Source: Promethearchaeota archaeon | GTDB taxonomy: Archaea > Asgardarchaeota > Thorarchaeia > Thorarchaeales > Thorarchaeaceae | DNA length: 64,000 nt | Assembly (NCBI GenBank): GCA_014728035.1 | Contig: WJMJ01000046.1 | Location: forward strand, 96,001 to 160,000 | Reading direction: 5' to 3' | Shown: positions 1 to 64,000 of the stretch, in pieces | How positions within the stretch are numbered: position 1 is the stretch's first letter | How the letters are laid out: every line of letters starts with the position of its first letter | The notes under the pieces: generated by a model | What the model was told of the DNA's origin: nothing | Databases searched by the model: none | Seen by the model: the letters and a program-made list of their open reading frames with translations, nothing else | Made by a program: the position numbers and the translations under genes

Positions 1-1026
1 ATATGTATCGATGGAGTACGGCTGATTCCAATAAAACTCATTGATGTGGCTGGATTAGTGCCCGGGGCTCACAAAGGAAGAGGAATGGGAAACAAGTTTC
101 TAGATGATTTACGACAAGCCGATGTACTAATTCATATCGTTGATACAAGTGGAGCTTTGGATTCAGAAGGCCAAGAGGTTGAATCGGGAAGTTATGACCC
201 ATCAGAAGATGTAAAATTTTTAGAAACAGAAATTAACGAATGGATTCTTGGGATTATAGAAAAGGACTGGCGAAGAATAACTGGGAGGATTCGAGCTGAG
301 AAAGTCAAACTAGATGAACTACTTCTGGAAAGGCTTTCAGGATTGAAGATAAACAGAACACATATTCTCCGAGCAATCCGTGTTGCAGATCTAAAAGCGG
401 AGGCAGCTGATAAGTGGGATGATGAGGACTTGCGTAGATTTGTACTGGAGCTTCAAAGAGTAGCGAAGCCAATAATAATTGCAGCAAACAAGATAGATAG
501 GCCAGGAGCTGAAGAGAACTATCAGCGACTGAAAAAAACATTTCCAGAATATTTGGTAATTCCTGTCAGTGCCCTAGCAGAAAAAGTTCTCAAAGATTTA
601 GAAAAGAAAGATATAATCAAGTATATTCCAGGAAATAATGATTTTGAAGTACTCCAAACAGACAAATTAAGTGATGGTGAGATGGGGCAGCTTGACAAGA
701 TTCGAAAACAAATTTTGAAAAAATATGATGGGACTGGTGTGCAAAACGTCTTGAATACTGCTGTATTTGACTATCTCAAAATGATAGCTGTCTATCCAGT
801 ACACGATGCGTCATCTCTTACAGACAGTGAGGGGAATGTATTACCGGATGTATTTCTCATTCCTGAAGGAAGCACCGCAAAAGAATTTGCAGGGCATATC
901 CACACTGACCTCATGGAGGGATTTATCCATGCAATTGATGCCCGAACAAAGATGCGAATCTCTGAAAAACACGTACTCAAAGATGGAGACGTAATTAAGA
1001 TAGTCAGCGCAAAAGGCGCCAAATAG
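1..1026 (+). CDS. ychF: Obg-family YchF-like GTPase/ATPase with C-terminal TGS domain (5' partial)
   Basis: DVAGLVPGAH..GMGNKFLDDLR, NKID motif, TGS-like C-terminus (IHTDL..GFIHA); frame is open from position 1. Confidence 0.9.
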   Translation: MCIDGVRLIPIKLIDVAGLVPGAHKGRGMGNKFLDDLRQADVLIHIVDTSGALDSEGQEVESGSYDPSEDVKFLETEINEWILGIIEKDWRRITGRIRAEKVKLDELLLERLSGLKINRTHILRAIRVADLKAEAADKWDDEDLRRFVLELQRVAKPIIIAANKIDRPGAEENYQRLKKTFPEYLVIPVSALAEKVLKDLEKKDIIKYIPGNNDFEVLQTDKLSDGEMGQLDKIRKQILKKYDGTGVQNVLNTAVFDYLKMIAVYPVHDASSLTDSEGNVLPDVFLIPEGSTAKEFAGHIHTDLMEGFIHAIDARTKMRISEKHVLKDGDVIKIVSAKGAK

Positions 1027-1071
1027 GTATGAAGTGATATTCTGAGGAGACAGAGAATATCACTCATCGGA

Positions 1072-1602
1072 CTACATTCTTTCACCAAGAGACCAGTATT
1101 GACCGGCCAAAGGAAGGTAAGTAAATGCTTTCATTTTTTGTGGATCAAACCGTCCATTTTCCGTAACTGATTCATCCATATGGAAAGCAACAACCTCAGC
1201 AATAAACAGATCATGTACCCCCGGCGAGATTACTTCACGAACTTCGCATTCGAGATTGATGGGACATTCTTCAATCAGAGGGGAGCTTATTTTACTACTT
1301 GGAACTGCGTGAAATCCACACTCTGCAAACTTGTCGATATCTCGACCGGATTTTGTGCCACATAATTTTGCGGCTTCAAATTGCTCCTCTGCGGGTATAT
1401 TCAATACAAAATTACCAGCTTCTTTAACGAGGTCATAACTATATCGCTCAGGACGAATGCCAACCGCAACGCTCGGAGGTTTGCTACAAACATTTGCAAC
1501 CCAAGACAATGTGATAATGTTTGGTTTTAAACCACCTTCAACACTTAGTAAAATCACGGGGCAAGGAATGACTCCAGTTGTGGGTTTGCTCTCAATTTTC
1601 AT
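1072..1602 (-). CDS. Flavin reductase family protein
   Basis: P.PVILLS..PNIITLSW..PP, CGTKSGRDIDKF, GVHDLFIAEV motifs; start moved to the ATG of MKIESK. Confidence 0.85.
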   Translation of the reverse strand: MKIESKPTTGVIPCPVILLSVEGGLKPNIITLSWVANVCSKPPSVAVGIRPERYSYDLVKEAGNFVLNIPAEEQFEAAKLCGTKSGRDIDKFAECGFHAVPSSKISSPLIEECPINLECEVREVISPGVHDLFIAEVVAFHMDESVTENGRFDPQKMKAFTYLPLAGQYWSLGERM

Positions 1603-1703
1603 AGTGTGATAATGAAAAATGGTCACTTATAATTGTCCACGTCGAAGAGCTTAAGACAAAGGGATACAGGTCAAACCACAACTCAACAAGAGGGTTTAAG
1701 CAA

Positions 1704-2615
1704 ATGGCACGAATACTTATTGCTGATCCAATAGCGGAATCCGCCATTGATGAAATCAAAGGCGCTGGTCACGAAGTTGTATTAAGAAACAAAGAGGAGG
1801 ATGGTCCAATAAAAGACCAGCTTCAAGGATTTGATGGTGTTGTGATTAGAAGTGCAACTACAATCTCCAAAGAGGTGCTGGAATCGGTGGACACTCTGAA
1901 GCTTGTCGTACGAGCTGGTGTAGGTCTTGACAATGTTGACCTTGAAGCAGCAAAAGAGCAGAATGTAACTGTTATGAATACACCAGAAGCACCAACAGTT
2001 TCTGTAGCAGAGATGGTAATTGCGTTCATGTTTGCTTTAGGTAGAAGAATCTCAAACGCAGACAGCTCTATGAAAGATGAAAGATGGGAAAAGAAGAAAC
2101 TCAAAGGCACAGAAGTCTGGAAAAAGACCTTGGGTATTATCGGATTTGGAAGGATAGGCTTTGAAGTAGCAAAAAGAGCTCGCGCCTTAGAGATGAATGT
2201 TCTTGCATATGATGTGGTGAACATTGATGAAGATTGCAAAAAGATAGGTGCACAACGATGCGACCTTGAAGAAGTCATTAAAAATGCAGATTATCTTACT
2301 CTTCACGTTCCTCTAATACCCCAGACAAAAGGAATGATTGGAGAGAAAGAGCTCAAAATGATGAAGGAAACTGCATATCTGATAAATACAGCAAGGGGTG
2401 GAGTAGTTGATGAAAAAGCACTCCTCAAAGCTCTTGAAGAGGGCTGGATAGCTGGAGCGGGTCTCGACGTGTATGAGAATGAACCTCCAGAAGATTGGAC
2501 CTTGATTAAACACCCAAAGGTTATAGCAACACCACATGTGTCATCCTCAACAAAAGAGGCACAAGAACGAGTAGGAGAACTTACAGTACAAAAAGTATTG
2601 GACGGTCTTAAATAG
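1704..2615 (+). CDS. D-isomer 2-hydroxyacid dehydrogenase (D-3-phosphoglycerate dehydrogenase-like, no ACT domain)
   Basis: RAGVGLDNVD, GFGRIG, INTARG, LDVYENEP, TPH motifs. Confidence 0.9.
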   Translation: MARILIADPIAESAIDEIKGAGHEVVLRNKEEDGPIKDQLQGFDGVVIRSATTISKEVLESVDTLKLVVRAGVGLDNVDLEAAKEQNVTVMNTPEAPTVSVAEMVIAFMFALGRRISNADSSMKDERWEKKKLKGTEVWKKTLGIIGFGRIGFEVAKRARALEMNVLAYDVVNIDEDCKKIGAQRCDLEEVIKNADYLTLHVPLIPQTKGMIGEKELKMMKETAYLINTARGGVVDEKALLKALEEGWIAGAGLDVYENEPPEDWTLIKHPKVIATPHVSSSTKEAQERVGELTVQKVLDGLK

Positions 2616-2666
2616 CAAAAATAATCCAGAGCGTTACATCTTTAAGTGAACTCCTCTGGCTCTTCA

Positions 2667-2766
2667 ATGGTTCGACCTAAACAGAGGGTCGAATCATACC
2701 ATTCCTTTGTGTTGGCGGATCCGTCCGCACGGGATGTGGCCCATATGGGCTGAACCACAAACAAAG
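2667..2766 (+). promoter_or_regulatory. Structured 5' leader of the eL15 gene (candidate ribosomal-protein leader)
   Basis: Hairpin atggttcgacc/ggtcgaatcat, then a multiloop closed by ctttgt/acaaag containing ccgt/acgg and gccc/gggc stems; TATA-like tttaag at 2641. Confidence 0.6.
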
Positions 2767-2798
2767 TGAATAGATTACTACAAAGGAAGGAATCAATA

Positions 2799-3377
2799 TT
2801 GGCTTACAAATACATGAATGAAGCATGGATTCAGGAACAAAAAGAGCGTTCCGAAAATGTCAGAAGCAGGCTTATTGTATGGCGAAAGCAAGGTAGCATG
2901 GTAAGGTTAGATAAACCTACTAGATTGGGTAGGGCTCGTGAGCTAGGATATCGTGCAAAACAAGGATATGTTATTGTGCGAGTTAAGACAGGAAGAGGCC
3001 CGCGAGAAAAGCCTCGACCAAAGATGGGAAGAAAACCACGAAGCATGGGTGTATCAAAATATACTCCACAGAAATCACGCCGCTGGATTGCAGAAGAACG
3101 AGCAGGAAAGAAATTCCCAAATCTTCGGGTTCTGAATTCATATTGGGTAGGATCAGACCACAAATGGGTCTGGCATGAAGTGATTATGGTGGATCCAAAT
3201 CATCCAGTCATCTATAATGATCCAAAGATCAATTGGATTTGTGACCCAGTTCAAAAAGGACGAGAAAATCGAGGACTCACATCAGCAGGCAAGAGAAGTC
3301 GTGGTTTGAGAAGAAAAGGACGAGGCGCCGAGAAGATTCGTCCCTCACTAGGTGCCAAAGATAATACTGGCAAATAA
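2799..3377 (+). CDS. rpl15e: 50S ribosomal protein eL15
   Basis: AYKY start (TTG), PTRL.RAR.LGY.AKQG, LNSYWVG, RGLTSAG. Confidence 0.97.
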
Positions 3378-3404
3378 TGAAAGCAGATAATTCAGGAAAG
3401 TACC

Positions 3405-3863
3405 ATGTCAATACTACGCAAGGTTGAGATTCGAGCTCATGCCCTTGCAACCGAGGTGCCTGAGAGAGTTGAGGAAGCAATCCTCAATCTCTTCCCTGAA
3501 TCTGTTCAAAAAAGCATCACGTTCAATCGTAGTGAAACCGAGGCCCATCATGGGTATCGTATTCTGATTCTTGAAACAAAAATCAAGAAGAAAAAACACT
3601 GCCAGCAAACACTTGTGCATCTTTTAGAAGCTCTAAGTAAATCAGACAAGACATTTCTTATGAAATCAATCCGGTATCGGATAGATGATCGTTGTAAGTT
3701 TTACCTACGAATTGATAAGCAACAAGCCTATCTAGGTAGGGTAGAACTAGCTAAATCCTCGGACATGATAAGAATTCAATTCGATTACATCAATTACACA
3801 GGGTGTGACCCACAAGAAATTATTCACATAATTTCCGACATAATGCATAAAGCGGAGTCGTAA
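3405..3863 (+). CDS. DUF54/RNA-binding exosome-associated protein
   Basis: ATE..ERV..AI.NL, FYLRIDKQ.AY.G motifs; usual position between rpl15e and rnp3. Confidence 0.8.
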   Translation: MSILRKVEIRAHALATEVPERVEEAILNLFPESVQKSITFNRSETEAHHGYRILILETKIKKKKHCQQTLVHLLEALSKSDKTFLMKSIRYRIDDRCKFYLRIDKQQAYLGRVELAKSSDMIRIQFDYINYTGCDPQEIIHIISDIMHKAES

Positions 3864-3866
3864 CGT

Positions 3867-4547
3867 ATGACTACGGATTTGAACATAAGAATCCAAACCC
3901 ATGCAGATATAGCTGAATTCATCGAAATGAGTCAAAAATTAGGATATACTGGTTTTGTAACACGAAAATTCAATTCGCTCATAGAAGAAATGAACGGGAT
4001 TAGGGTTTGTAAAAGAATAAGACTCCAAGGACGAAAACTATCCAAATTGAAAAAGGTTGTAGCAAGTCAAAGATATCAAGCGGTAATCATATCGGCCATA
4101 GTCGGAAATGTTACAATTGCAAATTGGGCAGCAGGGGATTCGCGAGTTGATTTACTTACATTGCCAGAGTCAGGCAAATATAGACTGAAAGAGAGTACAG
4201 CGCGCATAGCTGCAGACACAGGAACTTCACTTGAAGTTATTATTTCACCCTTATTGAAATCCTCAGGACTATCAAGATCAATTATCCTGAAGGGGTATCG
4301 AGATTCGATTCGAACTGCTCTTTCTGCAGGTATGAGGATTGTACTATCGAGTGGAGCAAGAAACCCGTATCAAATGAGGTCACCCAAAGCACTTAGTCAT
4401 ATAGGCTATATTTTAGGACTCGACCAAGCTCAATCAAAAAGAGCAATTCTTGAAACCCCAGACGACATTATTCGATATAATGTTAGAAGACTAGACCGAG
4501 ATATAATAACAAAGGGTTTAGAGGTTAGGAGGATAGAGAATAAGTGA
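3867..4547 (+). CDS. rnp3: RNase P protein Rpp30
   Basis: RVDLL, LSSGA.NPYQMRSP motifs; operon context. Confidence 0.85.
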   Translation: MTTDLNIRIQTHADIAEFIEMSQKLGYTGFVTRKFNSLIEEMNGIRVCKRIRLQGRKLSKLKKVVASQRYQAVIISAIVGNVTIANWAAGDSRVDLLTLPESGKYRLKESTARIAADTGTSLEVIISPLLKSSGLSRSIILKGYRDSIRTALSAGMRIVLSSGARNPYQMRSPKALSHIGYILGLDQAQSKRAILETPDDIIRYNVRRLDRDIITKGLEVRRIENK

Positions 4548-4858
4548 AAACTTCACGAAGAAGACATATCTTATTTCAGATACACTGCAGTGAAAAAATA
4601 TCAGAGGGCGACTGGATAGTTCAAACTATTCGAGAAAACCTACATTCTCTATTTGGTGAAATTGTAGTTGCGGATTCAAAGCTCTATCTTGAAGAGTACT
4701 TGGAGAGTACAGGTAAAGGTATACTTCAATGTGAAGCTGATGTCTTAAGACAGGTTCTTGCTTCAGCAGCTCTAGTTAATGAAATAGGCAAGAGAGAAGT
4801 TTCATTTCAGCCCCTGAAGACATCAGGCACATTGAAGACGCTGCAGTCAAAACTATAA
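4544..4858 (+). CDS. rnp2: RNase P protein Pop5/Rpp14
   Basis: RRRHILF, LFGE, TSGTLK motifs; overlaps rnp3 stop. Confidence 0.85.
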   Translation: MKTSRRRHILFQIHCSEKISEGDWIVQTIRENLHSLFGEIVVADSKLYLEEYLESTGKGILQCEADVLRQVLASAALVNEIGKREVSFQPLKTSGTLKTLQSKL

Positions 4859-5275
4859 TATCACTAATTCAACATTATGGATTTTTCCATTATCGAGAAT
4901 ATATCCACGATAAATCCATGAACCGGTCAAATTGGAGGCAATTATCCAAACAACAGGGTTTAATCGCATATTTGAAATATCAGAAGATGAAGGAAAGGGA
5001 GGAGCAGGATGAGAGTGAAAAATACCCACCAATTCTTCATTATCTCTTTCTGCTGCAAGAAGAAGAGAGTATAATTCTTCAGGGTCAATCCGGAATTGCG
5101 TTTTAGACCGTAGCGTGTTGTTCATATGAACTGCTCGGGTAGCATGAAATCCAGACTCGGTTTCATTACCGAACAATAGTGAAACAGATTCGAAGGGTAA
5201 ATCTTCTTCTGCATGCGATAGTAATAGGTCCAAATCAGATTGTTTCATGCTCAAACTTTTCTTCAAAGCACTCAT
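4853..5275 (-). CDS. JAMM/MPN+ (M67) metalloprotease
   Basis: E..HSHP.PPFPSSSD JAMM motif. Confidence 0.85.
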   Translation of the reverse strand: MSALKKSLSMKQSDLDLLLSHAEEDLPFESVSLLFGNETESGFHATRAVHMNNTLRSKTQFRIDPEELYSLLLAAERDNEELVGIFHSHPAPPFPSSSDISNMRLNPVVWIIASNLTGSWIYRGYILDNGKIHNVELVIL

Positions 5276-5284
5276 CTTCGAAAC

Positions 5285-5737
5285 CTAATAGGGAGTCTTG
5301 ATGTCTTCAAGAACGATACAGGTTTCGACCTCACCTACACCGTCAATATTTCCCAATTTTTTCTCAAGGAATTGTCTAAGCTCGTTCAAGTCATCTACAG
5401 TGACCTTAAGCATAAGACCACAAGCACCATCGAGAAAATATGCTTCATTTACTTCTGCGTAGTCCTTAATCTGTTCTGCTATGAGAGAGGCTTCTTTCAT
5501 TACCGTCTTCACACGAATAAACGCTCTTATTTTCCTTCCAATTTTTAGAGGATCGATGACTACGGTGAACCGTTTAATCACACCAGACTTAATCATCTGC
5601 CGTACACGGCGACGAATCGTTACCTCCGTCATCTTTAGTTCCTTTTCAGTAATTTCGTCAGATATCTCAGAATATGATTTGCGTCCATCTTCCCGTAGTA
5701 GCTCAATGATTTTTCTATCCTTCTCATCTATAGACAT
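5285..5737 (-). CDS. Lrp/AsnC transcriptional regulator
   Basis: IDEKDRKII..L..DGR.SY HTH plus RAM domain. Confidence 0.9.
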   Translation of the reverse strand: MSIDEKDRKIIELLREDGRKSYSEISDEITEKELKMTEVTIRRRVRQMIKSGVIKRFTVVIDPLKIGRKIRAFIRVKTVMKEASLIAEQIKDYAEVNEAYFLDGACGLMLKVTVDDLNELRQFLEKKLGNIDGVGEVETCIVLEDIKTPY

Positions 5738-5903
5738 GCATTCCACCTATTCGAGCTTCGATTCGTAAGCGAAATGTTCAATATCATACATATATAGTCA
5801 TTGCATTATACATTAAGATAATTATTTGATGATTTTCTAAAGAAGACCATCGCGAACCCTTGATTAGTGTCTGTAAAGATAAATAAAGAATACAACTAGA
5901 TCT

Positions 5904-6737
5904 TCAAAGGATACGCAATTGCTCACTTAGAATCCTATCTTCACTTCCAGTCATAACTGCATAGAGCTCAATATGTCCAGTCAGTTGTTCTGCACTCTCA
6001 ATCTTTTTCTCTAACAGCTCTTGAATCTGGAATATTCCCGATGCATTACTCATCGATACCTCTATACGAACTGTGCGGTCTTTTCCGCGATGAATGGTGA
6101 CTCGCTCAATTGCCATAGCAGAAGCAGAGTGAATGTTTACACTTCCAGCCTCGAAGGGGATTCTTGCACGGCCTTTTGTCATGTCAAGCGCGTCAGCAAT
6201 ACCAACAATTCCTGCCTCAATTGTGCTGGGAGAAATCACTTTATCATGTGCTTGAATCGCATGAAGAACATGTCCGCGAACATGAACTTGCTTATGAAGA
6301 TCCTTTGGATATACCTTCGCAAGAATCCGATTTAAGATGGGGAGTGCAATACTTACTGAGAATTCGTGATGTCCCTCTCTATGAACCGACATACCAACAT
6401 CATGTAGATAACAGCCAAGCAATACAATAAGTTGTGCATCCTCAATGGTGCCAGTTTCTTCCTGAACAATGGTGGGAGATACAACATCTGTAAGGATTCG
6501 GAACAGTCTCATACCATTCATTGTTACGATTAGAGAATGAATATGTCCATGGTCAGAATAACCCAATCTGTCTATTGCCATACGATTACTATCTTCAAGT
6601 AAAGTCTGAACCTCAATATCTTCTTCCAATGCATCGAATGCAAGTGTGCAAAGTTCGTTATTCTTAAACATTCTACGAACTCTATCTTTTAATGTGCTCT
6701 TTGATTTGTGAGTCTTTGCCATCAATGGCGCCTCCAT
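5904..6737 (-). CDS. HD-domain phosphohydrolase
   Basis: YSDHG..H, LHDVG, H..ADALDM.KGRAR, IHS.SA. Confidence 0.85.
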   Translation of the reverse strand: MEAPLMAKTHKSKSTLKDRVRRMFKNNELCTLAFDALEEDIEVQTLLEDSNRMAIDRLGYSDHGHIHSLIVTMNGMRLFRILTDVVSPTIVQEETGTIEDAQLIVLLGCYLHDVGMSVHREGHHEFSVSIALPILNRILAKVYPKDLHKQVHVRGHVLHAIQAHDKVISPSTIEAGIVGIADALDMTKGRARIPFEAGSVNIHSASAMAIERVTIHRGKDRTVRIEVSMSNASGIFQIQELLEKKIESAEQLTGHIELYAVMTGSEDRILSEQLRIL

Positions 6738-6851
6738 AATAAGAAAAATGATACTAGCGCCAGCTAATTCTTTTCTCTCTTGTCAGAGGTAATTAGGGAA
6801 ATTACAGTAATAGCCCTTCTGCCTGAGGCACACGACCAAGTAAGATTTACA

Positions 6852-8045
6852 CTAGCGATCATCAGTGATATGCCCACCATAAAGAACATACAAGAAAACA
6901 CATATCAACGGTACAACTAGGCCCAGAAGCATTGCGCTTTGCCAGCCAAATAGTGTATCTATGATACCAGATAGAGGAGCGCCAAGAGCAACACCACCTA
7001 CATTCAAAGCGTAGAATACTCCAGTGGCGATCCCTCTGTTATCCTCATCACTCCTATCTCGAACACTAGCAGCACTGGTAGGAAATACAGTTCCGTGCCC
7101 AAAACCCAAAATGACCATCCCCAAAATACCAAAAAAGAGGTCAAGGGACAAAGAAAGGACAACGAAGGACAAAGCAGTAGTTATCAGTCCTAAGACGGTA
7201 ATCTTTGGTTTTCCAACTTTATCACTTGCTATTCCTGCGGGGTAATGTACCACAAGAGAGGTCAGCACCATAACTGCCAACAGCATCCCTACCTGACCAG
7301 AACCATATCCTACCGACTCCAGAATGATCGCATAAGAAACAGTAATAATTCCAAGATTGAAGAATATCGCTAACACAGCAAAATAAGGAAGTAAAGTCAC
7401 ATTCTTGACTATGGTTTCAGAGAAGATGCTTAGCTCTCTCCGAATAGATGTGGTTTCGACCTTTGGCAAGTATCCCTCCGGCAACGTGGTAGAGAGAAAG
7501 CTGGTGAAAATCAATATTGCAGCGATGGCAAGAAAGAGAGGCTCATAACCGATTTGTTCGGCAAATACACCACCAATACTGAATCCGAGTAGCATAGAGA
7601 ACGCAATTGATATACCATAGAGGGCCATTCCTCGTCCACTTCGTTCACTAGACATATTATCGCTGATGTAAGACATAGTAGAGGGCCCACCAAAACCACC
7701 CCCGATACCATGGACAATACGCGATAACAGAAGAAATAGCGGAGTGCTGGCAAGAAAATAAAGTAACATGGCAACTCCATCTAAAAATATTCCAATAGGC
7801 ACCATTGCCTTTCGTCCAAACTTGTCTACTAGACGTCCCATGAATATGTTGGAGGGGATATGCACCATGGAATAGACCCCCACTATTAGCCCTGCAAGAA
7901 TGGATGTAGCACCAAGACTCACGGAATAATTTGCCATGATGGGGATAACCACGGCACTATCAAAATTCACAAGGAAGGATGCTAGTAGTACCACAATCAA
8001 ATGGCGTCGCTTCAGTATTGTTGAGGCCTTGGATGTCCCGTCCAT
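6852..8045 (-). CDS. MFS transporter
   Basis: About 12 hydrophobic segments, GRLVDKFGRK and ASDKVGK motif A. Confidence 0.9.
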   Translation of the reverse strand: MDGTSKASTILKRRHLIVVLLASFLVNFDSAVVIPIMANYSVSLGATSILAGLIVGVYSMVHIPSNIFMGRLVDKFGRKAMVPIGIFLDGVAMLLYFLASTPLFLLLSRIVHGIGGGFGGPSTMSYISDNMSSERSGRGMALYGISIAFSMLLGFSIGGVFAEQIGYEPLFLAIAAILIFTSFLSTTLPEGYLPKVETTSIRRELSIFSETIVKNVTLLPYFAVLAIFFNLGIITVSYAIILESVGYGSGQVGMLLAVMVLTSLVVHYPAGIASDKVGKPKITVLGLITTALSFVVLSLSLDLFFGILGMVILGFGHGTVFPTSAASVRDRSDEDNRGIATGVFYALNVGGVALGAPLSGIIDTLFGWQSAMLLGLVVPLICVFLYVLYGGHITDDR

Positions 8046-8204
8046 TGCAACTAGTCCCCAGTAGTACGATTATGAATTGAAATCTGATATTTCAATCAAT
8101 CGTATTGAGTCAGATATTGTATTCTTAATAGGTGAGTACACAACAATCAACCACTAAAACAGAACAAATGCTTTGTTTTATTCCTTAAAAGAATGATAGA
8201 CCAA

Positions 8205-8710
8205 TCACATTCCAACAATTTCCTCAGTTACTCTCATAACCTGTCGATATAATCTGACGTTCAGATAGAATCCTGACTTGATCATCTAATCTAAGAGAGT
8301 ACTAAATTCAGACAAATATTCTTCGAGTTAGTACTTGAATATGGATACCGATGGCGCTCAAACAGGGGATGCCAAAAATTTTAGCAGCGGTTCGTCCCAT
8401 CTTATCATCAATTAGAAGTAGCAGTCGCTTCTCCTTTGTCAATAAAATAGCTGCAGCTTCACCAGGATCAATTCCAGCACTGGCAGATAATATGTCAATG
8501 GTACTGTTCTTCATCGGTCTCACTAGACGCCAGCCTTCACCTATTGGGACTTGAATGATAACCGAATCGGGAGATTTCTGGATAACACAGGTCTCTCTGA
8601 ATACCTTGTCCGGAATCAGAATCTCTTGGTAAAGGTTTCGCAGAAGATGAAGTCTTACGACTCTTGCAAGATGAATCAAAGGACTCGCATTACTGACTGC
8701 CCTGTTACCT
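8205..8710 (-). pseudogene. Degraded DUF3368-type PIN-domain toxin
   Basis: AVSNASPLI.L, ID.GEAAAI, LLIDDK.GR; stop at 8308 with the typical C-terminus (SGFYLNVRLYRQV) continuing in another frame; no clear start codon. Confidence 0.7.
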
Positions 8711-9003
8711 CTTAACAAAAGCAAGATCACTCTTCAAATCTTCCTCTCCATAAAGAATCGGAATTGCGGCCTTTTCAGCCTCCCACATCATCACTCTCAA
8801 AGGAACCTCGGCCATCAAAGCAGCGGATCATAAAGATACCGTTCTGTCCCGATATGCCTTTAGTGCGCGGTCCAATAGGAATTGTTGAATTCCATTATCA
8901 AGGGCCCGCTGTATCAACTCTAACCGGTCTATTTGTTCCTCTTTAGCGAGAAGTTCCAGTTTTTTAGCATCTCTTCAGGTAATCGAGCAGTGATGGGCTC
9001 CAT
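8705..9003 (-). pseudogene. Degraded RHH/UPF0175-family antitoxin
   Basis: Manual translation MEPITARLPEEMLK/LELLAKEEQIDR..RAL..Y....VSL*SAA.MAEV..Y.EEDL..DL; needs +1 nt in the A6 run near 8960-8965 and has an internal TGA. Confidence 0.7.
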
Positions 9004-9125
9004 CTATACCGTGTGCAATATATTATTTTATACACATAAAATGGACCATCAGTTCCAATTGTTATGTCTACAGTGCATCATAGATGATCCATAACTCAAA
9101 TATTCAATGAGAAACTAGCTATAGG

Positions 9126-9791
9126 TCATGCAAGATGCAGCAATGCAACTTCTTTCTCCTCAGACAGTTCTTCGACCTCATCAGGAAAGTACCATTTTTT
9201 CAAGAAGTATTTGATAGTGACTTCATCCTGTTCATAGAGTGAAGAACGGAGTTTCCATATGATGGTGTCCTTCTTAATCAAGATACCTTCGGATAATTGA
9301 TCTTGTATTTCCAAGATGATATCCAAAGCCCTGTCAACCGTTCGCCTGTTGACACCTGCACGCCTCGCTATCGCAGACACAGAGAGGTTATCCTCAATCT
9401 CCAAGACCCGATATATTCGCTCTACTACCTCCTCTACCGAGGTCCGTTCTTTGGAGGGGAACAATTCACAAATCTCCTCTTCGGAGATGGGTTCTTCGGC
9501 AGCCTCGAAGAATCGTTTCTGGATATACCATCGTCGAATCTCTTCAGGCAGACGTATCTTGTCCAAGCGGTCTCGGACCCAGACTATTCGTCCAGCCTTC
9601 CCCTTCATCACCCGGATCTGATGCGACGCAAACTCATCCTGCAACCTGACGAAGAAGTTCACTGCACGCTCAATGGCACGCCAATCAATCCCTGTTGATT
9701 CTGCAATGTTATGGATAGTTGTTGGCGATTCTTCTTTGATCTGCTCCAGTGTATTCTTGATGGTTTCTTCGAAGGAGGTTCGTTGGGACAT
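9126..9791 (-). CDS. Protein made of two tandem HTH/wHTH repeats
   Basis: Internal duplication: TIHNIAESTGIDWRAIERAV...IVW vs SVSAIARRAGVNRRTVDRAL...IIW. Confidence 0.75.
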   Translation of the reverse strand: MSQRTSFEETIKNTLEQIKEESPTTIHNIAESTGIDWRAIERAVNFFVRLQDEFASHQIRVMKGKAGRIVWVRDRLDKIRLPEEIRRWYIQKRFFEAAEEPISEEEICELFPSKERTSVEEVVERIYRVLEIEDNLSVSAIARRAGVNRRTVDRALDIILEIQDQLSEGILIKKDTIIWKLRSSLYEQDEVTIKYFLKKWYFPDEVEELSEEKEVALLHLA

Positions 9792-9804
9792 GATAATCAC
9801 ATTC

Positions 9805-9860
9805 AGTTACGTCGGTAGTTACGTCGGTAGTTACGTCGGTAGTTACGTCGGTAGTTACGT
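9805..9860 (+). repeat. Tandem 12-bp repeat (agttacgtcggt) x4 plus a partial fifth copy
   Basis: Exact copies at 9805, 9817, 9829, 9841; partial agttacgt at 9853. Confidence 0.97.
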
Positions 9861-9973
9861 AGTTAAGACTCATTTATGCTTATAATAATTATCATAGTGT
9901 CTATCATATATTTTATACCATAATAATACTGATTATTTTGTTACAATACACAATACTAATATAGTAAATTGAT

Positions 9974-10288
9974 ATGCACAAGACCATGTTCTCCAAGATC
10001 GACCTCATCATCATGGCCTGCATGTACAGAGAAGATCGAATTGGCAAACATCACGGGAATATCGAGAACATACTGAAATTTTGCGTTCCAAAGGAATATC
10101 GAGACCGTCATCGTATGAGTAAGGTAAAGAAAGGAATGAGGAGACTTGCAAGCAGAGGATATTTGATTCTCAAACAAGGCAGATTTGAAGCATTCGCACT
10201 CACTATAGAAGGTGTACGTGTTGTAGAACGCTGGATTGATGGATGGTCACTTGACCAAATCAATGATGCTGAAGAACAAGGGCAATAG
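9974..10288 (+). CDS. Small basic winged-helix-like protein
   Basis: VKKGMRRLASRGYL...FALTIEG wHTH-like wing motif. Confidence 0.6.
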   Translation: MHKTMFSKIDLIIMACMYREDRIGKHHGNIENILKFCVPKEYRDRHRMSKVKKGMRRLASRGYLILKQGRFEAFALTIEGVRVVERWIDGWSLDQINDAEEQGQ

Positions 10289-10326
10289 GAAATCCTTGCA
10301 CACTTGTGACTAAATAGAAACTACTT

Positions 10327-10737
10327 CTACAGTCTAATTGGATTGGGTCCAATCTTACGAATCTCCTCAGCAAATTTGTTGATTTCCGAGGCGAAGAGGT
10401 CTCCCTCTGCGGCGCTCACGAACACCATCTTCACACGATCCTCGTTGAGACCCATCTGGCCCACCAACTTTCTCGCAAACCGGACTCGGCGCTCTGCTCC
10501 CAGATTTCCAGTCTTGTACGCACAGTCTCCAGGATGGCATCCAACAACGAGCACACCATCAGCCCCTTCCTGCAATGCTTTGAGGATGAAGTTGATGTCC
10601 AGCCTCGCTGTGCACGGCATTCGGATAATCCTGCTGCTCACGTCATACTGTAATTTCATGGTTCCGGCTAGGTCACTTGCTGCATACATGCACTGCATAC
10701 AGCCGAACACTATGATATTCATATCTTTGGGAGCCAC
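10327..10737 (-). CDS. mvhD: MvhD-family [2Fe-2S] subunit (stand-alone)
   Basis: FGC..C.YAASDLAG, RMPCTAR, GADGV...GCHPGDC, VSAAEG; GTG start with gaggtg RBS. Confidence 0.92.
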   Translation of the reverse strand: MAPKDMNIIVFGCMQCMYAASDLAGTMKLQYDVSSRIIRMPCTARLDINFILKALQEGADGVLVVGCHPGDCAYKTGNLGAERRVRFARKLVGQMGLNEDRVKMVFVSAAEGDLFASEINKFAEEIRKIGPNPIRL

Positions 10738-11036
10738 TGAGAGAACACCTCGATAATACGGAGAGAAAAAGAAAGAGAGGGACATATAATCTTTCAGATA
10801 GATTACGATATCCCGTCACCCAAGGATGTTTCGGCTGCATGCACCGACCTGTCAGATTCAGAATGAGAGTGAACCTCATCAGAGACCTCTAACTTCCGTG
10901 TTCCATCATTCACTCTGCTTCTGCTATGGCAATAGAGCAGGGCTTCAACCATTTTCAAAGGAATAGTGCATAGATTGAATAGATTAGAATCTATACATAT
11001 CATAGGATAGTACAACAAATAGCAGGAGGATGTACT

Positions 11037-11495
11037 ATGGTACTCAGCATAGAAGACAGAAAGATAGCAGACAAAGTACGAGAGTTGGGCGACGCAGTCG
11101 AATCTATGGAGATTGAGAGAATTGCATCAATGTTTACAGAGGATTGCAAGATATACATTCTCAATAAAGAACTGACTGGGAAAGAGGGAGTACGAGCCTG
11201 GCTAAATTGGCTCTTTCAAAACTTAGTATCCATCAGTTTTGAACCAATCACTGCAGCTGTCAAGGGAGACACATTCTATGAGGAGTTTCTGGTGATAGGA
11301 ACCATGAGGTCAGATGAAGTAATCACATCAAGACAAGCAGAAGTGATAGTCATAGACCGCGAGTCTATGAAGATAAAGAGCCTTCGCCTGTATTTTGACC
11401 GTATGGATTTTCTAAATTCCATATCGACAGACCCAATTACAAGATGGGCATCACGGAGATTGAAGAAACGCACAAGAAAAGGACTGGAAACATAA
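11037..11495 (+). CDS. SnoaL/NTF2-like protein
   Basis: FTEDC, GKEGVRAW, KIKSLRLYFD; ggagga RBS. Confidence 0.75.
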   Translation: MVLSIEDRKIADKVRELGDAVESMEIERIASMFTEDCKIYILNKELTGKEGVRAWLNWLFQNLVSISFEPITAAVKGDTFYEEFLVIGTMRSDEVITSRQAEVIVIDRESMKIKSLRLYFDRMDFLNSISTDPITRWASRRLKKRTRKGLET

Positions 11496-11520
11496 CGACA
11501 GGAGCAAGCTAGTGTTTCTG

Positions 11521-11967
11521 TCAATCCATCTTCTTGAACACCAATTCGAATCTAACAGACCCATCACTATTCAGATCTGCAAACCTAAGTATATCTGAGT
11601 CCAGCAATTCGTATTTGAGAAAACCACTTTCAGGTTTATCTGAATTGACAAAGACCGCATGACTATCGGAAACTTCTGTTAAGATCAAATGAGCAGGGCT
11701 CTCTTTTTCCTCCCAGCTCACAAAATCCTTGTTGAAATGACGAAGGTAGAGATGAACGAGGTTATCCTGTTTCAATAGAGTAAAGATTTCGTAAAGATAA
11801 ATTTCTCCTTTCTTCATCCATCTGAACGTTCCAGAGATAACACCGTGTGCCTCATCCAACCAATATTCATCAAACTCATCTTCGCCTTCAACTCCTTTCC
11901 ATAGACCACATAGAAAACGAAGTTGTGAAACAGAACTCCCCCGCAATGGATTTTTTGAATGAGTCAT
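11521..11967 (-). CDS. DUF6265-like hypothetical protein
   Basis: L.FL.G.W.G, E.W, LRHF....SWEEK motifs. Confidence 0.65.
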   Translation of the reverse strand: MTHSKNPLRGSSVSQLRFLCGLWKGVEGEDEFDEYWLDEAHGVISGTFRWMKKGEIYLYEIFTLLKQDNLVHLYLRHFNKDFVSWEEKESPAHLILTEVSDSHAVFVNSDKPESGFLKYELLDSDILRFADLNSDGSVRFELVFKKMD

Positions 11968-12016
11968 AGGAATCAATTGCATAAACCACCTATTAAATTT
12001 CATAACAAAATGATAA

Positions 12017-12502
12017 TTATGCACGTTGCGTGTATGCATGTTGTACCAATGCTGAAATCTCGGAATCAAGTGGATAGCGATCCAGATATTCATCTCCTAA
12101 GAGAATTAGGGAGCTCCAATCCTCTAATTTTTCATAACAGCGAAGTGCAAGATAGTGTCCGTCTTTATATCCTGGAGCATATTGATGAATCTCCATCAAT
12201 ATTTCGAGGGCCTCATTCCAGTTTTGAGCTTCATAGTGATTTGTTGCCTCGGTGAACATTGAGATGACATGAATAGTTTCCACCTTTCTACGATAAGTTA
12301 TGACTCCCATCCCGTATAAAACACCGTCATGAACGATTCCCACAATTAATCCTACAATGAAAGCCCAAATTATTCCGACTTCAACAAAACCAATCCAAGC
12401 AAGAAGTGCAGAACCAGTACCCCAAGAGAGAGGTCGAAACACGTATTCGTATATCAATCGTCGACGACTAATAGGAATCTCTGACTCTTTCAATTGGTTC
12501 AT
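12017..12502 (-). CDS. Membrane protein with C-terminal TPR
   Basis: Two hydrophobic helices, then a TPR-like helical repeat. Confidence 0.6.
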   Translation of the reverse strand: MNQLKESEIPISRRRLIYEYVFRPLSWGTGSALLAWIGFVEVGIIWAFIVGLIVGIVHDGVLYGMGVITYRRKVETIHVISMFTEATNHYEAQNWNEALEILMEIHQYAPGYKDGHYLALRCYEKLEDWSSLILLGDEYLDRYPLDSEISALVQHAYTQRA

Positions 12503-12588
12503 ATATCTACTTCGAAATTTAGATATATTAGCACTGCTTTCTGAGTAAGATGGGCAGATTTTACTCTGCCCCAATCAGAAATCCGGGT

Positions 12589-13803
12589 TCAGTCGAGTAA
12601 GCGTTTTTCACCTTTGATTTTTCTGATTTCTGTTATGTCTTGGGATACTTCCAAACATCCAAGATAGTTATCAGAATCATCACGGACAGCAAAATACCGG
12701 ATATGAATCAGGCGACCTCCAAGATTTATCCAAAACTCTGCTGAATCACGCGAGCCGTCTCGGAAATCATTCAATATCTGTTTAACAACATGAACGCTCT
12801 TCTGAGGATGGCATAAATGAACGTCACGACCAATTACTGCTTTGGATCTGACAAAGATTCGTTCCGCAGAGTCACTGAAATATCGAACTTGGTCTTTTGC
12901 GTCAACAAAAGTGATGTCAATTGGGAGTGTGTTCAGTACAGCTTGAAGAGAATCCTTAGACATGGCACCCGTTTCAAACTGAACGAGGTCTTCTCTAACA
13001 TCTTTTGATGTTGTTTGTTTACTGACTGTTTCCTTAAATTCAGGAACATCAGGAGTAAAGCAACAATAACCGATTTCATCAAATTCCTTTCTTATTGTAG
13101 TCCACTCCTCTTCAGAGATAACCTGCAGAGATGTAGGAAATAGAATATTATTCTCTTTGTAAAAGTGGTCCGACAAGAGCTCGTTCATTTTGGAAATGAT
13201 TTTCACTATTTGAGTTATTTTTTCAAATAGAGAGGAATCGGTGTCATTGGTAAGTTCATACAATTGTTTCTCTGTTGAACGGATTTGATCGTGTTCCATC
13301 CACATAATAGCAGGAGGTTCTTTCACACCATGTTTCTCAAGATATGGAAATAGCACATTCTCTTCACGATGATAATGTTTTGATGATTCTTTGAAGTGAT
13401 GTACAAGGTGCTTCATTCGTTTTAGCTTCTCAGTTATCACATCTTGATTCATTTCACCAATCAAGGATTCTCCGATAATATAGAGTTCCTCCACAGTTGC
13501 GAGAAGAATTCGATGTTCTTCCATGAGTATATGGACAGGATGTCCGGGTGAGGCTAATGTTGACTCGCCTTCCAGACTTTCATCGAAGACTGCAAGGTGA
13601 ACATCACACAGTTTATGCACATTCTCTCGTGGCATCCCTTCTTTAATGAGCTCTTCTTCAGCTTTCGAGATAATTGAAGCATCCACACGGCGGAGAAAAT
13701 CCCCAAATTCCCGTTTGATTACATCAGGACTTTCTCCCTCATGTAACCGACTAATCATTGTTTTGATAGTCTTCTTCTTGTCTTCAAACATTGGTATCTC
13801 CAC
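12589..13803 (-). CDS. DUF438 + hemerythrin + PAS domain protein
   Basis: LCDVH, GHPVH....EH, HY.REEN.LFP, MW.EHD, KENNILFP, DITFVD..CHPQKS. Confidence 0.9.
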   Translation of the reverse strand: MEIPMFEDKKKTIKTMISRLHEGESPDVIKREFGDFLRRVDASIISKAEEELIKEGMPRENVHKLCDVHLAVFDESLEGESTLASPGHPVHILMEEHRILLATVEELYIIGESLIGEMNQDVITEKLKRMKHLVHHFKESSKHYHREENVLFPYLEKHGVKEPPAIMWMEHDQIRSTEKQLYELTNDTDSSLFEKITQIVKIISKMNELLSDHFYKENNILFPTSLQVISEEEWTTIRKEFDEIGYCCFTPDVPEFKETVSKQTTSKDVREDLVQFETGAMSKDSLQAVLNTLPIDITFVDAKDQVRYFSDSAERIFVRSKAVIGRDVHLCHPQKSVHVVKQILNDFRDGSRDSAEFWINLGGRLIHIRYFAVRDDSDNYLGCLEVSQDITEIRKIKGEKRLLD

Positions 13804-13903
13804 ATATTCAACATTAACTATTGTTAATAAATTATGGAGTTACCAAACGGGAAGTAAAAGAATAGTTTAAGGTCGCAAACTGGAACAGTTTATTAAAAAA
13901 AGT

Positions 13904-13930
13904 AAGACAACCGAAAGAGGTTGTCATTCT
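13904..13930 (-). terminator. Hairpin terminator-like element after the sulfurtransferase gene
   Basis: gacaacc-gaaaga-ggttgtc inverted repeat next to an A/T run. Confidence 0.45.
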
Positions 13931-13939
13931 ATGTTTTGT

Positions 13940-14818
13940 TTAGTTATCATAAGGTGTGCTGCCTTTGACTACAGGTCGATTGGGGTCTGCAGACCACTCC
14001 GTAAAGCTCCCCTCATAGAGTTGAACTCTCTCGTAGCCAAGGAGATGTTTGAAGATAAGGTATTCATTGGTTGCTTCACGGCCAGTACCACAGCTGCAGA
14101 TAATTTGCTTGTCAGGTGTAGCACCAACTTTCTCAACTATTGCTTTAATTTCCTCAAGTTCTTTTAGAAGACGAGGATTATCCGTATGCATGAGGTTTGC
14201 CCAGGGAAGATTAACTGCTCCAGGAATGTGTCCATCTTTGATCCACGGGGTGCTTTCACCCTTATACAGATGAGGAGGTCTAGCATCTAAGAGAATCACA
14301 TCATCCTGATCTTTGATTTTTATGAGGTCATCAGTGGTAATCTTCATATCTTCTTTAGCATCAGCCTTGAATTTTGTAGTCTTGACCTTCGGAAATTCTT
14401 GAGATATTGGTTTTCCTTCAGATATCCACTTTTCAAGGCCGCCATCAAGAATGTAGACTTCTTTTGCACCAAACCGTATGAGCGTGTACGCCATGAATGG
14501 CTGCTCCAGTCCATCACCCCAATTCTTGAAATCGCCTTTGTGAGTGTAGAGCACGACAATGGTTTCATTATCGATACCGACTTGAGCAAAAAGCTCAGCA
14601 AGTTGGTGGGGCTCCAGATAGACTGCAGGCTGACCATCTTTTGTTGCACGTTGCAAGTTTGGACTAAGATAAACCGAACCAGGTATATGTTGTAAGAAAT
14701 AATCATGAGGGTTTGGTTGAACATCTAGAATGAACACATCATCCATATGTTTCTCCAACCAATCCGTTGAAACATATTTTACGGAACCATGTCCAAGGGG
14801 AGCATTATCAATTTTCAT
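13940..14818 (-). CDS. Double-domain rhodanese / thiosulfate sulfurtransferase
   Basis: HIPGS, LDGG...W, DAR..GHIPGA, active-site CGTGREA, YEGSFTEW. Confidence 0.9.
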   Translation of the reverse strand: MKIDNAPLGHGSVKYVSTDWLEKHMDDVFILDVQPNPHDYFLQHIPGSVYLSPNLQRATKDGQPAVYLEPHQLAELFAQVGIDNETIVVLYTHKGDFKNWGDGLEQPFMAYTLIRFGAKEVYILDGGLEKWISEGKPISQEFPKVKTTKFKADAKEDMKITTDDLIKIKDQDDVILLDARPPHLYKGESTPWIKDGHIPGAVNLPWANLMHTDNPRLLKELEEIKAIVEKVGATPDKQIICSCGTGREATNEYLIFKHLLGYERVQLYEGSFTEWSADPNRPVVKGSTPYDN

Positions 14819-14894
14819 AGTTAACTATATTGAATTAGTTATATAAAAATCTTAGCTAATGTTGAGAATAAACAGTGTGTGATTGTACTGTCCT

Positions 14895-15269
14895 CTATGT
14901 TGTAACCACCTTATCACGTTCTGCAGTCCAAGGAGGAGAAACCAGACAGAGAAAGACCAACTCAGTTCCACCAGTATTCTCAATGTACTGAACTGCACCA
15001 GGAGGGATATAGATGGTATCTCTGGGACCTACTAGAGCAGATTCATCATCAATATACATCACACCTATTCCTTGAAGAATGTAGTAGACCTCAGATGCCC
15101 CCTCTATTACATGAGGAATAGATGCACTCCCAGGTTCAACAATGGCATGGGCAATGCTATATTGCATTTTAAGATTTAATTTTCCATGAGCGGGGTTCAG
15201 CAGCTCCCTCAGACGAGTCGAATCGTTAGCAATAATCTCCTCACAATCTTCAAACTTACGAATAAGCAT
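14895..15269 (-). CDS. Cupin-domain protein
   Basis: PH...SEVYYIL.G.G, IYIPPG cupin motifs. Confidence 0.85.
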   Translation of the reverse strand: MLIRKFEDCEEIIANDSTRLRELLNPAHGKLNLKMQYSIAHAIVEPGSASIPHVIEGASEVYYILQGIGVMYIDDESALVGPRDTIYIPPGAVQYIENTGGTELVFLCLVSPPWTAERDKVVTT

Positions 15270-15319
15270 CACGAAACACCAGTAGTGCAAACATTAGTCT
15301 AACCATAAATATCTCTTCA

Positions 15320-16135
15320 TTAGGTCTGACATCGAGGACAGATATAGCTGGTTGTCGAACCAACACGGATCTTTTCGATTATAGATTGACAACGGGGGCA
15401 TGGTTTTCCGGTACGATATGCAACCTGATAGTGCTCTGGATAGCGTCCCTCATTTCCCCATATATCATGTTCTTTGGGGCCGCCGCCATAACGAATCCCT
15501 TCCTGAAGAGTAACCAGAATTGCTTGATGAAGAAGAGAGATGTCAATATCAGATAATGTGTTGGCTTTTCGTTCAGGATGCAATCGGGCACGCCAAAGAA
15601 TATCTTGGATATACACGTTCCCAATTCCTGCAATCACACGTTGGTCAAGTAAGTAGCTCTTGATTCGTCCTCGACGACCTGATAGAATATCCGATAATTT
15701 GCCTCTAGAAAATTCAGTTGATAGTGGCTCAACTCCTAAATTTCCTATTTGTTTGTGGCAATGAATCTCAGTAGATTCGATAAGATGAACATGTCCAAAC
15801 CACCAGAAATGAATCCAGAGTTGTTTGGAATTATCTAAATGAAGCACCACTCGTTCCTTCTTGGGATCGGGTTTTTCTTCGGCCGCATGCAATATAATCT
15901 CTCCGCCCATTCCTAAATTAAACGCTAATACAAGATTCTTATCAAGTTCAGCTAGAATCCATTTTCCCCGTTGGCGTATTTGCATAATCTTTCTACCAGT
16001 TATCAGAGAGATGAAAACTTCGACCGTCTTGTTGAGAACTTTAGGCTGATTGACTGTCGCATCTATAATAGTGCGTCCAGGTAGAACTTCGTTCATACTT
16101 CGAGTTAATACAACAATGTCTGGCAATTCAGGCAT
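15320..16135 (-). CDS. mutM: Fpg/Nei family DNA glycosylase
   Basis: MPELP start, RGKW, LGM.G, IAGIGNVY H2TH, C-terminal CPRC..CPRCQ zinc finger. Confidence 0.88.
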   Translation of the reverse strand: MPELPDIVVLTRSMNEVLPGRTIIDATVNQPKVLNKTVEVFISLITGRKIMQIRQRGKWILAELDKNLVLAFNLGMGGEIILHAAEEKPDPKKERVVLHLDNSKQLWIHFWWFGHVHLIESTEIHCHKQIGNLGVEPLSTEFSRGKLSDILSGRRGRIKSYLLDQRVIAGIGNVYIQDILWRARLHPERKANTLSDIDISLLHQAILVTLQEGIRYGGGPKEHDIWGNEGRYPEHYQVAYRTGKPCPRCQSIIEKIRVGSTTSYICPRCQT

Positions 16136-16177
16136 GGCCACAAACACCGACCATGCACGAATCACCTTTTACTTCAA

Positions 16178-17188
16178 TCATTCGTTCGATGCTTTTCTTT
16201 TCCACATCCAATATGCAGGAACCAGCAATCCAAGTACCGAAAGGTTGACGATTGTGAAACTGGTAATTCCAACTTGGACAATATCACCCCATCCGGTAGC
16301 AGCGGCGAGTAATCGATTAACTTGAGATCCCACACGACTCAGAATAACCAGAAGGACCACAGTAATCGCGGTCAGAGGGCGGAGAGATTCATTTTCATGT
16401 ACCTTAGCCACAGTTGATGAAAGCCCATAGAAAAGAAGAATGGATTGTACGAGAATATCAAAGAGAGTCCATTGGGGATTTGAAATGTTCACCAGACGGA
16501 AGGTATAGAATAGACCAATACAAAACAATACAAGGACCATAAAGCTTGATTGTTCAGGGCCTTTTGTTTTATCACGAAATAGAATAGTTACAACTGGCAG
16601 TAAGATCATACCTAGCGGAAACATCAACAGAATCATCTGTTGTTCGAATGGTAAAGATTCCAGTCCAAGGAGAGTATAGGCACCACCAAAAGAAATTATG
16701 CCAATAATCAAAAAGAAGAAAAACACAACCCAATTTATAGAGGGCCTGGATTCAATCTTATTCCGAATAGATTTGCCTATATTCCAGCCTAGAAGAACGG
16801 TGAAATAACCAGTTATCAGTGCATCTCCAAATGACAGAGATACACCAACAGGAGGCCCAAGAATTGCAGTTATTGGTCCAAGCACCATAAACAATGCAAT
16901 CACAACAAAACTAAGCAGGACTTGATTACGAAATGCATTAGGTCCATTGAAAAAGAGATGTTGCCCCTTGGCCACAAGAGAGAAGATAATCAATAGTATG
17001 ATGAAATACTGAAATGAGACTACAATTGATATCGCCAAACCTTGAAAGGGATCAGTGATAATGGGATCGAGTCCTCCAAACATTATAATCCAGAGAGAGA
17101 TGATAGCTGTAGCTACAAGTGAAAGGATGAAACTAAAACTGTACCAAGTCTTTGTTAGAAGGAGTCTAAGTCCTTTAATGAATCTCAT
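16178..17188 (-). CDS. Polytopic membrane protein of unknown function
   Basis: About 10 hydrophobic segments, long ORF. Confidence 0.7.
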   Translation of the reverse strand: MRFIKGLRLLLTKTWYSFSFILSLVATAIISLWIIMFGGLDPIITDPFQGLAISIVVSFQYFIILLIIFSLVAKGQHLFFNGPNAFRNQVLLSFVVIALFMVLGPITAILGPPVGVSLSFGDALITGYFTVLLGWNIGKSIRNKIESRPSINWVVFFFFLIIGIISFGGAYTLLGLESLPFEQQMILLMFPLGMILLPVVTILFRDKTKGPEQSSFMVLVLFCIGLFYTFRLVNISNPQWTLFDILVQSILLFYGLSSTVAKVHENESLRPLTAITVVLLVILSRVGSQVNRLLAAATGWGDIVQVGITSFTIVNLSVLGLLVPAYWMWKRKASNE

Positions 17189-17403
17189 GATGGCATTCCT
17201 CTTATGCTATGTTCTTGTAGTAATCAATGTATGATATAGACTTGTTTTGTTTATCGTGTAGCTAGCGTGCCTCAATCAAACGACTCTGCGGTGGTTAAAA
17301 CGAGATATTGTAGAGTAAGAGATGTTAGAAGTCTGAAATTATATCTACAGGTGTGTAGATAACCATTCCACAAATCTTCATCGTTATCATCTTTGATAGC
17401 AAA

Positions 17404-18357
17404 TTATGATCGTAATAAGACACTACCGAGTACAATAATGTTCACAATAAGTCCAATTCCGTATGCAACATCAATTAGTGTAATCAACGGGTTAACACCT
17501 GCAAAGACGAATAACCATGTACTGATAGTAATAACAGATAACACAAGTAGTACTAGAATAGTACGTTCACCTTTAGTGAGAGGTTTCTCATGTACTGTAA
17601 GCACACGAATCCAAAGAACGATAGCAATACCAAGTAGAGGGGGAAGAGGTATGAGAATAACGCATAGAAAAGGTAAGATAATACCACTGAGTTGAAGACG
17701 AATCTGTTCGATTCGCTCACTATAGTTTGCAAATTCCTCAGCATATACCTTCCCATATTCTTTCCAAACCGTTGATTGGTATCCTTTCCAGATAGAGAAT
17801 TTTGTACCAGAGAACTTGTCTTTGATCTTATCGATAGTGCTTTTTTCATACTCGGGGTCATATGCACCACGTATTGCAGGAATGGCGTATATCATGAGCA
17901 TAAGAGACCAAATACCATACAATAATACCAAATTATCAAGGAGGGTAACAAGTTCCGTTCCAAAGAGGGTCTGTAAAATACTAGTTGTACCAGGATTTAG
18001 TGCATTGTATATCTTATAGACCCCATAACCAACGATAACAAATACAGGAATAATTAGTAGTAATTTGAAGCGACGTGCTCTATCAGCATTACCTTTTAAC
18101 CATTCAGAGTTCATCTGAAAAGCAATCGTGCAGATGCTGGCATATGTTAGCATTATACCTGTTCCGCTGAGAAACTTCATGGAAATTCCTGATATTCCAG
18201 CAGCATACAGAAATAGTGGTGAATTGGAGAGAATAGTTGGGTTCCAGTCATTGAAAAATAGCATCAATAACAAAATGAGACTTCCAATTAGAACTGCTAG
18301 AAGGTAACTAGTACCTAATCGATCTGCAATCTTTTTTCCAATGCCACCCATAAGCAA
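17404..18357 (-). CDS. Polytopic membrane protein of unknown function
   Basis: About 7-8 hydrophobic segments with a central soluble loop; ggtgg RBS. Confidence 0.7.
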   Translation of the reverse strand: MLMGGIGKKIADRLGTSYLLAVLIGSLILLLMLFFNDWNPTILSNSPLFLYAAGISGISMKFLSGTGIMLTYASICTIAFQMNSEWLKGNADRARRFKLLLIIPVFVIVGYGVYKIYNALNPGTTSILQTLFGTELVTLLDNLVLLYGIWSLMLMIYAIPAIRGAYDPEYEKSTIDKIKDKFSGTKFSIWKGYQSTVWKEYGKVYAEEFANYSERIEQIRLQLSGIILPFLCVILIPLPPLLGIAIVLWIRVLTVHEKPLTKGERTILVLLVLSVITISTWLFVFAGVNPLITLIDVAYGIGLIVNIIVLGSVLLRS

Positions 18358-18445
18358 TCATCCACCTTTACTAATTCCTCCGTCCTATATTAAGAGTCGT
18401 ACTGATTTCTGTGGTGTTTATACGGTAATATCGACATAAAGCTCC

Positions 18446-18691
18446 ATGAGGCGAAAACTAAAGACCAAAGTATGGGATAAAAAGCAAGCCAAGTTTGTAG
18501 AAGTTCCAATTGCAAAAAAACCAGATGTTGATTTGGCATGCTCACAGTGCAGATACTTTGAACAAGCAACTCGCCAGTGTAAAGGCATTGGATCTTGGTT
18601 TTATGATAGAGAGATCCCATATCCTGAATATGTTCCCAAAATTTCAGAGTGCAAAATACGACTCCCCCTCAACCTATTTGCATATGTATGA
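18446..18691 (+). CDS. Small basic Cys-containing hypothetical protein
   Basis: Fills the intergenic gap; CSQC..C..C pattern. Confidence 0.55.
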   Translation: MRRKLKTKVWDKKQAKFVEVPIAKKPDVDLACSQCRYFEQATRQCKGIGSWFYDREIPYPEYVPKISECKIRLPLNLFAYV

Positions 18692-18711
18692 TTTCTTCTT
18701 TCAAATTGGAA

Positions 18712-19734
18712 TTATGTAGCTTTTCTTTTGGTTTGTATCAAACGAATTATCGACAAAACAATCAACACAGTAGGAGCAATTAGTAGGCCAGCCCACACAA
18801 GATATCCAAGAGCTCCAAACACCAAAAGATGTAACTGGTTCTTTAGCTCTGTTTTCCAAATAGGATTAAGCAATAACCTCAGAGTGAACATCCCTAACAA
18901 TAATGGAATCAGTGTAAATACGATGGAAACACCAAACTCCCAAGTCGGAATTGCGTTGGATACAACATATGCAGTCTGAAAAGCAAAAGATGCAGCGCTT
19001 CCAAGATACATAAAACCACAGAGAACTGCAATAGACCATACAGGATCACTTACAGGTAAATTGTTTTTACGAGAATAAAGGAAAATTATTCCAATAGCAA
19101 TTAAAGCAAGAAAAGGAGAGAGAGCCAGTAAGAGATTTTGTCCTTCCCACTGATAGACTTGTAGACTGTAAACTGGTACTAATATCCATTCATCCAAATT
19201 GTAGGCCTCGACGTAGCCGATTGCCAGCATATACTCTCCACCATAATTCGGATCATGTATTGCAAGATAGTAGGTTCCTGTGGCATTTGCAGTAGAATCA
19301 ATATCTACAACTTTGTAATATGTACTAGGAGTGAAACCTTCATAGTATGCGTTCTCTGGAACAACTCCATCCAAAACAAGGTAGCCACTATCAGGAGAGG
19401 TTTCCACATAACTTGGAACAGAGCTGACATTACTCACATCAGGCCCCATCAAGACCACACCAGGAGAAAAACCAGTTTCACCAAGATGGACAGGGATTCC
19501 AAGTATTAGTCGGATTCGTTCGCCTTCATTAAATTCAAAACGGAAATATTGAGCCTCTGCACCTTCGTGAAGATTTTGGTATGTGACCCAAGATTTTATG
19601 GGATTATCAATATCTGCCGCAGTATCAAGAGTTTCGCCAGGACCGGATCCAATAGGGACATGACCTACAACAAACGGGAGTGAACCTATAATGGATAACA
19701 TTACAAAAAGTGAAGCTAACTTCCAAGATTGCAT
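18712..19734 (-). CDS. Signal-peptide protein with extracellular beta domain and C-terminal TM helices
   Basis: Signal peptide + HVP, YEGFTP, Y.LAIGY.E motif, 4 C-terminal TMs. Confidence 0.75.
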   Translation of the reverse strand: MQSWKLASLFVMLSIIGSLPFVVGHVPIGSGPGETLDTAADIDNPIKSWVTYQNLHEGAEAQYFRFEFNEGERIRLILGIPVHLGETGFSPGVVLMGPDVSNVSSVPSYVETSPDSGYLVLDGVVPENAYYEGFTPSTYYKVVDIDSTANATGTYYLAIHDPNYGGEYMLAIGYVEAYNLDEWILVPVYSLQVYQWEGQNLLLALSPFLALIAIGIIFLYSRKNNLPVSDPVWSIAVLCGFMYLGSAASFAFQTAYVVSNAIPTWEFGVSIVFTLIPLLLGMFTLRLLLNPIWKTELKNQLHLLVFGALGYLVWAGLLIAPTVLIVLSIIRLIQTKRKAT

Positions 19735-19782
19735 AAATTTAGTAACAAAAAACCAACCTATAACTTTTATTTGGAACTAGTA

Positions 19783-19802
19783 GAGGAGGTGTATGCCTCC
19801 TC
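19783..19802 (-). terminator. GC-rich hairpin downstream of the acyl-CoA dehydrogenase gene
   Basis: gaggaggt-gtat-gcctcctc. Confidence 0.5.
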
Positions 19803-19812
19803 CGATAGTCTA

Positions 19813-21012
19813 TTAGAAATCAGGTTCGTTCTTTAATCCCCATTTTGGAATATCTTTCATAGCTGGGTCATAGCCATCAAAAACATGACGGCTGAGAATC
19901 AGGCGCTGAATCTCACTAGTACCTTCATAAATCTGATATAATTTGGCATCTCTGAAAAGCTTCTCCATAGGATATTGATCGATATATCCATAGCCGCCAT
20001 GGATTTGAAGGGCTTCGGATGCAACCTCCATTGCAGCATCGGTCGCATATGCTTTAGCAACGCTTGCAGGAACAGTTGAGTCGCCTGTTGTATCAGCAAC
20101 CCATGCAGCTTTCTGATAGAGTGCCCGGGATGCTTCAATCTTCATATACATCTCAGCCAATTTGAATTGAATGGCCTGAAACTCCTTTAACTTTTTAGTA
20201 AATGCTTCACGTTTCTCAGCATATACTCTAGCGTACTCCATTGCAGCACGTGCAAGGCCAGTTGCAAACGCAGCAATTGCAGGGCGGGTCATTGCAAAAG
20301 TCTGCATAGCAATCAGAAAACCCATTCCTTCGGAGCCCAATAGATTTTCTTCAGGCACCTTTGCATCTTTGAAAATAACAGAAGATGTAACAGATGCTCT
20401 GTGTCCCATTTTTTCAACTGGAGGACCAGTTCTAACACCTGGTGTGTCAGCATCCACAATGAAAGCACATAGTGCTTGATGACGTTTTGTAGGATCAAGA
20501 CTTGCAAAAACAGTAAAGTAATCTGCATAGGGTGCATTAGTAATCCAAAATTTTGAACCGTTCAGAACATAATCAGACCCATCCTTTTTCACCCGTGTAC
20601 GAATTCCGGCAACATCACTACCCATATACGGCTCACTACAGGCAAAAGATACGAACTTCAATTCTTCAACGAGTGGTCGGAGGTACTTCTCTTTCTGTTC
20701 ATTATTACCAGCAACAAGAATGGGTTCAGCGCCAAGACTGTTAACATAGATGCTAGTAGTCATGCCTGCACATCCAGCTGCCATCTCTTCAACCACAATA
20801 CATTGTTCTAAGGCACCAAGTCCCGGACCACCATAATCATCTGGAATTCCAAGATTCATAAGACCCAGTTCCCAGCATTTTTTTATAATTGGAAGGGGGA
20901 ATTCACCTGTTTTATCGTAATGATGGGCATACGGAATCATATACTCTTGGGCAAAATCTCGTGCCTTTTTCTGAAGATTAATCTGTTCCTCTGTAAGACT
21001 AAAGTCAATCAT
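19813..21012 (-). CDS. Acyl-CoA dehydrogenase
   Basis: SEP..GSD, LNGSKFWITNA, REAF, QIHGGYGY, IYEGTSEIQ. Confidence 0.95.
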   Translation of the reverse strand: MIDFSLTEEQINLQKKARDFAQEYMIPYAHHYDKTGEFPLPIIKKCWELGLMNLGIPDDYGGPGLGALEQCIVVEEMAAGCAGMTTSIYVNSLGAEPILVAGNNEQKEKYLRPLVEELKFVSFACSEPYMGSDVAGIRTRVKKDGSDYVLNGSKFWITNAPYADYFTVFASLDPTKRHQALCAFIVDADTPGVRTGPPVEKMGHRASVTSSVIFKDAKVPEENLLGSEGMGFLIAMQTFAMTRPAIAAFATGLARAAMEYARVYAEKREAFTKKLKEFQAIQFKLAEMYMKIEASRALYQKAAWVADTTGDSTVPASVAKAYATDAAMEVASEALQIHGGYGYIDQYPMEKLFRDAKLYQIYEGTSEIQRLILSRHVFDGYDPAMKDIPKWGLKNEPDF

Positions 21013-21093
21013 TTTTGCTCCCTCTGAAAGCTGTCTAATGGAAAACAGTATACACAGAAGTATAAGTTACTTTTGAATTAACAGAATAGTAAC

Positions 21094-23355
21094 TTATTGC
21101 TTCTGAGAAATTTGTTTGACAACTTCAGGAAGATTCCATTTCAATTCTAAATCTAGAGCTCCTTCGTCAGGTCCCGGACATCGTCGCACACAGGTTCGAC
21201 AAGCCACACAGAGCCAGAGGTCAACTTCAACAGTGCCGAATCCAGGACTCTCTTCATTTAGAGGAATATCAAGGTCTGAACGATTAGCAGCTAGATTTCT
21301 GACGGTCTTGTAAAATAAAGATCTAGTGCTTGGAAGAGACTCAAGTTGCGATTCAGTTATTTCAAAGAATTTTGACATCTGCAAATGTGGTTTAAGCTCA
21401 ATTGCATTTTCTGGACAAGCAATCTCACAAGATTTGCATCCAAGACATTTTGACGAGTCCCAATTAACAGTTCCAAAACCAAGTATTGGAGCATACCCCA
21501 TCATTGACTCGTATTCTTCAAGAACTCGTGGGACATCCACATCTACAAGGTCATCCAGAGTTACTTTAGGACGAGTACTTGGGATTCTCGCACGTGTGCG
21601 GTAGGTCATGGAAACTGCGGATTTTATCGAGTCCTCGACTTCTGTGAGAATATTTGAAGCAATTATTTTACCTTTTACTTCAACTTTGGCAAGTTTATCA
21701 CGGGCTTTAGATATGGTTTCAAGAAGATTAGCTAAGGTACCAATATCCCTTGGTTCAAGTTCATCAACTAAGTCTCGAAGCTCGGAAACAGCAGAGAAAA
21801 GTTGTGAAGCAATTACACTAACTGTTTGAAGTGCAATTTCTGCCTCGGAGGGGGTTCTTGGTACATCATACAACAGATATCCATGCTCTTCACCAGCACC
21901 TATTAGCAATTCATCTTTTTTCATTCGTAATAAGTGCCGAAAAACTCTATCTTGGGGAATGCCAGTTCTCTTTGCGAGATCTTCCGCAGAAGAAGCACCC
22001 AATTCTCGAATAAGAACAAGTAATGTGCCACGTTCAAGTTCACTATCAAGATAGCTATCCATTATCATCTTGTAGCGTTCCGGATCTAATTTTTCACCGT
22101 ATACATTAAGACCCGATACAAGATTAGGACCCTTTTCAAGCGTGATTTTTAGTCGGAAACGAGCGAATGCTTCAAGACCCGCGGAGATGAGCAACTTAAG
22201 ATCTTCTGAATCAGAGATTGTTTGTTTTGAAATTGCTGATTCGATGCAAGTATCTACTATATCACGCAGCTCACCCATCTGATCAGATAATGCAGTTGCA
22301 TCATATTCACCCAAAATTTGAAGGCGTTCATAGAGAGACTCCAGTTCTTCGGATGAGGACTTGACAAGATCTCTGTCATCTCCTTTAACGGACTTCTTTA
22401 TTGCACGCATTTGTTGAATGATGCGTTTCAATACAAGAGTAGTTTCTGGAACGGATCCAAGCACACGAGAAAAGACAGGAGCATGATGGTCTAAACCAAC
22501 CATTTCCACCTCACCCCGTTGTATCATTGAAACAATTGCATACTGGATATCTTCAGTAGGCGTTTCCATTAGTTCTCCCAGTTCGACTACTGTTTTAGAT
22601 CCCATATTACTCAGAATGAATAGGATAATTCCACGATATAGTTCTGTAAGCACATTTTTCTTTACTAATGTAAGAAATCTTGATTCATCGATACGGCCTT
22701 CTCGCTTCCCTCTCTTTAGTTGAGCGACGGTTCTAAGAAATGGCCCATATCGTGTTTTAGTACCAAGTTTTTGTAATTTGGAGAGAGATTCATCAGGAGA
22801 TTTGTCAATATTAGGAATAATATCTGAAAGAGATGAAATTATCGTTTGGAGATCTTCCTCAGCATCAACAGCCTCTGCTTTTGCTATATCCTCTAGATTT
22901 GAAACCATAGATTCAACATCGGCAACAAGAGAGGGGATTTTCTGCAGTTGCTCTGAGATATCCGTTTCGTCTTTTGCTGTTTCAGAGTCAGTAGTTTGTT
23001 GTAGACGTTGAAGGCGATTCTGAATTAGTTTCAAGAAGTTAGCTAATACTTTCGAATCCGAATGGGAGATAGCTTCGTCAAATTGGGAAACGGATTGAGT
23101 TAGTATACCAATATCTTCTACGTCTTCCAGTAATTCCATTCTCTCAGCAGATTGAAGAAACTCATCAAAGTATTTCGCAGGAAATGACTCTATTGATTCA
23201 ATTAGAGGACTTAACCGATTTTTAAGCTGGGCTATTTCCTCTTGCACTTTACCAAGAGAAACTGCAGACTCCTCTTTGAGGCCTCCTAGAACCATTACCA
23301 TATCTAGCATTCGACGTCTTTTAGGTGCTATTTCTTTAACCACAGGACCACTCAC
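21094..23355 (-). CDS. Large helical protein with two wHTH repeats and a C-terminal 2x[4Fe-4S] ferredoxin domain
   Basis: Repeats ELYRGIILFIL..KTVVELGELM and ELERGTLLVLI..SSAEDLAKRTG; CLGCKSCEIACP and CVACRTCVRRCP; overlaps upstream stop (ATGA). Confidence 0.8.
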   Translation of the reverse strand: MSGPVVKEIAPKRRRMLDMVMVLGGLKEESAVSLGKVQEEIAQLKNRLSPLIESIESFPAKYFDEFLQSAERMELLEDVEDIGILTQSVSQFDEAISHSDSKVLANFLKLIQNRLQRLQQTTDSETAKDETDISEQLQKIPSLVADVESMVSNLEDIAKAEAVDAEEDLQTIISSLSDIIPNIDKSPDESLSKLQKLGTKTRYGPFLRTVAQLKRGKREGRIDESRFLTLVKKNVLTELYRGIILFILSNMGSKTVVELGELMETPTEDIQYAIVSMIQRGEVEMVGLDHHAPVFSRVLGSVPETTLVLKRIIQQMRAIKKSVKGDDRDLVKSSSEELESLYERLQILGEYDATALSDQMGELRDIVDTCIESAISKQTISDSEDLKLLISAGLEAFARFRLKITLEKGPNLVSGLNVYGEKLDPERYKMIMDSYLDSELERGTLLVLIRELGASSAEDLAKRTGIPQDRVFRHLLRMKKDELLIGAGEEHGYLLYDVPRTPSEAEIALQTVSVIASQLFSAVSELRDLVDELEPRDIGTLANLLETISKARDKLAKVEVKGKIIASNILTEVEDSIKSAVSMTYRTRARIPSTRPKVTLDDLVDVDVPRVLEEYESMMGYAPILGFGTVNWDSSKCLGCKSCEIACPENAIELKPHLQMSKFFEITESQLESLPSTRSLFYKTVRNLAANRSDLDIPLNEESPGFGTVEVDLWLCVACRTCVRRCPGPDEGALDLELKWNLPEVVKQISQKQ

Positions 23356-25511
23356 TTACTCACTTCCATCCATTTTCCTGCTGTGCCTTTGTGAACTGGT
23401 GTTGGACCAAATTCGTTGGCACGTCGGACCATCTCATTAATCGCATTTGTGAAACGTTCAGGTTCTGCACTGAACATTCTAAACATATCAACGCGTTCAC
23501 CATTCCAACCAATTGCACTAAGGATTTCACGAGCGACATCAACTTGCACCTGAGCAATTTCATTTCCGGTCCCACCAATGTGGCAACGGTCGGTTTCGCA
23601 TGCAGCAATCATAACTGTGCTTGCGCCATTTTCAAACGCCTTCAAAATGTCAATTATTGATACTCTTCCAGCACAAGGAACAGAGATCATGCGAGTGTCC
23701 GCGGAATACTCCATTTTTTGCGTTCCTACGATGTCAATTGTTGAAACTGAACACTCTTCACAGTAAAAACACAGTGTTAGAGGAGGGTCAGGCCCAGCAT
23801 TCTCAAGTACACCCTCAATCTCACTCCAAAGTTGTTCATTATTTAGAAAATTCAATTGAGTTGCACCAGAAGGGCAAAGGCTTTGACATACCCCACATGC
23901 GTGACAATTCAGTGTGTCTATTGCCGCCTTAAACAGAATCTTCTTCGATTCATCCACAGCTTCGGCTTCAGTCTGCTCAATCATAATGGGAACACCACGA
24001 GGGCATTGTTGTGCACATAAACTACATCCCACACAATCATCTATTGATAGAACAGCTCCACGGGATAGTTTTCTTATTTCGCCACCTTGAAGCTCATTAT
24101 GTATCATGAGGGCACCAGCCTGCGCCTCTATAATTGATTCGGACACGAACTGAGGTCGGGTGACAGCTCCAACACCCACAACGCCACGACGCCGTGTTTC
24201 ATTTCTACGTAATTTGCCATATAGTTCTTTTATGTGCCCATCATCCTCAAGATGATATCCAAGAGTTTCACCAAGTTCAGACAGGCCATCGGGAGGTAGT
24301 ACTGCAGAGGAGAGAACAACAAGATCAGGAGTTGTTTCAAAGTATTTATTCAGTAACGAGTCGTAAAATCGGAGGTGAGTTCTGCCATCTTGCTCCCAGA
24401 CCAGACTTACTCTCCCACGAATATAATCTACTCCATTTTCACGAGATTCTTTGTAAATCATTTCGTTTTCAAAGGGCACACGAATGTCCATGTAGATGAT
24501 TCGAACTCGTGCATCAGAATTGTTTTTCATAATTTCTAATGAGTTATCAATTGCAAAAGTACAGCATAATTTGCTGCAATCACGTTTGTAATCCTCGGAA
24601 CGACTGCCGACACATTGAACCATTATGACCTCCTTAACAGGTTTGTCATCAGAGGGGCGTCTAAGATCGCCAGACGACAACATTTGAGAGAGTTCGTATT
24701 GAGTGACCACATCAGGATTCTTTCCATACCTATATTCATCCATCTCAAATGGCTTGTATTCTTTGAAACCCATTGCGAGAACTACAGCGGATGTCTTAAT
24801 CGTATCCTGTAATCCTTCGGATTGAAAGTGTATTGTGAAATCGCCAAGTTCGCCTTCAACAAATTTTACTCTAGTATTGTATAGAATGGTGATATTCTTG
24901 GATTTCTCGACCAATTCAAGTCGTTCACTTAGAATTTCTTTACCGGATTTCCCAGTTGGAGCAACAATTGGAAGATGACTAACATGGCCACCAAGTTCGT
25001 CAGATATCTCAATCAATGTGACCGAATACCCAAGGTTTTCAAGGCTGAGTGCAGACTCTATTCCTGCAATTCCTCCACCAATAACTGTAACATGATTGGG
25101 GATGCTCTTTTTATCAGTAAGTAATGGAGTTGAGAGTGTAGCTCTTTTTATCATACCCCGAAGCATTGCAAAGGACTTCTCGCTTGCTGCTTGTTGGTCT
25201 TTATGGACCCAGTCAGAGTGCTCGCGAATGTTGACATAATGAATAAGTGAAGGGTCTTTATTTGCACTGGTAAGGAAATTATCAATACGGGGTTTTATCT
25301 TCTGGCTTGTACACGCTGCTATGACAACAGGGCCATTTTCAACCATTTCTGCAATATTTCTCAAACCATCTGGCTGACACACCAAATCATGAATTATGAC
25401 ATCAGAGGTGTAATCTATATCCTTGACTTGACCAGCTAAAGTATCGAAATCTAGTTCTAATTGTTTACCACATGTGCAAATAATAACCGATGTCTTCTTT
25501 TCTGTCATCAT
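23352..25511 (-). CDS. hdrA: HdrA-like flavoprotein fused to ferredoxin and MvhD (QmoB-like architecture)
   Basis: ICTCG, AACT, VNIRE, GGGIAG, QCVGSR..CSKLCC, two CxxCxxCxxxC, C-terminal MvhD (FYCEEC, VPCAGR). Confidence 0.85.
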   Translation of the reverse strand: MMTEKKTSVIICTCGKQLELDFDTLAGQVKDIDYTSDVIIHDLVCQPDGLRNIAEMVENGPVVIAACTSQKIKPRIDNFLTSANKDPSLIHYVNIREHSDWVHKDQQAASEKSFAMLRGMIKRATLSTPLLTDKKSIPNHVTVIGGGIAGIESALSLENLGYSVTLIEISDELGGHVSHLPIVAPTGKSGKEILSERLELVEKSKNITILYNTRVKFVEGELGDFTIHFQSEGLQDTIKTSAVVLAMGFKEYKPFEMDEYRYGKNPDVVTQYELSQMLSSGDLRRPSDDKPVKEVIMVQCVGSRSEDYKRDCSKLCCTFAIDNSLEIMKNNSDARVRIIYMDIRVPFENEMIYKESRENGVDYIRGRVSLVWEQDGRTHLRFYDSLLNKYFETTPDLVVLSSAVLPPDGLSELGETLGYHLEDDGHIKELYGKLRRNETRRRGVVGVGAVTRPQFVSESIIEAQAGALMIHNELQGGEIRKLSRGAVLSIDDCVGCSLCAQQCPRGVPIMIEQTEAEAVDESKKILFKAAIDTLNCHACGVCQSLCPSGATQLNFLNNEQLWSEIEGVLENAGPDPPLTLCFYCEECSVSTIDIVGTQKMEYSADTRMISVPCAGRVSIIDILKAFENGASTVMIAACETDRCHIGGTGNEIAQVQVDVAREILSAIGWNGERVDMFRMFSAEPERFTNAINEMVRRANEFGPTPVHKGTAGKWMEVSK

Positions 25512-25513
25512 AA

Positions 25514-26764
25514 TCACTTCCGGCTTTGGAGAATCTTGCTGACTACTGCACGAGCCTGTGTTACACTTTCTGGTACTTCTGCAGGGCCTAGAGCGCCTCC
25601 ACATGCATAAACATGGGGGCCAATAACAATCTCATTACCAGTAGTGATGTCCTCTGGTTTGAAATATCCACTCGAAAGAGAAAGACCTAATGATTGGGCT
25701 AATTCGGCAGAACCAATTGGTGGTTCTAGTGCAGATGAGAGTACAAATAGGTCCACATTAAACTTCAAATATTTGTCAAGTAAAGAATCGTAGACAATTA
25801 CATCTATGGAGCCATTATCACATTCTTCAACCCGAGTAACTCTTCCCCGTACAAATTCAACACCAGCATCTCGCGCATCACGATAGTATTGTTCGTGTCG
25901 ATCGTAAGTTCGTATATCCATATATACAACACTTACTTTTGCAGAGTTACGCTCCATAGCTATGATATTTGCATGTTTTATTGCAAAGACACAACAGATT
26001 TTGGAACAGAATGGATAATAATTTTCATCTCTGCTTCCAACACATTGAACCATCATCACATGGTTTGCAGGTGCTCCGTCAGAGGGTCGAACAAGCTGCC
26101 CCTCAGAAGGACTATTAGGATCAAGAATTTTAGCTAATTCGAGTTGTGTGATAACATTAGATATTTTGCCATATGCATACTCATCTAGTTCAGTAGGTTT
26201 CATTTCATGATAACCAGTAGCAAGCACAACATCAGAAACGGCTATTGTTTTTTCCGTTGGTTCCGCGTCCAAAGAAATAGCTCCAGTAGGACATTCTTTT
26301 TCAGCTGTTTTTGCGCCCTCATCCGATTTAGAGGGGTTATAGATAACAGCTTGAGGTTGACATTGTGGCGATGTGAGTGAGAATGCTTTCGAATGTTTGA
26401 GACATAGACCACACATAGTGCATTTCTTAGAGTCAACATAAACTGGACCGACATCCAATTTTGCTTGGAATGTTTCACCTTTGCGGATGATATCAGAAAT
26501 ATTGGTATTGGTATGAAGTACAATATTCGGTTGATCAATCATGGCACTTCTATAGAAGCATTTTCTGATGCCGGGTCGCCAGCGATTTCCTTCAAAACAA
26601 TAAAAACAATCATCAGTGGGGAATGCTTTGTAGAGATTAAGAGAATTCCCACCAATAGTTGATAATCTATCGATAAGAATCACTTCAATACCAGAATCTG
26701 CTAGTTCGACTGCAGCAGTCATTCCAGCTACACCCGCACCGATGATAAGGACAGGATCTGCCAT
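25514..26764 (-). CDS. hdrA: HdrA-like flavoprotein (short, QmoA-like size)
   Basis: GAGVAG, FPTDDC, inserted ferredoxin, QCVGSRD..CSKICC, YMDIRT. Confidence 0.85.
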   Translation of the reverse strand: MADPVLIIGAGVAGMTAAVELADSGIEVILIDRLSTIGGNSLNLYKAFPTDDCFYCFEGNRWRPGIRKCFYRSAMIDQPNIVLHTNTNISDIIRKGETFQAKLDVGPVYVDSKKCTMCGLCLKHSKAFSLTSPQCQPQAVIYNPSKSDEGAKTAEKECPTGAISLDAEPTEKTIAVSDVVLATGYHEMKPTELDEYAYGKISNVITQLELAKILDPNSPSEGQLVRPSDGAPANHVMMVQCVGSRDENYYPFCSKICCVFAIKHANIIAMERNSAKVSVVYMDIRTYDRHEQYYRDARDAGVEFVRGRVTRVEECDNGSIDVIVYDSLLDKYLKFNVDLFVLSSALEPPIGSAELAQSLGLSLSSGYFKPEDITTGNEIVIGPHVYACGGALGPAEVPESVTQARAVVSKILQSRK

Positions 26765-26777
26765 GGCATTCAGCACC

Positions 26778-27644
26778 TCATTCAGATAGGTGTTCTAAAA
26801 TCGGGTCAGCTGAAACACGATTCAGTTCCAACCCAACCTCCTCTTCATCCATTCCCATAGATAAAGCTAAAATTTGGGGATAAAGGAGAATAGGAAGATT
26901 GTAATCTTCATTATAGGAATTCTTCAATCCTAATTGTTGCAAATCCAATTGATTCCCACAGGCAGGACATACCACTGTAGCAAACTTTGCACCCGACTCG
27001 GACATTGATTTAAGTTTGTCACGGGCTAATCTAATGGCAAGAGGTTCGTTGACTGGAAGAACTGTGGCGCCACAACATTGCTTCCAAAGTGGATATTCAA
27101 TAACAGACGCACCTGTTACTTCTACAAGCTCACTAAGAATGTCTGGAGTGAATTCAGTCACATCCAGAGGACGAAGCAGATGGCATCCATAATGAATAGC
27201 TATACCCACACCATCAAGTGGTTTCGTGACTTTCTTTCGAATCTCATCAATACCAATATCAGTATATAGTGCTTCCACAAAATGACGAACTTTGATTGTA
27301 CATTTAAGCTCCAAGTCCATCTCAGATAGTTTCTCATTGACTTTTTTCAGGTCTTCGGGAGCATGCTTCAAATGATGTAAAACATCCTTCAAAGATCCAA
27401 AGCACCCGTTGCAGGGAGTAACTATATCATATCCGTTCTTTTCGCCGATAGCTAATGTGCGTGCATTTACTACTAACCAGCCAAAGTAATCTATTGCACG
27501 GAGATTGGGACTACCACAACATGCGACATCTTCCATGTAGATTAATTCCATTCCAAAAGATTCAGCAACACGAATCATAGAAGCTTCATAATTGGGGTAA
27601 TTGGCAGGAACACTGCAACCCATATAGAGATTATAAGATGGCAT
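26778..27644 (-). CDS. hdrB: Heterodisulfide reductase subunit B
   Basis: Two CCG domains: GC, CCG, CNGC, HYGCH, CCG, CPAC. Confidence 0.93.
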   Translation of the reverse strand: MPSYNLYMGCSVPANYPNYEASMIRVAESFGMELIYMEDVACCGSPNLRAIDYFGWLVVNARTLAIGEKNGYDIVTPCNGCFGSLKDVLHHLKHAPEDLKKVNEKLSEMDLELKCTIKVRHFVEALYTDIGIDEIRKKVTKPLDGVGIAIHYGCHLLRPLDVTEFTPDILSELVEVTGASVIEYPLWKQCCGATVLPVNEPLAIRLARDKLKSMSESGAKFATVVCPACGNQLDLQQLGLKNSYNEDYNLPILLYPQILALSMGMDEEEVGLELNRVSADPILEHLSE

Positions 27645-27646
27645 CT

Positions 27647-28186
27647 TTATTCATCACCTGCAAGTTTTCCAGTTCTTGTGCTTTTTAGAATCAACTTGAC
27701 AGCATCAGTTGAAAGACCTGGCACTTCGGGTTCAAGTTCAAGGTCCTCACGTTCCCAATCAGCAGTCACTTGATAGAGCTGTCCTTTTCCAAGCAATTCC
27801 TTTCCAAGTCCAACTATACTAGAGGGGACTTTACCAGCTTCTGCAGCTAGATTCTTACAGTCAAAGAAAATGTCTGTAACACGAACATTCTGAGGGCAAC
27901 GCTCTTGACATTGGAAACAAGTTAGACATTCCCAAATTTCGGAACTTGAAAGGACTTCATCACGCATTCCTAGTATGATCATTCTGATTAGCTGATGGGG
28001 TTTATGATCCCATTGATTTGCAATAGGACACGCCGCAGTACATGTGGAGCAGGCGAAACACGCTGAAAGCTCCTCCCCATTTGGCATACTATGTATTGCA
28101 TCTCGGAAAGATGAATCTAATGAAGACATTTCAATTGGTTCGATTAGAGTATCTGGCACACCGGCCTTGTCTTTAGTTTCGGCCAT
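27647..28186 (-). CDS. hdrC: Heterodisulfide reductase subunit C
   Basis: CFACSTCTAACP and WECLTCFQCQERCP. Confidence 0.93.
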   Translation of the reverse strand: MAETKDKAGVPDTLIEPIEMSSLDSSFRDAIHSMPNGEELSACFACSTCTAACPIANQWDHKPHQLIRMIILGMRDEVLSSSEIWECLTCFQCQERCPQNVRVTDIFFDCKNLAAEAGKVPSSIVGLGKELLGKGQLYQVTADWEREDLELEPEVPGLSTDAVKLILKSTRTGKLAGDE

Positions 28187-28283
28187 GATTTCACCACAGG
28201 TTTGAATGCCTGAATAGTTATGTTTGCGAACTTACTGCCTATATTTAATCTTTGCAGAGTGACAACACATTAAGAACTCAATC

Positions 28284-28502
28284 CTATGGTTGTTGTTCAG
28301 CTGGAAGACCTCGACGATAAGCCAAGTAGAGAATGCAGAAAATAGGAGGCAGTATGAGTATCTCATAAAGAAGGACAGATAATAGAGGTTCCTCGGTTAA
28401 TGGGTATGACATACCACCAATTGCAGCGAATATAACACATATCACTCCTGCAATACCGAGTATCCAGTGTCGAGTTGGCTTCATGGATACAGAACTGAAC
28501 AT
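28284..28502 (-). CDS. Small two-TM membrane protein
   Basis: Two hydrophobic helices; gaggt RBS. Confidence 0.55.
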   Translation of the reverse strand: MFSSVSMKPTRHWILGIAGVICVIFAAIGGMSYPLTEEPLLSVLLYEILILPPIFCILYLAYRRGLPAEQQP

Positions 28503-28529
28503 TCTACCTCTTAGTGCTTTCGTTCTGCA

Positions 28530-28811
28530 CTAAATTGAATCACGAACCAAAATAAGTTGAGAAAGAAGATTATCATGACTGGCATCAATGTACACTTGAA
28601 GTTTGTTAGTAAGTTCAAGTATGTAAGTAATCAGATTGTTAGGATTTCCATGTAAGGCTACCAGGGTGGTAGTTCGTTCATCTTTCAATAATCTGAACAC
28701 ATTAGATAATGCAACACGTAACTTTTCAAAATTAGATGCAGTATCAGTTTTTGTCTTAACCAAATCAGCAATTATAGCGGATAGTTGTTCTTCCACAAAA
28801 TTTTCACTCAT
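28530..28811 (-). CDS. Hypothetical helical protein
   Basis: Co-oriented directly after GINS; aggtga RBS. Confidence 0.55.
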   Translation of the reverse strand: MSENFVEEQLSAIIADLVKTKTDTASNFEKLRVALSNVFRLLKDERTTTLVALHGNPNNLITYILELTNKLQVYIDASHDNLLSQLILVRDSI

Positions 28812-28824
28812 GATTTTCACCTAA

Positions 28825-29436
28825 TTATTTTTGAGAAACTACTCTTACTGCTACATGATTATGAATCATATTTTTCGCATTAGGCGCTGGAACCGAAGCT
28901 ATATCCTCAGCTTTGAACGGACCAAGTGTGGTTCCATCGATGCCAACACTCGCCGGAACATCGGTTAGAAATTTCAATGTTATATATTCGATTTCTCCTT
29001 CGGATTCAGGTGGCTTTTCCACGATATCATCAGTTGGACGAGTTTTGGAAGCTCTGTCAGATGAAACAGATCCAGCAAGCGATTCTTCTATGAACTTACT
29101 ATGAGCTTCCATTCCTCTAAGAACGCGATTATACAGCTCTTCTTCGGAGATTGTCATTAGACCTACTGGTCGCTTTCCTGCCAAAGCGGCATCAACTATT
29201 TTTCTACTTCGGATTTGAAGCAAATCACGAATCATAAATTCAAGATTCTGAATCTCTTGAGTAAAGAGGTTAGCTTGCAATTGATTATCAGCATCAGTGT
29301 GAGCAAGAGATAGACGTGTTTTTGATAGGTAGGAAATCATGTCGCCTAATCGCAAATCCTCAAGATCCCCTAATTCATCGAATTTTACTTCGGATTTCCA
29401 AATACGATATACATCATCATAGCTTAGTTTACTCAA
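28825..29436 (-). CDS. GINS complex subunit (Gins15/51 type)
   Basis: R..KI...A, MT..EE.LY, B-domain FL.DVP..VG.DG...GPFK.ED...P..NA; directly after priS. Confidence 0.85.
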   Translation of the reverse strand: MSKLSYDDVYRIWKSEVKFDELGDLEDLRLGDMISYLSKTRLSLAHTDADNQLQANLFTQEIQNLEFMIRDLLQIRSRKIVDAALAGKRPVGLMTISEEELYNRVLRGMEAHSKFIEESLAGSVSSDRASKTRPTDDIVEKPPESEGEIEYITLKFLTDVPASVGIDGTTLGPFKAEDIASVPAPNAKNMIHNHVAVRVVSQK

Positions 29437-30865
29437 GATAAGCCACTCCTTTGCATAACAGGAATACTGCAGCAGGCATCGGTAACTCCAATGTTTCATC
29501 TCCATACGGACCAAATAATTCAGAGTCTATTTTGAATGAGGGAACTTTGATAATGCCACCAAGTGTACGAACCTTCAATGTACCCGTATTGAAAGCAATT
29601 GCATCGGAAAAGGGGTTGAAAGAGTCTATTTGCTCTCGGGTCAGTCTATTAACCTTGAAACCAGTCTTGCCATTTATACTGCCAATTAGCCGGATTACTC
29701 GCTTTATGTCATGTGTGACGGGTTCGTCAATATTTGCACCATATGCTTCAACTGCACGAACCGCAATTTCTTGCCAAGATTTTTCACCCACACCTCTGAC
29801 CTTGGGACTTAGTGTTGGTGGAACTTTTTTCAAGCCATGAATGGCTTCTTGCTTACTAGCTTTAAGAGGTTTCACCCATCTTTCTGTACCCGAATAAGTT
29901 TCAATATTACGTATGAATTCAATCATTGCCTCTGGAACGCGATTTGCCCAACCTGGAACACTCAGCTCTTTGATAGCAGAGGTTTGTAAGGGGATTTTCT
30001 CAGAAACCATTACCAATGGTGTTTTGTAATCATCAGCAGCGACCTTTGATCTAAGTGACGCAGTTGTAAAACCAGTACCTTGAAGATAATGAACAATTTC
30101 GACTCGTGCTGAGGAATCAAGAGAGTATATTCGAGGATCTTGAATACGAAGGTGATATCCACGATGGCCGCTATAGTTTAGCACAATATTCTCTGATGCA
30201 AACCCAAAATCCTCTGTAAGAAAAATGTCATACAATTTCAGGGTGTTCTCTTTTGCATCCTTCAAACAATCATCGCAAATCCATTTACGGGTGCTAAAGC
30301 TCGAACCTCCACAGGAGGAGCATCCTTCAGAAGGAGGTCTTCCGAGTCCAGCCTCGTCACAATCGGGAGTGTTGCATTTCCAAGAATCATGTCTATTCGT
30401 ACAATCAGAGTCTAAATGATCAGCATCGATATCGAAAACCAATTCAGCACCTTGCCATTTTTTTTCGTGCATGAATCGGGCAACCGGAGTTTCGTAAAAA
30501 GCTGCTGAATGATATACACTATGAGGTGCAGCTTGTACAAGTTCATGCAACAGAGCATCTCTATTCTGAAAACCTAAATGGCGTACCCAATTTGTCATCT
30601 GAATTTCACTCGAGTGACAAAAAGGACAGTTAGATAATCGTACATAAGAAGTTCCAGACCGACCACATCCTATTTCCTTTTGCTCACCAGATTCGGATAG
30701 GAAAGAGCGATTAGGACATCGCCAAGTCAGAGTAAGTAGTTCCATTCCAAACTCGCGTGTATTTAGTTTAGAGGGGATATCAATAAGGTCAGCATTTTCA
30801 ATATAATAGTCTTGAAAAGTAAGCTGCAGAAACTTCTGTTTTCGTTGAATGGGATTTATCGCCAT
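29429..30865 (-). CDS. priS: DNA primase small subunit with zinc-ribbon insertions
   Basis: REFG, RH, ELVFDIDAD, SGHRGYH, D..VT.D..R..RL.GS..GKTG. Confidence 0.93.
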   Translation of the reverse strand: MAINPIQRKQKFLQLTFQDYYIENADLIDIPSKLNTREFGMELLTLTWRCPNRSFLSESGEQKEIGCGRSGTSYVRLSNCPFCHSSEIQMTNWVRHLGFQNRDALLHELVQAAPHSVYHSAAFYETPVARFMHEKKWQGAELVFDIDADHLDSDCTNRHDSWKCNTPDCDEAGLGRPPSEGCSSCGGSSFSTRKWICDDCLKDAKENTLKLYDIFLTEDFGFASENIVLNYSGHRGYHLRIQDPRIYSLDSSARVEIVHYLQGTGFTTASLRSKVAADDYKTPLVMVSEKIPLQTSAIKELSVPGWANRVPEAMIEFIRNIETYSGTERWVKPLKASKQEAIHGLKKVPPTLSPKVRGVGEKSWQEIAVRAVEAYGANIDEPVTHDIKRVIRLIGSINGKTGFKVNRLTREQIDSFNPFSDAIAFNTGTLKVRTLGGIIKVPSFKIDSELFGPYGDETLELPMPAAVFLLCKGVAYLE

Positions 30866-30929
30866 TTTTACTGCAACTCACAATTCAAGGAAGCAAATGA
30901 AGATTGATTTATTCTTTGTATTATAACAG

Positions 30930-31682
30930 TTATCTTCTTTCAACACGTGGTGCTAAGATAAAACTAATTCTGCCAGCTTCTGCTATTGAGAATTCCATGA
31001 GAATTGGTTTGTTCGAGCTGAATTGAATAATGACACTGTCACTGGCCATAGCTTTGGATATATCGGACAAGTATGTAATTGCATACATTGATGACGATTT
31101 CTTCTTGCTCTTCAAATCACACAATGCAGATTCTTCACCTGTTTTTAGAATCACTTCAGCTTCTCCTGTGTCACTATCACCAAGAAATGTTAACGAATTT
31201 TCATCTGCAGTTATTCTGAGGTAAGTTGAAACTACACTGATGTCTTTGACAGCCTGTTTAAACGCATCAGCAAAAAGTTCAGCTTGTACATCAAACTGAA
31301 TTGAGGGTTGTTTTGTACGTTCAGAGGGAGGTGTTAAAAGCTGAAGACTGAATCTTCGCTCAGCTTGTCCAAACATTTCAATCTCAAACCGGCTATCGGA
31401 TTCGTTATGAGTGAATACAAGCTTATCATCACCTGCCATTCTCTTACTGACTTTAGTAAGCTCATCAACTCCAAGACAGATTTCTATCTCACCGTCACAC
31501 TCAAATTCCTGAAATATTGCGGCAGGTAAATCAAGTGAGATCATTGCTGCTTTTGAGGAATCTAGTTGTCGCAAGGACATTCCTTTTTCAGATATTACAA
31601 AATGAGTTTCTGTCAGTAAAGTGGCTAAAGCATCAACTATTAGTTTCCAAGTCTTTGAACTATCAAGGGTCGCATGAAACAT
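30930..31682 (-). CDS. pcn: PCNA sliding clamp
   Basis: LD.SK.AMI.L.LP...F, F.LAPRVE. Confidence 0.95.
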   Translation of the reverse strand: MFHATLDSSKTWKLIVDALATLLTETHFVISEKGMSLRQLDSSKAAMISLDLPAAIFQEFECDGEIEICLGVDELTKVSKRMAGDDKLVFTHNESDSRFEIEMFGQAERRFSLQLLTPPSERTKQPSIQFDVQAELFADAFKQAVKDISVVSTYLRITADENSLTFLGDSDTGEAEVILKTGEESALCDLKSKKKSSSMYAITYLSDISKAMASDSVIIQFSSNKPILMEFSIAEAGRISFILAPRVERR

Positions 31683-31694
31683 CTTCTATCATCC

Positions 31695-32057
31695 TCAACT
31701 GATTTCAATATCAGGATTTAACTCAAGTGCCTCTTTGTAAAGCTTAACATCAAGCGAGTTAACATTATGTGCAAATGAAACAGCAATCATAAGTTCGTTG
31801 CCATCAGTACTTGTTCGTTCAACAACATCTCCAATAAGTAAATATTTCTCGTCAACGTTGAGAGTTCCTTCTACTTGTACTTGAATTGATTTATGCTGAT
31901 TTGGTTCATCCATTACATCCTGAACAAGTGCAATTCCTGCTTTTGCTTGTACAACAATACCAATTATGCGAACCGGACTTTGGGTTTCAGCAGTGATTTC
32001 ACGTACTCTTACCAATCGTGCTGGCTCGCGTCGTTTGAATTCTTTTTCCTCACTCAA
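31695..32057 (-). CDS. RPA14/RPA3-like small OB-fold subunit
   Basis: RR.PA, VRIIG.V OB fold, C-terminal helix LDVKLYKEALEL. Confidence 0.7.
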   Translation of the reverse strand: MSEEKEFKRREPARLVRVREITAETQSPVRIIGIVVQAKAGIALVQDVMDEPNQHKSIQVQVEGTLNVDEKYLLIGDVVERTSTDGNELMIAVSFAHNVNSLDVKLYKEALELNPDIEIS

Positions 32058-32198
32058 ATCGATTCACACCGTATTGTGTATTTTCCAGAATTGCTCATCA
32101 ATGATTAATTTTTCGTACCTATAAAGGCTGATATGTCTCAAACTATAAGAACTAATATGCAGAGAACTGTATCTCATACAGCACTTATTAATCCATAA

Positions 32199-32522
32199 TC
32201 AATATCGCCGCCAAGTAGAAGAACATTTCGTACATCGATAAAATTCTGTTGCACCTTCATCTCCACGACGAGTTTGAAGAGTCCAATAGTATGCTTCATT
32301 ATGTCCACATTTTGGACAAGACGCCTTAGTAATAGGCATTGGAATCGAATCATCTTCGACAACAATTATTTTGTCACGAGGGGTCTTCTCAATTGGTTGG
32401 GATACCATCATATCGCCTTCTGGATTTTCAATATACCCACAACTACGACATCGCAAAACTCGAGTTCCATCTTCTTTCGTAAAGGGAACCATCATTGCAC
32501 CACATTCATCACAAAACTGCAT
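32199..32522 (-). CDS. tfs: Transcription factor S (TFS/RpoM)
   Basis: FCDECG..CRSCG; CPKCG..QTRRGDE..FYRCTKC. Confidence 0.95.
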   Translation of the reverse strand: MQFCDECGAMMVPFTKEDGTRVLRCRSCGYIENPEGDMMVSQPIEKTPRDKIIVVEDDSIPMPITKASCPKCGHNEAYYWTLQTRRGDEGATEFYRCTKCSSTWRRY

Positions 32523-32573
32523 AATCGAGTCACCTCGTGTATCGCAGAGGATGATAAAGAGGTCAATTAAGGC

Positions 32574-32975
32574 TTACTGAACCTCTGTAAGTCGCTTAGG
32601 AAATAATGTTGAAACTTTCTCAAGAAAGACTGTAAATGCGTGAGACGCGATTCTACGTTCTTCTTTCCTACTCACATCCATTGTAAGAGGTAAATGAGGC
32701 ACCAAACTATCGACAATGAAAGCGATAGTTATTTTATTTTTCATCCAGAGATATGCAATAAGTGCTTCATATGCATCAGCTGCCCGGCCAGCATCAGTAC
32801 GACCACTTATGTATGAATAAAAATTGGTTGAACGAATAGCATTTGCAAGAATTCGGTCTTGTACTTTTTCACCAGTCGCATGCCCTAGAACAACAGATTT
32901 AGCAAGAGAATAGCACAGATTGACAACACCATCCCCAATCTGTGCTAATCCTTGGTCGGATACGATTTGACTCAT
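32574..32975 (-). CDS. Archaeal RNase III-fold protein
   Basis: LAQIGD.VVN..YSLA, AD.YEALIAY.W; conserved position next to rpoL. Confidence 0.75.
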   Translation of the reverse strand: MSQIVSDQGLAQIGDGVVNLCYSLAKSVVLGHATGEKVQDRILANAIRSTNFYSYISGRTDAGRAADAYEALIAYLWMKNKITIAFIVDSLVPHLPLTMDVSRKEERRIASHAFTVFLEKVSTLFPKRLTEVQ

Positions 32976-33034
32976 ATGATTGTGAAGAACCAAAGAGTCC
33001 CAAATCATTTTGCACAAACCCAAATTGATTTCGA

Positions 33035-33325
33035 TTATTCAATACTGTGGTCTGAAACAGACTGTTCAAACTTCTTTCTAAATTCCTCGGTACGTGCTAG
33101 CATTTTTTCCAATGCATCCCGAAGAACAGTGTTGCATTGGCGCCTTTTAGTTCTAATAGTGAAGACCGGATTTGAGAGTAGAGGATGTTCAATAATATAT
33201 CCTGCAAACTCTACAGTTTCTTCTTCTAAAAGGGTCTTACGAAGAAGGTTTGGAAATGCATGTTTTTCTCCACCTATTTCAAACTTCAATTCATAACGGG
33301 TATTTTCAATGATTTTTGGTTCCAT
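33035..33325 (-). CDS. rpoL: RNA polymerase subunit Rpo11/L
   Basis: GE.H...NLLR, FAGY..EHPL. Confidence 0.92.
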   Translation of the reverse strand: MEPKIIENTRYELKFEIGGEKHAFPNLLRKTLLEEETVEFAGYIIEHPLLSNPVFTIRTKRRQCNTVLRDALEKMLARTEEFRKKFEQSVSDHSIE

Positions 33326-33328
33326 TTT

Positions 33329-34036
33329 TTATCGCCTCTTTCTCCGCGAACGGTCTCGACTCTTACCACGTCCTCTACCATGCCGGCTATCTCTACGGTC
33401 ACTATACCTTCGATCAGAACGAGATCTTCGTCTAGGAGCTAAATCAGGACGTGTTTCAAGTCTAAAACGTTGACCATAATCTTTTGCAACCTCACGAGTT
33501 TCTCTATTCTCGCAACGAAGACAAATAAGATTGTTATGGCTAGTTAACGTCAGTACATTACCACAACGGACACATTTACCAAGGATAACACCAAAATCCT
33601 TCCCAACTAGACTTAGTTCAGTAGGAATAGTTTGAGAGCTAATAGCTCTTGCACGGACTATATCCTGAGGCTTGAGCACATCACGCATACTCTTAACATA
33701 TCGACGAGTAACATTGCTAATATGAATTTCACCAACGAAAGGACTTAGTGCATTCTCATCATTTCGTTTTACAATACTAACTTCAGCACGTTGGTCCCAA
33801 ACATTAGTTACTTCTCCCATCAATATATCATCCTCTACGGGAAGAGATAATTTGTCATTGCCCTCAGCAGATAATACTTGGATACTTCTTTCCTTAAAAT
33901 CAATTGATACACCGCCAAAAGTTGCGGCATAGACGACGCCATCTCTTTCAAAAGTCCCTAAACTGGGGCTCAGCTCTTCAATCACACATAATTGATCCCC
34001 TGGGACCACAACATCGCCACTTTTTACATCAGCCAT
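33329..34036 (-). CDS. csl4: Exosome subunit Csl4 with Arg/Ser-rich tail
   Basis: VVPGD.L...EE, S1 domain (IHIS, DIVRA), CVRCG..CLRC.NRE.R. Confidence 0.9.
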   Translation of the reverse strand: MADVKSGDVVVPGDQLCVIEELSPSLGTFERDGVVYAATFGGVSIDFKERSIQVLSAEGNDKLSLPVEDDILMGEVTNVWDQRAEVSIVKRNDENALSPFVGEIHISNVTRRYVKSMRDVLKPQDIVRARAISSQTIPTELSLVGKDFGVILGKCVRCGNVLTLTSHNNLICLRCENRETREVAKDYGQRFRLETRPDLAPRRRSRSDRRYSDRRDSRHGRGRGKSRDRSRRKRR

Positions 34037-34037
34037 T

Positions 34038-34667
34038 CTATTCACACTCATCGGATTTTATACGGTACAAGTCAACTCGTGTCAGATGCCTTGCCTTCTT
34101 ATGAAACGAATAAAGTTTGGGAATTGGGAATTGAAAGGTTTCAATTTGAGTAACTGTTCCACCCATTTCTTCAATAGCGTTTTTCAAGAAGATTCTATTT
34201 TTTTCACCTGCAAGATGTATACTGTAAATTACTCGGGCAATGGACAATGCTGTTTCTAGAAATGCTACATCAGCACCTCGTTTTTTGACTCCGAAAGGAG
34301 GATTACACACAACTGTATCAACTGACCTTTGAAGTGTGAAAGAGGAAACATTTGCTAAAACCCAGTCCGTTAATTCTTCAATCCCGAGTGTAGAAGAATT
34401 TTGTTGAGACACCTTTAAGGCTTTGGATTGGATGTCAATTCCAAGGGAAAAAGAAGCTCCCAATAGTGCTGCCCCAAGTGCAAAGATGCCATCACCACAA
34501 CCCAAATCAACAACAAATCGATTTCTGATATCGTTGTGATCCATCTCAGCAGAATACAGAATGGACGCAACAATAGATGCAGGAGTTGGATATTGCTCGT
34601 ATCGTATTTCGTGGTCTTGAGACCTGTCTATCTGCTGCAACGCGATTTCCAAATCTCTTAGACGCAT
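34038..34667 (-). CDS. METTL5-family N6-adenine RNA methyltransferase
   Basis: EQYPTP, DLGCGDG, NPPFG, YSIH, F.IP....FH. Confidence 0.9.
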   Translation of the reverse strand: MRLRDLEIALQQIDRSQDHEIRYEQYPTPASIVASILYSAEMDHNDIRNRFVVDLGCGDGIFALGAALLGASFSLGIDIQSKALKVSQQNSSTLGIEELTDWVLANVSSFTLQRSVDTVVCNPPFGVKKRGADVAFLETALSIARVIYSIHLAGEKNRIFLKNAIEEMGGTVTQIETFQFPIPKLYSFHKKARHLTRVDLYRIKSDECE

Positions 34668-34765
34668 GAGAAACACCTTGAATATAGTCTATACGGAATT
34701 ATATCCGAATAGATGTTTTGATAAAACCACAACTAATGTATTACGTAGCTTTATCTTGTTCCATT

Positions 34766-34797
34766 CTCCAGTGGAAATGCAAGTGTTCCACTAGAAC
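34766..34797. promoter_or_regulatory. Pair of mini-ORB-like Orc1/Cdc6 boxes upstream of cdc6
   Basis: ctccagtggaaatg and inverted gttccactagaac resemble the TTCCAGTGGAAA ORB core. Confidence 0.55.
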
Positions 34798-34829
34798 TAC
34801 CCTTGCTTTCGAATGGAGCTGAAAAGAAG

Positions 34830-36077
34830 TTGGAAAAACCATTAGACAAATTATTTGACAAATTTCTTCAAGGGCAAGCTATCTTTAGACAAAGAAACAC
34901 ATTACGACCAACCTACGTTCCAGAAGAATTACCGTATCGAGATGAACAGATGGGAAGGATAGGCTCGATTCTGGGACCTGCTTTGAGAGGAGCTCCTCCT
35001 TCAAACATCCTTTGTTATGGAAAGACGGGTACAGGAAAAACAGTGGTCGCAAAATACGTTCTTCAGTTATTGGTAAGCAAGGCGGAACAAAGTGGAATAA
35101 AACCACCACTAGCAGCTTTTGTAAACTGCAGAATAGTTGGGACTAACTATCGAGTATTGAAAAGGCTTTGCGATCAAATTGGAGCTACAATGCCAGATGG
35201 TTCAGAGGTCCCATTCACAGGACTACCAACTGATGAAATCAGATCAATACTCAAGAAGAAACTTGACAAAGAGCCAAGTATTCTTGTTGTTGTGCTTGAT
35301 GAAGTAGATAGTCTGGTGAAAAGGGATGTCAATCAAGGAAACGATATACTCTACAGTTTAACAAGAATGAATAGTGAGCTGGCAAATAGTAGAATTTCAA
35401 TAATAGGAATTAGTAATGACCTTAAATTTAAAGAGGTCTTAGATCCAAGAGTTCTCAGTACATTAGGAGAAGAAGAAGTAATATTTCCTCCGTACAATGC
35501 AGTTGAACTCAAGGGGATTTTGCAACAGAGAGTCAAGATTGCATTTAATGAAGGTGCAATATCGGATGAGGGTGTGATTAATCTTGTTGGCGCCCTAGCC
35601 GCACAAGAACATGGTGATGCCCGTAGAGCACTAGACCTGCTCAGAACAGCTGGAGAATTAGCAGAACGTAGAGGAGACGAAACAGTCAGTCAAGAACATG
35701 TCAGAGAGGCTCAAAAGGTAATTGAAAGAGATACCATTACGGAAACGGTCAAAACACTTCCGCTACAATCAAAAGCAGTTCTGTTTGCAGTATATGCACT
35801 TGCAAATAAAGGGAAAAGAGACATCTTCACTGGCGAATGCTACAATGTATATACAGAGATTGCCAAAGTTCTGTCAATAGATACATTGACTCAAAGACGT
35901 ATTAGTGATCTTATAAGCGAGCTTGATATGCTGGGCTTGATTAACACTACGGTGATATCAAAGGGGCGATATGGACGAACCAAAAAAATCCGGTTAGCTG
36001 TAAGTAAGCGTCAAATTGGAACAATTCTGAACGAGGACACGCGATTAGGCAAAATCTCAAAAGAACTATTGACCTAG
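34830..36077 (+). CDS. cdc6: Orc1/Cdc6 replication initiator
   Basis: GKTGTGKT, LDEVD, GISND, HGDAR.A.DLLR, wHTH with SKGRYGRT. Confidence 0.96.
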   Translation: MEKPLDKLFDKFLQGQAIFRQRNTLRPTYVPEELPYRDEQMGRIGSILGPALRGAPPSNILCYGKTGTGKTVVAKYVLQLLVSKAEQSGIKPPLAAFVNCRIVGTNYRVLKRLCDQIGATMPDGSEVPFTGLPTDEIRSILKKKLDKEPSILVVVLDEVDSLVKRDVNQGNDILYSLTRMNSELANSRISIIGISNDLKFKEVLDPRVLSTLGEEEVIFPPYNAVELKGILQQRVKIAFNEGAISDEGVINLVGALAAQEHGDARRALDLLRTAGELAERRGDETVSQEHVREAQKVIERDTITETVKTLPLQSKAVLFAVYALANKGKRDIFTGECYNVYTEIAKVLSIDTLTQRRISDLISELDMLGLINTTVISKGRYGRTKKIRLAVSKRQIGTILNEDTRLGKISKELLT

Positions 36078-37675
36078 ACATGCATTTCCGAGAAATCGAA
36101 AAACGGTTTGACACTAGGAAATCCGTTTCTCAAATTTAGAAACGTTACAATTCCGGGAGTAGGAATAATGCCCTGTTTTCGCATGAAATCAGTTTGTCCT
36201 TGGAAAGTTCCAGAATTAATTATCTGTACACCCCGGTAGTTATCAACTGCATTGTGATGGGCATGACCAAAATGTACGACATCGGGAGGTGTTTCAATAA
36301 CCATCCAATCTCTTGGAAGAGGAGCTAGTTCCGTTTTAGAGCCATAGAGAGGTGCAAGATGCCGTTTTCTAAGTAATTCCTTCATTGGTATTTCGGGTTG
36401 TTTGTAAGATGCGCCAGGAATATTTGTTACAAGGTCATCCAAGCTATCACCATGAGTCACCAAGATGTTGGTACCCTCAACAGAAACGATACAAGGGTCA
36501 CCCAACATGAGGATTTGGTCATTTAACTCGTACAGGGGTTCCGCAAACTCTACAGGAATCGGGGGTTTCGGAAGAGCTTGTCGACAAGCGTCATGATTGC
36601 CAGGAATACATATTATTTTGATTTTTGAGGGTATATCTCGTAATTTCTTTGCAAGAAGGCTATACTGCTCATAAAGATCCGGAACTAACAAATTCTTTTC
36701 CTGTCCGGGATAGACTCCAATTCCATCCACCATATCACCTGCAATAAACAAGTAGTGTGTTTGTTCGTTCATAGGTTTGTCAGGTTCATCAACATCCACT
36801 CCTCGTAACCAATCAATGAACTCGTTGAATGAATCCTCCAAAAACTCCTCACTACCAAAATGTAAGTCTGAAATAAATGCCGCATAGATGTCTCGTTTTG
36901 CTCTGCTGATTGTACGAGCTGTTGGAATATCCGGATAGATAATATCATCAGCAATGAGTCTTGCGTCATTATCAACAAATCCAGAAATACAAACAACTTC
37001 ATCCAACAGGAGTGCATTTCCTTTTTCGATTAAAGTTCGACCTTTGATACCAGACCTTCCCGAAGGAATGATGCAGGTTATTGACCCGTCAGAATCTTCA
37101 AGTTGAACAATGATGTTTTTTGACTGAGATTCTCTTTTGCTTGTAATCATTCCAATTGTCTTTTGACTTCCAGGGCGTTTGCCATACTTTCCTTCTCGGT
37201 ACATAGCTTTTCGTCTTTTTGCATCGCCTTTCATTTTCCGTAAAACTGCAGGAGATAATGCGGTTCTAGTATCAATCCGCTTCATGTATATCTTCTGGAT
37301 TCTTCGAAAACGATCTTGAAATAGATGCAAAAAATCTTCAGCAGTGCCACCTGAGCCAACCAAATCCGCGGTAGGATTCTTGATGATTTTCAACCTCCAT
37401 TCTGAAAATTCAATATCTGACTCCATTTCGGATTCTGATTCGGAGTCTGTATGTGTTGATCTTGTAATTCTACTCTTGCTTGGTTCTGATTTATACGCCA
37501 AAAGAAAATCTTTTGAAATAATCATGGGGCAATCAGATTGAGGGTTGTTTATGATATTCTCAATAACCTGAAGTGGTGATTCTATTGATAAAAGAAAATC
37601 TAACGCATCAGGAGATATTTGATATCCTGACATAATCAATCGTTTTAGGATAGATTGTCTGGAAAGCGTAGTCAA
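36074..37675 (-). CDS. dp1: DNA polymerase D small subunit DP1
   Basis: SDLH.GS, GD.VDGIGVYPGQ, PGNHD, HG.S.DD, GH.H, Q.QT.F. Confidence 0.95.
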   Translation of the reverse strand: MTTLSRQSILKRLIMSGYQISPDALDFLLSIESPLQVIENIINNPQSDCPMIISKDFLLAYKSEPSKSRITRSTHTDSESESEMESDIEFSEWRLKIIKNPTADLVGSGGTAEDFLHLFQDRFRRIQKIYMKRIDTRTALSPAVLRKMKGDAKRRKAMYREGKYGKRPGSQKTIGMITSKRESQSKNIIVQLEDSDGSITCIIPSGRSGIKGRTLIEKGNALLLDEVVCISGFVDNDARLIADDIIYPDIPTARTISRAKRDIYAAFISDLHFGSEEFLEDSFNEFIDWLRGVDVDEPDKPMNEQTHYLFIAGDMVDGIGVYPGQEKNLLVPDLYEQYSLLAKKLRDIPSKIKIICIPGNHDACRQALPKPPIPVEFAEPLYELNDQILMLGDPCIVSVEGTNILVTHGDSLDDLVTNIPGASYKQPEIPMKELLRKRHLAPLYGSKTELAPLPRDWMVIETPPDVVHFGHAHHNAVDNYRGVQIINSGTFQGQTDFMRKQGIIPTPGIVTFLNLRNGFPSVKPFFDFSEMHV

Positions 37676-37811
37676 GCACTCACCATCAATTCAAGAACAT
37701 TATCATGATTTAAACATCTGTAAACGGATAATGTGAACGCGCTTAAGGAACTATAATAAGAGCAGTACAACAAATAGGTTAGCTGTCATATAAGCGGATG
37801 GTATCCATAGA

Positions 37812-38783
37812 ATGGTAAATATCAGAAAGCTGCAGCAGACTGGCGGCAAGAATGGGAAATCATATCTAATTATCCTGCCAAAAGAGTGGATAGAACGTCA
37901 AAAACTGAAGAAAGGCACTCCGATTATGATTGCAGAAAGAGAAGATGGCTGTTTAATCATCGATCCACGACTTCCACAAACAAAAGAAACACGAAGTACA
38001 AAAATTCAGATGGAATCCAATTTGCGTTGGAGTATCACCAGCAAATATCTATTGGGATTTGATGAAATTCTTGTCGAAAGTAAAAATCCAATTACGAGTG
38101 CACAAAGACAGGAATTGAAGAAAATAATCAAGCGTTTTGTTGCATTGGAGGTAACAGATGAAAACGAAAACCAAATTGTTGTACAATGCTTGGTGGACCC
38201 GACAACCCTTCCAGTAAAAAAAGCTATGCGAAGAATGCACGTCATCGCTTCGAGGATGTTACGAGAGGCACTGAAAGCATATTTTTCAGGAAAATCAGAT
38301 ACCGCTGAAGAAGTGGTTAATCAAGACGAGGAGGTTGATAGATTATTCTTTTTAATTGTGAGAGAATTAAGATCTGCAATTCAATATTCAAAAATGTCTG
38401 AAGAAATGGGGATAACTCCAGTTGAAGCACTTGATTTACGACTAGCAACCCAATATATCGAGAGAATTGCAGATTTGGCAGTAGATATTGCTTCAAGAAC
38501 AGGGGCACAAGTTGAAACCAAATTGACAGAGCATTTACAACCTGTTGCTGACAAAGTACGAGAGATGTTATCAAAATCTGTTGCAAATTTGTTCCGATTC
38601 GATTCACAGAAAGTGGCTTGGGTCATAGAAGCAGAAAAGGAGCTCATTGATGAGATAGCTATTCTAAGAAATGAAACACTAACAAAAATCAAAGGAGATG
38701 TGCCATCGCATCTCTATGTAATAGACAGTCTTCTCAGAATTGGAGAAGCTGCAAAAGATATTGCAGACCTTGCATTACCTTAG
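37812..38783 (+). CDS. AbrB-PhoU phosphate uptake regulator
   Basis: RKLQQTG..SY.I.LPKEW AbrB domain; D.EVDRL, ERIAD PhoU repeats. Confidence 0.88.
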   Translation: MVNIRKLQQTGGKNGKSYLIILPKEWIERQKLKKGTPIMIAEREDGCLIIDPRLPQTKETRSTKIQMESNLRWSITSKYLLGFDEILVESKNPITSAQRQELKKIIKRFVALEVTDENENQIVVQCLVDPTTLPVKKAMRRMHVIASRMLREALKAYFSGKSDTAEEVVNQDEEVDRLFFLIVRELRSAIQYSKMSEEMGITPVEALDLRLATQYIERIADLAVDIASRTGAQVETKLTEHLQPVADKVREMLSKSVANLFRFDSQKVAWVIEAEKELIDEIAILRNETLTKIKGDVPSHLYVIDSLLRIGEAAKDIADLALP

Positions 38784-38802
38784 AAAAAAGAAGGCATAAA
38801 GA

Positions 38803-40188
38803 ATGGTAGAAAAACTATTTGGAACTAGTGGAATTAGAGGAAGTATTCAGAGTAAAGTCACAACAGATATGGCACTGAATTTGGGAAGGTCACTTGGTAC
38901 AACTCTGAAAGGTACAGGTATAGTTGGAGTAGGAACAGATGCTCGAACTTCAAAAGATATGTTGAAGAATGCTTTCATTGCTGGAATGCTCTCGACAGGA
39001 GTTAATGTAATCGACCTAGGATTTGCTCCGATGCCCGTTGTTGCAGCTCATAGTACATTCAGTCCAATAAAAACCTCGGTTATAATAACAGCAAGTCATA
39101 ATCCATCCGGAGATAATGGATTCAAGTTTTTCAAAAACGGAAGAGAATACATTAGGAGTGAAGAAAAAAATATTGAACGATGCATATCTATGGAAAAATA
39201 TCATGTCGCGAATTGGACATCGACAGGGACCGTTTCTAAGTATGATATTTATGAAAACTATATGATTCGTGCAAAACATTTCCTAAGTAAGAGAGGTGCG
39301 CAAGGAAGAGGGATGAGAGTATTGGTAGACCTCGCTAATGGAGCAGCTGTGCCATATACCCCTGTTCTTCTGAGAGAATTAGGATTTTCTGTGACTACGA
39401 TTAATGCACATCCTGATGGGCATTTCCCAGGAAGACCTGCTGAACCATCACCAAAAAATCTTGAAGATACAATGCGAATTGCAAGTACCTCGGACTTCTC
39501 TTTAACAGTATGCCACGATGGTGATGGCGACAGGCTTGCAGTAATTGACGAGGCCGGGAACTTCATAGACCAAAACAGAATCATTGCGCTTTTTGCAAGA
39601 GATGAAGTTCGCCGAAGAGATGGTGGGCTTGTTGTGGTGTCAATTGATACATCAAGCGTAATCGATGATGTGATTAAAGCAGAAGGTGGTTCAATAATAC
39701 GGGCACCCTTAGGTTCACTCCAAGAGATTTTCTCAAAGCGGAAAGAAGAGGTTGTATTTTCCTCAGAGCCATGGAAGCCAATTTTTACAGCATTTGGTTG
39801 GTGGATGGATGGTATAGTTGGAGCAGCAAGAATAACTCAGATGGTCCAAGATGAAGGAGAGGAAAGTTGTATACAACTGATGAAATCAATTCCAGAGTAT
39901 CCAATGCTTAGAGAACACATAAAATGTCCAGACAAATGCAAATCAAAATTCATGGATAGCATCAGAATTCTAATAGAGGATCAAGTTACAAACATCGAAC
40001 AAATTATCGATGTCGATGGTGTGAGGGTTGAGAGAAATGATGGCTCTTATGTCCTCATAAGGGTTTCAGGAACGGAACCTAAAGCTAGAGTGTATATTGG
40101 TGCAAAGAAAAGAGAAACTCTAGAGAAGCTTGCAGCACAAGCACGGAAAATAATGGAAACTGCACTCGAACATGCAAAAAAAGAATAG
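38803..40188 (+). CDS. Phosphohexomutase (PMM/PGM/GlmM family)
   Basis: LFGTSGIRG, TASHNP, DGDGDR, RVSGTEP. Confidence 0.92.
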   Translation: MVEKLFGTSGIRGSIQSKVTTDMALNLGRSLGTTLKGTGIVGVGTDARTSKDMLKNAFIAGMLSTGVNVIDLGFAPMPVVAAHSTFSPIKTSVIITASHNPSGDNGFKFFKNGREYIRSEEKNIERCISMEKYHVANWTSTGTVSKYDIYENYMIRAKHFLSKRGAQGRGMRVLVDLANGAAVPYTPVLLRELGFSVTTINAHPDGHFPGRPAEPSPKNLEDTMRIASTSDFSLTVCHDGDGDRLAVIDEAGNFIDQNRIIALFARDEVRRRDGGLVVVSIDTSSVIDDVIKAEGGSIIRAPLGSLQEIFSKRKEEVVFSSEPWKPIFTAFGWWMDGIVGAARITQMVQDEGEESCIQLMKSIPEYPMLREHIKCPDKCKSKFMDSIRILIEDQVTNIEQIIDVDGVRVERNDGSYVLIRVSGTEPKARVYIGAKKRETLEKLAAQARKIMETALEHAKKE

Positions 40189-40234
40189 AGTTGCGTCGGT
40201 AATATTAAATCGAAAGATACTATCGAATGACCAA

Positions 40235-40365
40235 GCCGAGGTATCCAAGCGGCTACGGAGACGGTCTCGAAATCTCGTACGAGATAACCGTTGCCCTTGA
40301 GGCTCGTGAGTCCTGATGTAATTCATAGACATTGGGCACGAATTCGAATCTCATCCTCGGCGCCA
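40235..40365 (+). tRNA. tRNA-Ser(CGA) with two introns (37/38: 40272-40285; 53/54: 40311-40342), encoded CCA
   Basis: GCCGAGG/CCTCGGC acceptor, ACGGT-CTCGAAA-ACCGT anticodon arm after splicing, long variable arm, GTGAG-TTCGAAT-CTCAT T arm after splicing; BHB-like motifs at both introns. Confidence 0.9.
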
Positions 40366-40371
40366 ATTATT

Positions 40372-40713
40372 CTAGAATGTGATTATCGAATAGCCACGAT
40401 CAGAAAATGCATGTAAATTGGAGTGTCCACTAAGGTCTCCTTTCAATGATATTCCAAGGCTTTTTGCAGCTTCGGTAGCTGAAAAAGTGTCAGTACATGC
40501 CATACAAGAGTGATCAATTAGCCCTAATTCTTTAGCTTTGAAAAACAAAGGCATTTTCAGTGTCCCTTTTGAGATATCAATAAGCAATTTGGGAGACGCA
40601 CATTCTAGAACCACTGCAATCTCATTTCCGAGTTCATGGTAGTTTATTGCATTCAATAGTATATGGAATAAATGCATTTTGTTATCATTAGTAGCAAGAA
40701 ACATGAATTTCAT
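40372..40713 (-). CDS. DsrE/DsrF-like protein
   Basis: H.LLNA, C.AC..., L.G..SGH motif. Confidence 0.7.
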   Translation of the reverse strand: MKFMFLATNDNKMHLFHILLNAINYHELGNEIAVVLECASPKLLIDISKGTLKMPLFFKAKELGLIDHSCMACTDTFSATEAAKSLGISLKGDLSGHSNLHAFSDRGYSIITF

Positions 40714-40846
40714 GGAGCTTAATACACAACTCGGAGGGATTAATCTAACGGCATCTAGTGCAGAGTAAATAGTAAATATTATTAATAAATAATATATAGT
40801 ATATTTGTTGGGACTGACAGATGATAGTATAATCGGAGGAAAAATA

Positions 40847-41584
40847 ATGAAAGAAAAAAGTCAGTCCCAAGCTACGATTTGGATTCAAGTAGCTCTAATC
40901 TATTTGAAAAGTGATAATTTGGAAAAAGCTCGAGAAGCAATAATAAGAACAACCATTGAAGAACCAGAAAATTATCTTGGATGGTATGGACTTGGATTAA
41001 TTCAGTTTGCTTCTCGGAATTTTCAACAAGCAAAATCAGCTCTCAAAAAAGCAGTTAAAATTGATACTACCAAAGGCCAACCTTGGTACATACTGGGAAG
41101 AATTGCGTTGGATGAAAACCAATTCCTTGAAGCAATAGAATATTTTGATATGGCGATTGAAAATAGAATGAGAACAATACAACTTTTTCTTGACAAAGGA
41201 ATATGTTTTGAGAAAGAAGAACAGGTTGACAAAGCGCTGAAAAATTACAGATATGCAGTTAAAATCGGTCAGTATAATGAAGAATTATTGCTGCAGCTAG
41301 GAAACTTGCTAGTCACGAGGAAAAAGTTCAATCAGGCGATAGATATCTATATGGAAGCAATTGCAATCAATCCAAAAAATGCCATTGCATGGGCAAATAT
41401 AGGATTCATTCAAATTGCAATAGGAGATATCGAAGAAGCTGAAATTTCATTCAGGCGTGCAATCACATTAGAACCAAACTGTGAAGAGGTGCAAACAGCT
41501 CTAAACGAAATACAAACAAACCTAATTGGAAAAGAGAATTCTCAAACCATGCAAGAGGATTATGAAGAAATATATGCGTTATAA
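40847..41584 (+). CDS. TPR-repeat protein
   Basis: Repeated W..LG, A....P TPR motifs; ggagga RBS before ATG 40847. Confidence 0.85.
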   Translation: MKEKSQSQATIWIQVALIYLKSDNLEKAREAIIRTTIEEPENYLGWYGLGLIQFASRNFQQAKSALKKAVKIDTTKGQPWYILGRIALDENQFLEAIEYFDMAIENRMRTIQLFLDKGICFEKEEQVDKALKNYRYAVKIGQYNEELLLQLGNLLVTRKKFNQAIDIYMEAIAINPKNAIAWANIGFIQIAIGDIEEAEISFRRAITLEPNCEEVQTALNEIQTNLIGKENSQTMQEDYEEIYAL

Positions 41585-41604
41585 GATCATAGCAAAAGTG
41601 AATC

Positions 41605-41721
41605 TGGTGCGGAGGGCGTGATTTGAACACGCGAACCCCTACGGGATTATCCTCTTAGAACCGAGGTCCTAAGATCTGGATCCTAAGTCCAGCGCCTTTG
41701 GCCTGGCTTGGCAACCTCCGC
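41605..41721 (-). tRNA. tRNA-Leu(UAG) with a 29-nt intron at 43/44 (41647-41675), encoded CCA
   Basis: GCGGAGG/CCTCCGC acceptor, CTGGA-CTTAGGA-TCCAG arm, variable arm CCCGTAGGGG, GCGTG-TTCAAAT-CACGC; BHB atcc-aga / ggat-aat. Confidence 0.9.
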
Positions 41722-41772
41722 CGATACTGCAACCTATTATCGGTCAAGATATAATCATTTTGGCAAGAACAT

Positions 41773-41913
41773 TCAAGTTTTTTTGGTCCAAGTATGACTA
41801 CATCGTGGACATCTGAAATGTCGGTTTACGCCACCCCCACTAATCATTTCCTTCTTTACTAGTGCAATATCATCGTATCCACATCTTGGACAGACTATTT
41901 TAGAACCAGACAT
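41773..41913 (-). CDS. Small zinc-ribbon protein (TFS C-terminal-like)
   Basis: CPRCG-x22-CPRC.HTW. Confidence 0.7.
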   Translation of the reverse strand: MSGSKIVCPRCGYDDIALVKKEMISGGGVNRHFRCPRCSHTWTKKT

Positions 41914-42097
41914 TATTTGTAACTCCATTTCATCAAAATACAAGATACTAATATCTAGTTTATTGGTGGGGGCTAACAAGAATATAACCATGTCACAATC
42001 TTTTTATTTGACTCAAGGGATGTCGGCCAGAATCGTATCCAAGTACGAGTCAAACCCGTCTCCAGAAGCAACCCGCATCGTGAGAGTGTGATTAAAA

Positions 42098-42742
42098 ATG
42101 TCCTCGAAAGGTCGTCAAGCAGCAAGAACCCGTGATAAATGGAGAGAAAAAGCCTGGTATAATATCATAGCACCAGATTACTTTGAAAATAAACCAATTG
42201 GAGAAACTCCAGCAGGAGACCCCGCTCAAGTTGTAGGAAGAACTGTGCAACCAACACTATATGATATCACTGGAGATTTCGATAAGATTCATGTGAAATT
42301 GACATTCAAAATATTGGAAGTTTCTGGACAGGATGCAAAAACGGTCTTTCATGGTCATGAGTGGAGCTCTGATTATCTTCGAGGACTTGTCAGAAGAGGT
42401 ACAACTCGTATTGATTGGATTGGCCCCATCCTTACAAAAGACGACTTCATGATGAGAATATCAGTGATTGTATTCACCAACTCTCGAGCAAAGAGTAGCC
42501 AAAAACATTCTATAAGAAAAGGCATTGAGAAAGTCATTAAAACCCATGCAAAGAAACATTCCTTTGATGAGCTTGTTCAGAAAGTTGTTCTGGGAGATTT
42601 AGCCAGCGAAGTTTATGAAGAGGTTAAAACAATCATTCCAATCAGACAATGTGAAATAAGAAAGAGTAAAGTTCTGAAAGCACCTGAAGAAGTTAAAGCA
42701 AGAAGAGCAAGACTCAGAAGAGGCTCTGGAAAGAAAGACTAA
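42098..42742 (+). CDS. rps3ae: 30S ribosomal protein eS1 (S3Ae)
   Basis: DKW..K.WY...AP, GRTV..TL.D.TGD, DYLR.LVRR, EIRK. Confidence 0.95.
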   Translation: MSSKGRQAARTRDKWREKAWYNIIAPDYFENKPIGETPAGDPAQVVGRTVQPTLYDITGDFDKIHVKLTFKILEVSGQDAKTVFHGHEWSSDYLRGLVRRGTTRIDWIGPILTKDDFMMRISVIVFTNSRAKSSQKHSIRKGIEKVIKTHAKKHSFDELVQKVVLGDLASEVYEEVKTIIPIRQCEIRKSKVLKAPEEVKARRARLRRGSGKKD

Positions 42743-42769
42743 TTGAGAAGAAACCATGTTGGTTTCTTT

Positions 42770-43123
42770 TCAATCTTCATGAATAGTCCCAAGTTTATGA
42801 AGAGCTTGGAGTAAAAGAACCATAAGATTTGCAAGTTTAGTTAATTTGTCAGTATCTGTTTCCGATTCAATAATTTCGTTTAAAGACTGTAACTTCCTCA
42901 TCAATGTTTCACGTAATTTGGGAAGCATAGTTTTAACGGCGGTAGACTCTGCTTCTTCATCAGATCGTACTACAACAATACGTCGATCACAAGACGCACA
43001 ATACAAATCATCCTGAATTTTTAGAATCGGCGATCCACATTGTGGACATGACTGTGCAAGCATTGTAGCACCACGCCGAAGTAGCTCAGCCATTTTCTTA
43101 ATTGAATCGTCATTGTCAGTCAT
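42770..43123 (-). CDS. UPF0148 / Sjogren autoantigen-like Zn-finger protein
   Basis: MAELLRRGATML..SCP.CG.P...YC..C. Confidence 0.85.
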   Translation of the reverse strand: MTDNDDSIKKMAELLRRGATMLAQSCPQCGSPILKIQDDLYCASCDRRIVVVRSDEEAESTAVKTMLPKLRETLMRKLQSLNEIIESETDTDKLTKLANLMVLLLQALHKLGTIHED

Positions 43124-43290
43124 CAAGAACACAGGAAAGATAGGGATAAAGTCGAATATAAGACTAGTTTGATTATCGCATGTTCAAAATGAACATGTGT
43201 ATTTTCGTTATGCCAAAACGTCTATATGGAAATTGCCATTTTGAGTCGATGTAGTTCGCACACCTTTCGTGCGTCGAGACAAATCATGAG

Positions 43291-43563
43291 GTGAGTCCAT
43301 TGGACCCCGAAACGCAGAGAAGCATCGACCAGTCCAAGTATCTGTTAAAGCAGGTATCGGAAGATTCCAATGTGCCTCGAAATATAAGACGTGCAGCAGT
43401 CGAGGCCATCGCAATCTTAGAAAAAGAAGAAGACTCTCCGGCTATACGGGCACAGAATGTCATATCCATTCTTGAAGAACCAAGTCTGGACCCGAATTGC
43501 CCAAGACAGGCAAGGACCAAGATTTGGCAGGTGTCCAGTCTGCTTGAGCCAATACGTGACTAG
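43291..43563 (+). CDS. UPF0147 family protein
   Basis: D..VPRNIRRAA, DPN.P...RT.IW...S.LE. Confidence 0.9.
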   Translation: MSPLDPETQRSIDQSKYLLKQVSEDSNVPRNIRRAAVEAIAILEKEEDSPAIRAQNVISILEEPSLDPNCPRQARTKIWQVSSLLEPIRD

Positions 43564-43648
43564 TACAATCTGCTCGATTTGGAGTAAATGTCACCTTCCT
43601 TGTGAAATAGTCCAAGGTAGGTGTTTGAAGTATGGCCAGTGTTGAAAT

Positions 43649-45094
43649 ATGATCAAGGCGAGAGTAAGAGGAATTTATTCACAATCGTTAACGCAAATAA
43701 TGCTGCAAAATCACTTTGACATAGTTCAACCCACAGTAGATGTTGCAAGACATTTTGGTTTGCCTGTTAAGAAAAGTATCCCGGATATTGATATCTGGGA
43801 CAGAAGTGATTTACAGGGAATAGTAGCTATTGCATACGAATCGCTATTGGACCGTCTAATAGATGTATTAAGGAGAAGACTTGGTGACGTGATTACCAGA
43901 ACTCCAAAAGTAGCAAAAAGCTCCATATACCGAGGGATTGCAGTAGGAAGAGATGAGAAAACAGGCCATACGCGAATCAATTTAGGAAAAGCATCAGGAC
44001 TACTTCCCGAAAAAAAAATGAAGCGGGGAACTCCTATAATGGTTCAAGTGAGAGCTCATGATTATGGGAGAAAAGCCCCGGTACTTTCAACTAATATCAC
44101 AGTTCCAGGACGAGCAGTAGTTTTACTTCCAGAACCAGTAGTAAGAATCAGTACAAAGATTAAGGATCCAGAAAAGAGAAAATGGCTTATTCGACTAGGC
44201 AAAAATTTACAAGAGCATACCGATAATTGGGGGATTCTTTGGAGAACTGCAGCGGAAAAACTTACTGAAAAGGAACTTCGCGAAGAAACAGACGATCTAT
44301 TGGACGCAGCTCAACAAATGCATACTCGATATTCAGAACTCGAAGAAACTGGCATATTATTTGAAGGAACAAGTAATGCGGATATCGAGTTCTCATCAGA
44401 AGTGAAAACCGCACTGGATAGAACAAGGTCCAAAATAAAACCAACTGTTTCTCAACACCATTTCTACAAAAGCGCAGGATATGCACCCTTAGTTGATCTA
44501 TCCGAATTGATAATTGAAGAGAGACCAGATGAAAGAAAGTATATCACTGCAAAATTAGAACAAATTATATCCAAAGATGCACCAAAAGTGAATGACCCTA
44601 TAAATATTGAACATGTCAAACTAGATGGCAGAAATATCATTCTATCACGAGGGCGAGTAGTCGAAGTTAATCCGAAAGGTTTAGTCTTAAGACGACAATT
44701 CCGGCATACAACAAGAAAATTGAAGATGAGTAGAGACCATCCAGATGGGACAAAAGTAGCAAGAGACGAGGGAGACTACGCAGTAACATATGTTGTAATT
44801 GGATCTCGACTATTGGTCACAAAATACTATTCAAAGAAAGGTGACTTAAAGGGCACATACGTAAACATCAATACGGGCGTCGAATTATATCCAGCTAATA
44901 ATGGACCAAGTAGAGTCCGATATATAGACCTTGAAATTGATGTGATTCAACAGACAAATGGAGATGTCAGAATAGTAGACCAACATATGCTAAAACGTGC
45001 GATTCAAAGAGGTTTTCTAACTGAAGATGTTGCAACACGAGCTTTGAAAAAAGCACAAAATGTTTACAATGATTTAATTGAGGGGAGATTGTAA
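43649..45094 (+). CDS. FAU-1 / RNase E-G-like ribonuclease (DUF402)
   Basis: RVRGIYS, WGILWRTAA, HH.YK, IEHVK.DG, KGTY.NINT.VE, YIDLEIDV. Confidence 0.88.
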   Translation: MIKARVRGIYSQSLTQIMLQNHFDIVQPTVDVARHFGLPVKKSIPDIDIWDRSDLQGIVAIAYESLLDRLIDVLRRRLGDVITRTPKVAKSSIYRGIAVGRDEKTGHTRINLGKASGLLPEKKMKRGTPIMVQVRAHDYGRKAPVLSTNITVPGRAVVLLPEPVVRISTKIKDPEKRKWLIRLGKNLQEHTDNWGILWRTAAEKLTEKELREETDDLLDAAQQMHTRYSELEETGILFEGTSNADIEFSSEVKTALDRTRSKIKPTVSQHHFYKSAGYAPLVDLSELIIEERPDERKYITAKLEQIISKDAPKVNDPINIEHVKLDGRNIILSRGRVVEVNPKGLVLRRQFRHTTRKLKMSRDHPDGTKVARDEGDYAVTYVVIGSRLLVTKYYSKKGDLKGTYVNINTGVELYPANNGPSRVRYIDLEIDVIQQTNGDVRIVDQHMLKRAIQRGFLTEDVATRALKKAQNVYNDLIEGRL

Positions 45095-45337
45095 ACCTTT
45101 ATCGAAGTCTTCAGATACACGAATAATCAAGTCAACAGAAGACAGAAAGTCTTCAGCTGTTGCACTTAAACTGTTAATTCCTTTATTCGATTGAATTTCA
45201 ATTACAAGTTCATTTTCTTCTACCCAAGATTGAAAATCAAGCCCTTCTGGAATAGGGTTGTTATCAGGGTCTGTGGATTGGCGTACAATCTCTGCATCGT
45301 TAGTCCGTCTGAATATAATTGTAATGCGAGCTCTCAA
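45074..45337 (-). CDS. pcc1: KEOPS subunit Pcc1
   Basis: PDN..P, SL.AT.EDFL; position after the RecJ-like gene. Confidence 0.8.
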   Translation of the reverse strand: MRARITIIFRRTNDAEIVRQSTDPDNNPIPEGLDFQSWVEENELVIEIQSNKGINSLSATAEDFLSSVDLIIRVSEDFDKGLQSPLN

Positions 45338-45343
45338 ATGAAT

Positions 45344-46675
45344 TCACTCAGATAATTCTGTAAGAATAGATAGTACTTGTGTTTTAGATTCAGGTGTTTT
45401 TTTGGATATTGCAATCGATCTATAAGATAGTGTTTTGTATTCCAGTCCTGCCTTTGCAACTTCAGAAACGATATGGCGAAATTCGAGTAGTGAGGGAGGC
45501 CATATAACTACAAGTTCAATACTAGAATCGAAAACTAAAATCCGATCGGAGTCTATGAAACTATTTTGTAGTGCGATAGTTCCAACCAGAGATAGAACAC
45601 TCGAAGTTTCATTCAGTTCTATTATAGAAATACTTCCTATTTCATTTGCATCAAAATCTTTGGACTTTAAGGCCAAATCACGAACGGTATCAATTACTTT
45701 TATTGCTTGGTCGCTATATAGGTCTAATAGTTCCCGTAGGAGTCTCGCACGATCTCCAATCCACACCCCAGTCAATAAACCAGGATGTGAATTTGCCCAA
45801 GATATTATCGAGAGTGCCTGAATTGCCGATAGACGGTACATTGGTGACTCCTCTTTTTCACTAAGAATCTTATAATCAGTTCCTGAAACCAGAGGGATAA
45901 TGTCAAGATTTACATGAGGAAGTAATTCGCTAGATAGGTTTCTAATTTGGTCGTTGTTCAACCTCATTAGAGGTTCTGTTCTATGAGAGAAGGAGATGTC
46001 TGCACCATCAAATAGTTTCTCCACAGCAATCTGATTCCCACTTATCCCCTGAATATAAGGATGAATACTTTTCAAGAATATCTCTTTCAGTGGGAGGAAA
46101 TTAACACCATAAACACGAAGTTCTTTATTTTTAGAAACAAGCCCTAATTCCAATGCGATATCTACAGCTTCACCAGCACAAATAGAAGATTCGGAGGGGT
46201 TGCCAGTTCTCAAAAGTGAGCTAATAGCAGCTAATGCAAGATCTTCTTCTTTAGCAATGAAGTGATTTCGAATTATCATGTATGATGCGCAACCCAAATC
46301 AGAGTCAGCAAGATTGATGCAGTTTATCAAGTCAGAAGAGTTATTGGGTGTTCCACCGACTGATATCAGGCTTCTATCACTTAACGCTAAAGGAGTATCA
46401 TCCACGGTTGAAACACCAATTACTATTGGATACAGATGGGGATATGAAAGAATTAGTTTTGATAAGGTGTTTGAAGAAACAATAGGTTCAACAAAGGTAA
46501 GGTGAAATCTACAGTTGGACCTAATTAGCCCCTTACATAAGATTCCGCTGGCAAGGCAAGATTCAGAGGAAGAAGAACTAACTATCAGAAAGGACGAATC
46601 CTCTTTGATATCGATACCATCTAGGGTTTCATCTATTGAAACAATAATTGGAGGCTTGTCAGGGCGCTCACTCAT
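45344..46675 (-). CDS. Degenerate DHH/RecJ(Cdc45/GAN)-like protein
   Basis: Position between uS15 and pcc1; residual ASGIL, FH.TF, L..YG...PL, P...GISGN; catalytic DxD and DHH motifs absent. Confidence 0.6.
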   Translation of the reverse strand: MSERPDKPPIIVSIDETLDGIDIKEDSSFLIVSSSSSESCLASGILCKGLIRSNCRFHLTFVEPIVSSNTLSKLILSYPHLYPIVIGVSTVDDTPLALSDRSLISVGGTPNNSSDLINCINLADSDLGCASYMIIRNHFIAKEEDLALAAISSLLRTGNPSESSICAGEAVDIALELGLVSKNKELRVYGVNFLPLKEIFLKSIHPYIQGISGNQIAVEKLFDGADISFSHRTEPLMRLNNDQIRNLSSELLPHVNLDIIPLVSGTDYKILSEKEESPMYRLSAIQALSIISWANSHPGLLTGVWIGDRARLLRELLDLYSDQAIKVIDTVRDLALKSKDFDANEIGSISIIELNETSSVLSLVGTIALQNSFIDSDRILVFDSSIELVVIWPPSLLEFRHIVSEVAKAGLEYKTLSYRSIAISKKTPESKTQVLSILTELSE

Positions 46676-46710
46676 CGGTATAAGCGATGAGTGAAATCTA
46701 TATGATAAAC

Positions 46711-47166
46711 CTATCTAAGAAGCACAGCTGCTTGTGCTGGGCTGTATTTCCAATCTGCAGGAAGAACCCCTTTCTTTCGATAATATTTTGATAAGCGATG
46801 AATCTTGCTCTCCACAAGTTGAAGACCTCTTTTTGAAACAAAATCTTTCTTGTTTTCTTCGAGATGACGACGAATTCTAAGAGCTTTAGCAATCATATTT
46901 CTGAGGTCTTCAGGAACTCTTCTTTCAAGGTCGTTTTCTCGAATGATATCTAAAATTCGTTTACCAGTTATGACATGGACAAGAGGCACCCCATATTGAT
47001 CACGGAGAATTGTACCTATCATTGAAGGCGTATTCCCAGTTTTGGCAAGTTCAATGACTTTTTCTTCAACCCATTCTGCATCCTTATCAACCCAATCAGG
47101 AACTATCAATGTGGAGGGGCGTTTGCTTCCGGATTGTCCTTTTCTTCTTGTATGCATTCTTGCCAT
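46711..47166 (-). CDS. rps15: 30S ribosomal protein uS15
   Basis: MARMH.R..G.SGS.RP, IG..LRDQYG.P, PEDL, ESKIHRL.KYY. Confidence 0.96.
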   Translation of the reverse strand: MARMHTRRKGQSGSKRPSTLIVPDWVDKDAEWVEEKVIELAKTGNTPSMIGTILRDQYGVPLVHVITGKRILDIIRENDLERRVPEDLRNMIAKALRIRRHLEENKKDFVSKRGLQLVESKIHRLSKYYRKKGVLPADWKYSPAQAAVLLR

Positions 47167-47259
47167 TTTTATTGCCTCGGAATAAATGTCTAGTACGAGT
47201 CTTTTGGAACGCGTATCAGTAGAGATATAAACATTACTTTGTGGAGTATTGTTCACAGT

Positions 47260-47907
47260 TTAGTGATAGCGTCCTCGCTCTCGAATGGCATTCATTCGTG
47301 CGATAATTAGATTGGAATCGCTGCCATAATTAGAAGAATATCCATCAAGTATAGATTGGTTCATTATTTCTTGATGTTTCCAGTGAGTTGTTTCAATAGC
47401 CCGATTGACTAAATGTAGGTCAGTCCCTTTCATCTCAATAGTGGCATTTCGTTCAGAAAGCCCGAAGTCAATAAGCCACATTTTATCAAATTCATCAAGG
47501 ATAACATTACTTGTTGTGGGATCTCCGTGAATAGTATCGCCCTTATGTAATTCCGCTAATAGATACCCAAAAGTTTTGCATAGTTGTGCAAGTTTTTCGT
47601 TTGTGAGTGACTCGACTAAATTCTTCAAGGATTCGCCTCTAATGAAATCCATCAAAATAGAGCTTGTTTGAACATCAATCCAATATACAGAAGGCGTGGG
47701 AACACCAAGTGTTCGAGCAAAAGTAAGCATTCGTGATTCTCGAACAGTACGGCTAATACGAAGCATTCTATCAATTGGAGTAATTAGATATGATTTACAA
47801 GGACGTACTTTTAGAATAACTTCTTTATTAGACCAGTAGCCATGAAAGATGGTGGATTCTGCCCCTAAAGCAAGAACATCCCAAGGGACCACTAAATATC
47901 CCTCCAA
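47260..47907 (-). CDS. bud32: KEOPS kinase Bud32
   Basis: GAES, K.R..K.Y, RT.RE, HGDPTTSN, IDFGL, RGRY. Confidence 0.92.
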   Translation of the reverse strand: MEGYLVVPWDVLALGAESTIFHGYWSNKEVILKVRPCKSYLITPIDRMLRISRTVRESRMLTFARTLGVPTPSVYWIDVQTSSILMDFIRGESLKNLVESLTNEKLAQLCKTFGYLLAELHKGDTIHGDPTTSNVILDEFDKMWLIDFGLSERNATIEMKGTDLHLVNRAIETTHWKHQEIMNQSILDGYSSNYGSDSNLIIARMNAIRERGRYH

Positions 47908-48884
47908 ATGATATCTTGTTCATCGGTACGCCATTTGGGCAATACACTAGATTCATTGATTGTAACCGAGTCACCAGCCCTATGTTGTAAGAGACCGGTC
48001 CATGCAATCATCGCACCCTGGTCTCCTGCAAGAGTAGGAGTAACACGATGAAAACTTGCATCGTGTCTTTTCGCCATACCTTCAAGAATAGCAGTTAACC
48101 GATTATTTTTAGCTACTCCTCCAGTAAGAAGTACCTCATTTTTTTTGGTATGTGCTAGTGCACGTTCACTAACTTCAGCTAACATACTAAATGCGGTTTC
48201 TTGGATGCTGTAACAGATGCTAGAGAGAGAAACACCTTCTGAGTGAAGACGGCGCGCTGCAGTAAGCATTCCAGAATAACTTAGGTCCATTCCTTTTACA
48301 GAATAAGGTAATTCATAATAATCAGACACCTCGGATGCAGCTTCTTCAATTTTTGGGCCTGCGGGAAAACGCATACCAATACTACGACCAAAAGTATCAA
48401 GCATATTTCCCAATGCAATATCAAGTGTTTCTCCAAAAGTTCGAAAACGACCACCTGAAAATGCAATAGTTTGGGTATTGCCACCAGACACATAGACTGT
48501 AACAGGGTCTCGAAAACCAGAATCCAAGCATCCAATTTCAATATGAGCTACACAATGATTCACACCAACCAATGGTACATTCAATTTTATGGCAATGGTA
48601 CGAGCTATCGTCGCAGTTGTTCTTAGACAAGGACCAAGACCAGGGCCCCTTGAGAACGAAACAATATCAATTTCATTCGGAGAAACACCTGATGTCTTAA
48701 TAGCCTCGCGAATTATTTGTGGGCCCAGCTCAGAGTGATGACGACTTGCCTCTCGTGGATGAATCCCACCTTCTGAAGGAGTCAACATATCCCAGACATT
48801 AGACAGGATCACCCCATCTTCAGACACGATTCCTGCACCAAATGAGTGTGCAGTGCCTTCTATACCTAGCGAGATAAGAGTCAT
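47892..48884 (-). CDS. kae1: t6A synthase Kae1
   Basis: GIEGTAH, GPGLGPCL, NHCVAHIE, SGGNTQ, GETLDIA, DQGAMIAW. Confidence 0.96.
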   Translation of the reverse strand: MTLISLGIEGTAHSFGAGIVSEDGVILSNVWDMLTPSEGGIHPREASRHHSELGPQIIREAIKTSGVSPNEIDIVSFSRGPGLGPCLRTTATIARTIAIKLNVPLVGVNHCVAHIEIGCLDSGFRDPVTVYVSGGNTQTIAFSGGRFRTFGETLDIALGNMLDTFGRSIGMRFPAGPKIEEAASEVSDYYELPYSVKGMDLSYSGMLTAARRLHSEGVSLSSICYSIQETAFSMLAEVSERALAHTKKNEVLLTGGVAKNNRLTAILEGMAKRHDASFHRVTPTLAGDQGAMIAWTGLLQHRAGDSVTINESSVLPKWRTDEQDIIWRDI

Positions 48885-49004
48885 TATCTTTCACCAAAGA
48901 CCTATGATGCATGTTACTTAATATTGCTGGAAAATATGCCCTCTGCAAAGGTTTAAATTCCATCCAATGAGGCACAGAGATGAGGCGATTCATTGTCCGA
49001 AAAG

Positions 49005-49220
49005 ATGCCGATAAAAGCTCTTGAAGCAGCACTAAATGATGTAATTTCGATTAAGTTGAAAGACCAGAGGATATTCAGAGGACGCCTCACAAGATGTGAC
49101 GTTTACATGAACCTTACTCTTGCAGATGCAGAAGAGATTGAAGAAGATCAAGTCAGAGCCAAATATGGGCAGCTTTTACTTCGAGGAAACAATATATTGT
49201 GGATTCAAATTCCAGAGTGA
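49005..49220 (+). CDS. Sm/LSm protein
   Basis: Sm1 G.L...D.YMNL.L and Sm2 LRGNNI. Confidence 0.88.
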   Translation: MPIKALEAALNDVISIKLKDQRIFRGRLTRCDVYMNLTLADAEEIEEDQVRAKYGQLLLRGNNILWIQIPE

Positions 49221-49224
49221 AAGA

Positions 49225-51273
49225 TTACCTACTATCAATTCCATCTCTACGATAACGTTCTACTAACTCAATAAGAGCTTCCTCGCCTTTTTGGCGGGCT
49301 CGTTCCTTGGTTTCATCAACAAAATCTTTCATTTGTTGTTCGAATTTTGAACGGTTAATAAATGCGAATTCATCTATTCGACGCAACTCAACACAATCTG
49401 CATCAATGACAGGAATAATAGCACGAATAAGTTCTTCACGTGAGAGATGAGAGATGGGTGTATCAACAATAACAGCACGAATTTCGTTCTCTATCAGAAT
49501 ACGTGCTGTTTGAGGGCCCCCGCCAGATGCATCCTCAAATAGAATAATATCACCGGATTTCAATGGAGAAACTTTTCTTGTAAACTCTTCAATACTTTCT
49601 CTAGTGAAATGAGGAATTGATTTCACAGCAATCATATCTCCACGCATTTCTAGGCGTCTAACACCTCTTAGTTGAGATAGTCGTTTCTTCAGTTTTCCAA
49701 GACGTTTTCGTAGTCTTTTGTTTTCTTTCTTAGATTTTCTTAGTTGGTCTTTTTGCTTAACCAGTTCGCGATCAAGTTTTATTTTCCAATAATTCTCTTT
49801 CTGAACAATCTCAAGACTACGGGATAGCTCACTCTCTCGGAACCGGAGAAATTCGACAAGTCTTTTCGAGTCCTCTAATTTCTCTTTAAGAGTTTCATTC
49901 TCAGACTTCAGCAAACTATATTGCTCTTTTAAAGAATCGAATCTTTCAGGAGTTAACGCAACTGGTTCTTCTTCAACAATAGTTTCTGACGATTCTTCAA
50001 CAGGTTCGGCTGCTTGTTCAATAAGTTGAGAAATAGCATCGTCTATTGATGTTCCCTTTACAACAAGCGCCTTCAGATGAGTTCTATCGACTGCAATTTG
50101 TTCCTCACGTACTTTTCTATCAATCTGATTTAGCTTTGAAAGTATGCTGCGATATGCATAGACCGCGGCGGTAAGGGCATCTCTTTCATGTGCATTCCGA
50201 ACCCGAGTTTCTTCAGCGTATTCTCTTGCAATTTGTTGCTTTTCAGAAACAGGTATATCACGGTGAGGGGTATAGATATCAGTATTGATAGTACTAGCTA
50301 TTTTTTTCAATAGACTTGGTGCTTTTTGAACATCAGACGCGACTAAAATTGGAATTCCCTCTTGGTAAACCATACGAATGATGTCAGCACGTGTTAGGTG
50401 TTTCTTACTTGTGATTTTGTGAATTTTTCCATAGAGAGTTAAAAGACAAATCGCGGCAGTAGTACCTGGATCAATACCCAGTATGAAATATTTTGCACGA
50501 GAATGAATTGGAGATGGTTTGGGTTCAAGAGGCAAAAATTCTGTACGTTTTCGAACTGGAGATACAATTACTCGAAAATCACGTCCACGTGATGGTTCAA
50601 CAAGACCCCTAATAGCTGGAAGAGGAGCATACGCTACTATTCTGGATCGTGAATAACCAAAATCAGCTTCTCTTACAGCAACATCATATTCTATCTCTGC
50701 ACCTTTTAAGGTTGATTCGATATGACGAGTCATTTGTTGAATACGCGAGTGCATTTTTCGCCTATAACGATTAACACTTTGCCCACCACGCCCTAACTTT
50801 CTACCTCGAACTACCTTAATTTCAGTTTGCCCACTAAAACATTCAATGGTATACCCAACACCTAAAGCTGCCAATTCTGCAGCAAGTCTGGCGGATTCAA
50901 GGGGTGTAGGTTTGCCTTGGACTTTTAATTTATACTTGCGAGCAAGACGCTTCAGGGGAACCTGTTTGGGAGGCACTCCAGTTACTTGAACAATTCGTGT
51001 TTCATGTGGCAATCTATCCACAAAAGAAAACAATGATTTACTATCTGGAACTATTTCAAAGATATTGTCTGTACAAAGCCATTTGGGTTCAAACTCATTT
51101 ACACGGCGTATCAATGCATTACGAGAGATATTGGAATACTCATTTAGCACAACACCATCAAGCATAACCACACACGCATATTTTGCAGGTTTTTGAGACC
51201 GTATACTATGTGATGGGAGAATATCAAACCCCATAATGAATTCGCGATCATCGCCCATAGGCTCTGCACTCAA
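49225..51273 (-). CDS. DUF460 protein (RNase H-like fold plus coiled coil)
   Basis: GFDI, DNIFE, GRGGQS.NRY.R, GIDPGTT, HERDAL.AA, coiled coil. Confidence 0.85.
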   Translation of the reverse strand: MSAEPMGDDREFIMGFDILPSHSIRSQKPAKYACVVMLDGVVLNEYSNISRNALIRRVNEFEPKWLCTDNIFEIVPDSKSLFSFVDRLPHETRIVQVTGVPPKQVPLKRLARKYKLKVQGKPTPLESARLAAELAALGVGYTIECFSGQTEIKVVRGRKLGRGGQSVNRYRRKMHSRIQQMTRHIESTLKGAEIEYDVAVREADFGYSRSRIVAYAPLPAIRGLVEPSRGRDFRVIVSPVRKRTEFLPLEPKPSPIHSRAKYFILGIDPGTTAAICLLTLYGKIHKITSKKHLTRADIIRMVYQEGIPILVASDVQKAPSLLKKIASTINTDIYTPHRDIPVSEKQQIAREYAEETRVRNAHERDALTAAVYAYRSILSKLNQIDRKVREEQIAVDRTHLKALVVKGTSIDDAISQLIEQAAEPVEESSETIVEEEPVALTPERFDSLKEQYSLLKSENETLKEKLEDSKRLVEFLRFRESELSRSLEIVQKENYWKIKLDRELVKQKDQLRKSKKENKRLRKRLGKLKKRLSQLRGVRRLEMRGDMIAVKSIPHFTRESIEEFTRKVSPLKSGDIILFEDASGGGPQTARILIENEIRAVIVDTPISHLSREELIRAIIPVIDADCVELRRIDEFAFINRSKFEQQMKDFVDETKERARQKGEEALIELVERYRRDGIDSR

Positions 51274-51362
51274 TACAGAAATGAAAATAATTGCTATAAG
51301 CCTTGAGATTAAGTCAGAAATACTACTAGCATCCTAAAACAACAAGTATAATAAAGAGTCAC

Positions 51363-51680
51363 TTGAACAACTCCCCACACTCTTGCGAGGTGCGATATTT
51401 GTCAGAAACAATTGAAATAAGCAACGACGATGCCATAATACGCCTTGGACGTGCCTTATCATCTAAGACACGCCTAAAGATACTAAGACTGCTGCTTGAG
51501 GAAGAAAAAGATGTGACACGAGTCGCACGACACCTCGGGGGCACTGAAGCAAATGCAAGTGCACAAATCAAGATCTTGCAGGAAACAGACCTACTAGATT
51601 GCAGATATGAGCCGGGTCAACATGGACTCAAGAAAATATCTTCAACAAAAGTCAAAAAGATAATAATTAGTTTTGAATAA
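51363..51680 (+). CDS. ArsR-like HTH regulator
   Basis: ALSSKTRLKIL, EANASAQIKIL, PG.HGL.K. Confidence 0.75.
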   Translation: MNNSPHSCEVRYLSETIEISNDDAIIRLGRALSSKTRLKILRLLLEEEKDVTRVARHLGGTEANASAQIKILQETDLLDCRYEPGQHGLKKISSTKVKKIIISFE

Positions 51681-51693
51681 TCAAAATTATGAT

Positions 51694-51714
51694 GCTGAGC
51701 AATCAATGCTCAGC
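51694..51714. terminator. Hairpin between convergent genes
   Basis: gctgagca-atcaa-tgctcagc. Confidence 0.5.
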
Positions 51715-51725
51715 GATTTTTAATT

Positions 51726-52349
51726 CTATTCAGAAGAAAATCTGCCATCAGCTGAAAGATGTGCTTTCCATCGTTTTATCCTTCGCAATATATTATCTCG
51801 TTCTTCATCACGAATTCCACGCTTTCCTCTAGCTTTTAGGAATTTTAAAACAACATCCATATCACGAGATACTTTTTCATTTGGATGCTCATCCGTGATA
51901 AGGTATTCTTTTGCAGCGAGAAGGTATTCTGCTATTATTTCAGCGGGAGCCTCTCCAGTATTAAGTTCATGAGAGATTGGATCCAATAAACGAGCTACTC
52001 GAGCCGCTGCTACTGTCGCTGTATCAGGTTTGGAGACCTTCTCTACAGGAGCCCTATCCTCTTCATCCAAGGGAGAAACATCTGATGGCTTTTCTGGAGT
52101 GGGGTCTGCAGAGGATTTGGGAATGGAGTCCTCAGTAGGGGTTGCCGCTATTGGTTTTGGAGTGTCTTCAGCAGGAGAGGAACGAATGATTTCAGAAAAA
52201 AGGGCCTCGGGTTTTATAGAAGGAGGCAATTTGATATCAGCTTCATCCAATCTTCTTCGTAATTCTCGTAACTGATCAAATAACTCAACTAGTCCAGACT
52301 GCATTGATTCTATGATTTGTAAAATTTCAGTCAGATTATCTTTTGACAC
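51726..52349 (-). CDS. Hypothetical protein: coiled coil, Pro-rich linker, helical C-domain
   Basis: Long ORF co-oriented after herA. Confidence 0.7.
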   Translation of the reverse strand: MSKDNLTEILQIIESMQSGLVELFDQLRELRRRLDEADIKLPPSIKPEALFSEIIRSSPAEDTPKPIAATPTEDSIPKSSADPTPEKPSDVSPLDEEDRAPVEKVSKPDTATVAAARVARLLDPISHELNTGEAPAEIIAEYLLAAKEYLITDEHPNEKVSRDMDVVLKFLKARGKRGIRDEERDNILRRIKRWKAHLSADGRFSSE

Positions 52350-52420
52350 TATAACAGAACCCCAGATTCTTTTTCAAGCTCAATTGGAGCGTGTATTCTT
52401 ATCAGCATTTTGGACATTGT

Positions 52421-53929
52421 CTATTTTTCAGCTCGTAACAATGCATCAGACAGAGATTTAGCTTTTCCAGATGGCTCAAAATATCGTTTTCTTATTTTTA
52501 CAAAAGTTGGTACTGAAACAGTTTCGCCGACAAAAAGTGATTCTCCAACCTCCAAGGTAGTGATTGCATCCAATGCAGCTCTATCAATGCCCTCACTGCT
52601 TCTTCCGATATGATCCAAATCATATGGATTAGTACACCGGAAAATAGCTTGATTACTACACTGACTCAGAACAGTTGTAGAAAGCTTGACAGGACGTTGA
52701 GAAATCAAACATAAAAGTGCAAAGAATTTTCGACCTTCTCGTGCAATGGTTTCAATACGACTTTTTGGAAGAGCTAAATCATGTCGACTCTCAGGACAAA
52801 ACTGATGAGCTTCTTCAAGAACTAATAGAAAAGGAGGAATAGATTCTCTTCGCCGAAGATAGAGTAGCTCGTTAGCCAAATGAGCTACCACAATTTGCTT
52901 TTTTCTAAGGCTAATGAAATCGCTGAGGTCTATGATTGTTAACCTACCAGGTTGTACAATTGACTTAATATCTGGAACTGCCTCCTTCCCAAATAATCGT
53001 GTTTCTTCTAGATTATAGAGCCAGCCAATCAGTGCATCGCGAGTGTTACCTTTGATAGTGTCATCATCTCGTATATAGTCAATCAATTCCTTCAGAGAAT
53101 AACCATCCTTATAGAAAGATTGAATTTCGGATAATACCCGCTTTAGTTCTCTTTTTTGTACGGTACTCATATCCGAAACAAGAGACCCAATGCCTTCTGC
53201 TGTCATCGAATTAACCGGGATTTGTAGATGAGCCCCACGGATATGCTCAACATCAACTATCGAGCTTTCGGTTTTGGTAAGAGGCTCAATGTCTTTTAGA
53301 TATCTGTACTCACCATGAACATCTATTAAGACAATTGCAATCCGTCCCTGCTTCTTTGTACGTGTAAGTAATTCTTCAAGCAAAACTGAAACAAAGTAGG
53401 ACTTGCCAGCCCCACTCATAGCGAGAATAGCAAGATGTTTTGACAATAATCTATCGATACTGGGAGTAAATGCAAGATTGTGATGACCTAAAGAACCGAG
53501 ATTTAAGCCGTTATTGGGATCTAGTCTGAGAAATTGGGATAGTACTGATGCATCAACCTGTCGAACTACAGAACCAGGTGACACTGCGAAATATGGACGA
53601 ACCGGTCGATTGTTTGCCCATAGCCCAACCACACGTGCAGAAGCAACCGTGTATTGCCATCGATCGGTTGGAAAAATTGAACGAAGGGGTTCTCCACGTG
53701 ATTGATATTCCCTAACAGCTTCTGCATGTTGATAGTATCTATTAGTACGAATTAAATCTTGAACCCGAGATATTACCTCTCCTGCAGGAGTTACAACTGA
53801 TACAAATTCACCCCTTTTAACAATTATTTCATTGGAAACTCCCTCTAGAACAAAAGAAAATTCCATGACATTTGGCGTGCCATTTTCACAAACCACGGTT
53901 CCAAGACGATTATGAGTGTCAGATACCAT
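52421..53929 (-). CDS. herA: HerA-family ATPase/helicase
   Basis: HAS-barrel N-terminus, HLAILAMSGAGKS, DVHGEY, EEAHQF, REGRKF, SQRP. Confidence 0.9.
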   Translation of the reverse strand: MVSDTHNRLGTVVCENGTPNVMEFSFVLEGVSNEIIVKRGEFVSVVTPAGEVISRVQDLIRTNRYYQHAEAVREYQSRGEPLRSIFPTDRWQYTVASARVVGLWANNRPVRPYFAVSPGSVVRQVDASVLSQFLRLDPNNGLNLGSLGHHNLAFTPSIDRLLSKHLAILAMSGAGKSYFVSVLLEELLTRTKKQGRIAIVLIDVHGEYRYLKDIEPLTKTESSIVDVEHIRGAHLQIPVNSMTAEGIGSLVSDMSTVQKRELKRVLSEIQSFYKDGYSLKELIDYIRDDDTIKGNTRDALIGWLYNLEETRLFGKEAVPDIKSIVQPGRLTIIDLSDFISLRKKQIVVAHLANELLYLRRRESIPPFLLVLEEAHQFCPESRHDLALPKSRIETIAREGRKFFALLCLISQRPVKLSTTVLSQCSNQAIFRCTNPYDLDHIGRSSEGIDRAALDAITTLEVGESLFVGETVSVPTFVKIRKRYFEPSGKAKSLSDALLRAEK

Positions 53930-53935
53930 ATTGGA

Positions 53936-55099
53936 TTAACCCCCAAAAGGATTTCTAGACCGACGCTTTTCAAGTGTTGCATAAGTTAAACCAGATAGCG
54001 CCATTAGTCTATCAATAATTAACTGAGTTTCATTCAAACTTATCTTCGCTCGGGCATCTGCCTCTAAAATAGGAGATGGGATGCCATATTCAGGATGTTG
54101 CCACGAAAGAGGTAATATGGCAGCAAGAGCTTTGTCAATTTTACTTGAAACATTGACTTCATTATCTTTTACCAGTATTTCAACCCGTAGTGGTAAATCA
54201 TCTCTTGCTGTTTTCAGATAGGTTACCCAAATTGAAGACGCCCAATCAGTCAAGTCTTTAGGTACAGAATTAGGAGTTTGAGTAAACTCAACAGAGTATC
54301 TGAATGCAAAAGTTCGTTCAGCTTCCTCTAAAAAGGTGTCAAGTAAATCACAGTCCCTAGAAATTTTCAATAACCACCTATAGTCAATACCATGCATTTT
54401 ATCAAAAACGGAGGGTTTTCGGATGATGTGTGGAAGGACATCACCCAGCATGTTGACAATTCTAGCAGATCTGCTATCTTTGACTATACCAACCAATGTG
54501 GTTTTTTTCTTTGTTGCAGTAGAATATAATTGTCGATATAAGGCTAAAACTTGTTCATATTTCTCATAAACCAATGAGCCAGAAGGAGGACGATCTTTTG
54601 GATGGTAGAAAAGAGACCCATCAATAAGAATCAAATCAGTATGAAACTCTTCAAGGACTGCAAGAGTCACACGTAGTTCTGTGGCAATTCTTTCAAGTGA
54701 CGCTAGCTGATCTAATTCGGTACTTGAAAGTGTTAACATAATGGGACGGACAGTTGGTTCTGGAAAAGCATCAGGATAAAAATCAACTGTTGGGCCTTCG
54801 GACGACTGAAAGCTGAACACAACCGCAACTCCACGAGTTAGAAGTAAATCCATTGAACGGAAACGGCGACGAACTAATCCACCATCAACACCAGCAATTC
54901 GAAGCCCTGAAAGTGGTGTTGGTTGAATGGATTTGATAAAATCAAATTCGTCAGTGCTTTTGGCAAGTAATGGAAATCTGTTTAGTTCAATTTCGCCTTT
55001 TATTTCTCTTAGGACAGAACCAAAACGAGACCTTGTAGATTCGATTCGCTCAATCTCTTCCACAAGTAAAGACAACATTCGATCAAGATTCTTATCCAT
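53936..55099 (-). CDS. nurA: NurA nuclease
   Basis: AGVDGG, E, LIDGSL, GIVKDS, YG.P..ILEAD..AKI. Confidence 0.88.
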   Translation of the reverse strand: MDKNLDRMLSLLVEEIERIESTRSRFGSVLREIKGEIELNRFPLLAKSTDEFDFIKSIQPTPLSGLRIAGVDGGLVRRRFRSMDLLLTRGVAVVFSFQSSEGPTVDFYPDAFPEPTVRPIMLTLSSTELDQLASLERIATELRVTLAVLEEFHTDLILIDGSLFYHPKDRPPSGSLVYEKYEQVLALYRQLYSTATKKKTTLVGIVKDSRSARIVNMLGDVLPHIIRKPSVFDKMHGIDYRWLLKISRDCDLLDTFLEEAERTFAFRYSVEFTQTPNSVPKDLTDWASSIWVTYLKTARDDLPLRVEILVKDNEVNVSSKIDKALAAILPLSWQHPEYGIPSPILEADARAKISLNETQLIIDRLMALSGLTYATLEKRRSRNPFGG

Positions 55100-56804
55100 C
55101 AGTCCTCACACTTCTATATTTCATTGCTGCCCTTATTAGACCCAAGTATAATGGATGTGGACTACCTGGACGAGAGAGAAATTCTGGATGAAATTGCACA
55201 CCAATCCAGAAGGGATGCTTCGGTATCTCAATAGCATTAATGATAGTATCGGATTCATCGAGTGCAGAAACAACTAAACCTTTTTCATGCATTTTACTGA
55301 TATATCGGTCAATTAAATGAAAACGATGCCTAAATCTTTCGAAAGTTTCAGTTGCTCCATAGATGCTATGAAGTTTTGTACCTTCCTTAATAATAACTTT
55401 CTGACCACCCAAACGCATTGTTCCTCCCTTATTTTCAATTATTTTTTGTTCATCCATCAAATCAACAACGGGATAGAGACTGTCATCGTTCACTTCGGTA
55501 GTATGAGCATCTTTCCATTTCATAATCTTCCTTGCAAAAGCAACTGTTCCCAGCTGACCACCATAACAAATTCCAAGAAATGGGATCTTTGAACTCAGTG
55601 TAACCGCCGCGGCACTGATCATTCCCTCAACACCACGAGCTCCAAAACCAGGTGTGAGAAGTACTCCATCAACATCCTTCAAATCTTCTGTCAAGCAAGA
55701 TTCATCACACCGTTCATCAGTTTCAATCCATTTGATTTTTATTTTCACACCACAGGCTGCTCCTGCATGAGAGAGAGCTTCATTGATGCTTTTGTAAGAA
55801 TCACTGAGGAGGGTGTATTTCCCTGGCATTGCAATAGTAATTGTGCCTTTTGTACTTTCAAACGATTCAACAATTTCTGCCCATTTTCTTGTATCAGGTT
55901 CATGATCTGTAAGATTGAAATGGCGTGTGAGAATAGAACCCAATTTCTGTTCTTCAAAGTATAAAGGAAGGCGATAAATCACAGGGATATCAGGATTAGA
56001 AATAACATTATCTTCTGAAACATTACAAAACAAAGCAACTTTAGCTGTAGCTGAAGGAGTTAGTTGTTTCTCTGCACGGCAAACAACTATATCAGGCTGC
56101 AACCCAAGACCTTGTAGTGTACGAACACTATGTTGCGTTGGTTTTGTCTTAAATTCTCCCACGGACTTCATGTATGGAACCAATGTGACATGTACAAATG
56201 CAACATTCTGACGCCCGATTTCAAGTGCCAATTGACGAACTGCCTCAAGGAAAGGCATAGCTTCTATGTCACCGACAGTGCCACCAATTTCTACAAGCAA
56301 TACGTCAGGACGAGGTGTTTTTTCAATTAATTCCCAAATTCGCTGTTTTATTTTATCAGTGATATGAGGTATTATTTGAACGGTTCTGCCTAAAAAACTC
56401 CCTTTCCTTTCACCCAAAATTACCGAGATATAGATTTGCCCCGATGTGATATTATGAGAGGGGTGGGCGTTCATTCCCGTAAATCTTTCATATGTTCCAA
56501 AATCCAAATCTATTTCTGATATTGTAAAATCTAAATCACCTGCAGGTCTGAAGTTCCATGCTTGTTCAGTAACAAAAACTTCACCGTGTTCTATTGGATT
56601 CAATGTGCCAGGGTCAATATTTAGATATGGATCTATTTTCACAATACGTACACTATATCCCCGAAATTGAAAGAGCTTTGCAAGAGATGCAGTTGTCACG
56701 CCTTTACCAATACCAGACAGTACGCCTCCAGTCACAAACACCAAACGAGTTGATTCGGTTTTTTCATTCAATAGCAGCAACACCAGACCAAGATATCTGG
56801 ACAC
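55092..56804 (-). CDS. pyrG: CTP synthase
   Basis: TGGVLSGIGKG, DPYLNIDPGT, KTKPTQHSV, GICYG, ERFRHR, QFHPEF. Confidence 0.96.
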   Translation of the reverse strand: MSRYLGLVLLLLNEKTESTRLVFVTGGVLSGIGKGVTTASLAKLFQFRGYSVRIVKIDPYLNIDPGTLNPIEHGEVFVTEQAWNFRPAGDLDFTISEIDLDFGTYERFTGMNAHPSHNITSGQIYISVILGERKGSFLGRTVQIIPHITDKIKQRIWELIEKTPRPDVLLVEIGGTVGDIEAMPFLEAVRQLALEIGRQNVAFVHVTLVPYMKSVGEFKTKPTQHSVRTLQGLGLQPDIVVCRAEKQLTPSATAKVALFCNVSEDNVISNPDIPVIYRLPLYFEEQKLGSILTRHFNLTDHEPDTRKWAEIVESFESTKGTITIAMPGKYTLLSDSYKSINEALSHAGAACGVKIKIKWIETDERCDESCLTEDLKDVDGVLLTPGFGARGVEGMISAAAVTLSSKIPFLGICYGGQLGTVAFARKIMKWKDAHTTEVNDDSLYPVVDLMDEQKIIENKGGTMRLGGQKVIIKEGTKLHSIYGATETFERFRHRFHLIDRYISKMHEKGLVVSALDESDTIINAIEIPKHPFWIGVQFHPEFLSRPGSPHPLYLGLIRAAMKYRSVRTDG

Positions 56805-56862
56805 ATCCAGAATTTATTGCTGGAAGATATGAATCATGTATAAGTGATTCGTTATCTTCCAT

Positions 56863-57450
56863 TCATCCAGTAGCTTGAGCTAAAACACTAGCTCTAAGAG
56901 AGTCTTGGAAAATTAGCTGGAAAGCTTCCATAATCATATTCCCCTCTTTAGCTATACTTTTGAAAATAGGGATCGAATCAGGTAAGCGAAGATAGGATCT
57001 AAATCGAGTCTCATCAATTGCATTTGGTAAATCTTGTTTGTTTAAACAAACAGCAATAGGAAGTGACGTGTCTTCTTCGGAAAGCATCGAAAGTAACTCA
57101 TTCCAGCTTTGCAGGTTCTCTTCCAGAAGATTGTCTTGTGAATCAGCAACGAAGATGATGCCATCCGTTCCAACTAAAACAACCTCTCGAGTAGAACGGT
57201 AGAAATCCTGTCCGGTTGCAGACCAGATATGTGCATTCACCATCCAGCTATTCCCAAGTGGAATTGGAATAGTACCGAAATCACAAAACATGGTTCTACC
57301 AACAGTATTCTCAATTGATGTCAGCCGATCACTGAAATCTAATGCTGAGAATAACCATTGAATGGATGTTGTTTTTCCACTCATGGCCGGTCCAAAGAAC
57401 ACAATTTTCACATTGACTGTTTTATTGCCATAATCTATTATCAAACTCAT
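56863..57450 (-). CDS. MglA-like small GTPase
   Basis: KIVFFGPAMSGKTT, RTMFCDF, TGQ.FY, DGIIFVADSQ, NKQDL, SIA..G. Confidence 0.9.
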   Translation of the reverse strand: MSLIIDYGNKTVNVKIVFFGPAMSGKTTSIQWLFSALDFSDRLTSIENTVGRTMFCDFGTIPIPLGNSWMVNAHIWSATGQDFYRSTREVVLVGTDGIIFVADSQDNLLEENLQSWNELLSMLSEEDTSLPIAVCLNKQDLPNAIDETRFRSYLRLPDSIPIFKSIAKEGNMIMEAFQLIFQDSLRASVLAQATG

Positions 57451-57462
57451 AACCTCCTAATT

Positions 57463-58380
57463 TCATGTACCCCACATGCTATCAACCCAAGCACCAAGCC
57501 CAGATAAGGTGCCATTTTTTACACAGTCTGAAAAATCTTCATGCCACTCAGCTCGAATGAACTGAATCAAATCAGATACAGTGCCACCTTTCCAACCAAT
57601 AGTTTCGAAAAGGTTTCGCTCTGTCAAAGATGTGGAAGTACCAAGTTCTCGTGCAAGACGAATTCTTGAAAGAAGAGTAACAGCTCTTCTTGCAGCATGC
57701 ACATAATTGTTAATTTCTTCTACGAATACATCACGAGTTAATTTTTCAGCTTCATCATCAAGATTTAGAACCACTTTGGTTATATGTTCAGAATTTTCAA
57801 TATCACGTAAAGATTTTCTTAGTAATCTTCTAATTCGTTCAAGAGATTGATTTTTTCGTTCCAAAATTTTTGATACAATATTCTTCTCGACATCCAAAGA
57901 CCTAGCAATAGAACTAATCAATGAAAACGAGAAATCAGAGGGGGACATAATTCTCAAGATTCCACAATTTCCGGATTCGGCTACTTTTTCAGTAATGGAA
58001 CTCAGTGTTTCCGAATTTATTTCCATGCCCAAAGACTTGGAACCAAGAGGAACTGAAATAACCCAGCTTGAAAAGGTGTTAATTCTTTCCAGCGCTAAAC
58101 GAAGATTGGACGAAAGACAACAAACAACAGTACGATTTACTTCATAATTGTGCTTTTCTTCTTCCAAAACGGATACGATATCATTTTCAGTCGTGAAATC
58201 ACGCCAGAAGACTAGTTTATGCCGGTGAGAGCAAAGTGATGATAGGCTCTCTGTGAGATCATCAACCAACTCGATATCTTCACCAACAACTAGAACAGGA
58301 ATTCGAGATAAGATCGTATTCAGAAGAAGGTGAAACTCCGAATTCATGATCTCAATTAGATTCAATATAGAATAAGTCAT
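57463..58380 (-). CDS. Putative DENN-core-like protein
   Basis: LL..IL..IPVLVVG.D..LV......L..L resembles the cDENN opening motif; lies between roadblock and GTPase genes. Confidence 0.5.
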   Translation of the reverse strand: MTYSILNLIEIMNSEFHLLLNTILSRIPVLVVGEDIELVDDLTESLSSLCSHRHKLVFWRDFTTENDIVSVLEEEKHNYEVNRTVVCCLSSNLRLALERINTFSSWVISVPLGSKSLGMEINSETLSSITEKVAESGNCGILRIMSPSDFSFSLISSIARSLDVEKNIVSKILERKNQSLERIRRLLRKSLRDIENSEHITKVVLNLDDEAEKLTRDVFVEEINNYVHAARRAVTLLSRIRLARELGTSTSLTERNLFETIGWKGGTVSDLIQFIRAEWHEDFSDCVKNGTLSGLGAWVDSMWGT

Positions 58381-59324
58381 TTATCGCGCCCCACCATTAA
58401 CAGGCTTTTTCCAGGCCCACCAGAAAGCAATAGATCCTTCAATTCTTCCGGAACAGATGGTTTTGTCAGTGATGCATTCTCCAATAATTGTCTTGACTCC
58501 TCAATGTAATGCTTGAGAAGTAAACGCATTAACCCTAATTTCTGGCTGTCCTTATCAACATAAAGACTGAAGACGCCATTGGGCACTGCATAAATGAAAT
58601 GACGCATATTGTCTGTTTCACAAAGAACTGTTTGGAGAGAACTATTACGAAGAGTTCGGATTACTCGTTCAGAAGCATCATGAAGGGCGAAAGACATGGC
58701 TGCTAAACGGTCATCGGTAAAGCCATCAAGTGAAACTCTAACACCACCACTTAGAGCAAGAAAAACAGTGGAGATATTTGGGATACTATCATGGACCTGA
58801 CGAAGAAGAGACCTTAAACTTAACGCACGCGACCTATCTAATGATACAATAGAACGTTTTAGTGAGTACTGGGTTGTATCAATTTCAGAAACAGAAAATC
58901 CTTGAAGCACTTTCTGGGTTTCATCAGAACTGAATGAACGAAGTGGCGGAAGGTTCCCTTCTAGATGTTGTTTCAAAAGGAATGAAACACGAGACAAATT
59001 ATCTTTCATTTCAATGAACAATGCAGCGAGGTTAACACGTGGTGCAGTCGTAACGGCAAGAAAGTAATTCGAGTCTTTAGGTAAAGATGCTAAGAATACT
59101 TTTGATGTTTCTGATTCCATAAGAAGATATTTGAAATTCCCATGGATTAATCGCGCAACTCCAAATATTGCACATGTGGAGGATGCAACCGCAAAGACCT
59201 CATCCTTACTGAACCACACTCCAGCACTTGCAACAGGTAAGCCATCTTTTTGAATCAGAACTACATTTTCAACGCCAGTTATGTTCTTAATCTTTTGAAG
59301 AGTTTCATTCAACTCGTCGGTCAT
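58377..59324 (-). CDS. Tandem roadblock/LC7 (MglB-like) domain protein
   Basis: Two units: L.KI..I.GV..V.LI.KDGL..AS and L.....IP.I....LA..GG...S..LAAMS.AL. Confidence 0.85.
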   Translation of the reverse strand: MTDELNETLQKIKNITGVENVVLIQKDGLPVASAGVWFSKDEVFAVASSTCAIFGVARLIHGNFKYLLMESETSKVFLASLPKDSNYFLAVTTAPRVNLAALFIEMKDNLSRVSFLLKQHLEGNLPPLRSFSSDETQKVLQGFSVSEIDTTQYSLKRSIVSLDRSRALSLRSLLRQVHDSIPNISTVFLALSGGVRVSLDGFTDDRLAAMSFALHDASERVIRTLRNSSLQTVLCETDNMRHFIYAVPNGVFSLYVDKDSQKLGLMRLLLKHYIEESRQLLENASLTKPSVPEELKDLLLSGGPGKSLLMVGRDK

Positions 59325-59405
59325 TCATTCAGCCTCGAACCGATATGGTCCGTAGTATGATTAAGACTCTCAATATATAATCCCCACACAGATTTGAGAG
59401 GACAA

Positions 59406-60698
59406 TTACATATGAATAAGAGCTGCATCTGGAACTTCTTGAAAAATTTCTCGTGAGGCCTTACCTACCTTTTTCCTAAATGGTTCACGAGTATACACTC
59501 GGATTACGTCAAGGTAAACTTTCATCATTTCTGCTATATTGGAGAGATCTGATAGATTTCTAGTGATTTTTTTACCTTCTATGATTTCGTAAATACTTAT
59601 TTCCATTGGATCCATTTGATGCGGATTATATGGGACAGAAGGAAGTGTAGGAACATCAACAATGACTTCCTCAGGAGGCACATCAGCTGATTCTGCAATC
59701 TCGTCTTGAATGCTCTCTCTAACTCTTTTCTTTGTTAGAAGTTTTGATACAAAACGGTCTTGAGTATGTAGAACTTTCTCAAAGGATGATTTGTATAATT
59801 TTCGGGAGTCAAGCAAGTTAACCATTTTTACAGCCTCTTGAGCATCCTCAGAAATAGAAGAATCAAGATCTCTTATTTGTGAAAAGAGAGACATATCATC
59901 TAACTCCAGAAAGTGATCAGGCTCAGAAAAGCTAGTTAATCCTAATTCACTATCAGCCGCATTCATCAAATGTACTAGCATAACTTCTACACTTCTGACA
60001 GTTTTATGATAATAAACATTTAGAAACATTTCATAACGAGCAACTAAGAATGACTCCAACGCCCCTCTTGCATTTATATCAAATTCAAGAGTACCAGTAT
60101 CAGAAACTTCGAGACTATTGATTAAACGATGGATATCGACGAGTCCGTAATTAACCCCACAATAAAAAGAGTCGCGAATTAGATAGTCCATCTTATCAGC
60201 ATCTACTTGACCAGCAACAATCCCACTTGTGATTATATCATTGGGTTCAATCACACGCCCCCTAACAAGGTGAGATATACGATTCTTTGAAACACCACCA
60301 TCCCCAAGAATATCTCCTACTACACTATTTAGTATAAGCCACTCAGTTACATCTTCATGATTCCAACCTCTATGTTCGATTAAACATTCTTCGAATACAT
60401 GACTAAATGGACCATGGCCTAAATCATGAAGAAGAGCAGCTAATCGGATATCTTGCAAATCGTCTTCATCTAATCCAATCTGTGGCAACAACCGTTCACC
60501 AAGAAGCCCAGCTAGATATAGTGCACCAATACAATGACCAAATCTACTGTGTTCTGCGGTGGGATACACAAAATGGCCTCCAGACAGTTGCCGAACTCGG
60601 CGTAATCGTTGATATGGTTCAGAGTCAATTATTTTCATTTCAATAGGAGTAAGATGAATAAATCCATGTACCGGATCATTAATTTCAATGGTGGTCAT
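59406..60698 (-). CDS. HD-domain dNTP triphosphohydrolase-like protein (SAMHD1/YwfO type)
   Basis: DPVHG, QRLRR..QL, HSRF.H, LLHDLGHGPFSH, DAD.MDYL.RD, R..MF..VYYH. Confidence 0.9.
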   Translation of the reverse strand: MTTIEINDPVHGFIHLTPIEMKIIDSEPYQRLRRVRQLSGGHFVYPTAEHSRFGHCIGALYLAGLLGERLLPQIGLDEDDLQDIRLAALLHDLGHGPFSHVFEECLIEHRGWNHEDVTEWLILNSVVGDILGDGGVSKNRISHLVRGRVIEPNDIITSGIVAGQVDADKMDYLIRDSFYCGVNYGLVDIHRLINSLEVSDTGTLEFDINARGALESFLVARYEMFLNVYYHKTVRSVEVMLVHLMNAADSELGLTSFSEPDHFLELDDMSLFSQIRDLDSSISEDAQEAVKMVNLLDSRKLYKSSFEKVLHTQDRFVSKLLTKKRVRESIQDEIAESADVPPEEVIVDVPTLPSVPYNPHQMDPMEISIYEIIEGKKITRNLSDLSNIAEMMKVYLDVIRVYTREPFRKKVGKASREIFQEVPDAALIHM

Positions 60699-60712
60699 TA
60701 TTATACCCCAAT

Positions 60713-61456
60713 CTATACTTGTGGCTCAAAGCTCCTTAATTTTTTTACTAGAAGCTCTGCGGTTTTCAACTCGGATACACAAAGTGGAAGATGTATACTA
60801 TCAGCAATTTTAACAGCTAATGGGTCTAATTCTTTAACACCTTGTAACACAACAACAGCGGGTTTTACAGCCAAGGAGGTTCCTATCTGACTGGCTTTTA
60901 TTGCAACCATTGGAGACCTCCCCGAACTGACATTTGTCAGAATAGCAGCCCTCTGAGTTGTGCCTCCATAAAGACGTAAAAGCTGCTGTGGAGTTAGAGA
61001 AACTATCGCATTTACACTGTCCAGTGCGGTAAACCCATAAATGTCACGGTCTAAAAGGGATCGATGTGTTAGAATTCGACAGTCTAAGCATTCAATGAGA
61101 TATCGGGCGGGTACTGGAACTCCAAATTCACGACTATCTAGAATTGCCTCTGAAGAAATTTCTGGAGCAATAAGCTTTTCCAATGCCATAGCGATTCTCC
61201 CACCTCTAGCTGCATCCATCTCAATTAGGCCTTCAACAAACCGTTTAATTGTATCTACACGAGGAGATTTTCTTCTCCCACTTTCATAATCACTAATTAC
61301 AGATGGAAAAACATCCAAATGTTTCGCTAAGTCTTTTTGAGAGATTTGGAAGCGTTCACGCCATCGTTTCATAATAGACCCAGGATTAGTTTCAGATAAA
61401 CAAATCTCACCAGCCATTTCTTCTGCTAGTCTTTGAATTGTTCCACTTTGAACCAT
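60713..61456 (-). CDS. XRE-HTH regulator (COG1709-like)
   Basis: AGEI.LS, WRE.F..SQ.DLA, SVISDYESGRRKSP, VS.GRSPMVAI. Confidence 0.85.
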   Translation of the reverse strand: MVQSGTIQRLAEEMAGEICLSETNPGSIMKRWRERFQISQKDLAKHLDVFPSVISDYESGRRKSPRVDTIKRFVEGLIEMDAARGGRIAMALEKLIAPEISSEAILDSREFGVPVPARYLIECLDCRILTHRSLLDRDIYGFTALDSVNAIVSLTPQQLLRLYGGTTQRAAILTNVSSGRSPMVAIKASQIGTSLAVKPAVVVLQGVKELDPLAVKIADSIHLPLCVSELKTAELLVKKLRSFEPQV

Positions 61457-61549
61457 ACCACTATTTTTGTATGTGACGCTGATAAGACTTGCGAGCTACA
61501 ACCGAAGCACTCAAAGAGTAATATGAAAATTGAAATCACGGTTCAGAAT

Positions 61550-62320
61550 ATGTTCTTCATATTTGTAATTGGTACCGCAGGTAGCGGAAAATCAGCTCTA
61601 ACAGCAGCGTTTGAAAAATGGCTGGCCACATCAGAGTTAGGTGTTACTGTCGTAAATCTTGATCCCGGAGTTGAAGACCCACCATACACCAGTGATGTGG
61701 ATATCAGAGAGTACGTTGATTATGGACAGATTATGCACGAATTTGGTCTAGGTCCAAATGGAGCTCTTGTTGCAGCACTGGATATGGCTATAAGTCATAT
61801 CGATGATCTGAAGGAAGAGATAATCGATTATGGAAGAAATTATGTATTGATAGACTGTCCGGGACAAATGGAATTATTTGCATATAGAAATTCAGGTCCT
61901 CTCCTCATATCTAGTTTGAAGGGAAATAATCCCGCCTTATCGTTATACCTATTGGATGCAAATATCGTACGAACCCCACCAGGCTACCTATCATCTATGT
62001 TATTAGGAATTTCAATAAACATTCGATTCTCATTGCCACAAATTGGTATTCTGAGTAAATCTGATTTGTTATCCGAAGAGAAAGTAAACGAAATTATTTC
62101 ATGGTCAACACAGCCATTCATTCTACAGGATGCTTTGGATATAACAGCAGAAGGAATGCTTAAGGAATATTCTTCTTCGATTTTGCGAGTGCTTGAAGAT
62201 ATTGGAAGTGGGTCATCTGTGTTGCCTATATCATCACGTCAGATGGAAGGAATGGAGATTCTATATGGGGAAATCCAGAGAATTCTTGCGGGAGGAGAAA
62301 ACTACCAAACATACGAGTAG
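61550..62320 (+). CDS. GPN-loop GTPase
   Basis: GTAGSGKS, NLDPG, LGPNGAL, DCPGQME.F. Confidence 0.92.
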   Translation: MFFIFVIGTAGSGKSALTAAFEKWLATSELGVTVVNLDPGVEDPPYTSDVDIREYVDYGQIMHEFGLGPNGALVAALDMAISHIDDLKEEIIDYGRNYVLIDCPGQMELFAYRNSGPLLISSLKGNNPALSLYLLDANIVRTPPGYLSSMLLGISINIRFSLPQIGILSKSDLLSEEKVNEIISWSTQPFILQDALDITAEGMLKEYSSSILRVLEDIGSGSSVLPISSRQMEGMEILYGEIQRILAGGENYQTYE

Positions 62321-62321
62321 G

Positions 62322-63350
62322 ATGTCCCTAATGCACGAATACTTAATTGATATTTCAGGCGAAATTCCACATCTTGGAAAAGCCGAAGTTGATTCGCTTG
62401 TTGAAAATCATGATGGGGTATATAATCTCACATGGAATGGTACAGATGGAACATTGAAAACACAAAATAATCCAATTGAATTTCTGATAGATAGAGCTGC
62501 ATACTTGAAGAGAATCGTGAAAATCCTAAACAAAATTCCACGTGATACCTTGATTGCTCATTTGATGGATAAGGATATACTATCACGAATTGCACCATTT
62601 TCAAGCTTCAGTGTAAGAACGGAGTCTAGAATAAATGACTCATCTGAAGTTCGCGAGAGAATAACAAGAAAAATTGGAGCAAAAATTAAGAGTGTTTCAG
62701 GAGCTAAGGTATGTTTGGATTATCCCGAAAGAAAGTTTCTTGTTATCATGGACTCTTCAGAAATCATCCTAGGAGAGTATTACAATTCTAGAGTTCGCCC
62801 AAAACTTAGAAAACTAAAAACTGGAATGAGAAGATACTTTCATCCCTCAATGATGAATGCTTTTTTAGCTCGATCCATGTGTAACCTCGCAGGAGTAAAA
62901 AAGGGAAATATTGTGTTGGACCCATTCTGTGGAGCTGGTGGTTTGTTATGCGAGATTGCAGATGTAGGAGCAATTCCAGTAGGCATTGATTTGAGTTGGA
63001 AATTGGTAAATGGGGCACGTCTGAATCTGGAGGAGGATAGAATTCAGAGATATGGACTAGTCCAAGGTGATGCTTTTTCAATTCCAATCGAGAGATGTGA
63101 CTGTATTGTTACGGACCCGCCCTATGGAAGGTGTAGTTCAACTAGGGGAGCTCATTCAAAGCATCTTGTAAGGAGTCTAATCGAACAAGCACCGGAAATA
63201 GTCAAGCCAACAGGAAAAATATGCATTGGAGCTAGTTCTAAAATGAATGTGGATCAGATTATTGAGGATTTCGATATATCTACAAAATATAAAATATCTA
63301 TACCAGTTCATAAAGGGCTTATTAGAGAGATATTTGTTTTTAATGTCTAG
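62322..63350 (+). CDS. trm11: THUMP-domain tRNA m2G10 methyltransferase (Trm11-like)
   Basis: FHPSMM, LAR.M.NLA, DPFCG.GG, TDPPYG, VH..L.R. Confidence 0.85.
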   Translation: MSLMHEYLIDISGEIPHLGKAEVDSLVENHDGVYNLTWNGTDGTLKTQNNPIEFLIDRAAYLKRIVKILNKIPRDTLIAHLMDKDILSRIAPFSSFSVRTESRINDSSEVRERITRKIGAKIKSVSGAKVCLDYPERKFLVIMDSSEIILGEYYNSRVRPKLRKLKTGMRRYFHPSMMNAFLARSMCNLAGVKKGNIVLDPFCGAGGLLCEIADVGAIPVGIDLSWKLVNGARLNLEEDRIQRYGLVQGDAFSIPIERCDCIVTDPPYGRCSSTRGAHSKHLVRSLIEQAPEIVKPTGKICIGASSKMNVDQIIEDFDISTKYKISIPVHKGLIREIFVFNV

Positions 63351-63772
63351 TTTTGAACAATACGTCCACCTTTTGTTGGAGGAGTAAACCATTTGAGAAA
63401 TATTTCAAATCGATTCATTTCTTCAAAAAACAGCTCAACAAGTATACTTCCAAGAGGGGGGTCTTCAGCAGAATCATCCAAGATACGAAAACGTCCAACA
63501 GTAATTGCTTGTTTATCAAACTTGAAGAAAGTACTTGTTCCATTCCAGTTTTGTTCAAGTCGTTTCCGGACAGTATCAATTATTCTTAAATTATGAATCA
63601 AGTCTCTCAAAAGTTCAAGCGTTTCTTGGTCATTTGATGTATAAATTAGATAGCGAGTACCCATTATCTCCGTTATTTCAAAAGAAAGTGGAAAGAAGAT
63701 CACCTCAATGCTACTTTTGATAACTTCAACAGATTCAGTAGAGTATACGGGACAACGAACAGCATATTTCAA
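63347..63772 (-). CDS. DUF54/UPF0201 RNA-binding protein
   Basis: PVYSTE, I.DT.R, DKQA..VG, PPLG.I, W..P.T..G. Confidence 0.75.
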   Translation of the reverse strand: MKYAVRCPVYSTESVEVIKSSIEVIFFPLSFEITEIMGTRYLIYTSNDQETLELLRDLIHNLRIIDTVRKRLEQNWNGTSTFFKFDKQAITVGRFRILDDSAEDPPLGSILVELFFEEMNRFEIFLKWFTPPTKGGRIVQN

Positions 63773-63773
63773 T

Positions 63774-64000
63774 TCACAACAACTCTTTGATGGTATTGGT
63801 ACATATAATCTGAAATTTTTCAAGTGATAATTCATTGACAAGCATTATATCACTCATAGCAATTACCCCACCCAGTCCAACAGAGAGTTCCCTAATATCT
63901 CGCTCTTTGAAGGATTCCCAGTCTGTTGGGGCGTCATCGCGCTTTCTTTCTTGTAGACGATTGAATCGAGTATTAGGAGAAGCATGAACGCATACTATCT
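63774..64000 (-). CDS. UPF0200 / dephospho-CoA-kinase-like P-loop protein (5' partial, not in the ORF track)
   Basis: Manual translation VHASPNTRFNRL..R.RDDAP..WE.F.ERD.REL..GLG.VIA.SD...VNE. Confidence 0.75.
   Translation of the reverse strand, partial: IVCVHASPNTRFNRLQERKRDDAPTDWESFKERDIRELSVGLGGVIAMSDIMLVNELSLEKFQIICTNTIKELL

Follow-up and report, generated by a model that had tools for sequence, protein, structure and literature searches.

What might three tightly packed archaeal genes do together, when they appear to encode a Roadblock protein, a DENN-like protein and a small GTPase, and could they constitute a GTPase switch that carries its own regulators? The locus lies in a stretch of 64,000 nucleotides from a Thorarchaeotal contig, hereafter the window, and its features are collected in Table 1. 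The three genes are co-directional and are transcribed from the minus strand in the order Roadblock, DENN-like, GTPase. The letters read gat aaA TGA ctt where gene 1 stops and gene 2 starts, and TGA aattaggaggtt ATG at the junction of gene 2 and gene 3; the gene coordinates, the ATGA overlap and the 12-bp gap given in a preliminary description of the locus are exact. Upstream, the stop codon of a gene encoding an HD-domain protein is followed by an 81-nt intergenic gap before gene 1, and this gap holds a TATA-like element at a distance of 49-56 nt from the ATG of gene 1.

Table 1. Features of the trio locus, in coordinates of the window.
Feature	Position	Strand	Basis
Gene 1, tandem Roadblock/LC7 protein, 315 aa	58377..59324	minus	ORF
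Gene 2, longin-less DENN-fold protein (predicted), 305 aa	57463..58380	minus	ORF
Gene 3, MglA-type (group-1-like) small GTPase, 195 aa	56863..57450	minus	ORF
ATGA stop/start overlap of gene 1 and gene 2, 4 nt, translational coupling	58377..58380	minus	sequence read
Spacer between gene 2 and gene 3, 12 nt, aattaggaggtt, with GGAGG ribosome-binding motif before the GTPase ATG	57451..57462	minus	sequence read
TATA-box-like element TTATATAT, putative promoter of the trio (inferred only)	59373..59380	minus	sequence read

The HD-domain gene and a CTP synthase gene that flank the trio are kept beside it only within the same genus (locus L028), and they adjoin the trio at none of 29 other Asgard loci (0/29). 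A functional tie of the trio to nucleotide-pool enzymes was therefore rejected.

Judged by its sequence, gene 3 encodes an MglA group-1-type GTPase with its own switch-I arginine (R52) and a catalytic glutamine (Q81); the preliminary description had proposed the MglA type from the SATGQ form of its G3 motif. Its nearest solved relatives are the MglA proteins of T. thermophilus (3t12_A, E 4.6e-31) and M. xanthus (6hjh_A, E 1.2e-29), the next-best family being Rab7 (E 4.9e-10), and its match to Gtr1_RagA is weak (E 4.6e-5). The operon GTPase scores 276 bits, versus 142 bits for the next paralogue. Its motifs read GPAMSGKT, GRTMFCDF (R52/T53), SATGQ (Q81), NKQD and SIAK; the switch I GRTMFCDF aligns to ERTLFFDF of T. 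thermophilus MglA, and the G3 reads W-S-A-T-G-Q, with a Ser at the position of the usual GTPase Asp. All 18 orthologues compared keep R52, T53, T79, G80 and Q81, and all of them (18/18) carry Ser or Thr at the G3 Asp position together with middle residues unlike TVP. Wuichet and Sogaard-Andersen (2014; PMC4316618) define group-1 MglA proteins by an arginine in G2 and by a G3 that lacks Asp. Gene 3 displays the similarity to MglA, the switch-I Arg-Thr, the Asp-less G3 with Gln and the linkage to Roadblock that characterize this group: the coupling criterion places a Roadblock or MglB gene within four genes, and the Roadblock gene stands two genes upstream in the same operon. A further mark of the group is a GTP-dependent screw movement of strand beta-2, along with hydrolysis stimulated by MglB.

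The product of gene 1 is a single chain with two Roadblock domains, a fold that MglB presents as a homodimer and the LAMTOR proteins as heterodimers; this agrees with the double Roadblock protein of the preliminary description. Pfam Robl_LC7 matches it over two stretches (E 8.2e-12, 45.1 bits for a cut-off of 23). In the AF2 model (pLDDT 75.3, pTM 0.72), DSSP assigns two alpha-beta-beta-alpha-beta-beta-beta-alpha units, which is the Roadblock topology twice. The first domain, RD1, spans residues ~1-121 and the second, RD2, residues ~164-281, on either side of a low-confidence linker (122-163) with an invariant PPL; for the mutual packing of RD1 and RD2, the model offers only its pTM and this low-confidence linker. 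Foldseek retrieves the Thor Roadblock 7f8m (E 4.6e-7, TM by target 0.86), with further matches to LAMTOR2 (6b9x_B), MK-D1 Roadblock3 (9jue) and MglB (3t1s/6izw), the TM by target ranging from 0.77 to 0.86 among 7f8m, 6b9x_B, 9jue and 3t1s. Columns conserved at 90% or more number 32 in RD1 versus 14 in RD2. A single MglA is known to bind the MglB dimer asymmetrically (PMC3199381, PMC11016934), and the stronger conservation of RD1 would fit one GTPase seated on an asymmetric Roadblock pair in a comparable way.

The middle protein escapes the usual sequence searches. Gene 2 has no match in Pfam or NCBIfam, none being found to the Pfam DENN clan at E up to 1, and a profile of its family searched against PDB sequences returned no DENN protein and only spurious helical ferritin matches (E 0.001). 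Its assignment rests mainly on the predicted structure (AF2, pLDDT 90.7, pTM 0.86), which presents an alpha/beta core-DENN-like domain (residues ~1-155) followed by a helical d-DENN-like domain (~163-305). When this model was compared by VIA-align with 48,161 chains, the best six matches were all DENN proteins (Z 13.2 to 9.7): DENND10 (Z 13.2, 187 residues aligned, 4.5 A), FLCN (Z 12.8 and 12.7, the former with 187 residues aligned at 3.6 A), C9orf72 (Z 11.0), SMCR8 (Z 10.9) and DENND1A (Z 9.7). These six matches cover both sub-domains, running from model residue 1 to ~278-286 with 182-204 residues aligned. A Foldseek search likewise returned FLCN (probability 0.99), and the language-model (Atlas) neighbours are C9orf72-like, Folliculin_C/SMCR8_C, SPA and DENND11 proteins, so that the DENN-like character first ascribed to this protein from its opening motif is borne out at the level of the predicted fold.

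The DENN module predicted here would nonetheless be incomplete, since an N-terminal longin (u-DENN) domain is absent from the gene 2 model, in which two short helices come first and strand 1 begins at residue 29. Furthermore, the matched stretches of the DENN proteins begin only past their longin domains (chain residues 157, 345, 202, 704 and 170). As the chain lacks a longin, we therefore term the product of gene 2 a longin-less DENN-fold protein, built of a core-DENN and a d-DENN domain, and not a full DENN module. Among 36 relatives of gene 2, Folliculin_C is the sole Pfam family matched by more than one member, weakly and in 3 of them (best E 4.8e-4), the DENN family being matched by one (0.093). 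Over 400 Asgard genomes, Folliculin_C finds matches in 6, one of them above the cut-off, and in one of the six (G129) the match is the trio's own DENN gene, at profile positions 4-62; with so few genomes matched, this profile is therefore useless for mapping DENN-fold proteins. The DENN-fold gene is present in a single copy in this genome. At other loci (L013, L014, L034, L003), members of the family lack neighbouring Roadblock and GTPase genes and are found singly or as DENN-DENN pairs.

The members of the trio are inherited together and lie close to one another. Of the 400 Asgard genomes, 237 are matched by the DENN-fold profile and 234 by the tandem-Roadblock profile. Strong matches, those with E 1e-16 or better, place both profiles in the same 13 of the ~33 sampled Asgard families. 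Both are missing from the same other families, such as f8 (0/31), f10 (0/12) and f13 (0/12), and the module is absent from ~20 of the sampled families. The gene order recurs unchanged, the gaps ranging from -32 to +38 nt, at 28 of the 30 loci inspected in other Asgard genomes, and this order and spacing are common to at least six family-level lineages. Because 28 of the 30 other loci keep the order, the arrangement is not due to chance, and the trio can be regarded as a conserved unit.

By analogy with characterized relatives, we consider it probable that the trio is a self-contained GTPase switch, composed of a GAP-like tandem Roadblock protein and a DENN-fold protein as second regulator, the latter two acting on the MglA-type GTPase. 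The tandem Roadblock protein would correspond to an MglB dimer joined into a single asymmetric chain. On binding the switch face of the GTPase in its GTP-bound form, it would accelerate hydrolysis by bringing R52 and Q81 into place, and an external arginine finger would not be needed. The DENN-fold protein, in turn, would dock onto the Roadblock platform, and the eukaryotic DENN-family regulators' combination of longin/Roadblock and DENN parts would in this way be recreated in trans. As second regulator, it may be a nucleotide exchange factor, or a co-factor or scaffold that sets the location of the switch. A prediction of the trio complex with the DENN-fold protein as partner gave a score of 0.02 and a mark of 0.32, values that count neither for nor against binding. 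The roles of GAP for Roadblock and of GEF for DENN are thus those suggested by analogy. Folliculin and SMCR8 hold their catalytic arginine in the longin domain, outside the DENN domain; NPRL2, too, has its catalytic residue in the longin, and the DENN domains of these proteins serve mainly to pair together (PMC12290439). The analogy alone therefore does not establish a GEF, and the nearest structural relatives of gene 2 do not imply such a role.

The same module can be read otherwise, with the DENN-fold protein being no catalyst and linking the MglA/Roadblock switch to some target as an adaptor or effector. MglA controls type IV pili in Myxococcus and Bdellovibrio, and the most attractive target would be the type-IV-pilus-like machine encoded nearby, with a TFB paralogue, a CpaF/T2SSE-type ATPase and a VirB4/HerA-like ATPase. 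We hold this reading to have a minor chance, although several observations speak for it. The DENN domains of FLCN/FNIP2 and C9orf72/SMCR8 are mainly pairing and scaffold modules (PMC12290439). In the 23 Thor genomes whose positions were compared, the pilus-type ATPase has its closest orthologue on the contig of the trio, 5-28 kb off; it lies 5-24 kb from the trio in 10 genomes of families f19, f21 and f22, which were hand-picked for long contigs, 5 kb from it in f14 (G104) and 10 kb from it in f29 (G304). Among the ten genomes of f19, f21 and f22, G277 has a second copy of the trio 27 kb from a second copy of the ATPase, and the TFB paralogue co-occurs in the trio neighbourhoods of f14, f21 and f22. 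On the other hand, the neighbourhood also includes Orc1/Cdc6, a class-V aminotransferase in two of the lineages examined (this genome and the f29 genome) and, in one lineage, FtsZ, placed between trio and ATPase. An old origin-proximal synteny block may thus account for the linkage in place of a functional cluster. Moreover, the ATPase family also occurs in Asgard families that lack the trio (29 of 31 genomes in f8, 20 of 22 in f11 and 6 of 6 in f16), trio and ATPase are on different contigs in G005 and G007, and the linkage counts include kin and are thus not independent, and the ten non-Thor genomes were selected for long contigs.

A second alternative, which we find highly improbable, is that gene 2 encodes a degenerate P-loop ATPase of the PilT/VirB11/RecA-like kind, unrelated to DENN. 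Indeed, P-loop ATPases match the first domain of the model with Z of 7 to 9.2, and T2SSE-type ATPases appear in its Atlas structure lists (TM 0.39). However, nearly all of these matches, including three tied at Z 9.2, reach little past residues 1-155, those to GspE, PilB and FlaI extending to ~residue 225-229, whereas the six DENN proteins score higher and cover both domains. Walker A is absent from gene 2, the strand-1 loop reading VLVVGEDIELVDD and GK[ST] not being conserved in the 36 homologues, and the one Pfam family that recurs among these relatives is Folliculin_C. The core DENN domain itself resembles a minimal P-loop fold without the nucleotide-binding residues (PMC3521125), so matches to ATPases are expected for a DENN protein. 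With matches largely confined to the first domain, no Walker A and higher Z values for DENN proteins, the degenerate-ATPase reading was rejected. That the three genes are mere neighbours without shared function is very unlikely: the DENN-fold members found without Roadblock and GTPase genes would suit it, and the recurrence of order and spacing across lineages, the matching presence and absence over 400 genomes and the stop/start overlap all contradict it.

We thus return to the self-contained switch, which is close to what others have predicted. The operon paper of Liu et al. was reportedly published in Nature in 2021. These authors (bioRxiv 10.1101/2020.10.19.343400) described a conserved Asgard operon of Roadblock, small GTPase and DENN genes and proposed a folliculin-like role for it. 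The trio is the Thorarchaeotal member of this operon, with the same three families adjoining and co-directional in Asgard genomes and nothing of substance that differs; the names of near-identical proteins place its host among the Thorarchaeota. The idea put forward in the preliminary description is therefore sound in the light of the fold, family and conservation results, and it is not new; the identities of the three proteins and the conserved unit stand, and the analogy on which it drew is loose. The present analysis adds that the GTPase is MglA-type, apparently of group 1, and not "Rab-like", that the Roadblock protein is a two-domain tandem and the DENN protein devoid of longin, and that the neighbourhood with the pilus-type ATPase, the TFB paralogue and Orc1/Cdc6 is phylum-wide. 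The presence in "most lineages" stated by Liu et al. appears generous, given the 13 sampled families counted above. No bench work on a Roadblock/DENN/GTPase module was found in the literature searched.

With the MglA/MglB pair of T. thermophilus and M. xanthus (3t12, 6izw; PMC3199381), the trio shares the P-loop, the switch-I Arg-Thr, the NKxD, the Asp-less G3 followed by Gly-Gln, the coupling of the GTPase gene to a Roadblock gene and the Roadblock fold. While MglB is a homodimer, the two Roadblock domains of the trio are fused in one chain and have mutually diverged, and the G3 reads S/T-A/C-T-G-Q instead of the T-V-P-G-Q of bacterial group-1 MglA. Bacterial MglA has RomR and RomX as partners, whereas the trio, as known here from genes and models, has a third partner of predicted DENN fold. 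The core-DENN plus d-DENN fold is that of Folliculin-FNIP2, C9orf72-SMCR8 and DENND1/DENND10 (6nzd, 3v42, 7o2w, 6lt0, 6ekk, 8p0v), systems which also contain a longin/Roadblock-type domain. In the trio, however, this counterpart forms a polypeptide of its own, with Roadblock and not longin topology, the sequence similarity of gene 2 to the eukaryotic proteins is marginal, and the client would be an MglA-type GTPase where the eukaryotic clients are Rag, Arf and Rab. Unlike the eukaryotic DENN pairs, the operon encodes no partner for a DENN-DENN heterodimer. As in Ragulator-Rag, Roadblock platforms would hold a small GTPase. LAMTOR2 ranks with the best structural hits to gene 1. The analogy with Ragulator/FLCN/Rag drawn in the preliminary description is nonetheless loose. 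The GTPase is a single-domain protein far closer to MglA, whereas Rag GTPases carry a C-terminal Roadblock domain and heterodimerise, and the trio has nothing like the lipidated wrapper LAMTOR1 of Ragulator.

In eukaryotes, Rab, Rag and Arf GTPases are regulated chiefly by proteins of the DENN family and of the longin/Roadblock type. In the archaeal trio, a Roadblock pair, a predicted DENN fold and an MglA-type GTPase are found on separate, co-inherited genes, and the system is simple, soluble and probably reconstitutable. A more speculative extension, which we regard as unlikely, is that the split pair of tandem Roadblock and longin-less DENN proteins, with an MglA-type GTPase as client, is the ancestral, not yet fused state from which the longin-DENN regulators of eukaryotes arose, and that in present-day Asgard cells the switch controls the placement or assembly of the type-IV-pilus-like machine kept within 5-28 kb of it throughout the phylum. 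If true, DENN proteins would first have regulated a polarity switch for surface appendages and not membrane traffic. The trio thereby bears on the original role of the DENN fold and on the origin of the fused eukaryotic regulators, a value already recognized in the 2020/21 paper.

The trio comprises a tandem Roadblock/LC7 protein (gene 1), a DENN-fold protein (gene 2) and an MglA-type GTPase (gene 3), and what is demonstrated is the identity of these components and their co-inheritance. The ORF list and translations match exactly the gene coordinates of the preliminary description, and direct reading of the sequence bears out both its ATGA overlap, common to the gene 1 stop and the gene 2 start, and its 12-bp gap, a 12-nt spacer between the gene 2 stop and the GTPase ATG (aattaggaggtt, including a GGAGG motif). 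The operon is already known, since Liu et al. (bioRxiv 10.1101/2020.10.19.343400) described it as "conserved in most Asgard archaea", listed as its products a Roadblock-superfamily protein, a DENN-domain protein and a small GTPase whose family differs from Rag, and proposed a folliculin-like action. Later work also mentions Asgard MglA groups, Roadblock structures and DENN domains, and our literature searches found no bench study of the module. Upstream, an 81-nt gap to the HD-domain gene contains TTATATAT, a possible archaeal TATA box, 49-56 nt ahead of the gene 1 ATG. The CTP synthase on the other flank is called with a GTG start and carries an odd hydrophobic N-terminal extension; by locus comparison, both flanks accompany the trio within the genus only.

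Coordinates of the trio, its surroundings and compared Asgard loci (L, locus with local coordinates; G, genome; C, contig; otherwise window positions)
Feature	Coordinates	Strand	Source or position
Gene 1, Roadblock protein, 315 aa	58377-59324	-	ORF list and translation
Gene 2, DENN-fold protein, 305 aa	57463-58380	-	ORF list and translation
Gene 3, GTPase, 195 aa	56863-57450	-	ORF list and translation
CTP synthase	55092-56804	-
HD plus HD_assoc_2 (dNTPase-like) protein	59406-60698	-
TFB paralogue, T2SSE/CpaF-type and HerA/VirB4-like ATPases	L036:934-10187 = G000 (present genome) C9:175934-185187		~16-26 kb past window end
Complete trio and second tandem-Roadblock gene, G277	C5:601017-602924, C7:160777-161769
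Paired DENN-fold paralogues	L034:4052-4966 and 5001-5936; L003:2-679 and 682-1521
Orphan DENN-fold genes, genus g69	L013:1504-2400, L014:1501-2397
Arf-like GTPases	L037:4988-5647, L040:13281-13967
Folliculin_C-matching proteins	L042 = G021:C278:6452-6727, L043, L045

The middle protein matched nothing in Pfam or NCBIfam searches. It belongs to a family of ~300-aa proteins (226 clusters by word-indexed search; 71 clusters at 50% identity by exhaustive search) whose named members are all Asgard (Thor, Odin, Hod, Baldr, Asgardarchaeia, Promethearchaeota), the near-identical ones being named Candidatus Thorarchaeota, which identifies the source of the window as an Asgard archaeon. Among 36 aligned sequences, R26, P28 and R53 are invariant, no Walker A motif occurs, and Folliculin_C is the sole Pfam family matched by more than one relative (3/36, best E 4.8e-4). 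The confident AlphaFold2 model (pLDDT 90.7, pTM 0.86) comprises an alpha/beta domain (1-155) and a helical domain (163-305). In an exhaustive comparison with 48,161 chains, the six best matches were all DENN proteins, with alignments that span both domains and begin past the longin domain of the matched protein. Z was 13.2 for DENND10, 12.8 and 12.7 for folliculin (187 residues, 3.6 A), 11.0 for C9orf72, 10.9 for SMCR8 and 9.7 for DENND1A. P-loop ATPases scored Z 9.2 or less, mostly over the first domain, a few reaching residue ~225-229; the core DENN domain itself resembles a minimal P-loop fold devoid of the nucleotide-binding residues (PMC3521125). The Foldseek comparison with DENN proposed earlier returned folliculin with probability 0.99 and a weak E (6e-3), and ESM Atlas gave C9orf72-like, Folliculin_C/SMCR8_C, SPA and DENND11 as feature neighbours (0.89-0.94) and FAM45B and SMCR8 as shape neighbours (TM 0.51-0.53). 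On the structural, ESM Atlas and Folliculin_C evidence, the product that had been called DENN-like is thus predicted to be a longin-less DENN-fold protein.

The double roadblock is likewise upheld for gene 1, which matches Pfam Robl_LC7 over two stretches (45.1 bits, cut-off 23) and whose AlphaFold2 model, computed from an alignment of 17 syntenic orthologues (pLDDT 75.3, pTM 0.72), contains two alpha-beta-beta-alpha-beta-beta-beta-alpha units (residues 1-121 and 164-281) joined by a low-confidence linker. Foldseek matched it to the Thorarchaeotal Roadblock structure 7f8m (E 4.6e-7, 2.0 A across 120 columns) and to LAMTOR2 in Ragulator, MK-D1 Roadblock3 and MglB. The domains are unequally conserved, with 32 columns at 90% or more in the first versus 14 in the second, and in the first the Asp27-Gly28-x-Pro30 loop that connects strands 1 and 2 is invariant.

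Among proteins of solved structure, the gene 3 product is closest to T. thermophilus MglA (E 4.6e-31) and M. xanthus MglA (E 1.2e-29), followed by Rab7 (E 4.9e-10), and it scores 276 bits against its own family profile while the next two paralogues in the genome reach ~142. Alignment identifies GPAMSGKT (P-loop), GRTMFCDF (switch I), SATGQ (G3), NKQD and SIAK, and places Arg52 at the intrinsic arginine finger of MglA. R52, T53, T79, G80 and Q81 are invariant across 18 orthologues, all with Ser or Thr at the usual G3 Asp position, in agreement with the MglA-type G3 noted from the sequence. The G2 arginine and Asp-less G3 are exactly the features by which Wuichet and Sogaard-Andersen define group-1 MglA, whereas groups 2-5 lack the arginine and have GTPGQ as G3 (PMC4316618).

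Among 400 sampled Asgard genomes, which are relatives so that counts are not independent events, the DENN-fold profile matched 237 and the tandem-Roadblock profile 234, with strong matches (E 1e-16 or better) to both in the identical 13 families. The respective counts are, for example, 83/85 and 85/85 in family f1, 101/135 and 99/135 in f22, and 4/4 for both in f29, and the families without a match are also shared by the two profiles, such as f8 (0/31), f10 (0/12) and f13 (0/12). The only discordance is f11, where 5/22 genomes have borderline DENN-profile matches (E ~1e-4) without a tandem Roadblock. The order Roadblock, DENN-fold, GTPase holds in 28 of the 30 best-scoring loci, where the distance between neighbouring genes ranges from -32 to +38 nt.

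Several variants were seen besides. Two divergent DENN-fold paralogues adjoin each other without a Roadblock or GTPase gene in L034 and L003, which recalls, by analogy, FLCN/FNIP and C9orf72/SMCR8 with their DENN-DENN pairing; in one Promethearchaeota MAG such a pair adjoins UvrD/PDDEXK genes. The g69 orphans also have no adjoining Roadblock or GTPase gene, that of L013 neighbouring a DUF998-like membrane protein and a pyruvate-formate-lyase-like gene. In dozens of Loki-type f22 assemblies (g70, g71), no more than 0.2-0.9 kb of contig precedes the tandem-Roadblock gene (e.g. G204:C23:553, G246:C66:474, G220:C32:201, G229:C2:396), which suggests that a repeat, or some other element that resists assembly, lies directly upstream of the trio in this lineage. 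Loki-type loci also carry a second, Arf-like GTPase (219-228 aa, ~30% identity to the operon GTPase), convergent and ~0.5-2.5 kb past the trio GTPase gene. The trio-less families f8 and f28 encode ~310-360-aa proteins with weak Folliculin_C matches, one exceeding the cut-off; they may correspond to the DENN families, fused or alternative, that Liu et al. mention.

A TFB paralogue, a pilus-type T2SSE/CpaF-type ATPase and a 1234-aa HerA/VirB4-like ATPase lie ~23 kb from the trio in the present genome. The closest orthologue of the pilus-type ATPase stays on the trio contig, 5-28 kb off, across families f1, f14, f19, f21, f22 and f29 (L037-L041 compared); the distance is 5-28 kb in 23 compared Thor genomes, 5-24 kb in 10/10 genomes of f19, f21 and f22, hand-picked for long contigs, 5 kb in f14 and 10 kb in f29. 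In G277, the complete trio and the second tandem-Roadblock gene, on different contigs, each lie 13-27 kb from their own ATPase copy, the second trio copy being 27 kb from the second ATPase. The linkage is real, and a minority reading would have the trio switch control the pilus; but Orc1/Cdc6, a class-V aminotransferase (two lineages, the present genome and f29) and FtsZ (one lineage) share the neighbourhood, and the ATPase family also occurs in trio-less families. What underlies the linkage may therefore be an old origin-proximal block and not a shared function.

The folliculin analogy alone is no argument for GEF activity, because the catalytic arginine of folliculin, SMCR8 and NPRL2 lies within the longin domain. 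We propose that the fused, asymmetric Roadblock pair would take the role of the MglB dimer, binding one GTP-loaded GTPase and stimulating hydrolysis by placing R52 and Q81, and that the DENN-fold protein would be the second regulator, serving as an exchange factor or else as a scaffold docked on the Roadblock platform.
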